Shown in pieces: positions 1 to 64,000 of a stretch of DNA of 64,000 bases. This stretch comes from Zygnema circumcarinatum SAG 698-1b. Taxonomy: Eukaryota; Plantae; Zygnematophyceae. Position numbers and translations under genes: made by a program. The notes beneath the pieces are model-generated. The model worked only from the letters and a program-made list of their open reading frames with translations, was not told where the DNA came from and did no database searches. The stretch covers positions 1,572,297-1,636,296 of the forward strand of contig CM074819.1 in assembly GCA_037447605.1 (NCBI GenBank). Direction: 5' to 3'. Numbering within the stretch: position 1 is the first letter of the stretch; each line of letters opens with the position of its first letter.

Positions 1-564
1 CCCTGACTCTCCTCCTCTCCCTCCCCACCCTTTCTGTCCTTCCTGCTCTCTCTCGCCGACCGAATCCTCCTTCCCCTCTCCCTTTACTTCCTCTTTTCCC
101 CGACTCCATGGATGATCCTCTCTCTGCACAACAGGCTCCCCTTCAAGCCTCAGCCATGGCGGCTCCTCCAACACGAGCGCTCTCACGAGATGCGGGTAAA
201 GCTTCGCAACCCTCGCCGCAGTAGAGGCCCCCATAGAGTGGCCCGCCAGTAGAACTGCCTCCCCATTCCCGAAATGTTTTATGGCTGCCACAGCATCTGC
301 GACAAGATTCTCCATAGAAAAGGAGCCTTCAGGAAGGGGCTGCGAGCCGCCATGGCCACGAGCATCAGGAAGAAAGACCTGGAAGTCCCCAGTGAGGAAG
401 GCAAGCACTGGGAGCACCACAGGGCCGGCCGCGAAGAGGCCATGGAGGAAGACGAGCTTGGGGAGGGAGACGGAGGGAGGCGGGACGGAGGAGAGGTAGC
501 GGATGTTGATGCTGTTGGCGTGCAAGAAGCCCTCCGTCCACGCTGCGGCCGCGGGGGCAGCCAT
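1..564 (-). CDS. Alpha/beta-hydrolase fold protein (Abhydrolase_1/6 type), 5' part; frame is open off the left edge
   Basis: Manual translation from ATG at 564, not in the ORF track: MAAPAAAAWTEGFLHANSINIRY...LVFLHGLFA...DFQVFLPDARGHGGS...LVADAVAAI...VLLAGHSMGASTAARVA...VRALVLEEPPW. It has the oxyanion HG motif, the D-x-RGHG-x-S motif and the G-H-S-M-G nucleophile elbow. No stop or intron over 188 codons. Confidence 0.9.
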   Translation of the reverse strand, partial: MAAPAAAAWTEGFLHANSINIRYLSSVPPPSVSLPKLVFLHGLFAAGPVVLPVLAFLTGDFQVFLPDARGHGGSQPLPEGSFSMENLVADAVAAIKHFGNGEAVLLAGHSMGASTAARVAKLYPHLVRALVLEEPPWLRLEGEPVVQREDHPWSRGKEEVKGEGKEDSVGEREQEGQKGWGGRGGESG

Positions 565-1061
565 GGATCCGGGAGAGCGAGAGAGGGGGAGGGGGAGAGA
601 GCTGGAGCGGTAAAGAGAGAGAGAAAGCCCTCGATGGTGCGGCCCTTCTCCGTTGCAAACCACGGTCAAACATCGTCCAATGGAAACGCGCCATGTGTAA
701 GCAATTGTACACGTGGCAAATGAACATTCGTGACACCTGAACTTGGATCCGCAAGCGAGACTTGTTACGCTCGCATTGCCAATTACGTGGACGAATAGTT
801 TGGTGCCACATGGCAATTCTAGCGAGAAGATCGTCTCCACGTTCTGCCACGTGGCACAACGTCGGCCGGCTAATTATGTTTGGACATTTTAACTTTGTCA
901 CGTGGCATTCATTTGTCGCCACATGTGCCCTAAGTCGGCAGCGCATGTTTTGTTGAACGCAACAAGTATAGAACATGCGGGGAGGGAAACATTGCGGGGC
1001 GAGGGTGTGGGTGTGGGCGTGGGCATGCATGCGCGCATGCATGCATGCATGTTCACGCAGT

Positions 1062-1157
1062 TGAACATTGTACTGAACATTGTTCTGAACATTGTACTGA
1101 ACATTGAATTGAACATTGTACTGAACATTGAATTGAACATTGCACTGAACATTGTGC
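1062..1157. repeat. 12-bp minisatellite (TGAACATTGNNN) x8
   Basis: Units start at 1062, 1074, 1086, 1098, 1110, 1122, 1134 and 1146. Confidence 0.92.
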
Positions 1158-2575
1158 CAAGTTGTGCTCGAGTCGCTATGGAAGGCTGCTCGACATTCAC
1201 ACAAGGAGAAAGGGCCGCCCATAAGAGTCACTGAGGTACAGTAGGGCATGTCAGATCTAGAAACCACCCGTAGTACTGGAACAAATAACTGTCGTGATTC
1301 CAATATCGAAACAAGTACATGTGAGAGCCCGATCCGCGTGCTCAAGTATACTTGTTTTAAACAACTCTCAGTACTGTGCTATTTCACATAAAACTGTCGT
1401 TCAATTGTCTGAAATGTGTCCAACTGTACTACCACATCGAAACCAGGATCAGTACACTGTACGAACGAAGCCAGGACCATGGATTTCGGAATCAGTATAC
1501 TGAAGTTCTTTCAGACCCAGTCTCAGTAGACGGTAACAGGAAAAGGTCCCGTGATTCGCCACGCTTCAGAATTCGGCAGTTACGTGACAGTCCCGTGAAT
1601 TACATATACGTATCAGAATCAGGACCTTGCTGTGAATCCAAAAAACAGTACCCCGCCGCCTGACCTCTCGTCCAGCGGTCCTCTGTCCATCCGTACGATG
1701 TCGCCTCCTGCGAAAGTGCACGGCTCGAACCGCAACCGTGCGAGATTTCGTACAGTTTACGTTACCGGAAACGGTTATCGTACGACCGGACGCGTAAGAT
1801 TGCAACGGGAGTCGACGGATCGTACATATACACCGGCCATTCGCATTAAAGAAGCCGTACGCTTCTGTCGCGAGAGTTGCCAGAAAGTGTACGAATTTCG
1901 TACAGTTTCCGTCCTGTCCGCTGATGGCCTCTTTGGTTCCCTTCCTGCCACTTGTCTCAGCTTTTGGTGTCAGCTGGAGTGGAGAGAGCGAGCGAGAGAG
2001 GGAAGGAAAGGGAGAGGGTGAGGGAGAGGGAGAGAGGGAGGGAGAAGGAGAGCGAGAGGAAGAGGGAGAGGGAGTGGGAGGAGAGGAAGAGAGGGAGGGG
2101 AGGGGGGAGGAAGGAGGGAGGAAGGGTGGGGGGGAAGGACAGGAAGGGAGGGAGAGGGGGAGGGAAGGACAGGAAGGGAGGAGGGAGGGAGACTGGAGCA
2201 AGCCTGGCAGCCATGGCTGCCAGCCACCTGCTGCCAAGGGCTCCCTACCTAGGGAAGGTGCTCGTCATGTGCTGAAGCGCTGCATTCTGAGGATTTTTAG
2301 AGGAGGAAGAAGTGCTGGTTGGTGCTGAGGAGGGAGGTAGGGAGAGGGGGAAGGAGGGAGGGAGAGAGGGGGGAGGGAGGGAGGAGGGAGGCGCGGAGGG
2401 GAATAGGGAGGGCGAAGTGGGAGAAAGGAGAAGAGGAAGGAGGAAACAGGAAAAGGAGAAAGGAAGATACGGACGAGGGGAGGGACTAAGGGCAGGTGAA
2501 AGGGGGAGGGAGAGAGGGAAGAAGGGAGGAGAAAGGGAGCAGGAGGAGAAGGTGGAGGGTGGGAGAGCGTCCGCC

Positions 2576-5500
2576 ATGGATGCGGAGAAATTGGGAGGGC
2601 GGAGGCCCTCATCCCGGAGCAGAAGCTCTCCGAGATCCGGCTCTCCTCCTCGGAGGGCAACAGACAGAGGCAGTCTGTGGGATGGGAGATATGACGGCTC
2701 GTCCTCAGCATACGATGATGTTTTGAATGCATCTGATGCAGGTATGTGCTGCATCCTGCTTTTTAGGGTTTGCTGAAAGTGGACCAACAACATGTGATTG
2801 GTACAAAATATGGCAGCGTTAGGGTTAGGGTTAGATTTTCCCTGCTGCTTTCTACAGCTGTATGCTGTAGGAGGGTGAGTTGGAACCTAGGGTTCGGATT
2901 TTTGGCACACGAAATATGATACTTTTGGATGATTCAGGGTTAGTAGCGGATGGGGAGGTCCACCATTCAGCTGAACAATGCAGCTTTGCGGTTTGTTAAT
3001 TCTGCTGGACTGATTTTTCCGAGTGCACTATGCGCGTCTGAGTTCCGCCACCTGTCTGAATGCGGGCTTCAACAAGTCTCAATAGCTGTAAGAGAGCAGG
3101 GAAATAAGAATGAATTGTTTGCAAACGTTCAAAAGGATAAGTTTGTATATATACAGAGTAGACATGAGTTAATGAGAGAGAGTCAGACAGGGAATTTGTG
3201 AGAGAGAGAGAGTGTGTCTGTGTGAGAGAGAGTGTCCAGGGGAGAAAGAGTCTCTGTGTGTGAGAGAGAGAGAGGGAGAGAGTCAGAGAGGGAGAGAGAG
3301 TCTGTGAGGGGGAGAGAGAGATCCTAATGCGTACAGATTCGGCGGCATTGTGCCTGCTAGTGCATGCAAGCATTACTGAAGGTGGGTTTCCTTTAAGGGT
3401 ACACTGTAACGCATGACCCAATGGCAGCTGGCCACATCGGAAAGAAAGTGTGTACGTGGCAATCTGTAATTGGTCGTGCCTTTCAGGCTACCCTCGATGG
3501 AAACCCCCCCTGCTTTGGCAGATTGGAAGCATATGGGGAGCTATCTTCAAGTGGAGTGCAGCTGGATAACCTTACTAAAAAATGTGTTGCAATTTTGGAA
3601 ACGAGGGAGATGGGTTCTATGCGATTAGACGATTCAGATGGAACTCACGTTCTCTATATTGGCATGGAAATTTTCCGGTATGAACTATGTCAGATATGCG
3701 ACAGTTTAGCCTCTTCTTGCGATCCTACACGGACAAAATGTAGATAGAAAGTTGTTGACAGCAGTAGGCCCTTGTATAGCCTAAGGGTCTTCGAAGAAGA
3801 GGCGGTGCTCTGTGTGGAAGAATGTCTGAAACATGAAGGCTAGATTGGAACTCAGCAACTCCCTTTCCTGACTGGGAGTATCGTGCCTCAGAAGTTAATT
3901 TGCACGTCGAAGTCTTCTTTAGCCGTTGTGCTGCCTTTCTCTCACCGACTTTTCTGAGCTTAAAGGGAGGCTTCATTATGGGTGGATGTTGTCCCCTGTA
4001 CTTGCTGAATCACCCACACACCTCTCTCCTTCCCTGAAATTGAACATGTTTCGTAAGTTCTTATGTGTGTTGCTTTGGGCTTCAAAGTCTGGTTAAGATA
4101 ACGGAAGGTAGGTTGACTGGAGTGCTGTTGTTTGGGCTTTTCAGAGAGAGTGCGAGTCACTATTCGAGTGAGACCGCCTAAAAAGGAGGAGCTCGAGCTG
4201 AATGAAGAGCCTGTAATGGACATCGATCCCAGCAAAGGACTCCTAATATTGCACAGGTATGGCATTTTGGGAACGCATTTGCAACTCATCAGTCCATGCA
4301 GAAGAAGGCTAACTTTCTACTCTCCACATACCCTTTTATTGCATTGTGTGTGCATGAGAAGAATGAGGAGAGGACGAGGGATGTGACCTAGAGAGAGAGA
4401 GAGAGAGCGAGAGAGAGAGCTCTCATTCTTTCCTGACTGCGCAGGGACGAGAGCACAGAGTTTCAGTTTGACGCTGTTCTGCCTCCCACTGCCACTCAGG
4501 CGGATGTGTACACAGTGGCAGCAAAACCCGTCGTTGCAGTGCGTGCCTTTTCCATGCATTCAGTTCAGTTTCAGTTTCAGTTTAAACGCATTGCATGTCA
4601 GTTCAAATCGAATGGTCCTTCACCTTGTTCTCCTTACCTCCTCTCTTCTTACTATTAAATGGACTGTTAAGTCCAAGCGAGCGAATGCACTGCCACTTTT
4701 TATGAATGACGTGAGTTAAGAGGTCTAATGTGGTGTGAATATTGCCGTGTTATCTAGGACGTATTGAACGGATACAACGGAACAGTTATGGCTTACGGAC
4801 AAACTGGGGCCGGAAAAACATATACCCTGTCCAGCACTGAGCCAGGTCATCTGGGTGAGTGCAAAGCCGCCTGCATACTCTACATATTCTAATATCAGGA
4901 TTAGTCCTCTACTTTGAATTTTCCGTACTCTCAGATCTTGGACCAAAAGGAAAATTTCCCAAAAACCTTGCAAAAGAAACATAGTAGCTTCCTAGCGGTT
5001 CTCACAGTCTGTCGGAGCTTGAAGCTGGAAAATGAGGGTTTCAAAATTCAAGTGCTTTGAATTGATTTTGGAGTTCGAACTATGTGTTCTTACCTACTAG
5101 CTAACTAACTAATTAACCAATTAACTACGAACTATTACCTTGAAACTGCTTTGAGGCTTTACAGGGATCATTCCACGAGCAGCAGAGGAAGTTTTTTCAA
5201 TGGCCAGAGCGGACGGAGCACACGACTACCGTGTTTCTATGTCCTATATTCAAATTTACATGGAAATGGTAAGTTATAATGACTCCATTTGGTCTAAATC
5301 ACACCAACGATAGGTCGTATTTGGTCTCTTGAGGTCCTAAACCCAACACAAAATGGGTTATTTGTGAAACAGATTCAAGACCTTCTACGCCCTTCGAGCT
5401 CGAACATGCAAATTCGTGAAAGTGAAAATGGGGTCTACCTTTCCGGCGTTGAGGAGGTGGGTATAGAAGCAGTGAATTGCTGCTTTCACTTCGGCTGAAC

Positions 5501-7373
5501 TTGATGTAGACTTACAGGTTTTCTCCAAAGGGCTTTTTTTGTTGAAGAATGGGGACTCACGAAGAGGTCTCTTGCCTGCATTTTCTGCAGGTGGAAGTGA
5601 AGTGTGTGGATGATTGCTTAAAACTTTTGTATTTGGGAGAGCGAAATCGGGCAGTTGCATTCACCAAGTTGGTGAGATGCTTTGAAAAACTAAAACCCTT
5701 CTTATTCTAAGCCACATCCTTACAAGATTCTTGTAACAAGTATTAACAAGCAGCCTCCCAAAACATCAGCATTATGGGGACTCGTTCTGAACTTTCGAGT
5801 TTGATTTGAAATCAGATTCCATACTATTCATGTCTCTGATCTTTATTTGAAAACAACACGGAGTTCGTTTTCGATTTTAACGTTCTTTTGCAAAGAATGA
5901 GCTCCCCAAGTGGAGAATTGTACTTCTTAGAGCACTGTTCGAAAGCATCAGTTTTTCGTGCATACTTTTGAACAACACTACCTCAACAACACCCACATGA
6001 CTTATCCTGCCCTGCGATCTCACTCTATACTGAGACAAAATCTGCACCTTTAAGGCTTACATATATGCTAGTAATACATATTCTTTTCAAAACCTTACTT
6101 TTTCGGGAACGGAGGGGCAGAATGCGCATTCTTCTCGAAGCCATGCTATTGCAGTGATCACAGTGGAGAAGAAGCGAAGGAGGCAAAGTGACAGTCCCGA
6201 AGGGAAGGAGGGAGAGGGGAAGGCACCTCTCGCACCTGCTAAGGAGAAGTAAGCAGCTTCATGCCATTTCCTTATAAGCAATGCCTTCTTCCCTTCTCTC
6301 CTCCCTCCTGCCTTTCCCAATCACAAGTTTTCCTTCGACCTCCCGTATTGTGCCCCTTTGTAGTCAATTGCAAGTCTCTTTTTCCTTCGGACTCCTATTC
6401 CCTTATAATAATATCCTTGACACCGCCCCCTTTCCGCTTCTCTCCTTCCTCCCTTCGTTCCTTTCCTCGGCCCTCTCCCTCCTCTCTTACCCCTTCCCCT
6501 CCCCTCCTTGTCTTCTCCTCTCGCCCCACTCATCCCACCCACCTATTTCTCTCCTCTCCTTTCCCACCCATCCCACCTGCCTTTCGCCTTCCACTCATCC
6601 ATCCTCCCTGCCCTTCCCGCTGCTTCTTTTTTTTCCACCTTCCGTCCTCCCTCCCTCACTCCTTCCCTTTGTTTTCTCCCCTCCCTCCTCCCTACCTTCC
6701 CTCACCCCTTTCCCCATTTTCCGTATACCTTCCACAACTCAATGGAAAAAGGCACTCGCACAGTTCGGGCAGAAGAAGGAATGCTCAGGAAAATGGCTGA
6801 GACTAGTGAATAAAAGAACTAGAAAAACTTGTCTCTGTCGTTGATTTCATCGTCATTTTGTGACTTTTGACGCAATATTAAAAATTATCGTTATGCAAAT
6901 GGGTAGTTGAGCTAGAGGATGTGTAGCTTGCAGTGGTTCTATGGATCGAGAATTTGAAATTTGTTTTGGAAAGGTCTGATTGGCTGACTCTGTCCTTGTT
7001 TGTTACTTTTTGCATGGGTAGAATTCTTGTGGGTAAACTCTTCTTGGTGGATTTAGCGGGTTCTGAGCGTTTAAAAAAGTCAGGTAAAGTTCAACTTTTT
7101 TGTTTGTTTGTCAACAGTTTGTCTTAACATTCGGCTTTTCTAAACCAGTCGGAATTTCCATATTCAGATAAAAAACCTGTTCTCCCTTAAAATACCTGTG
7201 AATATCTTACCTTGGATTTACAGTTGACACCAACACTGGAGTTCTATGGAACTGAAACTGAAACTGAATTTGCATGGAAATGCCATCTGCAGGTTCCGAA
7301 GGAGTACGAGCGAATGAAGCCAAGAGTGTCAATTTGTCGTTAACTTCTTTAGGTATCTTACATGTTAACACCC

Positions 7374-7407
<34 letters not shown>

Positions 7408-10400
7408 GCTTTTGCTCTCTCTCTCTCTTAAGTTTGAAAGCATCATGTTGTGGAATAACACCATTTCATACAACTCAGGCTTGCTACGCTTTAAGTCATA
7501 AAACATGCGTTTTCTTTTCTGCTCAACATTGTGAAATTGCCTCCGATTAATGCTCGCAAAATCTCTCTCTCTCTGTCTTTCTCTCTCACTCTCTCTCTCT
7601 CGCTCTCTCTCTCTCTCATATTGCTTGGCTTCATGGTTCCAACATGTATAACAAGAGATTGTTTAACAAGTTGTTAGTACTTGCAAGAGCCCTCCGTTTC
7701 GGGATTTGTCGATATTGTTTTTTTGTGGTACACCAACTTTGTCTTTATGCTCATGTTCTATGTAGGAAAATGCATAAATGCCCGAGCGGACCCTATGGCC
7801 ACACATGTACCATTCCGTGACTCAAAGCTTACTCGCCTCCTGCAGGAATCCTTAGGAGGTGGGTGCTTAGAATATGTGCTTTTACTGTCTTGTTTTCGTT
7901 AAGTCGAGTTCTGTTCTGTTGAATTACCATTCCCTTTCTATTCCACCTTCCTATATCCGTTCATGTCTCAGTTCTACTGTGGTTGAAGATGTTTATATGT
8001 GGGGAGGGGGGGGGGGGGGGGGGNNNNNNNNNNGAGGGAGAGGGAGAGGGAGAGGGAGAGGGAGAGGGAGAGGGCGTTTTTTCCCCTCTCATAGTTATCT
8101 TGACGTTGTTTGGGTGGTCCTGCAGGGAATGCAAAAACATCACTTGTCATAAACGTTGCCCCGACAGTGCATCATGTCTCCGAATCCATGTCTTCTCTCT
8201 TGTTTGGCTCGAGGGTACGCCCTCAACCCCCTTTCACTCGTTTCTCTCTTTCTCCTTTTCGTTATTAGTCTACTGGGTTTCCTCTGCACGCATGCTTCTC
8301 TCTCCTCTCTGCCCTTTGCTCTCTGCTCAATCCTTTCCGGTCTCTCCTATCTTTTCTTTCTTCTCTCCTCTTTGCTCTCTCCTTTCTGCTCTCTGCTCTC
8401 GCCTCTCTGCTCTCCCCCCTCCGTTCTCTCTCCTATGCTGCTCCCCCCTCCTTTTTTCTCGTTCATCGACCCGAATTCCTCGGCTGTTGTATTGAGTGAC
8501 GGCTGATGGTTGGAGCTCTCTCTCACTCTCTCTCTCTCTCTCTCTTTCTCGTCATACGGTTCTCCCTCCTCTCTCCTCTCGCGAGTGCAGGCCATGAAGG
8601 TGAAAACCAAGGCGCAAGTGAACGTGGAGGAGGAGTACCGCCAGCTCACACGCAACCTCCAGGAGACGATTGACATGCATGACGACCGTGTACATTCATT
8701 AGAGGTAAAGAAAGCAGAGAATTAGAGAGAGATAGGGGGGAAGAGAGCGGGAGCGTTGAGAGAGAGAGAGAGAGAAAGTGAGAAAAGGAGTTTGTGTGTG
8801 TGAGTGGGAGAGAGCTAAAGTGTATTTCTGAGAGAGATGGAGCAAGTCAGCTTCTCTCTCCCTGTGTTCCCTCTATTCAGCCCTCTCCCTTCTCCTCCTG
8901 CAGGTGGTGGTGTATTCACAGGAGGAGCAGCTCGCCCAAGCAAAGGCCCGTTTGGGGTTGCAGGAGGAGCAGCTCGCTCAGCTTCAGGCAGAGAGAGAGG
9001 AGGAGCAGGTGGCGAGGGAGGCTGCGTGGGAGGCCCGGTAACACACGCCTTAAACCCTAAAAACTATGGGAAACCTAAAAATGCAGTTGTTTCAGGATTT
9101 TAATATTCATCGAAACTGTAAAAATGGCCAAGAAAAAGGGAGTATGAAGGTCACCAAATTACCATGTTTGGGGCTGTTGATGGTGGGTCTGAGAAAGGCC
9201 GGATAAGCATTACAGCTGTCCTTGCTCTATTGCGAGAGAGAAAGTTGAGAGATAGAGGAAATTCAGGAGGGGAAGCGAGAAAGTCGAGGGGATACAAGAT
9301 AGGAGATGAGAGAAAGGAGGGAAGTGGAGAGGAGATAATATAGACGAGATGAGAGAATCGGGAAGAGAGAAGAGGATGGGTGACAGGAGGACTTTAGTGG
9401 ATGGAGAGGTCGAGAGTGGAGAAAGAAGTAAGAGGAATCCAATATTCTTATTCATCCTATGAAAGCAGAACAGTCTTAGTGACTCTTAAAAGTGCTATTC
9501 GCAGACTGGAGGAAGTTCAGGAGGCAGCGAGACAAGCAATGGATGAGGTTCAGCTCATGCATCGAGTGGTAAGAGGAGTGAAAAGGAGGGTGGTGCTTTT
9601 GAAAAGTGGGAGGGAGAGGGAGAGGGAGAGGGAGGGAGGTGCTTTTGGTGGGATTAGAACAGCTCCTCAGAAGCGTCGTTTAACTATCAGATGCAGTGAG
9701 AATTATTATGCTTATTGCACTTAGACGGGGTTGGTTTCGATGTGTTATATGCTTCGTTTACTTTGGGAAGACTGTACTTCGTATCTTCACAGAAAGACTG
9801 CATTTCTTTTGTCTCATATTCGTGTTGATGAGAGATGGTTCTATGCAGAATTTGGCGCAAACTGTGGAAACCATGAATGCTCAGAGGGACAGTTTAACGG
9901 AAACACTACGGAGAACAAGAGAACGTATTTTCCAACCCCTTCTAGAGAGAGTCTTAGTAAGATGGAATGTAAGAAATGGAGTTTTTAGCTTTTTCATAAG
10001 AGGGAATGAGGCAGCTGTTCGAGCGACTGGGACTCGATTGTTTGATGATATGGGGAGTGAGGGGAAGGGGGAGGAGGAGAGGGAGCAGGAGAGGGAGAGG
10101 AAGAGGGTGGCTTGGGGCAGCTAAGCGAGCGATTGGGACTCGACTACTTGATGATAAGGGGAGAGACATAGAGAGAGAGAGAGAGAAGGGGGGAGGAGAG
10201 GGATAGTGAGAGGAAGAGATGGTGGCAGTGAGATTCTGATTGGTTTTCCTTGACTGATGCGCAGAGGTGAGTAGATTGGAAGAGCGCATTAAGGAATTGG
10301 AGAAGAGGGAGGAGGAGTTGCTGTTCGAGGATGATGAGGAGGAGGAGGAGAAGGACAATTCACCAGAGGTGAGTCTTCTCCTTACTCCCTTAATGTTCTA

Positions 10401-11284
10401 TTTATCCCATTTTCTGCTTGGGTTTTTGCACTTATTGTTGTATAATCCACTGCTTAAGTTAAAAGTATAGCAACGGACTCACGTGATAAAACGTCGTGCA
10501 TGGCCTTGTTGCAGGATGGGGAGGAGGGAGGCAGTGAGAGAGAAAGGGAGGAGAGAGCAGCCTTAGCCATTCAGAGAGAGGTGCGGGAGAGGAGGCTTCG
10601 GAGGATGATGCATGAACTGGCAGCTACTCGAGAGGTACAATATAGCCATCACATTTGCTTTCAAAAGGGATTGTGGCCCTCATAGTATGGGGCATGAACT
10701 GGGTTTGAATTGGGCTTCATCTTTTTTGCCCCCCTTGATTTCTTGTTCTTTTCGTTTCTGGATAGACCAACTGCAAAGCGAGGGGGGGGGGGGGGGGNNN
10801 NNNNNNNGAAGAGGAGAGTTGGGGTAAGTGGGGAGAGAGTGAGAGTAGAGGAGAGAGATGGGAGAGTGGGGAGAGAATGAAAGAGAGGGAGGGAGAACGA
10901 GAGAGAGAAGGGGGGGACCGAAGGCGGGTGGAGAGTTGGGAGAAGAAGAGAGAGAGAGAGAGGGGAGCGGAGTCAAGAGTCGAGAGATAGAGAATGAATT
11001 GAGAGGACGAGGTGAGAGGGGGGGAGAGAGCGAGAGAGAGAGGGCGGGCGAGAGAGAGAGAGAGCTGTTCCTTTTTAATGGAATGGGCTGTGCTCCATGT
11101 ACGAGTGCAGAGAGTGCGGGAGGCTGAGAAGGATGTCCATCGGCTTGAAGAGGACAAAGGAAGGCTTCAAGAGATTTCTGCTGCAGCAGGGCACCGCCTT
11201 ATAAAGGATTCTATTACGCACATGACGTCAGCATTCAACGCCCTAAATCGGCATTTTTTAACTCCGCGAAATCTGCAGAGCTAA
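2576..11284 (+). CDS. Kinesin motor protein, ARK (armadillo-repeat kinesin)-like motor with coiled-coil tail; about 19-20 exons
   Basis: Spliced motor motifs: [11 protein letters not shown] (4143), FQFDAVL...[10 protein letters not shown] (4445), P-loop [17 protein letters not shown] (4758), switch I NAHSSRSH (6120), switch [11 protein letters not shown] (7040), [18 protein letters not shown] (7800), [10 protein letters not shown] (8135), AMKVK neck (8591). GT-AG junctions are phase-compatible where checked. Stop at 11284; tail exons are less certain. Confidence 0.92.
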
Positions 11285-13725
11285 GGTCTGCTTTCAAGCG
11301 CTCCTTGATACCCTAGTTTTACCTTCATTTAGGCAGAAAATTGAAGGGGTACAAATTGGGTATGGGAGATGTCTCTCCTCCTGTAGAGCTACTTGTGGGG
11401 TTCAAAAGCCTCGAAGTTCAGGCCCAGAATTAGGGTTCAGGAAATGCGGCTCCCCATATTTAGACGCACGAGGAAGGTCAGTCCCCAAGAGGCGGAATTT
11501 GTTCTCCTTTGTGATTTATGTGTTGGGAATATTTATCCCGTTAAAGTCGATCCGTAAGGTGGTTTAAGATTTAATCGTCCCAAGAATAAAACGCAGATAA
11601 AAGTCGAAATTGGTACTGGACAAACTCGGAAGCAGTACCGATGTTGCTCGATTTGTGTCAATAAGGAGATGCTTGTTCGGAGGGAGGATGCCTCCCTGAT
11701 TTGGCTGCCTTGAATTTTGGTCCACACAATTTATTTGTAGATAGGGGTCTCTTTTTATATTTTAGAAATTTGGCATCTTTGAGACAAAGAGAGAGGCTCT
11801 CTTTTGATCGTTAGTATTGCGCCTTCTTGGAAATTTCTGAGCTATGTGTATCGGGATGCTTGGGACTGTTATGACTCTAAAAACCCCAAAATCGTAACGT
11901 ACGGGGATTTGGAAACACGACTCTATATATACAATAGCTTTTCCCTTTTCCATTTTCATATAACCTAAATCTTGAAAACTTGAGTTTCTGTAATAGTTAT
12001 CATGCCTTACTCGTGAACACCATGATTCGGCCATGGCTTTGGTCCCATGGCTGTCGAGATTTCCGGTTTACCCTCGCCGCCCGGTTGAATGCCTTCCTCC
12101 CTCCGCCCATCGCTCCCTCGAGTTGCACTGCACTGCATGGCCCCAGAAGCCCCCCTCAGGGATTTTTGTCGACAACAGATTTCCATCAATAGGCCATAGG
12201 ACATGTGGTGATATGGGGCATGCTCTGGCTTTTACCAAGATCGAATTGAAAAGGAGAGAAAATGGTATTAGTCTCACGATGACGATGATGCAATCAAATG
12301 TACATGGACGAAATCATCATGGGAAACCACGAGGAACTGGGCGCAAAGGACCTGAAAAGAAAAGGTTTCTTAGTTGGAAGGATTTCTTAGGGTGCGTTTC
12401 CATGGTTCAACTCCATTCAACTGGTTGAATGAAAAAGCTGGAAACTGATGAGGCGGACAGTACTCGAACCTCCGAAACGAGTTTAACGATCTTTGATACT
12501 GGAACTGCCACGTGGCAATCGATTATTGGCCGCGCGAAATATTCCCGTTCGCCGCATGGCGGAATGCGACTGGACGGCGGACGTGCGCGACGGACAATAC
12601 GTGACGTGACAGGACGTGACGAGGCCTGACATGACGTGACGGAAGTCACGGAAGACAACTGACCGATCGAAACGGAGAGGACCGTCGGTTAGCCCTCGGT
12701 GGAATGATGACGGACGTTTAAGGCGAATGACGTCATCCAGGGAGTCGAGTACAGGTACCAACCGTTGGCTCGGATCTAGCCAGCCATTGGATTCAACGGT
12801 TGCCCGCCATTGCCCTGACCATGGTCTGCCTGTCACGCTCACCGAAAACGACAAACCATTCGTACGATATGTACGAGCTGTACAGTCTGTCAACGTGCAG
12901 CATGCCAACCGTCGCCCCCAAAAGACAAAACAGTTGGGTAGCCGTACATCTTTTCATTGCGTCAAGTTGTCCAATCAGATGACGCCACGTGTTGAGTTTT
13001 GGTTGGTCAGTTTTTGTTGGAAAGGTGCACAGCTGTTTATGCCAGCTGCCAACCCATGTATTGAGGAGTTAAAATAGATCTTACAGCATTGCAAAAGGCT
13101 GAGTGCTTTCGCCGCATAGTCAAAGCACTAACTCCAAAAACTGCACTGACAATAGATGAACGTACTCCTTGGGCGCTTCCGACCGTTGCGCCTGCTGCCG
13201 CTGCCTCTGCCGCGGCCACGTGGCAGCCTCTTGTCGTTGTCTTTGCGTTTTCCTGTCGCGTGTCTTGCTGCATTGCTCTGTTTTTGTTGTTTGTGCTTCT
13301 TTTCGTTTTTTGTTTTTTGTTTTTGGTTGTTTTGCTGCTGTTTTGCTGCGGTTTTTTCTGTTCTAACGTTTCTCGCCTTGTTTTCTGACATTTTCTGCCG
13401 TAGCTTGTCTTGCTGTGTTGCGTTTTCCCTTTTGTCTCCCCCTTTGCGTCTCTTCGTCCTTGTGCTTCTTCTTTTTGAGCTGCTCTCGCCTTTTATGCCC
13501 TTTCCACCCTTTTTCTGCTGTTTTTCTCCTTCCTTTCCCTTCTCCCTTCCCGTCGCCTCCCTGGTCCCTTCCCTTCCCTTCCTTTCCTTATTCCTCCACC
13601 TCTGTTTCCCTATCCCTTCCCTTCCAATCCCTTCCTTTGTCCTGCNNNNNNNNNNCCGCTCCTAGCTTCGTTTTATTGTGTTTCGGTCCTTTGTGACCAG
13701 TCCTTCGTGGTTCCACATTTTGCCT

Positions 13726-14217
13726 TTATCCATGTAAATTTGATGGCGAGGCCATCGCGAGTTCAATGAAAGTTTGCGTTTTTGCTCCTTGGGCTAACCT
13801 ATATAAAGACATCTCTATCTGCCTACGTATTTCAAGGCGACTGTTTGGAATTGTAAGGAAAGCTGCAGGAAGATTTGTTTTTAACTCTTCACCCAACTCA
13901 TCAGTCAACATAGAGACAAGTTCCTTAGAAAGTCTAAACTTTTCTGTATATTGTTCACTTGTTATGTCCTCGATCAAAAATAACGAAAAATGCGTAGACC
14001 GATGTAGAATGTAGTACATTCCTACAGTACGCATGCTAATACGTCTGCGACGGACATTCCATAAATACTTTCCAAACTGGACAAGTGATTGCCGCTTGCG
14101 TGAGCTCCTTTGCATAAATACTTCAAGTAATAATATATTTAACATTGTGGCATTTGCTTCTTCATTGACCAGCATGTTCAAGAGCCCAAAAAACAACACG
14201 AGGGCTCTTCGATCCAT
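13726..14217 (-). mobile_element. PIF/Harbinger-type transposase N-terminal (HTH) remnant, truncated before the DDE domain
   Basis: KFRLSKELVSMLTDELGEEL...EIRRQIEMSLYRLAQGA matches the Harbinger/HARBI1 pattern FRMS...L...L...Q(V/I)A(I/M)xLYRLAxG. The frame stops soon after and no DDE triad is seen; there is an N gap at 13646. Confidence 0.65.
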
Positions 14218-14589
14218 ACTGTTGCCGGAGAAAAATATTGGGAAGGAGAGAGTATAAAGAGAAGTGCTACAAAAAAATGCGTTTAAATAGGGGGTGAGAT
14301 AGAGATCGCGATGCTGCAAAGAGCAGTGATTCAGAGGGAGAAATGAGTGTTGCTAATACTACCAAACCTGGGAGAAGACGACGCAGAAAGGGAACGGAAG
14401 CCTCCGGCCGTGGAATTGCGAGGCAAACGCCGCGAATGGCGTTGCTGCGGGAAGGAGGGAAGATTAGGGGAGGGGAGGTGGCGGCTGTGGTGGCGGCGGC
14501 CGTCGCCTCCTGCAAACCCTAAAAAACTATCGGCGGCGACGCGCGTACGGTAACCGCGGTGGGCCACGGCGGACGCTTCAAATCGTGCA

Positions 14590-14608
14590 CGTGGCGATCG
14601 CTGATTGG
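14590..14608. promoter_or_regulatory. ERSE-type composite element (CCAAT-N9-CCACG) in the divergent promoter upstream of GT43; further exact copies at 3455, 12511, 12971, 42378 and 60189
   Basis: CGTGG-CGATCGCTG-ATTGG: exact spacing of the ERSE-I consensus, with a G-box core. Function is untested. Confidence 0.55.
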
Positions 14609-15630
14609 AAAACGGCGTTGTGATGGAACTCGTCGTTTTATCTGCAAAACGGCGTCCTACGTGGCACGTAACGAGCTTGTTACGGTCCACGTAGGATGTC
14701 GTTTTCAGATGGAACGACGAGTTCCATCAGAACGCCGTTGGCCAGCGTGGCAGTCGTACGCTTGCGGATCTTTGATAGCCACGTGGCGGCACGCGAATGG
14801 TCGTAATGGCGTTACACCACCTCCGGAGCAGCATCCTGTGGAACGGTGCTCGTTACCACGTGGCAGCCACGTCGGCGCCACGTTGGCGGAAACGGCCTCA
14901 TGGAACCCATGGGTCGTCGTCCATTACGACGCCACGTCGGAATAACGGGCTGATGGAACCCCACCCTTAAATAGGCCAATGCGCGTTTGAAACGTGGTCT
15001 CATCCTGCACTGACGAGTGGCTGGGCGCTGTCAATTTTTGACATCTACTGTCAAAAAACACAGATCGGAAGACGTACCTTACGTTTGAAACAGTGGTACT
15101 GTACAGTACAATATTCTATACTTCTTGTATCTGCACTATACGGATTTCATAAAACAAAATTCTGTAGCGCAATAATGCCACCTTCGCCCGCGGAGGATAT
15201 GTCCAATCGACCGTACACAACCCACATTCAAATTCAGTACAGTAACGACAAACAAATTCCTTGACCGCATCTTACAGCCCGTACAGAAACGACAGAAGTC
15301 ATTGACTTAGTTTTGTCGGGACTGGACGGAACATCGAGCGGCGCGAAGCGACTTTCCTCTTGCTGCTGCAAACGCTCTGGGTCCGCTTCGAAGCCATGAC
15401 GGCCGGCAGGCTCTGAACCTTGGAGGCTCGCTGGCGCGTCAAGGATTCAGGGTTTTGGAGCCCCTATTGCATTCAAAGCTCTTGGACCTTGAAACCTTCA
15501 AGCTCTATTGAACCTTTCAGGATTTGGACCTTTCAATGTTTTTCCCTGTCAATGCCTTGAAGCTTTAGGGTTCCTGAACTGTGCAGGGAGGCGGGCTCGC
15601 CTCCCTCCCCCCCCCCTCCCCTCCCCCGCC

Positions 15631-18583
15631 ATGAAGCACCACGTGGCCCTTGCAAGCCCCCTGCCTGCTTCAAGCCGCGTCGTGAGCCTCTCCTCAAGCC
15701 GCGCCCTCTCTGCGCGGCTTCAGTTTCCGCTCCTCTGTTACAACCTCGTCATCCTCCTCCTTCTCTGCACCATCCTCTTTCTCCTTCTTTACGGGAACCC
15801 TCCCGCTCTCACGCCCTGCAGCCTCCACCTCCATTCCTTCAATGCAGATGGGAGACTGAAAGCAGGAGAGCAGAAGTCCTCTCCCCTTGCAGCCTCTCCC
15901 TGTCTATCTGCCTCTCCCTTCATGAGGTCCTTAGATACGTCTTCTTCCTCTCCTCCCACTACCTCCGACCAGCCCTGCTCTTGCCCTCCCTCTCCTCCTG
16001 CAGTCTCCCTCCCTGCAGCAGACTGCCCAAAAATCGCGGCTGAAAAAGGAGGAGGAGGAAGAGAAGAAGAAGAAGAAGGTGAAGGCTCTGAGAAGCGGCT
16101 GATCCTCATCACTCCGACGTACTTTAGGGCGACGCAGAGAGTTCACATGTTGCGAGTTACGACGCTTTTGCGTCACATACCGCCGCCGTTGCTATGGATA
16201 GTCGTAGAAATGCCGAGCAGGGTAAGCCTCTGCCTTCATGCAGGAAATCTTTGGCAAGTTTTCCATCATTTGTGATAGTATTTTGAAACGAACGAGCTTG
16301 GATATGGCGTAAGCAGTTCTCACTGGTTTGGAAACAAAACGCCATTTTCTGCTCTGTTTATTCCTCCCTGCTGCATTCGAACGAATCGGAAAATGTGAAA
16401 GAGAAGGAAAGTAGAAGAAAAGTAACATCCTTTAGATATCATCCCTAATTTTCTTTATTTCTTTATTTTTATTTTTTAAATCTTGCGACAGACGACAGAG
16501 ACTCACAGATTGCTTCAGCGGCTCGCGAAGCGCTGCATCCGAGTAGGGCGGTTAAAAAAGTGCCAAACAATCGAATTTGTGCATATCTCAACAAAGAAGG
16601 TCAGTTCGAACTCCCCTCTCAACTCCATCACTAGGTTTGTTGTTTAGACAAGTACACTACAATGTGACCAAAAATGTGCTATTTTACAGCAGCTGAAGCA
16701 ACTGAAACAAAAAGTTTGGCTTTTCTATTTTTGTAAATGTCGGTGTTGTTGCTGCATTAGGTTCAACATTTAAGCCGCGGAGTGGAGCAACGGAATGCGG
16801 CACTAAGATACATTCAAAGACATAAGATAAAGGGACTCGTCTACTTCATGGATGATGACAATGCCTACGATCCTATGGTACGCTTCTCTTAAGTCAGTCC
16901 CAAGCAAAGCCCTCTTCCTTACTTTCTTGACAAAATGCTTCCGATCAATGCTGACGGGCTCTCTTCTTAACTCGAGCATTACTGCGACATTTCTGCATGA
17001 TATTGCCCACTACTTTGGAATTCAATAAACAAACTCTCAATGAGTAGATGATACCTGCATACATGCATGCATGCATGGCTCGAGGAATGATGCCCTTGCC
17101 CATTGGGCCGCTTTATTCTTCCGTCAGTTGTTTGAGGAATTGCGGAAGACGCAGCGTATTGGAATCCTCCCGGTCGGGTTCATGTGGAATGTGGATTACA
17201 TTCGCAACAACCCCCAGAAGCAGATGGAGCCTGCAATAGAACGTCCCTTGGTTACCCGCATGAAGAATGGGAAGTACAGAGTCTTTGGATGGGACAGCTT
17301 TGAGTGGTCGATCGGTAAGCCCTATAACGTCAAACGAAAGTACCACATTGATATGGCGGGCTTCACCTTCGAGTGAGTATCGCTGCCCTTTTGCTGCAAG
17401 AAAAAAGACGGGGCAGAGAAGGAAAGATCTTTCATTTCCTTCTTTCTTATCGTTCGTTCATCAATGTTATTCAACAAGCACCCTCAAGTTTTTTTGATCT
17501 TAGATGCTATATCTCCTTTCCCTCCTGATAGATACAGAGGTGAGGAGTGAATCTATTTGCAGTATACACCAACGGCATCTGCACCTTAATAAATTGATCT
17601 TTCGAAGCACATTATATGACAAACACGCAGGAGGCATTCTTATCGTTGAAACCGTGATGTTCTCATGACAAAGTGCTTCTCTGGAGGTTGGAAAGATTTT
17701 GAACTCAGAAATTTAAGCCTTTGTTTCCTTTTTGCGGGCACTGTGAATTCTGTGTCAATAGCTCCGAGTTAATGTGGACTCCTACTGACAATAAGACTGG
17801 GCGTCCCGTGCACCCTGTGCTCTTCACACCTTCCGTAACGTAAGGATCTATCTCTTTGTCCCCGCCTCCTCTCTCTCTCGCTCCCCTTCCCTCTCCCTCT
17901 CTCTCTCTTTCTGCCCCTCCCTCTCCTCTCTCTTTCTCTGCATTCCCATCCTCTTCCGTCTCCCTGTAATCCTCATCTCGCTTCCACCCTCCTCTAACCG
18001 TCCTTGCCACCCTTCTTCCGTCCCTCTTCCCCAATTGGCTTCCCCTTCCAATTTTTTCTTTCGGCATTTTTCTCACTTCCTTCCCTCCATTGAATCATAA
18101 CTGTACTGTATTTGCTCCTTTCTCTCCCTCTCTCCCCCTCTAATCCCATCCTTCTTCTTCTCTCCCCCTCCCCCCTCCCCCTTCCCCCCTCCCTCTCTCT
18201 CTCCCTCTCTCGCTGTCTATTCTCGAGAGCATGGGCTGATTACTCGAGCCAATTATCTCTCTTGCAGGTCCACTGAAAGTCAGTTTCTGGAGCGGCTTGT
18301 AGAGAGGCCCGAAGACTTTGAGCTGCTTGCGGACAACTGCCAGGACGTCTATGTGTGGCACATTCAGTTTGAGACAAACAACACTCTTTACTTTCCCCAC
18401 GACTGGAGGATTTCACAAGTGGATAATCACAACTTTGTTTTGGACCGCCGTGCTGTTTACAAAATTTCGCGGTATGTAAATAACCATCGGCTCCGCATGA
18501 AGCTGAAGGGGTTCAATTTGACCATACCCTTTGGGTATGAGACGGGGATTGAAACCAATACATATCCTTTCAGCGAACATTAG
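15631..18583 (+). CDS. Glycosyltransferase family 43 (IRX9L/GlcAT-like), type II membrane protein
   Basis: N-terminal TM helix ([16 protein letters not shown]), LILITPTY...[17 protein letters not shown]...[13 protein letters not shown] (16761 exon), IDMAGF (17350), ESQFLERLV...[12 protein letters not shown] (18270 exon). TAG at 18583. Confidence 0.92.
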
Positions 18584-19817
18584 GTTACTGATTATAATAT
18601 TATATTCTAAGATAAGAGTTTCCCTTCCACCCTCCCTCTTTTCCTCCTCACTCCTTCCGTCTCCCTCCCGCTTCATCCTTCTACATCCCTCCCTCTCCCT
18701 ACCTTCCTCCTCTCATACTCCCCCTTCCTCCCCCTCCCTCATCCTCCCTTTCCATCCCTCCCTCCCAAAAGTCACTTGTTTCCACGTGGGGGGTTGCTCA
18801 TTCGCTAATGCGAAAAAAGTAACGTCCCAACTCTCCTCGGGTCGAAGTTAACTGCCCTTCCTCCTGAGGACCCCTTTTGTAAAGCATCGAGAACTCGTTG
18901 TGTCTGCAATCGCAAATGAATTTTGAGGGTGCGGTTTCATGTTCCAATTTTCATTGTCGGTTTGAATCTCCGGAGGTTAAAAAGATTCAGGCTGAAAGTT
19001 TTCAACCTCCGAAACAAATTTTAGCTGTAGGAGGGGCACCGTTGCAACTAACTACCTGGCATCTTGCGAAGCCGCAAAAAGTGCTTGCAAGATTACTGTG
19101 TGAGGGCAGACAGAAACCTTTCCCAAGCGAAGTAACGAGCGCAGTATGCAGGTGTGGCAGCGTTTGGTTTGACTTTTAAGATTTGATCTGCCTACCCCAC
19201 ATTTTCACATTCGGGTACAAACGAAAGGCCCAAATTCTGAGAGTTATCCGATGACCTTTGGTTCCAAATACTTTCGAACATAAAGAGAATGAAAGTGAGA
19301 AAGCGCTTTTGGAAGAGCCTCTGACTCATAGGTATCGTAAAGGCAAACACCTCTCCATGGCTCCATTGACAACGCACAGGTGCCCATGGCACACGGCCAG
19401 ACACCTCAAATTAAAAAAACAACTCAAACCCTAAAACCTGGATTCTAACCTCCCCGATGTGGCTCCAAAAAATAAGCAGAAGTGCGGTTCAGTCACTCAA
19501 CCCTTCTATTTTCTCCCTCTCCTTGCTCTTCGCTCCATAACGTATGCAAACGTTTTCCTCCCCTATCGCTCCATAACGTATGCAAACGTTTTCCTCCCCT
19601 ACGGTGGGGATGGAGAGCGGGGGAGGGAGAGAGGGAGAGAGAGGACGAGAGGGAGGGAAAGAGAGCGGGGGAGGGAGGGAGGGAGAGAGAGGATGACAGG
19701 GAGGGAAAGAGAGTGAGCGGGGGGGGGAAACATTAAGAGCTAAATAAAGTACTATCATCATTATATAGTTTGACACTCCACCTACTGTTTAAATCTGTTC
19801 AAAAAGTTCCTCTATCC

Positions 19818-21912
19818 TCACAAGCGATGAATGGTCTCCATGTCCACTGCCTCCGCAAGCGTTCCATTCTCCATTCGGTCCCACCACTCAAAGAGGAAGC
19901 GGTCGACCACAAGCCGAAACCACGGAGAGAGCTTCACTCCCTCCTCCCCGGCCTCCGCTTTCCTCACAAGCTCCCTCAGCTCCTCCCGGGTTACATAGCG
20001 CACGTCCGCCACCTCATCAGGGTTTGGGGCCACCTCTACATCCTTCTTGAGAAAAAGGAGGTAGTCGACTGCAGGGAGATATATGTTCAAGTTAATGAAT
20101 AATTATTAAATGTATAAATAGAAAACAGCTTCACAGACATTCAGAATTGTAAGACACATGTTGCGAGCTTCACATTTTTAAGCTCATACAGCGTAGGTTT
20201 AAGTTAGCTTGGCTGACCTTGATTCTTGAGGGATGAAGAGAGGAGAGGGAGAGGGAGAGGGAGAGGGAGATTAAGCGGTACAGGGAGGAGAGGGAGAAGG
20301 AGAGGGAGAGAGAGGGAGAGGGAGAGAACCTTCATGCTCTCCCCATTTGCCATTTGAAGGCGCCTTGTATTGAATTCTGCCCAAGCAGGTGAAGTCTTCA
20401 ATGGGAGCATCCTCCGCCTTGATTCCAAGTTCATCAAAAAGTTTCCGCTGCCCGGCAGTCTTTACACCTGAAAAAAACACCAAACAAAAAAAAAAGTTAG
20501 AAAACCCTACGAGCTTTGTATTAAAGCCTAAGCAAAACCAACAACTCGCAGATCAGTGCACACAAAAAGTAAACGCAAACCCAAATTAGAAAGAAATGTC
20601 AGTTTGCAATGACTTAAGTTTTCCGAAGGTTTGAAAAGTCGTCAGGAAACGAAAATCCCCATGTGTATAACTCACACTTGAGACCGGGAAATGAGAAGAG
20701 AAAAAGGAAAGAAGAGGGAGGAGGATAGAGAGAGGAGAAGGGAGTCGGAGTAGAGTGAGTGGAAAGACGAGAGAGGAGCAGAGGGCGAGAGAGGGAGAGG
20801 AGCAGATTGAGAGAGTGGGAAAAAGCAAGAGAGGGGAGGGGAGCTGAAAGAAAGCAAATTACCGAGCTGATTTTCTGTAACCATTTCTGACTCCCGGAAG
20901 AGAGGGTGACTGCAGCAAGCATTGGTCCAAACAAGCGGAAATGTGACCTTTGTTGCCGACCTTTTCTGCAGAAGAAAATTGAAAAAAAAAGGTGTATCGT
21001 AAGGTTGTGCGGATTTAGAGATTTTAAGGGATGGAGATAAGCCACAGAATCTCAGAAGAAAGGCGTTTTCAAAGCGATGAGTTTCTTTGCGATTGAGGGT
21101 TTTTTGAAAGAATAAAGGTTTGAGAGACCTGTAGAAGGAGTTGATCTTTGCTGTTGAAGAGGAAGATGCTGAACGCTCGATGCAGCAAGTTTTCCTTTTC
21201 AATCTTCTCCATCAAATGGCCTGAAATTTAGGCACCACCGTCACCTTCACAATTCAAATTTCATCAAGGAAGAAAACGAAAAAGAGCGCAAAAGGACTGG
21301 GTTTGCATTCGTACAATTGTATTTGGAGTCGTGCCCGATCACTTGGTCGTTTTCGTCTACAACTATACACCTGCAATACACGTCTGAGTGACCGAATTTA
21401 TAGAAGTAAATAACCAAAAACATGAGCTCCCTAAGGAAAAGGGTTTGCTTCAAAACATGAAAACTCTTTACTTCAAACCTACGAACATTTTCATTCCCAG
21501 AAAGGCGGCATTTTCACAACAAAAGCAGCACATTATCATTCACAGAGAGAGCAAGCTGCGACCCTTACTCATCCTCATACATAAGCTTCCTCTGAACAGG
21601 ATCCATGGCTTCCGCCTCCGCCATTTTGCTCAAAGAGGCTCTCGCAACCGGGGGGGTCTCTCTCTCCCTCCCCCCTCTTCCCACTCTCCCTCCCTCTCCC
21701 TGCAGGCCCTCCCTCACACCACCTCGTAAAAAGAAGCCCCTTTCAGCAAAGCCAGACCCACTGACGAAGCTCCCACCAAACCCTAAAACTGAACTGCCTG
21801 CATGGAACCCTCTCCCAAACGTTCCTGGGGAAGAAACGAGATACCGAAATTTGGGTTTTACGCAGAGGGAGAGGGATCGCGAGAGGGAGAGAGAGAGAGA
21901 GCGCGCAGCCAT
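19818..21912 (-). CDS. IDI1: Isopentenyl-diphosphate delta-isomerase type I (Nudix fold), 6 exons, with N-terminal extension
   Basis: MDPVQRKLMYEDE / CIVVDENDQVIGHDSKYNC / HLMEKIEKENLLHRAFSIFLFN / RSATKVTFPLVWTNACCSHPL / QRKLFDELGI...WGEHE / DYLLF...NPDEVADVRYV...LSPWFRLVVD...IHRL*. Confidence 0.96.
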
Positions 21913-22413
21913 GGCTGAGGGAGAGAGAGGGAGGAGGAGGAGGCCATGGAAGCAGCCGCCATGGACTGCGAGAGCTCAGGAGAGCTTCCTGCTAGAAGCC
22001 AGAAACTGTACGAACCGTACTTGTCGTACGAATATGTGTCTTGTACGAATATGTTCATATATACGGTTATGTTTTACTCGTACAATTACGGTACATACTG
22101 TACAAATACCGTACTGTATGAGTGATCTATGTACGAAATCAGAACTGGAAATACAGAAACATGTGACGTCAAACGGAGCACGCGATGACGTGGAGTAGCG
22201 TGATACGTCCACGTGGCAGGCGGCGCGGGGATGAGCTGTAGAAGGTTCTGAACCCATCGGGCTCTCTGTGGCCCCTCTTTTTACAGAGAGGGAGGGGAGA
22301 GAGAGAGAGAGCTGGAGAAAAGTGGGAGGTGGGAGAGGGAGGGAGTGGGGGGAGAGAGAGGGAGAGAGAGAGAGGCAAGAGAGGGAGAGGGAGAGGAGTG
22401 AAGGAGCGCAGCC
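21913..22413. promoter_or_regulatory. Compact bidirectional promoter between head-to-head IDI and LYAR
   Basis: The ATGs are about 500 bp apart. The interval has a G-box (CCACGTGG, ~22209), TGACGTCA (~22164) and a GTAC cluster. Confidence 0.6.
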
Positions 22414-25400
22414 ATGGTGTGGTTCCAATGCGATGATTGTGGCGAGAATCTAAAGAAGCCCAAACTCTCCGCTCATTTCCAGCGCTGCTCCGGCTGCAAG
22501 GTGAGGGGGAGGGGGCCTTCGCAATGGAGATGCTCACATGGGGGGGGGCAGAATGAAGGCATTGAATGGCGTTTATCTTACACGGGCGATAACCACATGT
22601 GTAAACAGCGAAAGTTCAGAATTCAGGGTTCATTTTGAGGTTAGAGGGAATATTGTCTGTAATTCAGAATGCAAGGTCTGGTTCCGCATTTCCCCGCTTG
22701 ATAAAGTAGATTTTTTTCTTTAATAGGTGGAGAGAGAGTGAGAGAGAGTGAGAGCGAGAGAGAGAGAGAGAGATCTGAATGAGCGCGTATTAGCAGAAGA
22801 TTGATTCAAAACTAACTACGGTCAATGCGGTGTCTCTCGACTTCGACTTCTTTTTCGTTCAATTCTGTAACGTAAATGCAAAAATCAAATCAATTTCTTC
22901 AATCAGCTTTGCTTTTTTTTTTACCACTTTTTCAAGTTTTTCTTATTTTTGTTTCCTGGTAAGTTTTTTAACAAAAATAAATTTTGGGGCGGGCACAGTA
23001 TTCATGCATTGATTGCGGCACCACGTTTGACCGGCAGTCAGTGCAGGGCCACACCTCCTGCATCACGGAGGAGGTGAGAGTAAGAAGTCAATCGAAAATA
23101 AATTTAACAATCATGTTATTAAGTTATAAGAAAACCCCTTTGCAAATTGTTTTCTGTTAACTGGAAGCACTAGTGTTTGAAAAAAAAAAAAAACCAAAGG
23201 AAGGTTTTCAATTTTGTAGTATATGTTCGTATTTCCTTTGCACTCACTCCGTAGGCCATTTCCCTTTCCTTTTTTGTCCACTTTCTCCCTCCCTCTCTCT
23301 CCCTCTCTCCCCACTTTCCCCCTCTTTTCCTCTTCTGCAGGAGAAGTTTGGGCCCAAAATGAATGGCAAGCCCTTATCTGAAAAGAAATCGAAGTCGACT
23401 TCGAAGGAGGACGGCACCGACCGTCAGTTGGGGCTCTCTCAGAAGCCGCCCTGGCGCTGCAGGTGGGGGGATGTGCGCTTTATTCGGTGGGAGTGAGAGA
23501 GAGAGAGGGAGAGAGGGAGAGTGGGAAAAAGGGAGAGTGGGAGTGAGGGAGAGAGGGAGAGGTAGAGGGAGAGAGGGAGAGGTAGAGGGAGAGAGGGAGA
23601 GAGGGAGAGAGGGAGAGAGAGAGAGGGAGAGAGGGAGAGAGGGAGAGAGGGAGAGAGGGAGAGGGAGAGGGAGGGAGGGAGGGAGGGAGGGAGGAGGGAG
23701 GGAGGGAGGGGGAGAGGGGGAGAGGTGGGAGTGGGGGAGAGGGGGGAATGGGGGAGGGGGAAGAGAGGGAGGCCTTACAGGTTATGAGTTTTTTTTTTTG
23801 GAGTACGTTTTCATTTGGTTTGTTTTCTTTTTCTTTAAAGTATCTTTGGTGGGTCATTTGTATGCAGCCTCTGTAAAGTCAACGCTACGAGTCGAGATAC
23901 ACTTCAGTCGCATGCTGAGGGGAAGAAGCACGGGGCCAAAGCTAGGGCTGCTATGAAGGAGGCGGGAGAGACGAAGGGAGAGGGAGAGGCAGGGAAGGGA
24001 GAGGGAGGGAGAAGAGAGGTGGTCGAGAATGGAGAGGTGAAGACGGGAGAGGAAAATAAGGGTGAAGGAGAGAATGGAGAGGTGGAGAAGGCAGAGGTAA
24101 AGAAGGAAGCGGTAGAAGGCAAGAAGAAGGATGGTGGGAGGGAGGAGAAGAAGAGGAAGAAGAGGGAGGGAGAGGAGGAGAACGGGGAGAAGGTGGGAGG
24201 GAAAGAGGGAGTTGAGGGGAAGGGCGAAGGTGGGGGGGAGGTAGAGGATGGGAAGAAGAGAAAGAAGGGAGAGGAGGGAGGGAAGGAGAAGGTAGGGAAG
24301 GGTGTAAAGGAGGGGAAGAAGAGGGTGGGAGAGAAGGGTGAGAGGAAAGCTGAAGAGGTAGATGAAGTGAGAGAGGGTAATGGGGAGGTAGGAAATGGCA
24401 GACATAAGGGCGAGGACGAAATGAGTGACAAGAAGGGTGAAGGGAAGGGAGGTAAGGGAGGAGCAAAAGTAGAGGTCAGAGAGGGAGAGGAGAGCGGAAA
24501 GGGAGAAAGGAAGAGAGGGAAAAAGGAAAAGGCAGCGGGAGGTGAAGTTAAGTCTGAGGTGAATGGAGTAATTATAGTGAACAGGGATGATGGGAAGAGT
24601 GAGAAGGGGAAGGAAGAGGTAGTACAAGCGAGTGCTGAGCAGGGAGGAGCTCCTAAAAGGGAGACAGGAAAAGGAAAGAAGAAGGCTGGGAAGAAGGAGA
24701 AGATAGTAGAAGCGGAGGGAGTAAAAGGAGAGGGAGAGAAGAAGGGTGCGGAGGACGAGGGAAAGACCGAGTTAGCAGATGATGGTGGAGAAGGAGGAAA
24801 GGAGAAAATAAAGAAGAAAAGAAAGATGAGTTCTGGAGATGCAAAGACTGAAGGTAAAGATGATGGAGAGAAGGAGAAGGAGGTTCAGGAGGAAGTGGAG
24901 GCAGAGAGCAACAAAAAGCTTAAGGGAGAGAAGAAGATCAAGTGGGTGAAACTCATATCAAACGCCATTTCAAAGGTAAATTAGTCAATTTCAAATGAGT
25001 AAAACTGCTTTATTCGTGAGAGATCCTCGCACGAATGTCTCCTTGGAATTGATCTTAGACTCGTTTGGGGGTCCCCAGAACGAGGAGAGCGAGAAAAGAA
25101 GAGAGAGAGGGAGTGGATCCCGAAAGATGAAAGGGAGAGAGAGAGAGAGAGAGGAAGGGAGGGAGAGGGAGAGGGAGATGATAAGCAGGGGGTTGGGCTT
25201 GGCAGGATTCAAAGGGAACTTCACTCAAGGAGCTGAAAAAGACGGTCCTTTCGGAAGCGGAAAAAGCTGCGAAGGAATTCGGATTGAATGTGGGCTTGGA
25301 AGGGTTAAGTGAAGAATTGGAACGGCAGGTAAGGGAGCGTTCACACTTAACAATGACAAGAAAAAGTACAAAAAATCTAGACATTTTAGAGAAGGGAGAG

Positions 25401-25681
25401 AGAGAGAGGGAGAGAAGGCAAACAGACATTGATTGACAAAAAGGGTCAAAGAAAGGTTCAAGGAGAGTTGAGTGGGGTGCTCAGAAATGTGAAAAAAAGT
25501 CGATCGATTTGGTTTTGGGTTTCGTTTCAGAACTGATATGTTTTGTTCTTCTCCTCTCTCTCTCCCCNNNNNNNNNNCCCCCCCCCCCCCCCCTCTCTTT
25601 CTGTCTTGGCTGATTTGGCAGTTGAAGGACGGAAAGAAGTTCGTTGTCGAGGGGAAAAAAGTGAAGTTGAAAAGCAGTTAA
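22414..25681 (+). CDS. LYAR: LYAR-type C2HC zinc-finger nucleolar protein with additional C2H2 (U1-like) finger and Lys/Glu-rich linker
   Basis: [25 protein letters not shown] / [10 protein letters not shown]...GHTSCITEE / EKFGPK...PPWRC / [21 protein letters not shown], a ~1 kb K/E-rich exon ending KIKWVKLI, and last exon [19 protein letters not shown]. An N gap at 25568 may hide an exon. Confidence 0.9.
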
Positions 25682-26902
25682 GCGTAGGAGCCACTTTAGA
25701 ATTGGCGCGAGAGAGAGATAGAGATAGAGAGTGAGAGAGAGAGAGAGATGCAGCAGAGAGAGCGAGAGACAGAACAAGGCTGATAGCTCCTACAAATAGC
25801 TGGAGGCTTATTCTCCTTGACGTTGAAGGAAGCCTTCAATTTCGAAGGTGCTGATTTTCGCTATTTGGGCTCGATGGCTTGTCATAATTCATGTAATTTC
25901 CATGTCATGTATTGGGGGAAAGCCTTTGACCTCTCCTGGCTAGGGAGGGGAGAGAGACGAAGCAGAGGTAGTGTCAAAAGAGAGACGGAGGGGAGAATGT
26001 GGGGGGTGGGAGGGGTGGGGGGGGGGGAAGTGGAGTGAGTGGGAGGGAGGGAGGGAGGGAGGGAAGGAGGGAGGGAGGGAGAGGGAGGAGGGTAGGGCAA
26101 CTTTTTTGGTCGGTTGATCCTCTTCTTTTCCGGTTCGTTTGGTTGCGTTTTCGTGCCTTCTGCTTTCGAAGTGTTTCTTCTCATGTTTGTGAAACGCATG
26201 GGAGGAGAGGTAGGGAGGTTGGGGAGAGGTAGATGGGAGAGCAGGCAGAGAGAGAGAGGAGTCTACAAGCATTCACATCCATTCTTCCATCTCAACATTG
26301 TTAGCCATCGGCTCCCCCCCCCCTCTCTTTCTCTCTCTCATTCCCCTCCCTCTCTCATGCAGATCAGATACATAGTAAGAAACCATTCAGAGAACGTTCC
26401 AAGAATCAAAATAAGCTTATACTCGTCAAAAAATGAAAAGTCTAAACCAGCGGACTAACCAACAAAACCAACCATCCAAACCAAGCCAATCAAAGCAAAG
26501 CAAATGATCTACCTAAACAAACCAACTGACAGACCAACTAACCGACTAACAGACCGAGGACATATATTCGAGCACTTTCACAGACAAAATTTTCAGAGTC
26601 TAAGAGCCAATCCTCACCGTGCAAACCACACTTCGACAAAAAGCCACCGAATGTGAAACTGGCGCTAATCAATGATTACTAAACTACGCAAGATTTTTTA
26701 ATACTCCGACTAAAGTCCTAACTCGCATCTCTTCCCTCACAGCATGGGCGACTTCTAAAAGACGAGCTCTCCCCTCTCTCTCTCTCTCTCTCCCTCCCTC
26801 CCACTCTCCCTCTCTGCCACTGTCCATTTCTTTTCTCTGTCTGTCTCTCCCCATCTGTCTCACTGACTCTAGACTGCTTTACTTTCACCAACTTTGCTTT
26901 CT

Positions 26903-30605
<3,703 letters not shown>

Positions 30606-31241
30606 TAGGGCACGGAAACGTGGCGGGCGGATAATTTGACACGTGGCATGGGGGGGAACTGGCGGCGAATGGAGGGGCAACACGTGGCGGGGCGAGGAGG
30701 GGAGGGGGGACTGAAGGGGGAGAGGGAGAGGGAGGGAGGGAGGGAGTTGGAGGGGCAAAGGGAGAGGCTTCCCATGTGATACGAAAAATTCGCGCTTTTG
30801 TTTAACGGGGTTAATATGACATGTGTACGGTTAAGCTAGAAATCAAATTTTTGACATGTGACGTCGTTAGGAAAGTTTTATATGCTTTTTGCTGCAAAGA
30901 AATTTAGTTAAAAGGATTGTCAATGACGGAGAATTGCTATGTGCGCGGATATGACAAAATATCGAGGCTCATATTGACAATACGATATTCCGAGTATATC
31001 GGGAAAATATCGTATCGAGTGCTACAGTTTGTGCTGGAACTGGAATGGCTGCACTCAAAATCCCTAAACCTTCCTATACCCAAAAAACGGGCTACTTTTG
31101 TTAATAAAACTCAAAAACATATCGAAATTTTTTCATGAACTTTTCAACCCCATTGACATGTGTGAAGCCGATGACAAAACCCACATTGCCAAATTTGAAA
31201 ATTAGACACAAAATTCACCGAAACCAAGCCCTTCAATTTCA

Positions 31242-38182
<6,941 letters not shown>

Positions 38183-38336
38183 GGCGGGGAGGCGCTGCGC
38201 CGCGACAACGCTCTGTGCGAGTTCACGGAGCGGGTCGTGAAGCGAAAACGGAACTGGAAACTGCTAGTGCATGAAAGGGCCATACTCTCCACTATACCGA
38301 CGCCAATAGGATATGTATCGATACGTAATAATCCTA

Positions 38337-38914
38337 CACAGATCGGACCATTAGACAAACCAGTCGACTGGTTGGCAACCAGTGGTTGCGGACCGAAACA
38401 ACCATTCGACTGGTTTGGAACCAGTGGATGCCACTGGTTCGCAACCAGTCGACTGGTTGCCAACCAGTGGCATCCACTGGTTCCAAACCAGTCGACTGGT
38501 TGCCAACCAGTGGTTGCGGACCGAAACAACCATTCGACTGGTTGCCAACCAGTGGCATCCACTGGTTGGAAACCAGTCGACTGGTTGCGAACCAGTGGCG
38601 CAGGACTGAAACAACCATTCGACTGGTTCGGAACCAGTGATCCAATGGTTGGCAACCATTAAATTGTCGGTGTACGGATCTAAATATTTTTCGTACGATT
38701 TTCCGGCAATTTTAACCAACCATTTGATTTAATGGATATAACCATTCGACTGGTTGCCAACCAGTGCTGCCGGATCGAAACAACCATTCGACTGGTTTCC
38801 AACCAGTGGATGCCACTGGTTCACAACCAGTCGACTGGTTGCCGACCAGTAGACGTCCAACCATTGCCATCCAATGGTTGTCCAATGGTTGCCGATCCAC
38901 TGGTCCGAACTGTG
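38337..38914. mobile_element. Non-autonomous DNA transposon (MITE, hAT-type by 8-bp TSD) filled with palindromic 42/43-bp repeats
   Basis: TIR CACAGATCGGACCA (38337-38350) pairs with TGGTCCGAACTGTG (38901-38914), 13/14 match. Exact TSD TAATCCTA at 38329-38336 and 38915-38922. Confidence 0.88.
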
Positions 38915-39450
38915 TAATCCTATCGGTTCGTAACGGAGTTCCGGAGTTCGGAAAAACCGTTGGACCGAGCGTGATGTGACGGATTCAGTTCCATGCACAG
39001 TTCTGGCGCCGCGTGCAACGCGTTGACAGGTTCCATGTGGGCGCGTTCTGCTTACGTGGTGCTGATGTGGTCCTTCTTCCAATACGACGTCGTCACGTGG
39101 CAGTCAAGAATCCGTCTCGATGCTCCCGCCACGGCGGCTCGCAGTCAACGACCCGCCGTGATCGCAGCCAATTTTGGCCGCCACGTGGCGAGTTATAATT
39201 GATCCGCGTCATTGCAAAATAGGTTTTCCACACTTTTAGCGTGAACCGCACGATCCGACACGTGACGCAGTTTGTGTCCGCAAGATGGAGGGCCGGCGTC
39301 GCATGCAGCGGCATGCAAAGCTTGGCTTCGTTCGAGGCCGCTCGCTTCTCGCAATAGTGGAAGGACGCGCATGCGAGGGGAATATGAAACCGTTATAATT
39401 TTTCAGTGATGGAGATGAATATAAAATACCAGGCATTTTTAGAGGGAATC

Positions 39451-39495
<45 letters not shown>

Positions 39496-39508
39496 GGAAA
39501 CCCCCCTC

Positions 39509-40359
39509 ATGGATTCGCATCAACTTGGCAGAATTGAAGCGTACGAAAAATCTGTACGCCTCTTGGAAGAGGCAGCGGAGGGTGGGAGAATGGAGCAAAG
39601 CTGGGAGGTGGAGGCCAACGCATGGCTTGGCCTTGCAGATTTGGCGATAACCCAAGTTAAGCACTTGCATAAAGTGCGCATGAATCTTCAAACAGGGGGA
39701 AACGTGAGGCCAAATTTCACATGCTCCATTCTTTTGTGGTTTATGGACACCTTTCTTACGTATGTTCAGTAAAAAAATTCAATACTGTCACGAGCAATAA
39801 ATTTGTTTCGAATGTTAATTTCGAAAACTTGTCAGCCACTGATTCCCTTTTCAGAGTTGAAATAGCAAAACAGTACACACTCGAATTTCAGATTTCTTTC
39901 ATCAATTCATTGGTCAGCCCCCCCTCCCCCCCCAAAAACTGAAATCCTGGTCCCGCCCTTGTGTAGTTTGTTGCTCGGGAAGAACAACTCCGCCTTCTCG
40001 TCGATGCCAAACAACATTGCCAACATGTTGCACACCATGAAGCGCCATGTGTTCGTACCAAGACTTCGTTGGGCCGCCGCGCTCAAAGGCTGTTAGACGA
40101 TGACCTCCCTGCGCTTGAAGCGATGGTTCGCGAAGCGCCATTTTGGCAGACTGTGACTGATGAAGAGAGACGCCAAATCAAAGAGGCTATGGCGCTTCCC
40201 GCAAAGCACTGGTACAGGTGTCCCAACGGGCACACGTACGCCATAGGCGAGTGCGGAGGGGCCAATGAGGAGTCGAATTGTTCAGAGTGCGGGGCGGTTG
40301 TAGGAGGGAGAGCTTATGGTCTCGCGGCTGGAAATGAAAGAGACAATAGCATGGGATGA
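39509..40359 (+). CDS. Stand-alone RZ-type zinc-finger protein (195 aa, 2 exons), partial paralog of the ZNFX1 C-terminus
   Basis: Exon 1 39509-39703, GT-AG intron 39704-39966, exon 2 39967-40359. HWYRCPNGHTYAIGECGGANEESNCSECGAVVGG is an RZ finger. The phase-0 intron is at the same position as the last ZNFX1 intron. Confidence 0.85.
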
Positions 40360-40933
40360 TGGTAGTTTAGTCATTCTCATGGTGGTGGTCAATGCCATGA
40401 TACCTTCGTTTGTTCCGTTGTGGCTTGGAGTGATTCCTTCCCAAGTCCATAAATTTTAGTTGGTGGGGTCGCTCCACAGACCTTGCTTGTCAGGAAAGGA
40501 AGAGCTTGCCGCTATAAGCACGGAGCCCTCAATTGTGCATCTAACAAAGGTGTGCGCAGAGTGTTCTTGCGATTGAGCCACAACGCAGTGCTCCCATTGT
40601 TGGCGGTGGGCCTGAGGGCGCGTTGCAATGGTTCAACTTGAGCTACCCCTTCAGCACTATGCGCACGTGGTCAGACTTTGCTTATGTAATTTTGAACTTG
40701 CGGACGTTGAATGATTTGGAGTCCGGGACGGTGGGTGGACCCCTCGTACCCGAATGGGCAAATGGGGTAAACGAACGAATCTACAGAACCAACAGAGGTA
40801 CAATCAGGTACAGTCAAGGAAAGTCAAGTACGGTCACGTACAGTAAGATACGGTCAGGTACGGTCATGCAAGGCCATGTACGGTCATGTACGCTCAGGGT
40901 GAGTCGGGAGACTCGGGAGTCGGGAGTCGGGAC

Positions 40934-42066
40934 TAGGGATGGCTTAATTACGACTATATAATCTATATTATATTATATAACTGTGACGACTAAATAACGG
41001 CTGTTATATAATACTTTACAACGCCTTTACAACATGTACGGTCGTACGATTGTACGGTATTATGCGGTGAAGACAGATGTAGCGTAACGGAGCTGCGTTT
41101 GACGGATCCGCGCCCGTTCAGTTGTACTTGACATGTTCATATTCAGTGTCACGGACCGGCCTGATCCAGGAATTGCCGACGGAAAATGCGAGACGGCGGC
41201 GCCATTTGTTGGCGGCCCACGGGACAGCACACCATCCAGCTAGGCGCACTCGGAAGCGCCGCNNNNNNNNNNCGGACAGATTCTGTACCTCCCCTCTGGC
41301 CTTCCTGTTCCTTTCCCCAACGAACGCATGGAGATTCTGGATGTCGCCCACGATTCCCAGCCCGGCGGATTCCACCTTGGCCAGAAGAAGATGGTCGCTC
41401 TGCTGCAGGAGCGTTATTATTGGCCCGGCCTCCATGGCGCGGTGAGCCGCTACATCGACACCTGCACCCGCTGCCAACGCGGCAAGCGCTCTGCTCCCCC
41501 CGACCGCCAACCCCTGGAGATGGGTGAGATCCCAATACGCGGCGTCGCCGAAGACTGGAACATCGACACCTTTTCTATTCCCCAGCTCGGCACCCCCTCT
41601 GGCTACATTCGAGTCTTCCTAGCCGTGGACAGATACACCAAGTGGGTGGANNNNNNNNNNGATCCCTACGTCTTCCGCTGCGCGTACCTCTGAATCTCCC
41701 GGATCCTGGCTCTATGCTGCAGGCAGACCCACAGGACCAACACAACCCTTCGTCAGTTTCAGCACGGACGCGCGAGTGGCCGTACAGCACCTGCAACTAG
41801 CTCAGCAGTCTCCTCTTAACCCCACTTATCTTGTGCTACACAGAGTGAACCAGACGGACGCATTTCGCAACGCCAACGCCAAAACGACCTAATTTTGGTA
41901 TGGTACGGTCTGGTATGGTACGACCGTACGAGTACGGTCGTTAATTGTTCAAAACAAGTGGGTATAATATATGTAATAAAGTGTTTTACTTTGTACTATA
42001 TTACTACTTTTAAACCCGTTGTAAAGTATATAATATAGTCGGACTTTATAACGCGGGCCATCCCTA
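40934..42066. mobile_element. Non-autonomous hAT (Ac/Ds-like) element
   Basis: TIR TAGGGATGGC (40934-40943) pairs with GCCATCCCTA (42057-42066), like the Ac/Ds TAGGGATG terminus. Exact 8-bp TSD GTCGGGAC at 40926-40933 and 42067-42074. Inverted subterminal blocks TACTTTACAACG and GTACGGTCGTAC are present. Confidence 0.9.
41273..41650 (+). mobile_element. Ty3/Gypsy-type integrase fragment (H2C2 zinc-binding domain plus start of the rve core)
   Basis: ILDVAHDSQPGGFHLGQKKMVALLQERYYWPGLHGAVSRYIDTCTRCQRGK...WNIDTF...FLAVDRYTKW. Bounded by N gaps on both sides. Confidence 0.88.
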
Positions 42067-43591
42067 GTCGGGACAAGCCGGCGGTCGTTGACCGTCGCTG
42101 TTTGTTGACTTATACGGCGGAATGCTGTCGGTGGATTTTGGATTCTAGCGACAGGAAGTGGCAGCCAATGAGCGGGCGTGACGTAGGGGTCCGTACTCTG
42201 ACGTTACTGGCTAATCATGGCTAACCACATGGTAACCAAAAAATGACTTTATGGAGGGCAGTTGACCGCTCATTGCTCGCCTTCGAAAAGTTGACTCGAG
42301 GGGCATTCGGAGAAAGTTGAGAATGACGTGGATCAATGGGTGACTGCCACATCGGACAGCTGTGAGATTTGTGATTACGTGGCGGTCGGTTATTGGTTTA
42401 CGCATTATTCGGTACCGCACCGTCGACTGAATTTTGACCGATGACGATAGGTCGAAATTATTTTTTTCAATGGCGGCCAGACATCGGTCAGCCTAAATGT
42501 GACACGTTTCTGTCCCTCATTCGTCGACCGACAGCCGAAAGGTCAGGAAAAAAGCAGAATTTTTTTCGATTGGTCGAAATAAATTGTCGTATGTGCCGTT
42601 CGCACGGTCGGGCACCCGTTCCGTAACTCTCAAAAATATTTTCTCTGCTGCTCAGATAAAATTTAATTCTCAATGTAAATATTTCTGACATTCTGATCCC
42701 TTTCCTTCCATCCTTTTTCACTTCCCACTCTGGGAAAATTTGTTTTATCCTGCCCGTAGACGCGACCCCTTTCGACTGAAAATTTATACAAGAAGTTTTT
42801 TCCTTAAAAAAAACGTTTTTCTGCCCGTCGCTGGGCCTCCCCCCCTCCCAGAGCGGCGAGCTCGGGACTTTTTTATCTAATTTTGTGGCAGAGGGGGAGG
42901 TGGGAGGGGAGGTCTCGGAACCCTAATTTTTCTTTTCTTTAAAGGGAAAATTTACCTACTATTTAGGATTTAGGGTTTTTGGAGCTGCAAAGGGGAGAGA
43001 GCCTATTGGGGTTACTCCTGCCTTCCCCCACCCCCCCCTCTCCCTTATTTATTTATTTATTCTTTAAGGGAGGAGGAGAGAGCAGATAAGTGAACTGACT
43101 GACTTAACTGACTTGAGAAGGAGGAGGAAATTTCAGCCGATGGGGCGTCTCTAATTGGTTGAAAAAGGGTAGAAATCTCTTTTTTTTGGCTAATTCAGCT
43201 AACCCTAATCTTGTGATATCCTCCTCTGAAAGGGAGGGAGATGGTGAAGTGAAGCTACTGGTTAGTTAGTTAGTTAAATGATCTTGACCATCAGCAGCCA
43301 TGAAAGATTCAGACCCATTTTTGTCTTTTTGACATCACGTAGAAGGCCATGCATTGTAGCTGCTCGAAAACCGGTTAACCAACGGTCTGTCTAACCGACT
43401 AAGTGGCTGACTGTCCAAACTAGCCAACTCGGAGTTCCTTGGGTAAAAAATAGGTCAATTTTTTTAACATACTCTTGGTCTCAGGACGCTCCTTATTACT
43501 GTTTTTTCTTTTTTTTTTTTTAAGTTCTTAATACTCGTGGTCCTCAGGGAGGTGCTCATTACTGTAGTTTTTTTTTTTTTTTAAGTTGTTA

Positions 43592-45536
43592 ATGGCGTTT
43601 CCAGCCTCTCGGCGGACGGTGAGAAACTCTCTCTTTTCCCGCCAGACGCAGTCCGATGTCGGCCATGGGTCCCCGAAGGAGAGTCTCAAGGAGGGCAGCT
43701 CTTCAGAAACGCAAAAAGGCCCACAATGGGCCTCGCATAATTCCGTAATTTTTGGATCTTCAAAGCAAAAACCGGCGACATTTGACGGATTCCTCCAAAG
43801 GGTGTGCGGAAATGATGCTTCGGAAACGACCCACATCGGAAACCCACTTGAGGAAAATGTTGATTCGAGTGGGTCTGCATTGCATGGCGCGAGGAGCGAG
43901 AATAGGGCGGGCTTGGCGAGGCCAGGTGGCATGCTGGGAATGGTCCAATCGGGGAAAGGAGGGTCCCCTAAGCTCACTGATGGCTCAGTTGAGTACGCAA
44001 TTGAGCCCGACAGCATTTCCGGATTTGATATTAGGAAAGACTCCATAATCTTGAATCGGCCGTCGAATCTCAGTGATAGTGCTTTGCATGAGAGAGGGAG
44101 TCCGCAAAAACCCATGTCGAAAAGTGAACCATTTTCCGGAGATGTTGCATCTCCGACTGGTTCAGGGGGAGCTCTTAGAGCAGAGCAGCAAAGCAAGCAT
44201 CCCTCTAATAGACAGTTAGATTTAAGTACTGGAGACAGATTGGGGTCTTGCAGGAGGTTTCAAAAGGATGGTGAGTGGGAGGCGAGAGGGGGGTTGGTGG
44301 CAGTTCTATGGGACCCCGAGCCAAGAGAAGGGAGAGAGGTGTTGTTAGAGAGAGAGAGAGAGGCTCTGCTTGTGGCAGAGAAAGAGGCGGAGCGTCGGAA
44401 GGAGAGAGGAGAATTAATAATGAGTTCACTCGAGTCGCATCCTCTGGCTACACGGTTAACCGACTTACAAATTACGCGGCTGGTTGATGAGCTTCGGTCG
44501 GAGGACAGTTCGAAAAGGAAGGATGCAGTTCATCAACTGAGAATGCTGGCGAAATATTCCGAGGAAAACCGAGGTTTAATCGCAGATGTAGGTGGAATTG
44601 AGCCTTTGGGAAAGCTGCTAAGTGATAGCGATGATAGTATTGTATCTGAAGTTGTGACTGCACTGCTGAACCTTTCAATTCACAGTGGGAACAAAAAGAT
44701 CATGCATGGAGTGATTGAGCCATTAGTCAAAATGTTGGAGCACAAATCATGGGATACAAATGAGAATGCCGCTGCTACTTTGTTTAGTCTTTCAGTTCTC
44801 GACGAGTATAAGATCAAAATTGGAGCTTCAGGGGCTATTCCCTTCCTTACAGACATCCTCCGGAAGGGTTCAGAGCAAGGACAGAGGGATGCATGCAAAG
44901 CCCTTTTTAACCTCTCCATTCTCAGTACAAACAAATGGAGACTTGTTGAAGCAGGAGCTGTAGAAGTCCTAGTCAACCTTCTCCAAGAGCCTGCATCGGG
45001 AATGGCGGAGAAAGCAGTTTCAGTTTTGGCTAACTTGGCCACCATTCCGGAAGGGAGAGAAGCTTTAGCAGATGCATTCGACGGAATTTCTGGTTTAGTT
45101 GAAGTGGTCGAGTCGGGACTCCCCAGAGGGAAGGAGAATGCAGCGGCTGCTTTGTGGCATTTGGCCAAAAACGATCCCACACATCGCAAGCTGATTCTGC
45201 AGGAAGTCGTTATTCCGCCGCTTGTTGCTCTCGCGCAGACCGGAACAAGCAGAGCAAAGGAGAAGGTGGGTCTATTCTTTCTTTAATTTGAGCTTTTTCC
45301 CAATTTTCCGTACCTTCATTTGGGGTTCTCAAGTTGTTTTTTCTTAGTTTTATCTCCTAGAGGGTCTTGGGTGTGCGTTGGGAATGCATTTTGTCTGTTT
45401 TTGTCGCACATCATGAGATGTGATATCACATCATCTTCATTCACACATCGTGACGTCATCGTCTGACGTCATGTGATCTCTGTGGTTTGTGCAGGCCAAC
45501 CTACTGTTGACCGACTTCCGAGACAAGTGCGCGTAA
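43592..45536 (+). CDS. Armadillo-repeat protein, PUB4-like ARM domain; no U-box seen
   Basis: ITRLVDEL...LRMLAKYSEENR...GGIEPL...VTALLNLSI...ENAAATLFSLS...IGASGAIPFL...DACKALFNLS...EAGAV...EKAVSVLANLA...GKENAAAALW...IPPLVAL...RAKEK. Intron about 45266-45494, last exon ANLLLTDFRDKCA*. Confidence 0.9.
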
Positions 45537-48401
45537 TATTATGGGCCATACGGTAACGGGCTGATGCTTATCTATTGGAAGGTAGAAGTAGGGGAGAGGG
45601 ATTAGATCATGATGAGAGAGGGAGAGAGAGGGAGAGAGAGAGAGAGAGAGAGGGCGCGAGAGACAGATGAGCTGAGAGAAGAAGTCTTTGTCCTCAGAGA
45701 AGTTCACATAGCAGCCTGCTCTACCATTAGTGAGGCGAGAGGTCACTGTGCTGCTTTGGGCTCCCTCGATTCCGCGACAATTTGAGAAGACCTTTCAAAA
45801 CGTCTTCCTTTTTCTTGTTAATTTTATCACAAGTTTGGGTCGAGTAGAGGGCACATGCTGGAACAGGAAGACAATTCCATAGAACAGGAGTGCCCTTGTG
45901 CCTGCGTTCCTTTGTAGGTTGTAAATGAGAACAGTAACTAGAAGGCAGACAAGGACCACTCTCGCTGACAGAATGTTTGACAGCTCTGTGATAGCTACTG
46001 TACTAAACTGTAGTGCTTCCTCTATAGAAATTGCATTGTCATTTGATTACTGGGCCAGTTAGAGTTTGGGGGCTAGTCTGAAAAGAGTGAGGATGTTAAA
46101 CTTTTAAGCCCTTGGATAGCCGGAATTCTTAACAGAGATTCATCCTATTGCTAAATATCGCCACTTTACTCTCAAGGCTATCATTGGGTTTTGATCTATG
46201 GGCAGAGCGAGCTGGAGGAGAGGGAAGAGAGGCGGGGAGAGTTAAAGGGAGGGAGAGAGGAGGGGAAAGGGAAGGGAAGTGGGGAAGTGTGAGAGAGGAG
46301 AGGGAAGAGAGGCGGAAGAGTTAGAGAAGGGGAGAGAAAAGAGAGGAGGGAGAGAAGGGAGGGAGAGAGGCGGAGAGGGAAGTGAGGGGAGGAGAGAGTG
46401 AGGTAGAGAGTGGAGCGGGAATAGAGGAATGTGAGCGAGGAAGAGAGGGGTAGCGGGAAGTGGGCGAGAGAGTGTGAGAGGGAGGGGGAGAGTGCTGGAA
46501 AAGGACAGCCGAGTGGGTCCAAGCGGGCTACTCCTTCGACTTCTTAACTCTCATGGTGTGAACATGTGGGAGGCGTAACTGTCACGTGGGACGTGGAACA
46601 GTATTTGAACGCCGTCCATGTGACCGAGAAAGACTTGGGACTTCAGAAACTGGAAATTATGTTTCACATGTGGCTCCTTGCTCTCTCCCTCTCTCTCTAT
46701 CACTCGGATACTCTCCCCCTCCCCCCTCCCCCCTCCCCCCTCCCCCCCCACTTCTCCTCTCTCTCTCCATCCCGCTCTTGCGCCCCCTCCTTCCAATCTC
46801 TCCATCTCCTCTCCCATCCCGCCCTTGCCCCCCCTTTCTCCCTCTTGCTCCCTCCCTCACTCTTTCTCCCTCCCTCTTCGGTCTCTTCCGCTTCCTTTCT
46901 CTCCCCTGCCGCTCTGAAAACCTAAGTCTCCCTCTGCTCCCTCCCTCCCCCCCCCACTCTCTTCTCCCTCTCGCTCTCGCCCCTTTACTCCATTTTCGCC
47001 CCTATCTCGATCTTCCTCCTCCATCGCTCTCTCCGCGCCTGTTCCTTTTTTTCTCCCTCACCCTGTTCGCGAACTCCCACGCCCCCCGCCTCCATTCTCT
47101 TCCCTGTTCCTCTCGTGTTCTCTTTACCTTCTTCTCTCCACCTCCTTCAACCCCTCACTCGTTCCCTCTCCCACTTTCTCCTTCTACCACTTCCTATCTC
47201 TGCCCCTCCCTTCGTTTCCTTCTCTCTCGCCTCCTACGGTTCTCCTCTCTCTTTCTCTACCTTACCCTCTCCTTTCTCTCCCTCCCTCTCCCTCCCTTTC
47301 GCCCCCCTCTCCCCTCTCCCATTCTCATACTATTGCTCTCCGCTTTTTCTCGCTTCTTCTCTCCCTTCTCTCATTCACATCCCTCTCCCTCCCCTCGCTT
47401 CTCGCTCTTCCTCGCCCCTTTCCTAAGTCCCTCTCTTCACCTCCTTCCCGTCTCTTCCCCTCTCCCTCCCTCTGTCTCGTCTCCTCTCTCTACCGGCATG
47501 CTTCCCCTTTTACTCTCAGCGTGATAAGGAGCAGAGCTGCAAGCCACATCATTCTTATTTTGACAAAAGCTAATTTCTCGCTTGACAGATACACATGTCA
47601 ACAGTGTGGAGCGCACATTTGAATCATATTGCGCAAATGAAAAGCTCATCCAATCAAGGAAACATCAAAAGCAAGATCACGATTAAGGACAAGGTCAAAA
47701 TCAACAACAAAATCACGAGATTAATAACAACAAAATGATGTGGATCAAGATTAAGAACACGGTCAAGATTAATAACGAAGTCAAGACCAGCACGAACATC
47801 CACTGTCAAGGTCAAAATCAGGAATTTCAAGATCGATAACGAAATGACGATCTGGATTAACGTCAACAATCAATATCAAGATAAAAAACAGGGTCAATAT
47901 CAATTTAAACAAGATCAAGACCAAGATCAACGTCAAGATCTCCTGCCACACCACAATATGAAGCTTCCAAAGGATCAACCAACCGTTTAGTAAGCCAAGA
48001 CAAGGTAGAGAAGCTTTGTGGGAACAAAACAAAGAACAAAGGCATTGCAAAAAGGTTAGGACCTAGGAGCACGAATCTTCAGTAACTCTTTAGGTTCTTG
48101 CCAGGTTTTCTTCAGTGGTTTACCGTTATCTTCTTACACCCAACAATTAACCCTAAAAAACCGACCCTTTTATTCAGTAGACCCAAGTTCCTGTATTTAC
48201 ATTCCGGACCACGACTCCCACATGCCTCCAGCCGCTCCATGCTGAAGGCCATGACCATGACACTTTGACTCCTGAGTCATGACTCATGCGAGTCATGAGC
48301 CATGTGCCCCATGTGCCATGGACTCATGGTCCTGCGTTACATGACTACCATGACCATGACCGTGACAATGATACGTGACCAGCCATGGCCACCATGTTTC
48401 T

Positions 48402-51400
48402 CTACAACCCTTCCATGCTGTCATCTCTCTCATTGCCCGCCGCAAGAAGGTGTCCTCCCCCTCCCACAACCGCCCCACACTCAGGACACGTCGACTGTTC
48501 CATAGCCCCCCCACAGTCGCCTATGGCATATGTGTGCCCATTGGGACACCTGTACCAATGCCCCGCTCCAAAGTTCATTGCCTCTCTTATTTTCCGCTTC
48601 TCGTCGATCGTTACAGGCAACCAAGTTGGGGCCCCACGAACCCTAATTTCAAGGGCAGGGAGATCGTCTTGTAGCTGTTTCCGAGCGAAGTCGCCCAATG
48701 TATCCTTAGTACGAACAGACTGCATTTCATGGTGGGCTACATATCGGAAATGTTGTCTGGCTTCAGTAAGAAGGCGGAGTTGCTCCTCTTGGACGGCAAT
48801 CTATACAGAAAAAGCAAACACACAGCACTGAATAATCAATGCCTTGAATTAATTATACTAAGGAGTTTCAACCTGAAAGCGAGCTGAATTCACAGAACAG
48901 TCAAGAGTATGTGAAAAAAATTCTCACATTCTTATCCATTTGAGGATATATACGCACTCCCTGTAAACCCTTCACTCGGCTTATTACCAACCCTGCAAGG
49001 CCCAATCTTGCAGTAGCCTCCACAAGCCAGCTTTGCTGCTTGTTCGCCAACTCCATCCCCTTATTGAAGCAGTCCATCCCATCTTCATACACTGCATTTA
49101 TACGCAGTAGATGACGCTCCAAAATATCCCCAAGCTCTCCCTCTTGCATGTTCTTAACTAAATTAGACAGTGCAAGAAACATAGATTTGAACTTCACAAG
49201 CATAGAAAGCTCCCAAGCTTTGCCAAAGAGGATGAATGCTTCAGAAGTAGTTCGAACATCAGGATGAGGAATAAAGCCTGCATGTTGCTGCAAATGTCGC
49301 AAATTGAAGTCCGCTTCTTCCAAATCTTCAAAACCAAGAGACCTGCTTATCGCGACAAGCGTCGCTTCATAAGCCTGTTTTGTGGGATGGTGTTCACAGG
49401 ACTTGACAAAATTCCGAATTTTCTGAACGTTCGCATTTACTTTCTCCGTAAATCCGGCCCTCATTGGCGTCCCTTCTTGAAGTTCAGCGAGCTCATTTCG
49501 CAATCCTGCTAAAGTTTCTTCATAGTTCCCAAGCTCACTTCTCGCAGCCTGAATAAACTTCCTCTCCGATTGGTCCAGCATCGCCTTGTTAATCATCCTC
49601 CCATATCGTTTCACCTTTGTGATGGGCGCCCTGCATTCAGGGCAACCTTTTAACTCAACTAAGTCACTGCCAAGCAGCAACGGAGAGTCCCAATCTTCCT
49701 CCTCCTCTTCAACTTCCTCCGGCAGGGATACATTGCTTTCTCTGCCCTCTTCCCTCCCTCGCTCTCCTTCGCTAGCATTCGAAATCTCGCCTTCTTCCAT
49801 TATCTCTCCTTCCTCCTCACTGCCACTCTCCACTCCTCCAACCCCACCATCCTTTGATCTGCTTAATGAAACTCCTCCACTCTCACTCTCTTCCTCATCA
49901 CTCACTTGCCTCCTCTTCCAGACCCTCCTTAGCTTCCGACTGTAGTACTTACGGAGCCCAACGTGCATGTCCATGTTGGAAACTATGTAAGCATGTCCAC
50001 AGCCAAGCACTACTAAAGGATCCTCCTCAAGATCCACTTCCTCCAAAGTACTCATCATATATAGATCTACTACAAGCCCCTTGTTCTTAGGAGTCCCACA
50101 TGCTTGACAGTAAGCCATTGGGGGACAATCCTCTCCACAAATAGAAGGGCATTGGTGCCCACAACTTAGAAGCCTCGTACACCTCTTATCGCAGGGTAAA
50201 CGGGTACATGGAGCTCCACAAGGGAGCCGACATTTTCCGCGATGTGAACAAAACCAAGTGCATGGCTCCGCGCAAACTGCACACGGTTTGTGGCATTTTT
50301 TTCCGCAGGTGCTATGGGAGCATGCAACTGGGCAATTCCTTTGGCATGGAGGGCATGGCTTGCCCTCATGGCATGTTGAGACGCATACATGCCCACATAG
50401 GAGGTTTCTCTCACATTGTTGTCTGCAAGGGGGGTGAATTTTTCGGGAGTCTGTTGTCGAATGTGGAGAATTCAAAGTAAAGCATTCGCCACATTTTGCT
50501 TTGCATAAATGACCACACTCCGCAATTGGGTGCCCGCAAACTGCCCGACATTTTTTGGGCTCGTACTGAACAATCGCAGCTTCTGAGCAGTCAACAGGTT
50601 GCTTATGGTTGCATATACCCATTGTTATCTCCACCTTTTTCCTGCAAGAAAATTTACACACAAAGCTTTGTTACCACAGATTGCCCACGGACTTTGCTTT
50701 TCAAAAAGAAATCAAAACTAGAGCTATATTCTTGCTGAGATGGCTATGTTAAAGGAAACCACAGTGGGTTCATTACCGGCATGGAATACGGTCCAGATGG
50801 TTTGTCTCGCTGCATCTGACACTTGACGCAATATGGCCGCACGGCAGTTTTACGGAACTGATGGCAACGCTGCATGGGCCACATGGATCGCCACATGCAA
50901 GAGGGCATGGATGGCTCCATGCGCACTCAGTTAGAGGGCGAAGCCGTTCACATTGTTTGTTGCAGCGAACTGTCACATGGTCTCGATCGTCAGGATGACA
51001 TCTGCATGGGCCAGAACGATCGTCGGTAATGCCCATTAACGTGAGAGTGAGATTAAGAGTGATTACCAGGAATATAAGTTAAGGAATGTCTGTCCAATAC
51101 TTTAGGCTGCCATGCACAAACACTTGAAGAGTAATACGTGTTTAGAAGTGAAGGAATGGTAAGAAAGGTGTACATTTATATGTAGGATATTATAGTACAA
51201 TGTAGGATATTTTAAAGGCAGAGTGAGAGGAATTCCGCACACCTTCGAGGACATGCATGCCCACATGGCATCCGAAAGTTGCATGACGAAGCGCAGCCTC
51301 CATCCCCAGCAAGCTCCTCAAAGTCGCTCGCTTTAGCGATTCGGGTTTCGTTCTCCGGATGCGCCACACATTTCAGAAGTAGTGTGGGGCCCACACAATC

Positions 51401-54302
51401 ATCTTTTTTCAGGATTTCGATGACTTGGGGCCACATTTTTGAGTTTTCATGAAGACATAAACAGTCCGTGTTTCCTGCATGCGGAACCACTTGGTGATGT
51501 AAATATGTGCCATACAAACATCTATGTAGATATGGTTCAAGGATTCTTGAAGCATCTATAACAACCAGGCATGGCTGTTTGTTGCGCACTTGAAAATGGT
51601 TAAGGCAATAGAAAGAGACAATAAGAAAGCTTGGCAAAGAATTACATGAGCGATGGGTGGTATCTAATGGCAGGAGTTGGGAAACGAATTGACATAAGTA
51701 CCCACCAACTAGATACATTCCATGCCGAGCTCGTGAAAGGAGGACATTGATTCTGTTTGGAGATTTCAAAAAGCCGATATGTCCTCCAGACGTGTTTCGG
51801 ACCAATGACAAGATAACGATAGTGCTCTCCTCCCCTTGAAAACTGCATTCACCAAAGATAGGTTAACATGTCCAACTTTTCGAAGTTCACAATGAATCAC
51901 GTTCTCATGCGAACATCATTCAAGGAAATTCATCATTTGCACGTTTAACATCTCTCTCACATGGAACGCCAAAAGTCATATCTCTCACAACTCAAGGTAC
52001 AGTTTTCTCACAAGGGGGCCCATTATTTGTTACGAACAGCTTCACAAGCAAAAAATTATATGATCATTGTATCTCAAAGCCGAGAAGCCTTACTTGTCAA
52101 TAGTGGCAAGCCGCACGCTTTCGTTCATCGATACCACCTTAGGTTGAGCATATTCCAATCCCATTCCCGGTGTCTCCCTGCTCTCCCCTCTCTCCTCTTC
52201 ATCACTCTCCCTCTGCCTCTCTCTCTCCTCCATCTCCTTCACGGTCTCTTCATCTTTTTCACTAAGTGTCACATACACAGATTTCGACAATTCCGCTCGG
52301 ATCTTCAACAACTGGCCCACATATGGAGTCAAAATTGTTATCTCTCCCGCTCCATATCCCTGCTTGAGGAGATACTTCGCCAGACCCATCACCATTTTGA
52401 CCTCTTCCTGGTTTGACTTTGACTTTAACCCCCCTTCTCCTCCTGTTTCCGGATTCGTATGATGCCAGAAATAAAGGTTTTGGGCCATTCCCCGGACGAA
52501 TGGGTAGCAGCCAACGGTTGGCAAATGGTCCTTTAGAGCTGGATATATTGTATTCCGGATGAGGTTGGCTATAGAGGGCCTCATACGCCTCTGTGTTGCG
52601 AGAGTGTAGACAGGGAAATTTTTACTTTCTGCTAGGCGCTCAAAGAGGGAGAGGTCAAGGTTAAAGCCTTGCCCGGAATCCGTACTAAGCTCGTAAACTT
52701 CCGTCTTCGGCCGAAGCTGACGGTGATCACCTGAATAATTCACAGGAAAAATAAATAAACAAAAGAACATAATGTGGACCAGAAACAGTATTAAAGTCGT
52801 GATAGGAATGACCTTAAAAAGGCTCAAAAGCCGAGAAGTTTCTTGTAGATAGAACTCCAAAAACGCTTTTAAAAACTCTAATGGGTCAGCGTTGGAGGAT
52901 TGATAAAAAGAAGAAATTTAGGAAGCCAAGCAGCATACCGATAAGGATGAGATGATCGGTTGAAGAGGACAGAGATGTAAGGACATGGGCTTCCAGCACC
53001 TCTGCTGCCTCCTCTACCACTACCACTCTCGGAGCGAAAGCAGTGACAAGTCGCTGAAATTTTGCTACTCCACTTGTAGTCATACCCACAACTTGGGCAT
53101 TTTTCAGCACTTCTAGGTCTCCCATTTCCCTTATTTCTTCAAGCCGCTCCTGCTGCCTGCCGATTGAACAGAAAGAAAACAGACATGAGAGCTAACAAAT
53201 GAGATATATTTATTTATTTGATTTATTTATTCATGCGAGAGGAGAGAAGTAAACATTCCAAACACTAACTTCCTTGGAATTCCAGCATCATCATGATCCC
53301 TAATTCCATCAAAGTACTCAAGTGTGTTCAAAGTAGTCAAAAGATAAAGAAGTACTCCTGCACCCAATGAGCCCAAGTGAATTTCTATCAAAAGGATGAA
53401 GTCCGCAGTGAACTTGAACTTACGTCTTGTAGGCTTCCATATTCACTTTGATCCCATCTAAATTCATCCCATGAATCTCCTTCCGCCACTTTTTAATAAG
53501 CCTCTTCCTCACATTTCGATGAACATTCCAAAATTCCTCCTCTTGCACTTCCCCAAACACCACAGATATGCCCCTCCGCACAACATTCCAGGCGGTAGGC
53601 TCATTAGAAGGCTGCAAGGTGTTCTCCTCCATAGCAAAGGGTCCTCCTCTTCGCTTTCCTCCTCTCGGAGTATCGAAAGTTGGGGTTGGGTAGCCCTCAG
53701 ACCATCTTTCCCAGTTTAAGGCTCCAAAGTCATTCTGGAACGAGAATCAGAATCACGACGATGGTTGCTTCAGATTTTTCTTCTTTAAAATATCTACTCT
53801 ATAGTTTTAACACTTCCTATTTCCAGCTATAGAAAGATTGGATATGAAAGATTGTTTTCTCTGTTTTTAAGAAGGAATGATAGCTCACCTGCACCACTTC
53901 ATCATCGATTGACCCATCCCCGAGGGGGTCCGTAAGGGTGGCGAAAAAGTTAGGGTGATTCAGTTCAAGGTAGTCGCTCACATCCGGCCATGAGAGCTCA
54001 TAGTCTTCATCCCCCAGGAGACGGGCCTGCCCTCCCCTTATCTTAAGCTCCAACAGTTCCATTTTCTTAATGCATTGCCACTCCTGCCATCGCTGGGCTG
54101 CAGCCAACCAGAGATCTTGCTCAGGCGTATAAGAGGGCTGTAGCAGATAACTCTAATAATGCAGGAAGGTGAATGTTGTCAAAGAAGACAATGTCCCCTC
54201 CATCGTCTCTTTGCGTTTCGTTCTCACTCATCCTCTCTTCTCACTCCACTACCCGTTTCCCTTTTCTCTCCTCAGCTTAAAAGCATTCATTTTGAACCCC
54301 CC

Positions 54303-54361
<59 letters not shown>

Positions 54362-54942
54362 AGGGAGCTGCAAGACTCACAGGGAGATTTGAGGCTCTTT
54401 GAATTCTCTCGCATAATAGAACGCAAGTTGCGCGGCTCCAATGCAGCACTTCGGCTCCGTCCTCCCACTCGCACAACCTGCAGCCCCCCCACCCCCCCCC
54501 CCCAAATGTAAAATAAAATAATCTCAAAAAACTCAAATTACTCAAATTCACGCCTGCAAGCCTGTTAAAAACCTCCAAAAAGTGCAATGTAACTGCTTAC
54601 AAAACCTTCCCACAGTGAACCCTGATGCACACAAATCAGAATCTCGCCCTCCTTACATTGGTTATTCCGTTTGCGATGAGCCCCTCCAAGAACTGATCCA
54701 ACGCATGGTTGGTAAAGCACACACACAGTATGGGCTCTAAGGATGGCTTTGTCTCCCCCCCCACTCTCTGAAATAAGCCCCTCCGTCGCCCCCCAGAGTT
54801 GTGCAGAAGAAGCTGCACAATTTTGATACCGAGATATGTCTGCGAAAAAAATTGACAAGTTAAAATCATGCAATTAAATCTAATTTGATAATGTGAAAAA
54901 AGGCATTCCAAGAGATTGAGGAGAGACGAGAGAGAGGAGAGA

Positions 54943-55001
<59 letters not shown>

Positions 55002-58000
55002 TGAGGAGAGGGGAGAAGCGAGGAGAAAAGGAAGAGGCGAGAGAGCGGAGAGAAGCGAGGAGACGAGAGAACGAGAGTGAGGGAGCGAAGAGAGGAGAGA
55101 GGAGAGTGGGAGCAGAGGAGAGCAAAATCACTTAGTGTAAACAGAAGGGCTTACTTTGCCGGTTCCTGGAGGCCCTTGGATGAGTACTAATTCATCTGTG
55201 AGAGCTGCATGGAGAGCCTCTAACTGAGGCCTATCGAGAGTGGAGAGAGCCTCTAATGCTTCGTAGGGAAAAGCATCAGGTGATGAAATAGCCACATCTT
55301 GTAAACTCAGTTTGAGGTCGATTGTATCGCTCCCTTTATCGGTTGAGATCAACGGGGTCAGATCGTATCTGCCATAGAAACGAAGATGAAGTGTATACCG
55401 ACAAAGCATCCATGAGCAGAAGAGAAGATATGCAAAGTAGCTCACGTATATAGGATGTTTAGGATTTCTAAGGGTTTTAAAGGTTTCTCTCACCTTGTCT
55501 CCTCTGACATGTATGCGGGAATGCCGACATTTGTCATGGTTTGAACTCTCCCAGTTTCATGAAGAATGTACTTAGCAAAGGGAAAATTCATTTCTGAAAG
55601 GCCCTGCAGAGCCTTCAATATCGGCTTGTAAGCGAAAAAATTCGCCGCTGCTTCCATCATTAGCATCTCCTCCGCCGGACTAATTCCATTTTGAAATGCA
55701 TCAAGAAGCGCTTCATTGAATGGGCTTCTGTCACAGGGTGTGACTCCTATTTTAGGGCGTCCCTTTTCGGGAGCAAGAAGTTTCGGATCCCTATAGCTTA
55801 CTGTCGCCAATATCAGGCGAGAATTGACGTTTTCTTCACTCAAAGTCCCTCCTCCTGCATGTTGTCCTGCTACTCCGGATCCGCTCGAATTGTTAGTTCC
55901 TTGCAAGCGGCTTTGAAAGGTGATGCATATGAGGGAACCTGCTTGGAGTCTTCGAGAATACTTCCAGTACTCCATTCTGAAAATAAGAGGAATACAAAGT
56001 GTTAGTAAGACTGTATTCTAGAAAAACAAGTGGCATGCTTTACCCCTCCCCCTCCCCCTTCCCTCACCCCCGCTCCTGCACTCACCTATCCGCTCGCCTC
56101 TTTTGCCAGGCCTGGTCATCAAACGCAAGTAGATAGTACACTCCGCACTTGCTGTCTGCTTGCACTCCCACACACTCCACATTTCTGAATAGGAGGAGCT
56201 CCACTCCCTCTCCCCCCCTCTCTCCCAAAGCTCCCTTCATAGGGAGATACGCAGCTGCTTCACTCCGACTGAGCCGGACCTCTCCTCCCCTTCTTCCCCG
56301 AGCTCCGCCACGGCTACCTTCCGTAGAAGGGGGAGGAATAGACCCCCTCAGAGAATTAAAGACGAGCACTTTCTCCCATAAGGGAGCGATGAGATCGTGC
56401 CGAAGGAGGCGGAATTGAATGTCTAAGTGGCGAGCCACAGAGCCTTCTGGAAGGTGGTGTTGGAAGGAGGGAGAGTTTCGAGGGAGGTAAGGAGAGCGAG
56501 TGCTCAGCACCTCTCCCGCTGTGGGAGCCACTTGTATCTGTTCCTCTTTTCATAAGTGTTAGGGCGGGATTGATCCAACAAAGTAGGTGGTAGACTGAAA
56601 TGTCTCAAAATTTGTAATGTTGGGAAAAAAAATCGTCAATCATTGAAAAAGTTGAAGATACCTGTTGCAAATATTGTGAATTAGATTTGCGATGCTTTTT
56701 TATTTTTTTTTAAGAAAAAGGAGAAGACCTGGCGGAAGTCTTCAAAGTCGTTGTCGTGCCTGGGAATTCCATCAATGCTAAGATCGCCAGGTCCGTCCAA
56801 ATCCTCGGTTATTACTGACGTCTGAGCAGCTGTTCCCACACAAAACGGGGAGAGAGACAAGGGAGACAAGGGGGGAAGAGAGGAGAGAGAGAGAGTGGGA
56901 AAGGAAAAATGCAGATTATGTTTGGCCGATTTAGCAGAAAAGAAAGGGAAAGCAGAATCACTTCACAATCCACAAAATCAGTTAATAAAGTCCTCATCAC
57001 AGCAAGAAAAATAAAACATGAAAAATAGTTGTAGGGGGAAGACCTTCAGAAAAAACTTTAACTTACCATTTGGAAAGAGAGTAATCCTCTTCAACCGGGC
57101 TGCCTCTCTCTCGACTCTAGTCCTCTCCTGCCGTACCTTCGTTCTTGCAGCGCGTAAAACCAGCTCAAAACTATCGTTCAGACCTCGATACTGTCCCCCT
57201 AAAACAGGCTCCTTTTGCTGCCACGTGTCTATCATCTGCTTCATTCTGTCCATCTGATCCACCAGTCCCTGCCTATAAGCACTCTCTTGAAATCTTTGCA
57301 TAATCTCGCGAAAATATGAGACTACGGGTGTGAATATGTCCATCCACACGTGTGGAAGAAGTTGGAGAAAGGCCTCATTTGCGACTGAACTGGGCCCCCC
57401 TCCCCCCTGAAACTCCAAATTTCTCTTCATGCGAGCCCCTGAGTTTGTAATATCGGCATAGAGTGCGGCGTCTACTAGAGGTACGCCGGTTGTGAGCAGT
57501 TCTAAGCAACATACGAGATATTCATCGAATCCAACGGTGTTGTGAACTGCTGCAAGGATTGAATTCACGGCGGAAGACATCGGGTTGTTGCAAAATACCG
57601 GCTGATTGTGCATAGACGATCGATGTTCACGTCGAAATGAACAGGAACAAGAGGAAAGAAAAAATTGTGAAAAGAATTGGAATTGAACATTAGTGTTAGG
57701 ATAAAGAAGGGTTTTGTCGCTATTAGAAAGTGGCAATTATGCGCGATTCACAAGAGCGGATTAGATCTCCAATCTCCATGCCTCCCTCGCCTGTTACAAG
57801 GTAGTAAACATGCATCCTCTCTCTCTCTCTCTCTCCTCTCTTCTCTCACTCACTCTCTACGCCACTTTTGCAGCTTCTCCCTCTGCTGACCCTTCAAACT
57901 CCTCCCCTTCTCCGACTGTCCCGCATCTTGCCTAAGGACAAGCAGAAGCATCTCAAAGTGGGCCGAAATGAAAGATCAAACTGAGAAGAAGAAAAATACC

Positions 58001-59447
58001 GTACATTACGAGACAAGCCATCGTGGAAGCCTAAATATATGCAGCATTTCAATACACATGAGTGCAGGTAAACTCACGTGTGCGATGAGAGACAAAAGAG
58101 GCAGAACCACTGCCTGGAAGGAGACAATCATCGTATTGGTCCCTGCTTGAACTGATAAATGAGGCCCAGTCTTCACCGCCTCTTGACAAATAGATGCAAT
58201 TTTTTGTCGACCGAATTTCTCATCAGATCCCAGCAGCAATACAAGCTCTGGGCACAAGGAATACCGCAAAAAGGCACAAGCGGGGGGCAAGGGGGGGCGT
58301 CACTTTAGAAAGTGAAACATCGACAATGAATTGAATGGGAGAATGCTAGCAAAAATAAAGTAAGCACCATTGCAGTGGAAAGACTGCGAGGAGCAAGTCA
58401 AGCTAAGACTATTCAGCGCAAGATTTTGTTTGCAAATTTACCTGACATTTCACAACTGTGCATAGAAAATATGAACCTCCTCATCTGATGTTGATTAGGA
58501 AATGCGGCTGGAGAATCCAAATATATTCGAATATTTGGAACATCTGTGCTTCTCCGCTCTCCTCCGTGTCTCCCTCCCTCCCTTGAGCTATTCCCCATTG
58601 GTTCGTCTGCGTGAAAATTACTTCCCAGAAGATAATTAGGGAGAGGCAAGAAGAAGGAACAACCGCTAAAAGGTATTGCGATAGACCAATGTATCAAATA
58701 AGGAGTTTAAAATGAACGAAACGATACCATACTTTAGAATGTCTTATGATATAAATAGAATGTGATACTGTGAAGCACTGCTGACTATCTGATCTGGCAG
58801 AATGAGGGCTCAGACCTATACTGGCTCAAGTTAAAAAGAAATGAGCTCAACCTCGGGCGATTCAGATTGATTGATGTTCAACACCACTTAAAATAAACAG
58901 CAATTGTTTTCATCAAAAAATTAGTGGATGTTCATCGCGATAGTGATAGGAAACGAGAATTCAAGTGAAAAAAAGGATGGAATGCCCCTGTTCACGAACA
59001 TACTTGAGGGGTCCGGAATGATGCAGTCACATCACATCACATCATCACATAACTTGACCTTGTATACAGCCGGGCATGCCTCGTATTCACATTAACGAAA
59101 TGAAAAATATATACACAAAAAAACTTAAAAAAAGGTATGATTCGCCAAAAAAAATGGAATCAATCATATGCCAGTTGGTAACAGATTGCGAATTGCGATG
59201 TCGCCAAGTTATCTCATACTCAAAGGGCACCAATTCTCCAAACCCTGAAATCCTGAAAACCCTGATCCTTCAAGGCCTGAACATCACCTTCTGGTCTCCC
59301 AAAGCCTCTCCCTCTCCCACGCCCCCTCCCTCTCCATCCTCCTCTCTCGCCTCTCCCGCCTCTCCTTCCTCTCCCTCTTCCAGGTCCGCCAAAGCCGCTG
59401 GAGCTTTCACCTGAATCCCTTCCGTAAACCTCCCAGCCTCCTCCCAT
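48402..59447 (-). CDS. ZNFX1: ZNFX1/Hrr1-type SF1 (UPF1-like) RNA helicase with NFX1 zinc fingers, split RING-like region and C-terminal RZ finger; about 17-18 exons
   Basis: RGG-rich exon 1, GPG...RHDNDF...PYLP, HLDIQFRLLRHD, LIQGPPGTGKT, CFTNHALDQFLE, VGMTTSG, VVEEAAE, IGDHRQLRP, SLFERL, QRRMRP, YxxQ, ATID-FQGEE, NRINVLLSRARHG, multiple CGHxC NFX1 fingers, CGH...CPECR...RYG, and WYRCPNGHTYAIGDCGGAME. Confidence 0.95.
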
Positions 59448-60954
59448 ATCAGAGAACCTTCCTCAATATTATCCTATCCTCGCTCTCCTCCTTCCCTCTC
59501 TCCCTCCTCGTTCCTCCACACTCCTCCTCCTTCCTCCTCTCTCCCTCTCTCTCGCCCACCCTCGCCCTCTCTCCAATCAGAATGAGACAAGCGCACTCCC
59601 AACTCCTGCTTTCAAGACGTGCTGGCTCTACTCTCCTCACTCAGGCCTCTCCCTTCATCCCCTATCCTAGCAGCAATGCTCAGCTCCTCCCTCTCCTTCC
59701 ATCCCCTATCCTAGCAGCAATGCTCAGCTCTCCTCTCTCTCCCTCCCCCTCTCTCGCCCCTGCAGGAAGACGCAGCCATGCAAGATGTCAAAACTCCTGC
59801 AGCCCATGCTCCATTTGGACCCCATATCAGCCGACCACCATCTAATGGCGGTCTGCCACGTGTACAATATGTAGACGTGGCGCGTCCACATTGGATCTTG
59901 CTCCCAAGGTTGCAAACTCAAATCTCTCGACTTTGCCTACGTGGCATTCCAGCACGTTTCTAACACATGCCGACACGTGCTATACGCAATATCTAGACTG
60001 CCATGTCATCAAATTTTTTCAAAGTGAGTGACACGTCAACATAAAGGCAGCCAATCAGCGCGCGATTTACAGTCACGTGGACGCCACGACGATTCTTGGC
60101 CAGAGCCGAACAGGATGCGGACGTGCTGGGTCTCTATTGAAGGTCGAGCGCAGCCAATGACGGCTTGCAACTTTGGCAGATTTGCCTACGTGGCATTCCG
60201 TGATTGGCCGAATCTGCCTCGAGTCCCGCCGTCCCCCCTTGGCCCAATACGCCTTTTGGAGGCCCTTTTTCTTCTGCAGGTTTGCAGGCGCCAAGCGTAC
60301 GGACACCCTCTGATTGGTCCAATTTCTCGGTTTGGTCAAACTGAGGCCGAAAAGTTTGCAACCGCCGAAATGCGGTTTTTCAATTTAGGGCAGCATCAGT
60401 TTGACACCAAAATAAGTACAGTACTTTGGTACAAAATCAATCCTCATGCAGAGTACTCCTTCTATGTTCAGTCGATCGCGGTCGTGCGAGTCGCTTGAAT
60501 ATAGGGAACTAAGCGATTCCATGGTTCCCTTAACTTTATGAAGGGTCCTGTCTGGAAGTGGGTCGCTTTCGCCACGTACAATTTGAAACTTTATCGAATG
60601 TAGCATTACGATATTCTTTTCTTGAACTCGGACTCTTGGGAGAAACCAAATGTGACATTATCAGGTGTGTTATTTACTTTATCGAGGGTGTAATGTTAGA
60701 ATATACCAAGCAGGTCCTTTACTTTCTGGAGGGCCGGTTTTCTCGTGCTATGAATTGACTCAAATCACGGATTTCCGCTCTAAAATGAAAACCCAGAAGC
60801 TAAAAGTTAGAAGAAACCAAACATAAGGAAAAAAAAAACGATGAAAAAAGGTAAAAAAAACCCTCCGGAATTTGACTTTTTATTGCAATTTTCCACTTAT
60901 CCCACCACCTCACAAAATGGGCAGCCCCTAAAGAAGGCAAAGGAAAGAGCCCTT

Positions 60955-63942
60955 TCATGTCCTCTGCCGGGCCCTCTCTATGAGCGGCCGGAGGTGCTTC
61001 TTCTCCGCCAAAATTTTGAGGAAGTTGAAGAGGAAGGGGATGTAGTTGTGCTTCCGCCGAATGTTCTCCGTCCGCCACTTCTTGTACTTCTCCTCCTCCG
61101 CCGCAATGTGCTCTGGAAAATCGCAGAAAGACCCCATCTCTACTTGAGTTCACCTATGGCCGATCGATCTATGGTCATGCTTTACAGTTATGTTGCTTTC
61201 GGATCTTCCAGAACTTAACAGATCTCTAAGAATTAACGAAAGTGAGCCTTGCAAGTCTGTTTAAGGTAAGGCTAAAGTTAAAATTAGTTTAGGTTAGTTA
61301 GATTAGTTAAGTCTAAACTAAACTAGACTAAGCTTAGGTTAGTTTGTAGTACCGCCCTAAAGTCCCTATCTTGTTCATTCTTCCAGAACTCCACCACCCT
61401 CATCCCTACTCCCTCTCTCCCACCTCTCTCCCACCTCTCTCCCACCTCTCTCCCACCTCTCTCCCACCTCTCTCCCACCTCTCTCCCACCTCTCTCCCAC
61501 CTCGCTCACACCTCTCTCCCACCTCTCGCCCACCTCTCGCCCACCTTTCTCCCACCTCTCTCCCACCTCTCTCCCACCTCTCTCCCACCTCTCTCCCACC
61601 TCTCTCCCACCTCCCTCCCACCTCTCTCCCACTTCCCATGCCAACAAACTTCCCACCTGTCAGAGTGGCAATCTGAGCCTCCACATGAGCAATGTCCTCC
61701 CGAATAGCCGCCCCGGCTGCTCCCGTTCCCGAGTCCACATCCATGGCTGCCTCCCCTTGGTTCAACCCTCCTGATCCAATCACCTTCTCCAACCGACTTT
61801 GCAGCTGCGCTCTAAGACCCTCAAACTTCGCCAACTGCTCCTCCATAACCTCCTTTCTGTTGCGGACAATAGCCATAAGGTTGAACCTAATCTCGCTCTG
61901 CGAATACTTTTCAATCCTTTCTTGAATGACTGGCTGAACCTTTTTCAGCCAATCAAGGGGGTCCTTTCCACAGTCTCCCAAACTGATGGGTCCCTCCTTT
62001 AGCCCATCAAGCTCGTAAAGGACCCCATTGACAGGCAAGTAGCTGATGAAGTGGTAGACATCATCATCCTTCTCTCCCTGCTTTGTTTCCTCCGCTACAA
62101 TTGCTTCCGGTCGAGCAAAACTGTTATGAGCTGTTCGAATTGCTTCACTGTTATTGATCGCAAGCCCCCTCAGCTCTGGAGAAAAATCTTTGGTGAACTC
62201 TCGCAGAGCATTCAGCTCCGGACCGATTTCAATTTGCTGACAATTCATTAGGATGGAGAGAATGGCTTGCGTAGCGCATGCATTGTTTATTACCTGAACA
62301 GAAAAAGCAGGACAGCAGATACTTTCTTAATTATGTGCAATCACTTCCATGGAGTTCGCATGCGAAACTTAATCCGTTTTTTCTACGGATATCTACTTCT
62401 GCAGTTACTGTGATAGAACTGCAGTTGAGCTGATGGTTAAACTGCATACAGACCTGACTTGCAAAGAAAAGGCCACTGCTGCTGAAGTCCTTAAGAACAG
62501 GACGAGTGTCGGTTTCACCGGGACGCCACTTGAATAAGAATACAAGGCCATAGACAGGGCTGCACACAAACAGGTGAAACAGACTTGGCATAAGTGCAAA
62601 GAGGAAAACTAAGAAGCTCCAAAGGCTGCATCATTTAGCTCTCCTCTTTCTCTGAGCCCTTCTGCGTGTCTTTTTCAGCATCTGCTGTTAATCTGGCCGA
62701 ATTCGTGTTTATGATGATAGTTGTTACCAATTGGAAAGCTACTCCATATGCAAACTATCACTAAACATGAGGTTACCTGTTTTGAGGATTACCTGAGCTG
62801 CTCCAACATATCCAGGTCTAAACTGTAGAGCTCCTCCACCTGTAATCTCACAATACAGGTAACCTCATGCATTGGACTGCTGATTCTCACAGAACAGAAG
62901 AGCAAGAAGCTTCACATGTTTGGCAAGCACAGGCAAGATGTTGTTTCCTGTGCAACAAAAGTTGGCGTTTTTTTAGTGAATGACATTCAGCATTCAGAAA
63001 GCTGCACGATGAATATTTATGAGGGTCTCCTCTACAATGGATTTTCCATACAAGAATTGGAGAGACAACGGGGTACCTGAACTCCTTTCACTTGCATTTG
63101 CTGAATCAATTCCGTAAAGACACCTGCAAATTGGGTTAAAGAGAATTCCATCAATTCTTTAACTAAACACAAGAATCCCAATATTGAAGGGCCAAACAAA
63201 AATATTGGCATGTGTGCATGCGCTAGTTGGGCCATAGATGTGATTATTTAGTGAAAGAGGAAAGAAATTCCTCTTAGATTTCCCCAGTATAAAAAATAGG
63301 GGCATTCTTCTACACCAGGCTCAATTGCATTGAAGAAGTAGACTCCAAAAAACAAGGATTGCTTCAGAATGCCTAAACCTAAACTGCTTTTAAAATTGGT
63401 CTTCAGAAATAAAGAATAACCCGTTCAATCCAAATGTATGCGCCCTAAAATTGACAAACAGCCCTCTGTTTGATATTGGAACATTTCAGAGGCTGTCATT
63501 GAAAACCATTACAGGAAAAGCAGTTCTTTAAACTCCAAAGGAATGAAAGAAGGCGATGAACTCTTTCTGTCAAATTTTCCAACGAATTTGAACCATTGAT
63601 TTGTATTTTCGATAATAATATGCGTAATATCTTAATTATTTTTGAAATTGCAGGTAAAGGGAGCAAATTATCGCACATACTACACATCCGAATGTTGGAA
63701 TAAAAGAAGCGGGAGAGGGAATAGAGGAGAGGGAGTGAGATTTTGTGGAACGGGAGAAAGCGAAAGCAAGAGAGGAAGGAGGTCTAAACGAGAGGAAAAA
63801 TGAGAAAGTGCAGCGAGGGGTAGAGAGAGAGAGAGCGCGAGAGAGAGAGTAAGAGAGAAAGAGAGAAAGAGAAAAAAAATAGACAGAGAGAGGGAGAGAG
63901 AGAGAGCTTACCAGGGTCCGACTCGATAGTACACCAAGACAT
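60955..63942 (-). CDS. UCHL5: Ubiquitin C-terminal hydrolase L5/UCH37 (plant UCH2-like), 6 exons
   Basis: [11 protein letters not shown] / VFTELI / VEELYSLD / [11 protein letters not shown] / [14 protein letters not shown] (catalytic Cys), YHFISY (His), YELDGL (Asp), and the ULD tail [15 protein letters not shown]. Confidence 0.96.
61413..61632. repeat. 11-bp minisatellite (CTCTCTCCCAC) x20 in the last UCH37 intron
   Basis: 220 bp = 20 units with few substitutions, starting just after the GT donor on the - strand. Confidence 0.93.
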
Positions 63943-64000
63943 GGCTGCCGCAGCTTCCTTCTCTCCCTCCTCTCCACTCCTCTCTATCCCTTTCAGCAAA

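What the first reader, a model, noticed from the sequence alone, without database searches (positions are those of the whole stretch)
39509..40359. Intact stand-alone RZ-finger mini-paralog of ZNFX1 with His-to-Tyr at the catalytic partner position: candidate decoy or regulator
Seen: a 195-aa two-exon gene is an inverted copy of only the last two exons of the ZNFX1 gene about 8 kb away. The phase-0 intron is in the same place (QSWEVEANAWLGLA...GGN| vs QSWLVEATARLGLA...DKN|). The last exon is about 60-65% identical by manual alignment with no stops or frameshifts, and the gene has its own G-box-rich upstream region. It keeps CPNGH, the GEC cysteine and CxxC, but the His 21 residues after that Cys (GGGGH in ZNFX1, 48450-52) is Tyr (GGRAY, 40315-17). 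Known: in RNF213 the RZ finger's GEC Cys is the transthiolation nucleophile and the His at +21 is its catalytic partner; RZ fingers mediate non-canonical ubiquitylation in innate immunity. Inference: this is a helicase-less, probably catalytically altered RZ protein acting as a decoy, dominant-negative or E2/ubiquitin sink paired with a ZNFX1 RNA sensor.
Basis: partly seen in the sequence, partly recalled or inferred. Interest (0 to 1): 0.88.

Follow-up and report, generated by a model that had tools for sequence, protein, structure and literature searches.

The report
Conserved stand-alone RZ-finger gene beside ZNFX1
A streptophyte alga has kept, next to its ZNFX1 helicase-ubiquitin-ligase gene, an old partial copy encoding only the ubiquitin-handling tail (RZ finger); the copy looks selected, not decaying, but its His-to-Tyr change also occurs in full-length enzymes, so it does not show a decoy.

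Summary
A 195-codon, two-exon open frame (39509-39703, 39967-40359, +) is an inverted copy of the last exon plus the final 65 codons of the large penultimate exon of the ZNFX1-type gene 8 kb away. The phase-0 intron sits at the same place. Exon 2 scores 77.9 bits on Pfam ZnF_RZ-type. It keeps the zinc ligands, the nucleophile Cys and the ubiquitin-helix Ile. The general-base His is Tyr (40315-40317).

It behaves like a selected gene:
- Similarity stops at the coding edges; introns and flanks are unalignable.
- There are no indels or stops despite dS of about 0.7-1.1.
- dN/dS is 0.22 in exon 2 and 0.15 in the RZ finger.
- Amino-acid change is about as fast as in the parent.
- The copy is sister to the neighbouring ZNFX1, so the duplication is lineage-specific.

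The decoy reading is not supported. In 248 distinct RZ cores the position is His 237, Tyr 11 and nothing else. Tyr arose at least seven times, always with the Cys retained. It also occurs in full-length helicase-RZ proteins.

No transcript or ortholog could be found, because this organism appears absent from the collections searched. Best reading: a maintained, helicase-less solo RZ protein that probably works with ZNFX1 in trans; whether it is active is unknown.

The parts
39094..39264 (.). Cluster of three CACGTG G-boxes, 250-415 bp upstream of the ATG
   Evidence: sites at 39094, 39182 and 39259. The window holds 32 sites against 4.6 expected, in clusters ahead of genes, including 59857-60079 ahead of ZNFX1.
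39420..39427 (+). TATA-like element (TATAAAAT), about 82 nt before the ATG
   Evidence: Read directly. No transcript data, so its function is inferred.
39447..39495 (+). (CT)n tract, putative 5' leader; parent homology ends around here
   Evidence: One search finds no similarity to the parent exon upstream of the ATG.
39509..39703 (+). Exon 1, 65 codons, homologous to the last 65 codons of the parent's penultimate exon
   Evidence: 38% identity, dN/dS 0.72. tblastn gives 44% over 61 residues, E 1.3e-08. The ATG aligns with a TTG Leu codon of the parent.
39704..39966 (+). Phase-0 GT-AG intron (263 nt) at the same codon position as the parent's 127-nt intron
   Evidence: No sequence similarity between the two introns.
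39967..40359 (+). Exon 2, 130 codons plus TGA: two long helices, the ubiquitin-binding helix and the RZ finger
   Evidence: 64% identity, dN/dS 0.22; AlphaFold2 mean pLDDT 88.1; helices 2-22, 35-56, 65-75; four strands.
40159..40191 (+). Helix matching the ubiquitin-binding helix of RZ domains; Ile 25 residues before the Cys is kept (RQIKEAM)
   Evidence: Helix 65-75. Family column -25 is Ile in 95 of 147. Human ZNFX1 I1835A abolishes activity of the RZ fragment (bioRxiv 10.1101/2025.10.14.682297).
40195..40341 (+). RZ-type zinc finger (CPNGH...GEC...CSEC...GGRAY)
   Evidence: Pfam PF20173, 77.9 bits, residues 77-125 of exon 2. Matches the RZ region of RNF213 chains in the PDB, E 8.4e-09.
40252..40254 (+). 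Cys codon at the transthiolation nucleophile position (RNF213 C4516, ZNFX1 C1860)
   Evidence: This Cys is invariant in 248 RZ cores.
40315..40317 (+). Tyr codon (TAT) where the family has the general-base His (RNF213 H4537, ZNFX1 H1881)
   Evidence: Family counts at this position: His 237, Tyr 11.
48402..48800 (-). Parent: last exon of the ZNFX1-type gene, with an RZ finger carrying His (CAC 48452-48450)
48928..49122 (-). Parent: last 65 codons of the penultimate exon, homologous to exon 1 of the copy

Best explanation
An old partial inverted duplication of the 3' end of the neighbouring ZNFX1-type helicase/E3 gene has been kept as a separate protein-coding gene.

The product is 195 residues long. 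It has no helicase, no NFX1-type fingers and no Miz/Z-RING E2-binding domain. It consists of three helices from the parent's C-terminal scaffold, the ubiquitin-binding helix and the RZ finger.

Shown here:
- The anatomy and the RZ membership.
- Retention of the zinc ligands, the nucleophile Cys and the helix Ile.
- Purifying selection on the coding sequence.
- The His-to-Tyr change arose on this copy's branch.

Inferred:
- It is transcribed from its own promoter (TATA-like element, CT-rich leader, G-box cluster).
- The protein binds ubiquitin and can be charged on its Cys. The most plausible donor is E2~Ub held by the Miz/Z-RING of ZNFX1 acting in trans, since it lacks an E2-binding domain of its own.
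- It would then either pass ubiquitin on with altered chemistry or hold it. That makes it an accessory or modulator of the ZNFX1 ubiquitin relay.

Tyr is a recurrent natural alternative in RZ fingers of full-length enzymes, so I do not take it as proof of inactivity.
For: Anatomy and family:
- Gene structure.
- Pfam RZ hit of 77.9 bits.
- Match to the RNF213 RZ region, E 8.4e-09.
- Confident model with the expected helix plus four strands.

Selection:
- Similarity is confined to the coding parts; introns and both flanks are blank.
- There are no indels in 195 codons.
- NG86 dN/dS is 0.33/0.97 overall, 0.24/1.12 for exon 2 and 0.18/1.21 for the RZ finger.
- Under neutral substitution at 0.3-0.5 changes per site on this branch, the chance of keeping 195 codons free of stops is 0.008-0.001, before counting indels.
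- Changes unique to the copy against changes unique to the parent are 16/14, 20/7, 17/13 and 10/13 with four outgroups.
- Tree branch lengths are 0.25 for the copy and 0.17 for the parent.

Origin: the copy is sister to the window's ZNFX1 (SH-aLRT 98), and the outgroups carry His.

Start of the gene: an in-frame stop lies upstream of the ATG. A TATA-like element, a CT tract and three G-boxes are present.

Trans action is plausible from the literature. An isolated ZNFX1 RZ fragment auto-ubiquitylates in vitro, and Miz-to-RZ transfer between protomers is proposed (bioRxiv 10.1101/2025.10.14.682297).
Against: - There is no evidence of transcription or splicing. All look-ups came back blank, apparently because this organism is not in the collections.
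- No ortholog of the solo gene was found in another species, so selection rests on one paralog pair with dS near saturation.
- Exon 1 is weakly constrained (dN/dS 0.72).
- One outgroup shows faster change in the copy (20 against 7, p 0.012).
- The RZ finger carries three rare residues: Lys at -16, where Gly holds 243 of 248; Ser in CSEC, unseen in the 147 cores tabulated; and Tyr at +21.
- H1881N abolishes RZ-dependent activity in human ZNFX1 (bioRxiv 10.1101/2025.09.05.674436), so Tyr could still disable discharge.
- A short unrecognised 5' exon cannot be excluded.
Confidence: 0.62

Rival explanations
1. Decoy, dominant-negative or ubiquitin sink. The solo RZ protein is catalytically disabled by the Tyr. 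It competes with the RZ finger of ZNFX1 for Miz-bound E2~Ub or for ubiquitin, and so damps ZNFX1 signalling.
For: - It lacks every other ZNFX1 domain but keeps the ubiquitin helix and the Cys.
- His is needed for RZ-dependent activity in human ZNFX1, as H1881N shows (bioRxiv 10.1101/2025.09.05.674436).
- The scaffold helices shared with the parent are conserved.
- It sits 8 kb from ZNFX1, and both genes have G-box clusters upstream.
Against: - Tyr is the only alternative to His in 248 RZ cores and arose at least 7 times, always with the Cys kept.
- Tyr occurs in full-length helicase-RZ proteins and in a Miz-plus-RZ gene fragment from a metagenome. That pattern fits a working variant better than a dead site.
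- G-box clusters are common ahead of genes in this window, so shared regulation is not shown.
- No interaction or activity data exist.
Confidence: 0.2
2. Non-functional relic: an untranscribed or meaningless partial duplicate whose open frame has survived by chance.
For: - No transcript or annotated protein was found.
- Partial duplicates usually die.
- Exon 1 evolves fast (dN/dS 0.72).
- Three rare residues sit in the RZ finger.
- A transposon fragment lies nearby.
Against: - The neutral chance of no stop is 0.001-0.008 at the observed divergence.
- There are no indels, although introns and flanks are unalignable.
- dN/dS is 0.15-0.22 in the RZ finger and exon 2.
- The rate of change matches the parent's with three of four outgroups.
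- The splice sites are intact.
- The blank look-ups are uninformative, because the parent ZNFX1 was not found in the collections either.
Confidence: 0.1
3. Part of a larger or different transcription unit. The two exons would be the 3' end of a longer gene with further 5' exons, or the CT tract would lie in a 5' intron, so the product would not be the 195-residue protein.
For: - The pyrimidine-rich CT tract is followed by a possible acceptor (ttggcag at 39525-39531).
- In the divergent DEAH helicase gene a similar (CT)n tract lies in the first intron.
- No transcript data fix the 5' end.
Against: - Only about 1.3 kb separates the ATG from the start of the divergent DEAH helicase gene.
- An in-frame stop lies 66 nt upstream.
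- Homology to the parent begins at the ATG.
- The TATA-like element is correctly placed.
- No Pfam-bearing ORF lies upstream on the + strand.
Confidence: 0.08

Closest known systems
C-terminal RZ finger of ZNFX1 (human C1860/H1881), the transthiolating half of its two-part E3 module
   Same: Direct paralog of the RZ-bearing tail of the neighbouring ZNFX1-type gene. It has the same intron position, zinc ligands (C-x3-H...C-x2-C), nucleophile Cys and ubiquitin-helix Ile, and it hits Pfam PF20173.
   Different: It has no SF1 helicase, ZNFX1 domain, NFX1-type fingers or Miz/Z-RING E2-binding domain. The general-base His is Tyr. It is a separate gene of 195 codons.
RZ finger of RNF213 (human C4516/H4537)
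   Same: Sequence match to the RZ region of solved RNF213 chains, E 8.4e-09, with the same motif spacing.
   Different: In RNF213 the finger sits inside a giant AAA/E3 protein whose own C-terminal domain binds the E2. Here it stands almost alone, with Tyr in place of the His.
Tyr-type RZ fingers in other ZNFX1-like proteins (Cetraspora pellucida CAG8469958.1, Cyphellophora europaea XP_008716597.1, Aureobasidium vineae CAD0085630.1, ENA contig L001)
   Same: Tyr 21 residues after a retained nucleophile Cys in an otherwise canonical RZ finger.
   Different: The Cetraspora and Cyphellophora proteins are full length with a helicase. The Aureobasidium protein and L001 hold part or all of the Miz domain plus the RZ finger. 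Tyr arose independently in each lineage.
Short database proteins annotated 'RZ-type domain-containing' (about 100-440 residues)
   Same: A C-terminal RZ finger without a helicase.
   Different: Both short hits followed to their contigs (P0003, P0004) proved to be last exons of longer genes, and most of the rest lie on very short contigs. The fungal models of 300-440 residues begin inside the Miz domain. None is shown to be a true solo gene, and none is close to this one (best 49% identity).

Membership tests
RZ-type zinc finger (Pfam PF20173) | Profile match above the curated cut-off | tested here: met
   77.9 bits against a cut-off of 27, E 4.3e-22, residues 77-125 of exon 2.
RZ-type zinc finger (Pfam PF20173) | Four zinc ligands, C-x3-H ... 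C-x2-C (RNF213 C4505, H4509, C4525, C4528) | tested here: met
   CPNGH and CSEC are present at the family spacing. The ligand assignment comes from PMC11549300.
RZ-type zinc finger (Pfam PF20173) | Nucleophile Cys 7 residues after the ligand His (RNF213 C4516, ZNFX1 C1860) | tested here: met
   GEC, codon 40252-40254. The Cys is invariant in 248 cores.
RZ-type zinc finger (Pfam PF20173) | General-base His 21 residues after the Cys (RNF213 H4537, ZNFX1 H1881) | tested here: not met
   Tyr (TAT 40315-40317). Eleven of 248 family cores also carry Tyr and none carries any other residue.
RZ-type zinc finger (Pfam PF20173) | Preceding ubiquitin-binding helix with a conserved Ile (ZNFX1 I1835, 25 residues before the Cys) | tested here: met
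   The Ile in RQIKEAM lies in predicted helix 65-75. Ubiquitin binding itself was not tested.
RZ-type zinc finger (Pfam PF20173) | Beta-sandwich fold around the zinc | tested here: inconclusive
   The AlphaFold2 model has mean pLDDT 88.1, with a helix and four strands. Foldseek against the PDB gave no match at E<=0.001; the RZ finger is only partly resolved in the RNF213 structure (PMC11549300).
RZ-type zinc finger (Pfam PF20173) | Transthiolating E3 activity | not testable with these tools
   Needs E2~Ub discharge or activity-probe assays.
ZNFX1 / NFX1-type zinc-finger helicase | SF1 helicase core (AAA_11/AAA_12) and ZNFX1 domain | tested here: not met
   Absent from the 195-residue product. 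Present in the parent gene's exons.
ZNFX1 / NFX1-type zinc-finger helicase | Miz/Z-RING E2-binding domain ahead of the RZ finger | tested here: not met
   The parent motif GCPECRAPITKVKRYGR lies about 190 codons upstream of the duplicated part. The copy starts after it.
Decaying partial-duplicate pseudogene | Stops, frameshifts, dN/dS near 1, and faster change than the parent | tested here: not met
   No stops or indels; dN/dS 0.33 overall and 0.22 in exon 2; ORF retention unlikely under neutrality; rates similar to the parent.

The most novel reading that the evidence does not exclude
The alga runs a split ubiquitin relay. A separately encoded RZ module docks on ZNFX1 and takes ubiquitin from its Miz-bound E2 in trans, tuning or redirecting ubiquitylation. 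More broadly, Tyr-type RZ fingers would be a distinct, functional catalytic class, with a different leaving chemistry or substrate nucleophile, that has arisen repeatedly across eukaryotes.
Probability: 0.2. Interest if true: 0.75.

Novelty: new variant of a known kind. Interest (0 to 1): 0.5.

Why it matters
RZ fingers are known as the transthiolating active sites of two large innate-immune E3 ligases, RNF213 and ZNFX1. In both they are embedded in giant proteins.

A selected gene encoding little more than the ubiquitin helix and the RZ finger, next to its parent ZNFX1, would be a natural minimal RZ module. It is small enough for biochemistry and structure work. It would also test directly the proposal that Miz-to-RZ ubiquitin transfer can run in trans.

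Separately, the proposed general-base position alternates only between His and Tyr, repeatedly, and with the nucleophile always kept. That is a concrete lead on the RZ mechanism which swap mutants could test. It also extends ZNFX1-type biology into streptophyte algae.

Tried and rejected
- Short relatives by word-indexed search with exon 2: none. The profile search later showed many short RZ hits, so that blank was a limit of the tool.
- Metagenome scans by back-translated peptides and by an exact 24-mer of exon 2: nothing.
- Exact-protein look-ups of the exon 1 read-through ORF, an exon 2 ORF and the parent's last-exon ORF: none on record.
- Search with the parent's 586-residue exon: best hits were only 38-67% identical over partial coverage. 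The organism therefore seems absent from the collections, and the lack of transcripts says nothing either way.
- I did not type in the spliced 195-residue protein, so no exact look-up of the full product was made.
- The short hits P0003 and P0004 looked like solo RZ orthologs. They proved to be last exons of longer ZNFX1-like genes.
- P0140 shares Lys at -16 and Tyr at +21, but it lies on a 697-bp contig, too short to interpret.
- Foldseek against the PDB gave only weak zinc-ribbon matches.
- Similarity in the 3' flanks, suggested by shared GGTCAYG-like motifs, was not borne out by blastn.
- The bacterial promoter and terminator scan is irrelevant to a eukaryote.

Full report
**What is there**

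On the + strand an ATG at 39509 opens 65 codons that end at a GT donor (39704). A 263-nt intron ends in AG at 39966. A further 130 codons then run to a TGA at 40357-40359. The frame is closed 66 nt upstream of the ATG by a TAG.

On the minus strand, 8 kb away, lies a multi-exon ZNFX1-type gene. Its exons hit AAA_11, AAA_12 and the ZNFX1 domain. It ends with a penultimate exon of more than 586 codons (last base 48928), a 127-nt intron and a last exon at 48800-48402.

The small gene is an inverted copy of the last exon plus only the final 65 codons of the penultimate exon. The phase-0 intron sits at the same aligned codon in both.

- Identity is 55% at the amino-acid level (exon 1 38%, exon 2 64%, RZ part 73%) and 67% at the nucleotide level, with no internal gap.
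- The repeat finder independently reports gapless inverted arms of 406 nt at 71%.
- tblastn finds no third copy in the window.
- Exon 2 hits Pfam ZnF_RZ-type at 77.9 bits and the parent at 85.0, against a cut-off of 27.
- Exon 2 also matches the RZ region of solved RNF213 chains.

**Is it a gene or a relic?**

Similarity between the copies is confined to the coding parts. The introns, the 5' flank and the 3' flank give nothing by MAFFT or blastn. A long time has therefore passed, which fits dS of 0.7-1.1. Several results point to selection over that time:

- There is no indel and no stop in 195 codons.
- dN/dS is 0.33/0.97 overall, 0.24/1.12 in exon 2 and 0.18/1.21 in the RZ part.
- Exon 1 is looser, at 0.52/0.72.
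- In a neutral substitution simulation with 0.3-0.5 changes per site on this branch, only 0.8% to 0.1% of runs stay free of stops, before counting indels.
- With four outgroups, changes unique to the copy against changes unique to the parent are 16/14, 20/7, 17/13 and 10/13.
- On the maximum-likelihood tree the two end branches are 0.25 and 0.17.

So the copy has evolved at about the parent's pace, not at a neutral pace. The two sequences are sisters (SH-aLRT 98), nested among green-algal sequences whose nearest named members are Closterium at 49% identity. The duplication is therefore lineage-specific.

**The start of the gene**

- The ATG aligns with a TTG Leu codon of the parent.
- Upstream lie a (CT)n tract (39447-39495), a TATA-like TATAAAAT (39420) and three G-boxes (39094-39264).
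- G-boxes are seven-fold enriched across the window and cluster ahead of genes, including ZNFX1. The cluster therefore suggests a promoter, not specific co-regulation.
- Further upstream are a palindromic MITE-like array and a divergent DEAH helicase gene. That leaves little room for more exons, although a short 5' exon cannot be excluded.

**What the protein keeps and loses**

It lacks the helicase, the NFX1-type fingers and the Miz/Z-RING domain that binds the E2. The parent's GCPECRAPITKVKRYGR motif lies about 190 codons upstream of the copied part.

It keeps two long helices, the short helix before the finger, and the finger itself. AlphaFold2 with a 20-sequence alignment gives mean pLDDT 88.1, with helices 2-22, 35-56 and 65-75 and four strands.

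Three papers assign the residues:
- Zinc ligands RNF213 C4505, H4509, C4525 and C4528, nucleophile C4516 and general base H4537 (PMC11549300).
- ZNFX1 C1860 and H1881, and a ubiquitin-binding helix in which I1835A kills the isolated RZ fragment (bioRxiv 10.1101/2025.10.14.682297).
- H1881N abolishes the RZ-dependent activity (bioRxiv 10.1101/2025.09.05.674436).

The copy has all four ligands, the Cys (40252-40254) and the Ile 25 residues before it. It has Tyr at the His position.

**The Tyr is not special to this copy**

An exhaustive profile-free search with exon 2 found 1661 relatives. A profile search added more.

- In 248 distinct RZ cores, matched with a pattern that left both catalytic positions free, the residue 21 after the Cys is His 237 times, Tyr 11 times and nothing else. 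The Cys is present in all 248.
- On the tree the Tyr state needs 9 changes, at least 7 of them forced by well-supported branches.
- Tyr occurs in full-length proteins with a helicase and an RZ finger: Cetraspora (1975 residues), Cyphellophora (1636) and an 1860-residue ENA protein.
- It also occurs in the last exon of a gene fragment holding the Miz and RZ domains on an ENA metagenome contig, whose RZ region groups with the green-algal sequences.

If loss of the His were mere decay, Arg (the other one-transition neighbour of His) and other residues should appear, and the Cys should sometimes be lost. Neither is seen. Tyr therefore looks like a tolerated or selected alternative.

The copy's finger is somewhat derived. 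It has Lys at -16, where Gly holds 243 of 248. It has Ser in CSEC, unseen in the 147 cores tabulated. It has Tyr at +21. Only 12% of cores deviate as much at conserved columns.

**How it most likely works**

- Shown: the anatomy, the family membership, the selection, and the direction of the His-to-Tyr change.
- Inferred: it is expressed, binds ubiquitin through the helix, and is charged on its Cys. Having no E2-binding domain, its most plausible donor is E2~Ub held by the Miz/Z-RING of ZNFX1. One of the preprints proposes Miz-to-RZ transfer between protomers and shows that an isolated RZ fragment is active in vitro.
- Open: whether it then passes ubiquitin on (accessory module) or holds it (sink or decoy).

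I put about 0.6 on 'maintained solo RZ gene working with the ZNFX1 relay'. Within that broad reading the specific decoy version stands at about 0.2. A relic gets about 0.1 and a different gene structure about 0.08.

**Limits**

- No transcript, peptide or ortholog was found.
- Every look-up for this organism was blank, including for the parent gene, so these blanks carry no weight.
- Selection rests on a single paralog pair with dS near saturation.
- The short RZ proteins in the databases are mostly fragments or last exons. They neither establish nor exclude prior examples of true solo RZ genes.

**Verdict**

This is a new variant of a known kind (an RZ finger freed from its helicase/E3 host), of moderate interest. 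The His/Tyr alternation at the proposed general-base position is a second, testable lead.

Noticed in passing
Proteins P0004, P0025, P0026, P0032, P0053, P0072, P0092, P0105, P0118, P0140, P0154: Across eukaryotic RZ fingers the proposed general-base position is only ever His (237) or Tyr (11) in 248 distinct cores. Tyr arose at least 7 times, and the nucleophile Cys is always kept, including in full-length helicase-RZ proteins.
   Followed up: partly
window 43586-45286 (+): A 566-codon ORF with Armadillo repeats of the plant U-box (PUB) ARM type lies between the solo RZ gene and ZNFX1 (Pfam Arm 1.3e-33, ARM_PUB 1.2e-21). No U-box was seen in this ORF.
   Followed up: partly
window 41328-41693 (+): Retrotransposon integrase fragment (Integrase_H2C2, 3.2e-16) next to a short run of N, between the two RZ copies.
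   Followed up: partly
whole window; clusters at 710-904, 14588-14862, 30544-30686, 39094-39264, 59857-60079: CACGTG G-boxes occur 32 times against 4.6 expected from shuffles. They cluster in intergenic, promoter-like stretches, including ahead of ZNFX1.
   Followed up: partly
window 36500-38183 (-): By eye, a DEAH-box helicase gene diverges from the solo RZ gene. Its ATG is at 38183-38181, and its first intron begins GTGAGT and holds a long (CT)n tract on its sense strand. Not checked against a domain library.
   Followed up: no
window 61406-62248 (-): By eye, the ORF resembles the C-terminal half of a UCH37/UCHL5-type deubiquitinase, fused in the ORF listing to a [11 protein letters not shown]-type tandem repeat. 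Not checked.
   Followed up: no
protein P0006 (272 residues): A database protein with about five tandem, partly degenerate RZ half-motifs (CPNGHLY...IGDCGMA...), unlike the usual single finger.
   Followed up: no
window 38337-38914: Array of near-perfect palindromes (units such as GTCGACTGGTTGCCAACCAGTGG) between the two divergent genes, seen in the inverted-repeat list.
   Followed up: no

What the first reader, a model, noticed from the sequence alone, without database searches (positions are those of the whole stretch)
48402..59447. Complete ZNFX1 RNA-sensing helicase-E3 ligase in a streptophyte genome
Seen: all SF1 motifs, an NFX1 finger array, a RING-like region and an RZ finger with the full Cys/His set. 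Known: ZNFX1/Hrr1/ZNFX-1 proteins act in antiviral RNA sensing and in RdRP-coupled small-RNA inheritance in animals and fungi. Inference: I do not recall a canonical ZNFX1 in angiosperm models, so this could be an ancestral RNA-immunity branch kept in algal relatives of land plants. The exon-1 RGG tract suggests condensate or RNA binding.
Basis: partly seen in the sequence, partly recalled or inferred. Interest (0 to 1): 0.72.

Follow-up and report, generated by a model that had tools for sequence, protein, structure and literature searches.

The report
Intact ZNFX1 helicase-ligase gene in alga
This is an intact 19-exon gene for a full-length ZNFX1-type RNA helicase and ubiquitin ligase in a green alga related to land plants; other green algae already have it in public databases, but my searches found none in land plants.

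Summary
Window 59447-48402 (minus strand) carries a frame-consistent, all GT-AG, 19-exon gene of 2,213 codons. It has every ZNFX1 hallmark:
- an RG-rich N-terminus;
- the Pfam ZNFX1 domain;
- an SF1 helicase core with the family's unusual EEAA Walker B;
- a Cys/His finger stalk;
- a RING-like single-zinc domain;
- an RZ finger with all six key residues at human spacing.

The helicase matches human ZNFX1 (E 2.7e-25) far better than any other solved helicase, so the SDE3/MOV10 and NFXL readings are rejected.

Its nearest relatives are Closterium (Zygnematophyceae), then Klebsormidium and Chlorokybus. Chlorophytes, brown algae, oomycetes, fungi, amoebae and animals also carry the full architecture. 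No land-plant protein appeared in any of four searches, which supports loss in land plants but does not prove it.

ZNFX1 in streptophyte algae is already in databases; Klebsormidium's is annotated "NF-X1 zinc finger and helicase domain protein". This is therefore a new member of a known kind.

Function (RNA-dependent ubiquitin ligase in RNA surveillance) is inferred from human ZNFX1, not tested. The joined protein was not built or searched. The scan had already noted the stand-alone RZ mini-gene 8 kb away.

The parts
59288..59447 (-). Exon 1: start codon and RG-rich tract ([29 protein letters not shown] at 59381-59295)
   Evidence: First ATG after an in-frame stop. Donor AAG|GTGATG. A similar RGG-rich N-terminus precedes the same conserved motif in Closterium NIES-68 P0185. 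There is no RNA evidence, and this is the least certain exon.
58442..58606 (-). Exon 2: N-terminal conserved motif (FPNQHQMRRFIF)
   Evidence: Matches Closterium 'FTNQFQMRMFVQ' and Chlorokybus 'SAPQHQIRRFLQ'. Splice sites.
58078..58247 (-). Exon 3: start of the helical N-terminal domain
   Evidence: tblastn with Closterium and Klebsormidium proteins, 42-53% identity. CAG|GTAAAT donor upstream and GTGAGT donor downstream.
57067..57601 (-). Exon 4: helical N-terminal domain
   Evidence: Collinear tblastn hits to Closterium and Chlorokybus. Junctions.
56729..56829 (-). Exon 5: RHDNDFEDFR motif (56761-56732)
   Evidence: 72% identity to Klebsormidium over 25 residues. The donor GTCTTC is weak; the junction was chosen by collinearity with homologues.
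56086..56537 (-). Exon 6: LDIQFRLLRHDL motif, start of the ZNFX1-specific region
   Evidence: 41-59% identity to streptophyte homologues.
55494..55976 (-). Exon 7: Pfam ZNFX1 domain (PF25396)
   Evidence: E 1.5e-6, 28.6 bits against a cut-off of 27. Weak match to human ZNFX1 residues 583-626.
55155..55368 (-). Exon 8: helicase motif I (Walker A GPPGTGK, 55175-55155)
   Evidence: AAA_11 E 1.6e-4; motif read directly.
54657..54839 (-). Exon 9: helicase motif Ia (TNHALDQFLEGL)
   Evidence: 57-62% identity to Closterium and Klebsormidium.
54381..54477 (-). Exon 10: VVRVGGRSRS segment
   Evidence: Weak but repeated matches to four Closterium proteins. Acceptor CTGCAG| was placed by hand from the reading frame; the model stays frame-consistent.
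53889..54097 (-). Exon 11: variable insertion inside the helicase
   Evidence: Weak collinear matches, 'SWPDVSDYLELNHPNFFATL' against Closterium and Klebsormidium. Splice sites.
53424..53734 (-). Exon 12: variable insertion inside the helicase
   Evidence: 'NWERWSEGYP' against Closterium 'NWGRWKRGLP'. Splice sites.
52939..53156 (-). Exon 13: helicase motif II with the deviant Walker B (VVVEEAAEVLE, 53023-52991)
   Evidence: AAA_11 E 4.5e-7. EEAA is the human ZNFX1 Walker B. 153 of 178 full-length homologues have EEA[AGS] and none has DEA.
52094..52730 (-). Exon 14: helicase motifs III and IV, second RecA lobe
   Evidence: AAA_12 E 8e-18. Human ZNFX1 9q9z_A E 2.7e-25, next best Aquarius-type at 1.3e-5. 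56-62% identity to Closterium.
51706..51842 (-). Exon 15: helicase motifs V and VI (FQGEE; VLLSRARHGMYLV)
   Evidence: AAA_12 E 6e-8. 68-79% identity to streptophyte homologues.
51243..51474 (-). Exon 16: linker and first Cys/His finger (CGHACPR)
   Evidence: 37-48% identity to homologues. Junctions.
50777..51001 (-). Exon 17: Cys/His fingers (CAWSHPCPLAC, CGHIASSVRC)
   Evidence: Regex and direct reading. Collinear with the family's finger stalk.
48928..50641 (-). Exon 18 (571 codons): six more fingers, then the RING-like single-zinc domain, then a helical bundle. The RING-like domain runs LGCGHAY 50007-49987 to CPECRAPI 49644-49621 and is split by an acidic, disordered loop of about 45-70 residues.
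   Evidence: Invariant Cys/His in alignment A1. AlphaFold2 model pLDDT 86.9, loop residues 251-296 below 50. The domain model matches only RING-type E3 domains.
48402..48800 (-). Exon 19: ubiquitin-binding-helix region and RZ finger (HWYRCPNGH 48560-48534, DCGG 48518-48507, CPEC 48488-48477, His within 48464-48450), then the stop codon at 48404-48402
   Evidence: PF20173 E 2.7e-24. RNF213 RZ finger in the PDB at E 3e-9 with all six positions identical. Spacing equals human ZNFX1.

Best explanation
The locus is a functional orthologue of ZNFX1. It is one 19-exon gene (about 2,213 residues) inherited vertically in the green lineage.

Shown here:
- The reading frame is intact across all exons.
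- Every diagnostic domain and catalytic residue of ZNFX1 is present and in the same order as in the human protein.

Inferred from human ZNFX1 biochemistry:
- The SF1 core binds and translocates on RNA using ATP. Its Walker B is the family's EEAA form, and the long insertion (exons 10-12) may regulate RNA access.
- The rigid Cys/His finger stalk holds the C-terminal ligase module.
- The RING-like single-zinc (Miz/SP-RING-type) domain recruits a charged E2.
- Ubiquitin is passed on either directly or via the RZ-finger cysteine (DCGG) paired with the distal histidine.
- The RG-rich N-terminus adds non-specific RNA binding or self-association.

The most likely cellular role is RNA surveillance: antiviral RNA sensing, or support of RdRP-dependent small-RNA amplification. 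Which of the two applies in this alga is unknown.
For: - Gene model: 19 exons, all GT-AG, phases consistent, one terminal stop, 6,642 nt. The length fits Chlorokybus (2,216 aa), Closterium (2,147-2,446) and Klebsormidium (2,042).
- Homology runs collinearly from residue ~1 to the C-terminus of the Closterium proteins.
- Domains: Pfam RZ, AAA_11, AAA_12 and ZNFX1.
- Human ZNFX1 is by far the best solved match to the helicase.
- EEAA Walker B matches the human protein and 153 of 178 full-length homologues.
- RZ residues and spacing are identical to human ZNFX1 and RNF213.
- The RING-like domain has invariant C-H-D...C-C-R-R and a RING-type fold.
- Single-exon trees place it beside the Closterium clade: SH-like 94 and 89 with FastTree, 80/86 with IQ-TREE.
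- Neighbours are ordinary nuclear genes, including a plant-type ARM_PUB repeat protein.
Against:
- Exon 1, the weak GTCTTC donor of exon 5, the hand-placed acceptor of exon 10 and the exon 15/16 junction rest on homology and splice consensus only.
- The acidic loop in exon 18 could hide an in-frame intron.
- Pfam zf-NF-X1 does not score the fingers, and phmmer finds no solved match for the finger exon.
- Support for the sister relation to Closterium is moderate, not starred, and a long-branch Ichthyophonus sequence intrudes.
- No biochemical or genetic data exist for any green-lineage ZNFX1 in the searched literature.
Confidence: 0.9

Rival explanations
1. The gene is a real ZNFX1, but the phyletic pattern is ordinary. 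Land plants would also carry orthologues that my searches missed because they are unannotated, truncated, fast-evolving or outside the listed hits. Nothing would then have been lost on the way to land plants.
For: - Only the best 120 of 1,044 hits were listed, and the search scored only the 8,000 candidates sharing most words.
- The C-terminal search had low sensitivity, with 17 hits.
- Land-plant genomes were not searched at the DNA level.
Against: - The query came from Zygnematophyceae, the algal class closest to land plants by established phylogeny. Klebsormidium scored 899 bits, and fungi and oomycetes at 33-45% identity still made the list at 578 bits or more. A normal land-plant orthologue should rank near the top, and none of the 120 is from a land plant.
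- None appeared among 322-1,025-aa proteins.
- None appeared in Atlas clusters for the RZ exon or exon 18.
- No paper in the library pairs ZNFX1 with land plants or Viridiplantae. The one paper pairing its full name with plant tissue terms concerns a fungus.
Confidence: 0.2
2. The locus is an unexpressed or decaying copy (pseudogene), or my exon model stitches together unrelated open frames.
For: There are no RNA data. A partial duplicate of the 3' end lies 8 kb away, so the region has a history of duplication.
Against: About 2,213 codons remain open over 19 exons with canonical splice sites. All catalytic and zinc-binding residues are kept. Collinearity with homologues is complete. Chance open frames of 586 and 256 residues matching one family in order are not credible.
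Confidence: 0.04
3. The helicase belongs to another SF1 branch (SDE3/MOV10, UPF1, SEN1, Aquarius), or the protein is an NFX1/NFXL transcription-factor relative that merely resembles ZNFX1.
For: AAA_11 and AAA_12 are shared by all Upf1-like helicases. Aquarius and a 5'-3' RNA helicase-like protein give weak matches.
Against: - Human ZNFX1 scores E 2.7e-25 against 1.3e-5 for the next family, and MOV10 and UPF1 do not appear at E<=0.001.
- The Pfam ZNFX1 domain, the EEAA Walker B and the RZ finger are all present.
- NFX1/NFXL proteins have no helicase, by established knowledge.
Confidence: 0.02
4. The gene reached this alga by horizontal transfer, or the contig is a contaminant, rather than by vertical descent in streptophytes.
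For: Deep branches of the single-exon trees are unresolved. Brown-algal sequences nest beside Klebsormidium and Chlorokybus at 97/83, so the family's history may include transfers.
Against: - Summed similarity falls in the expected order: Closterium > Klebsormidium > Chlorokybus > Trebouxia > others.
- The gene has 18 spliceosomal introns and the same (CT)n-rich sequence context as its neighbours.
- It sits between a UCH-type deubiquitinase gene and a plant-type ARM_PUB gene.
Confidence: 0.03

Closest known systems
Human ZNFX1 (NFX1-type zinc finger-containing protein 1; PDB 9q9z; bioRxiv 10.1101/2025.10.14.682297)
   Same: The domain order is the same: helical N-terminal domain, SF1 helicase with EEAA Walker B and an internal insertion, Cys/His finger stalk, single-zinc RING/U-box-like (Miz) domain, helical region, then an RZ finger with identical ligand and catalytic residue spacing.
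   Different: - An RG-rich N-terminal tract.
- A long acidic disordered loop inside the RING-like domain.
- About 300 residues longer than the human protein (the human paper numbers residues up to 1918).
- Only about 40% identity in the helicase exon to animal ZNFX1-like proteins.
- There is no interferon or MAVS context in an alga, by established knowledge.
Streptophyte-algal ZNFX1 proteins already in databases: Closterium spp. (e.g. CAI5506821.1), Klebsormidium nitens 'NF-X1 zinc finger and helicase domain protein', Chlorokybus Chrsp40S05670
   Same: Full-length architecture with RZ finger. They are the closest relatives by score and by tree. Closterium NIES-68 also has an RGG-rich N-terminus.
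   Different: Only 51-62% identity in the best-conserved exon, so this is a different, unsampled species. Closterium has several paralogues, some in tandem. This window has one full gene plus a stand-alone RZ mini-gene.
C. elegans ZNFX-1, S. pombe Hrr1 and N. crassa SAD-3 (small-RNA amplification helicases)
   Same: The same SF1 helicase family, described as orthologues acting with Argonaute and RdRP.
   Different: Hrr1 and SAD-3 are about 1,000-1,160 residues, roughly half the length of this protein. The worm protein lacks the RZ domain. The alga keeps the complete ligase module, so it resembles the vertebrate form more than these.
RNF213 (the other RZ-finger E3)
   Same: The RZ finger aligns at E 3e-9 with all six key positions conserved.
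   Different: RNF213 is a dynein-like AAA+ protein, not an SF1 helicase. Only the finger is shared.
Plant NFXL1/NFXL2 and SDE3
   Same: NFX1-type fingers (NFXL) or an SF1 helicase acting in RNA silencing (SDE3), both from established knowledge.
   Different: NFXL proteins have no helicase and no RZ finger, and SDE3 has neither fingers nor a ligase module. Neither is the best match here.

Membership tests
ZNFX1 (full-length type) | SF1 Upf1-like helicase core with motifs I-VI | tested here: met
   AAA_11 and AAA_12 on four exons. Motifs read directly with coordinates.
ZNFX1 (full-length type) | Deviant Walker B EEAA instead of DExx | tested here: met
   VVVEEAAEVLE at 53023-52991. The human motif is EE1007AA. 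153 of 178 full-length homologues share it and none has DEA.
ZNFX1 (full-length type) | ZNFX1-specific domain (PF25396) N-terminal to the helicase | tested here: met
   E 1.5e-6, 28.6 bits against a cut-off of 27 on exon 7. The margin is narrow.
ZNFX1 (full-length type) | Helicase closer to ZNFX1 than to any other SF1 branch | tested here: met
   9q9z_A at E 2.7e-25; the next family is at 1.3e-5. No outgroup-rooted tree was built.
ZNFX1 (full-length type) | Stalk of NFX1-type zinc fingers after the helicase | tested here: inconclusive
   Nine CxHxC-type units and about 35 invariant Cys/His columns shared with the family. However, Pfam zf-NF-X1 gives no hit at E 10, and the precomputed Pfam lists of the homologues do not include a zf-NF-X1 entry.
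ZNFX1 (full-length type) | Single-zinc RING/U-box-like (Miz) E3 domain | tested here: met
   Only one Cys/His set (C214, H216, C333, C336) is invariant. In the domain model, all 50 listed VIA matches are RING-type E3 domains at Z 6.0-3.3, and Foldseek's top rows are RING domains but not significant. No SP-RING-specific match was seen.
ZNFX1 (full-length type) | C-terminal RZ finger with zinc ligands and a catalytic Cys/His pair | tested here: met
   PF20173 E 2.7e-24. Spacing equals human ZNFX1. RNF213 alignment.
ZNFX1 (full-length type) | RNA-dependent ATPase/helicase and E3 ligase activity; expression | not testable with these tools
Hrr1/SAD-3 short type | Helicase of about 1,000-1,200 residues without the C-terminal ligase module | tested here: not met
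   This gene encodes about 2,213 residues with RING-like and RZ domains. Lengths of Hrr1 and SAD-3 are from PMC5384783.
SDE3/MOV10 | Helicase most similar to MOV10-type SF1 proteins, with no zinc-finger or ligase module | tested here: not met
   No MOV10-type chain reached E<=0.001. Fingers and an RZ finger are present.
NFX1/NFXL transcription factors | NFX1 fingers with an N-terminal PHD/RING and an R3H domain, and no helicase | tested here: not met
   A helicase is present and no R3H or PHD hit appeared in any exon.

The most novel reading that the evidence does not exclude
ZNFX1, with its complete helicase-plus-two-site ubiquitin-ligase architecture, was kept through the whole streptophyte-algal grade up to the closest algal relatives of land plants. 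It was then lost on the stem of land plants. In this alga it would work as an animal-like RNA-triggered ubiquitin-ligase sensor, possibly together with the neighbouring stand-alone RZ-finger gene.
Probability: 0.3. Interest if true: 0.55.

Novelty: new member of a known kind. Interest (0 to 1): 0.3.

Why it matters
The result places a complete ZNFX1, an RNA helicase joined to a two-site ubiquitin ligase, in a close algal relative of land plants. Together with the database hits, it points to loss of the gene in land plants.

If a DNA-level search confirms that loss, land plants shed an ancient eukaryotic RNA-surveillance enzyme that animals use in antiviral defence and that worms and fungi use in small-RNA amplification. 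That would be useful context for how plant RNA silencing and immunity were rewired.

It would also give a photosynthetic system in which to ask what ZNFX1 does without interferon signalling. As a single gene it is not surprising, because orthologues in other green algae are already public.

Tried and rejected
- All searches used single exons by reference. The frame check was done exon by exon with phases and split codons only.
- Pfam zf-NF-X1 on the finger exons: no hit even at E 10.
- phmmer of the finger exon against the PDB: nothing, or a chance midkine hit, probably because of the Cys-rich composition.
- Foldseek on the whole 571-residue exon-18 model: only helical-bundle noise such as AFF4 and 14-3-3. 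I therefore folded the RING-like domain alone.
- N-terminal exon 4 against the PDB: no meaningful match.
- Naming the organism: the window's own protein is not in either protein collection, with best identity 46-52%. Contig look-ups for P0008, P0016, P0091 and P0071 gave only unnamed metagenome or run assemblies.
- P0288 has exactly 2,213 residues but is only about 46% identical, so the equal length is a coincidence.
- Literature: no paper in the library discusses ZNFX1 in algae, land plants or Viridiplantae. The wheat 'ZNFX1-NFXL1' label refers to NFXL1.
- SDE3/MOV10, NFXL, pseudogene and transfer readings were considered and rejected (see rivals).


Full report
**What is there**

Between 59447 and 48402 the minus strand carries a chain of open frames whose translations read as one large protein. 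I used tblastn hits of full-length homologues as guides and required GT-AG introns with compatible phases. This gave a 19-exon model of 6,642 nt: 2,213 codons plus one terminal stop. There is no internal stop and no stop in any split codon. Introns are 109-681 nt.

The check was done exon by exon with phases. Every search used a single exon by reference.

The least certain points are:
- exon 1;
- the weak GTCTTC donor of exon 5;
- the hand-placed acceptor of exon 10;
- the exon 15/16 junction;
- whether the acidic stretch in exon 18 is all coding.

**Checking the observation**

Pfam on single exons gave the following:
- RZ finger PF20173, E 2.7e-24;
- AAA_11 and AAA_12 on four exons;
- ZNFX1 domain PF25396, E 1.5e-6, just above its cut-off.

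Motif II is VVVEEAAEVLE. This is the deviant EEAA Walker B described for human ZNFX1. It is shared by 153 of the 178 full-length homologues I collected, and none has DEA.

The RZ finger has Cys, His, Cys, Cys, Cys, His at relative positions 0, 4, 11, 20, 23 and 32. This is exactly the spacing of human C1849, H1853, C1860, C1869, C1872 and H1881. It also aligns to the RNF213 RZ finger with all six positions conserved.

The 'RING-like region' is real. In a 71-sequence alignment the residues C214, H216, D224, C333, C336, R345 and R348 of exon 18 are invariant. That leaves one Cys/His set, consistent with the single-zinc Miz-type domain reported for the human protein.

An AlphaFold2 model of exon 18 is confident (pLDDT 86.9, pTM 0.80), apart from an acidic loop at residues 251-296 that splits the domain. 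Folded alone, the domain matched only RING-type E3 domains: all 50 listed entries by VIA-align, at Z 6.0-3.3, a middling range. Foldseek's top rows were RING domains at non-significant E-values.

The finger array is the one soft point. Pfam zf-NF-X1 does not score it. It does consist of nine CxHxC-type units with about 35 invariant Cys/His columns shared with the family.

**Which family**

The best-conserved helicase exon hits human ZNFX1 (9q9z_A) at E 2.7e-25. The next family, an Aquarius-type splicing helicase, is at 1.3e-5, and MOV10 and UPF1 do not appear.

Hrr1 and SAD-3 are about half this length, and the worm protein lacks the RZ domain. This gene therefore has the complete, vertebrate-like architecture.

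**Relatives and organism**

An exhaustive HMMER search with the 586-residue exon-18 frame found 1,795 relatives. None exceeded 52% identity, so this genome's own protein is not in the collection.

The best named hits are Closterium species. A word search with a Closterium protein listed full-length, RZ-bearing proteins from the following groups:
- streptophyte algae: Closterium (several paralogues), Klebsormidium nitens (annotated 'NF-X1 zinc finger and helicase domain protein') and Chlorokybus;
- chlorophytes: Trebouxia, Bryopsis, Volvox, Gonium, Chlamydomonas eustigma and Raphidocelis;
- brown algae, oomycetes, many fungi, amoebozoans and animals.

Summed similarity to the window falls in the order Closterium > Klebsormidium > Chlorokybus > Trebouxia > others.

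Single-exon trees put the window beside the Closterium clade:
- FastTree SH-like 94 for the helicase exon;
- FastTree SH-like 89 for the finger exon;
- IQ-TREE 80/86 for the helicase exon, with a long-branch Ichthyophonus sequence intruding.

The neighbouring genes include a plant-type ARM_PUB repeat protein. I conclude that the window comes from a streptophyte alga not represented in the protein collections, and that the gene was inherited vertically. I could not name the species.

**Land plants**

No land-plant protein appeared in any of these:
- the 120 best full-length hits;
- proteins of 322-1,025 aa;
- the C-terminal search, which had low sensitivity;
- the named representatives;
- the Atlas clusters.

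The query came from the algal class closest to land plants. Fungal and oomycete orthologues at 33-45% identity still made the list, so a normal land-plant orthologue should have ranked near the top.

No paper in the library pairs ZNFX1 with land plants, Viridiplantae or algal biology. The one paper pairing its full name with plant tissue terms concerns a fungus.

This supports loss in land plants. I put absence from all land plants at about 0.8. Only annotated proteins were searched, only part of each hit list is shown, and genomes were not scanned.

**The N-terminus**

Exon 1 holds 10 RG dipeptides in 53 residues. Closterium NIES-68 has a similar RGG-rich start followed by the same conserved motif as exon 2. 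RG-rich N-termini also occur in several fungal proteins and one fish protein of the family. The tract is therefore a recurrent family trait. Its role in RNA binding or condensation is inference only.

**Mechanism**

The architecture and residues are shown here. The activity is inferred from human ZNFX1: ATP-driven RNA binding by the helicase, E2 recruitment by the RING-like domain, and ubiquitin transfer either directly or through the RZ cysteine. Biologically, an RNA-surveillance role is most likely, either antiviral or RdRP-linked small-RNA amplification as in worm and fission yeast. Nothing here distinguishes between the two.

**Verdict**

The evolutionary reading is plausible and partly supported, and the function is untested. 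ZNFX1 in streptophyte and other green algae is already in public databases, so this is a new member of a known kind and of modest interest. The earlier scan note on the stand-alone RZ mini-gene at 39509-40359 concerns the same gene family on this window. I confirmed its Pfam hit and the Tyr in place of the distal His.

Noticed in passing
window 39509-40359 (+): A stand-alone partial copy of the ZNFX1 3' end, covering the tail of exon 18 plus the RZ exon. It is convergent with ZNFX1 and 8 kb from its stop codon. Pfam RZ scores E 2.4e-22, and the distal catalytic His is replaced by Tyr. Closterium's C-terminus matches it slightly better than it matches ZNFX1's own last exon. Already noted by the scan as s1-393337.
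   Followed up: partly
window 60958-61137 (-): The C-terminal exon of a UCH37/UCH-L5-type deubiquitinase (Pfam UCH_C, E 7e-20) lies just upstream of ZNFX1 on the same strand and bounds its 5' end. With the ARM_PUB gene and the RZ mini-gene, four ubiquitin-related genes sit within 22 kb. This is probably coincidence.
   Followed up: no
window 43586-45286 (+): A single-exon ARM-repeat protein with the plant U-box ARM region (PF25598, E 1.2e-21) but no U-box hit. It lies between ZNFX1 and the RZ mini-gene.
   Followed up: no
window 41263-41693: A retroelement integrase fragment (Integrase_H2C2, E 3e-16), interrupted by two 10-N runs at 41263 and 41651. The window has six such 10-N runs in all.
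   Followed up: no
window 27543-29145: About 1.5 kb of (CT)n/(GA)n microsatellite flanked by (TA)n-like repeats. Shorter (CT)n tracts lie in many introns and intergenic stretches, including ZNFX1 introns near 55000 and 54300.
   Followed up: no
window 31245-37576 (-): Exons of a DEAH-box helicase (OB_NTP_bind, E 6e-17, and the GETGSGKT motif), a separate multi-exon gene.
   Followed up: no
proteins P0199, P0204, P0205, P0245, P0014 (brown algae) against P0194 and P0197: In the IQ-TREE helicase-exon tree the brown-algal ZNFX1 proteins nest beside Klebsormidium and Chlorokybus (97/83), not with the oomycetes, which sit among the fungi. This could reflect an old transfer between algal lineages or a single-exon artefact.
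   Followed up: no
L004 6082-11842: A metagenome scaffold whose ZNFX1 is called as two adjacent genes: a 1,231-aa helicase and a 613-aa protein carrying the RZ finger. The 613-aa product (P0071) groups with the window and Closterium in the finger-exon tree, so it may come from another unsampled streptophyte-like alga.
   Followed up: partly
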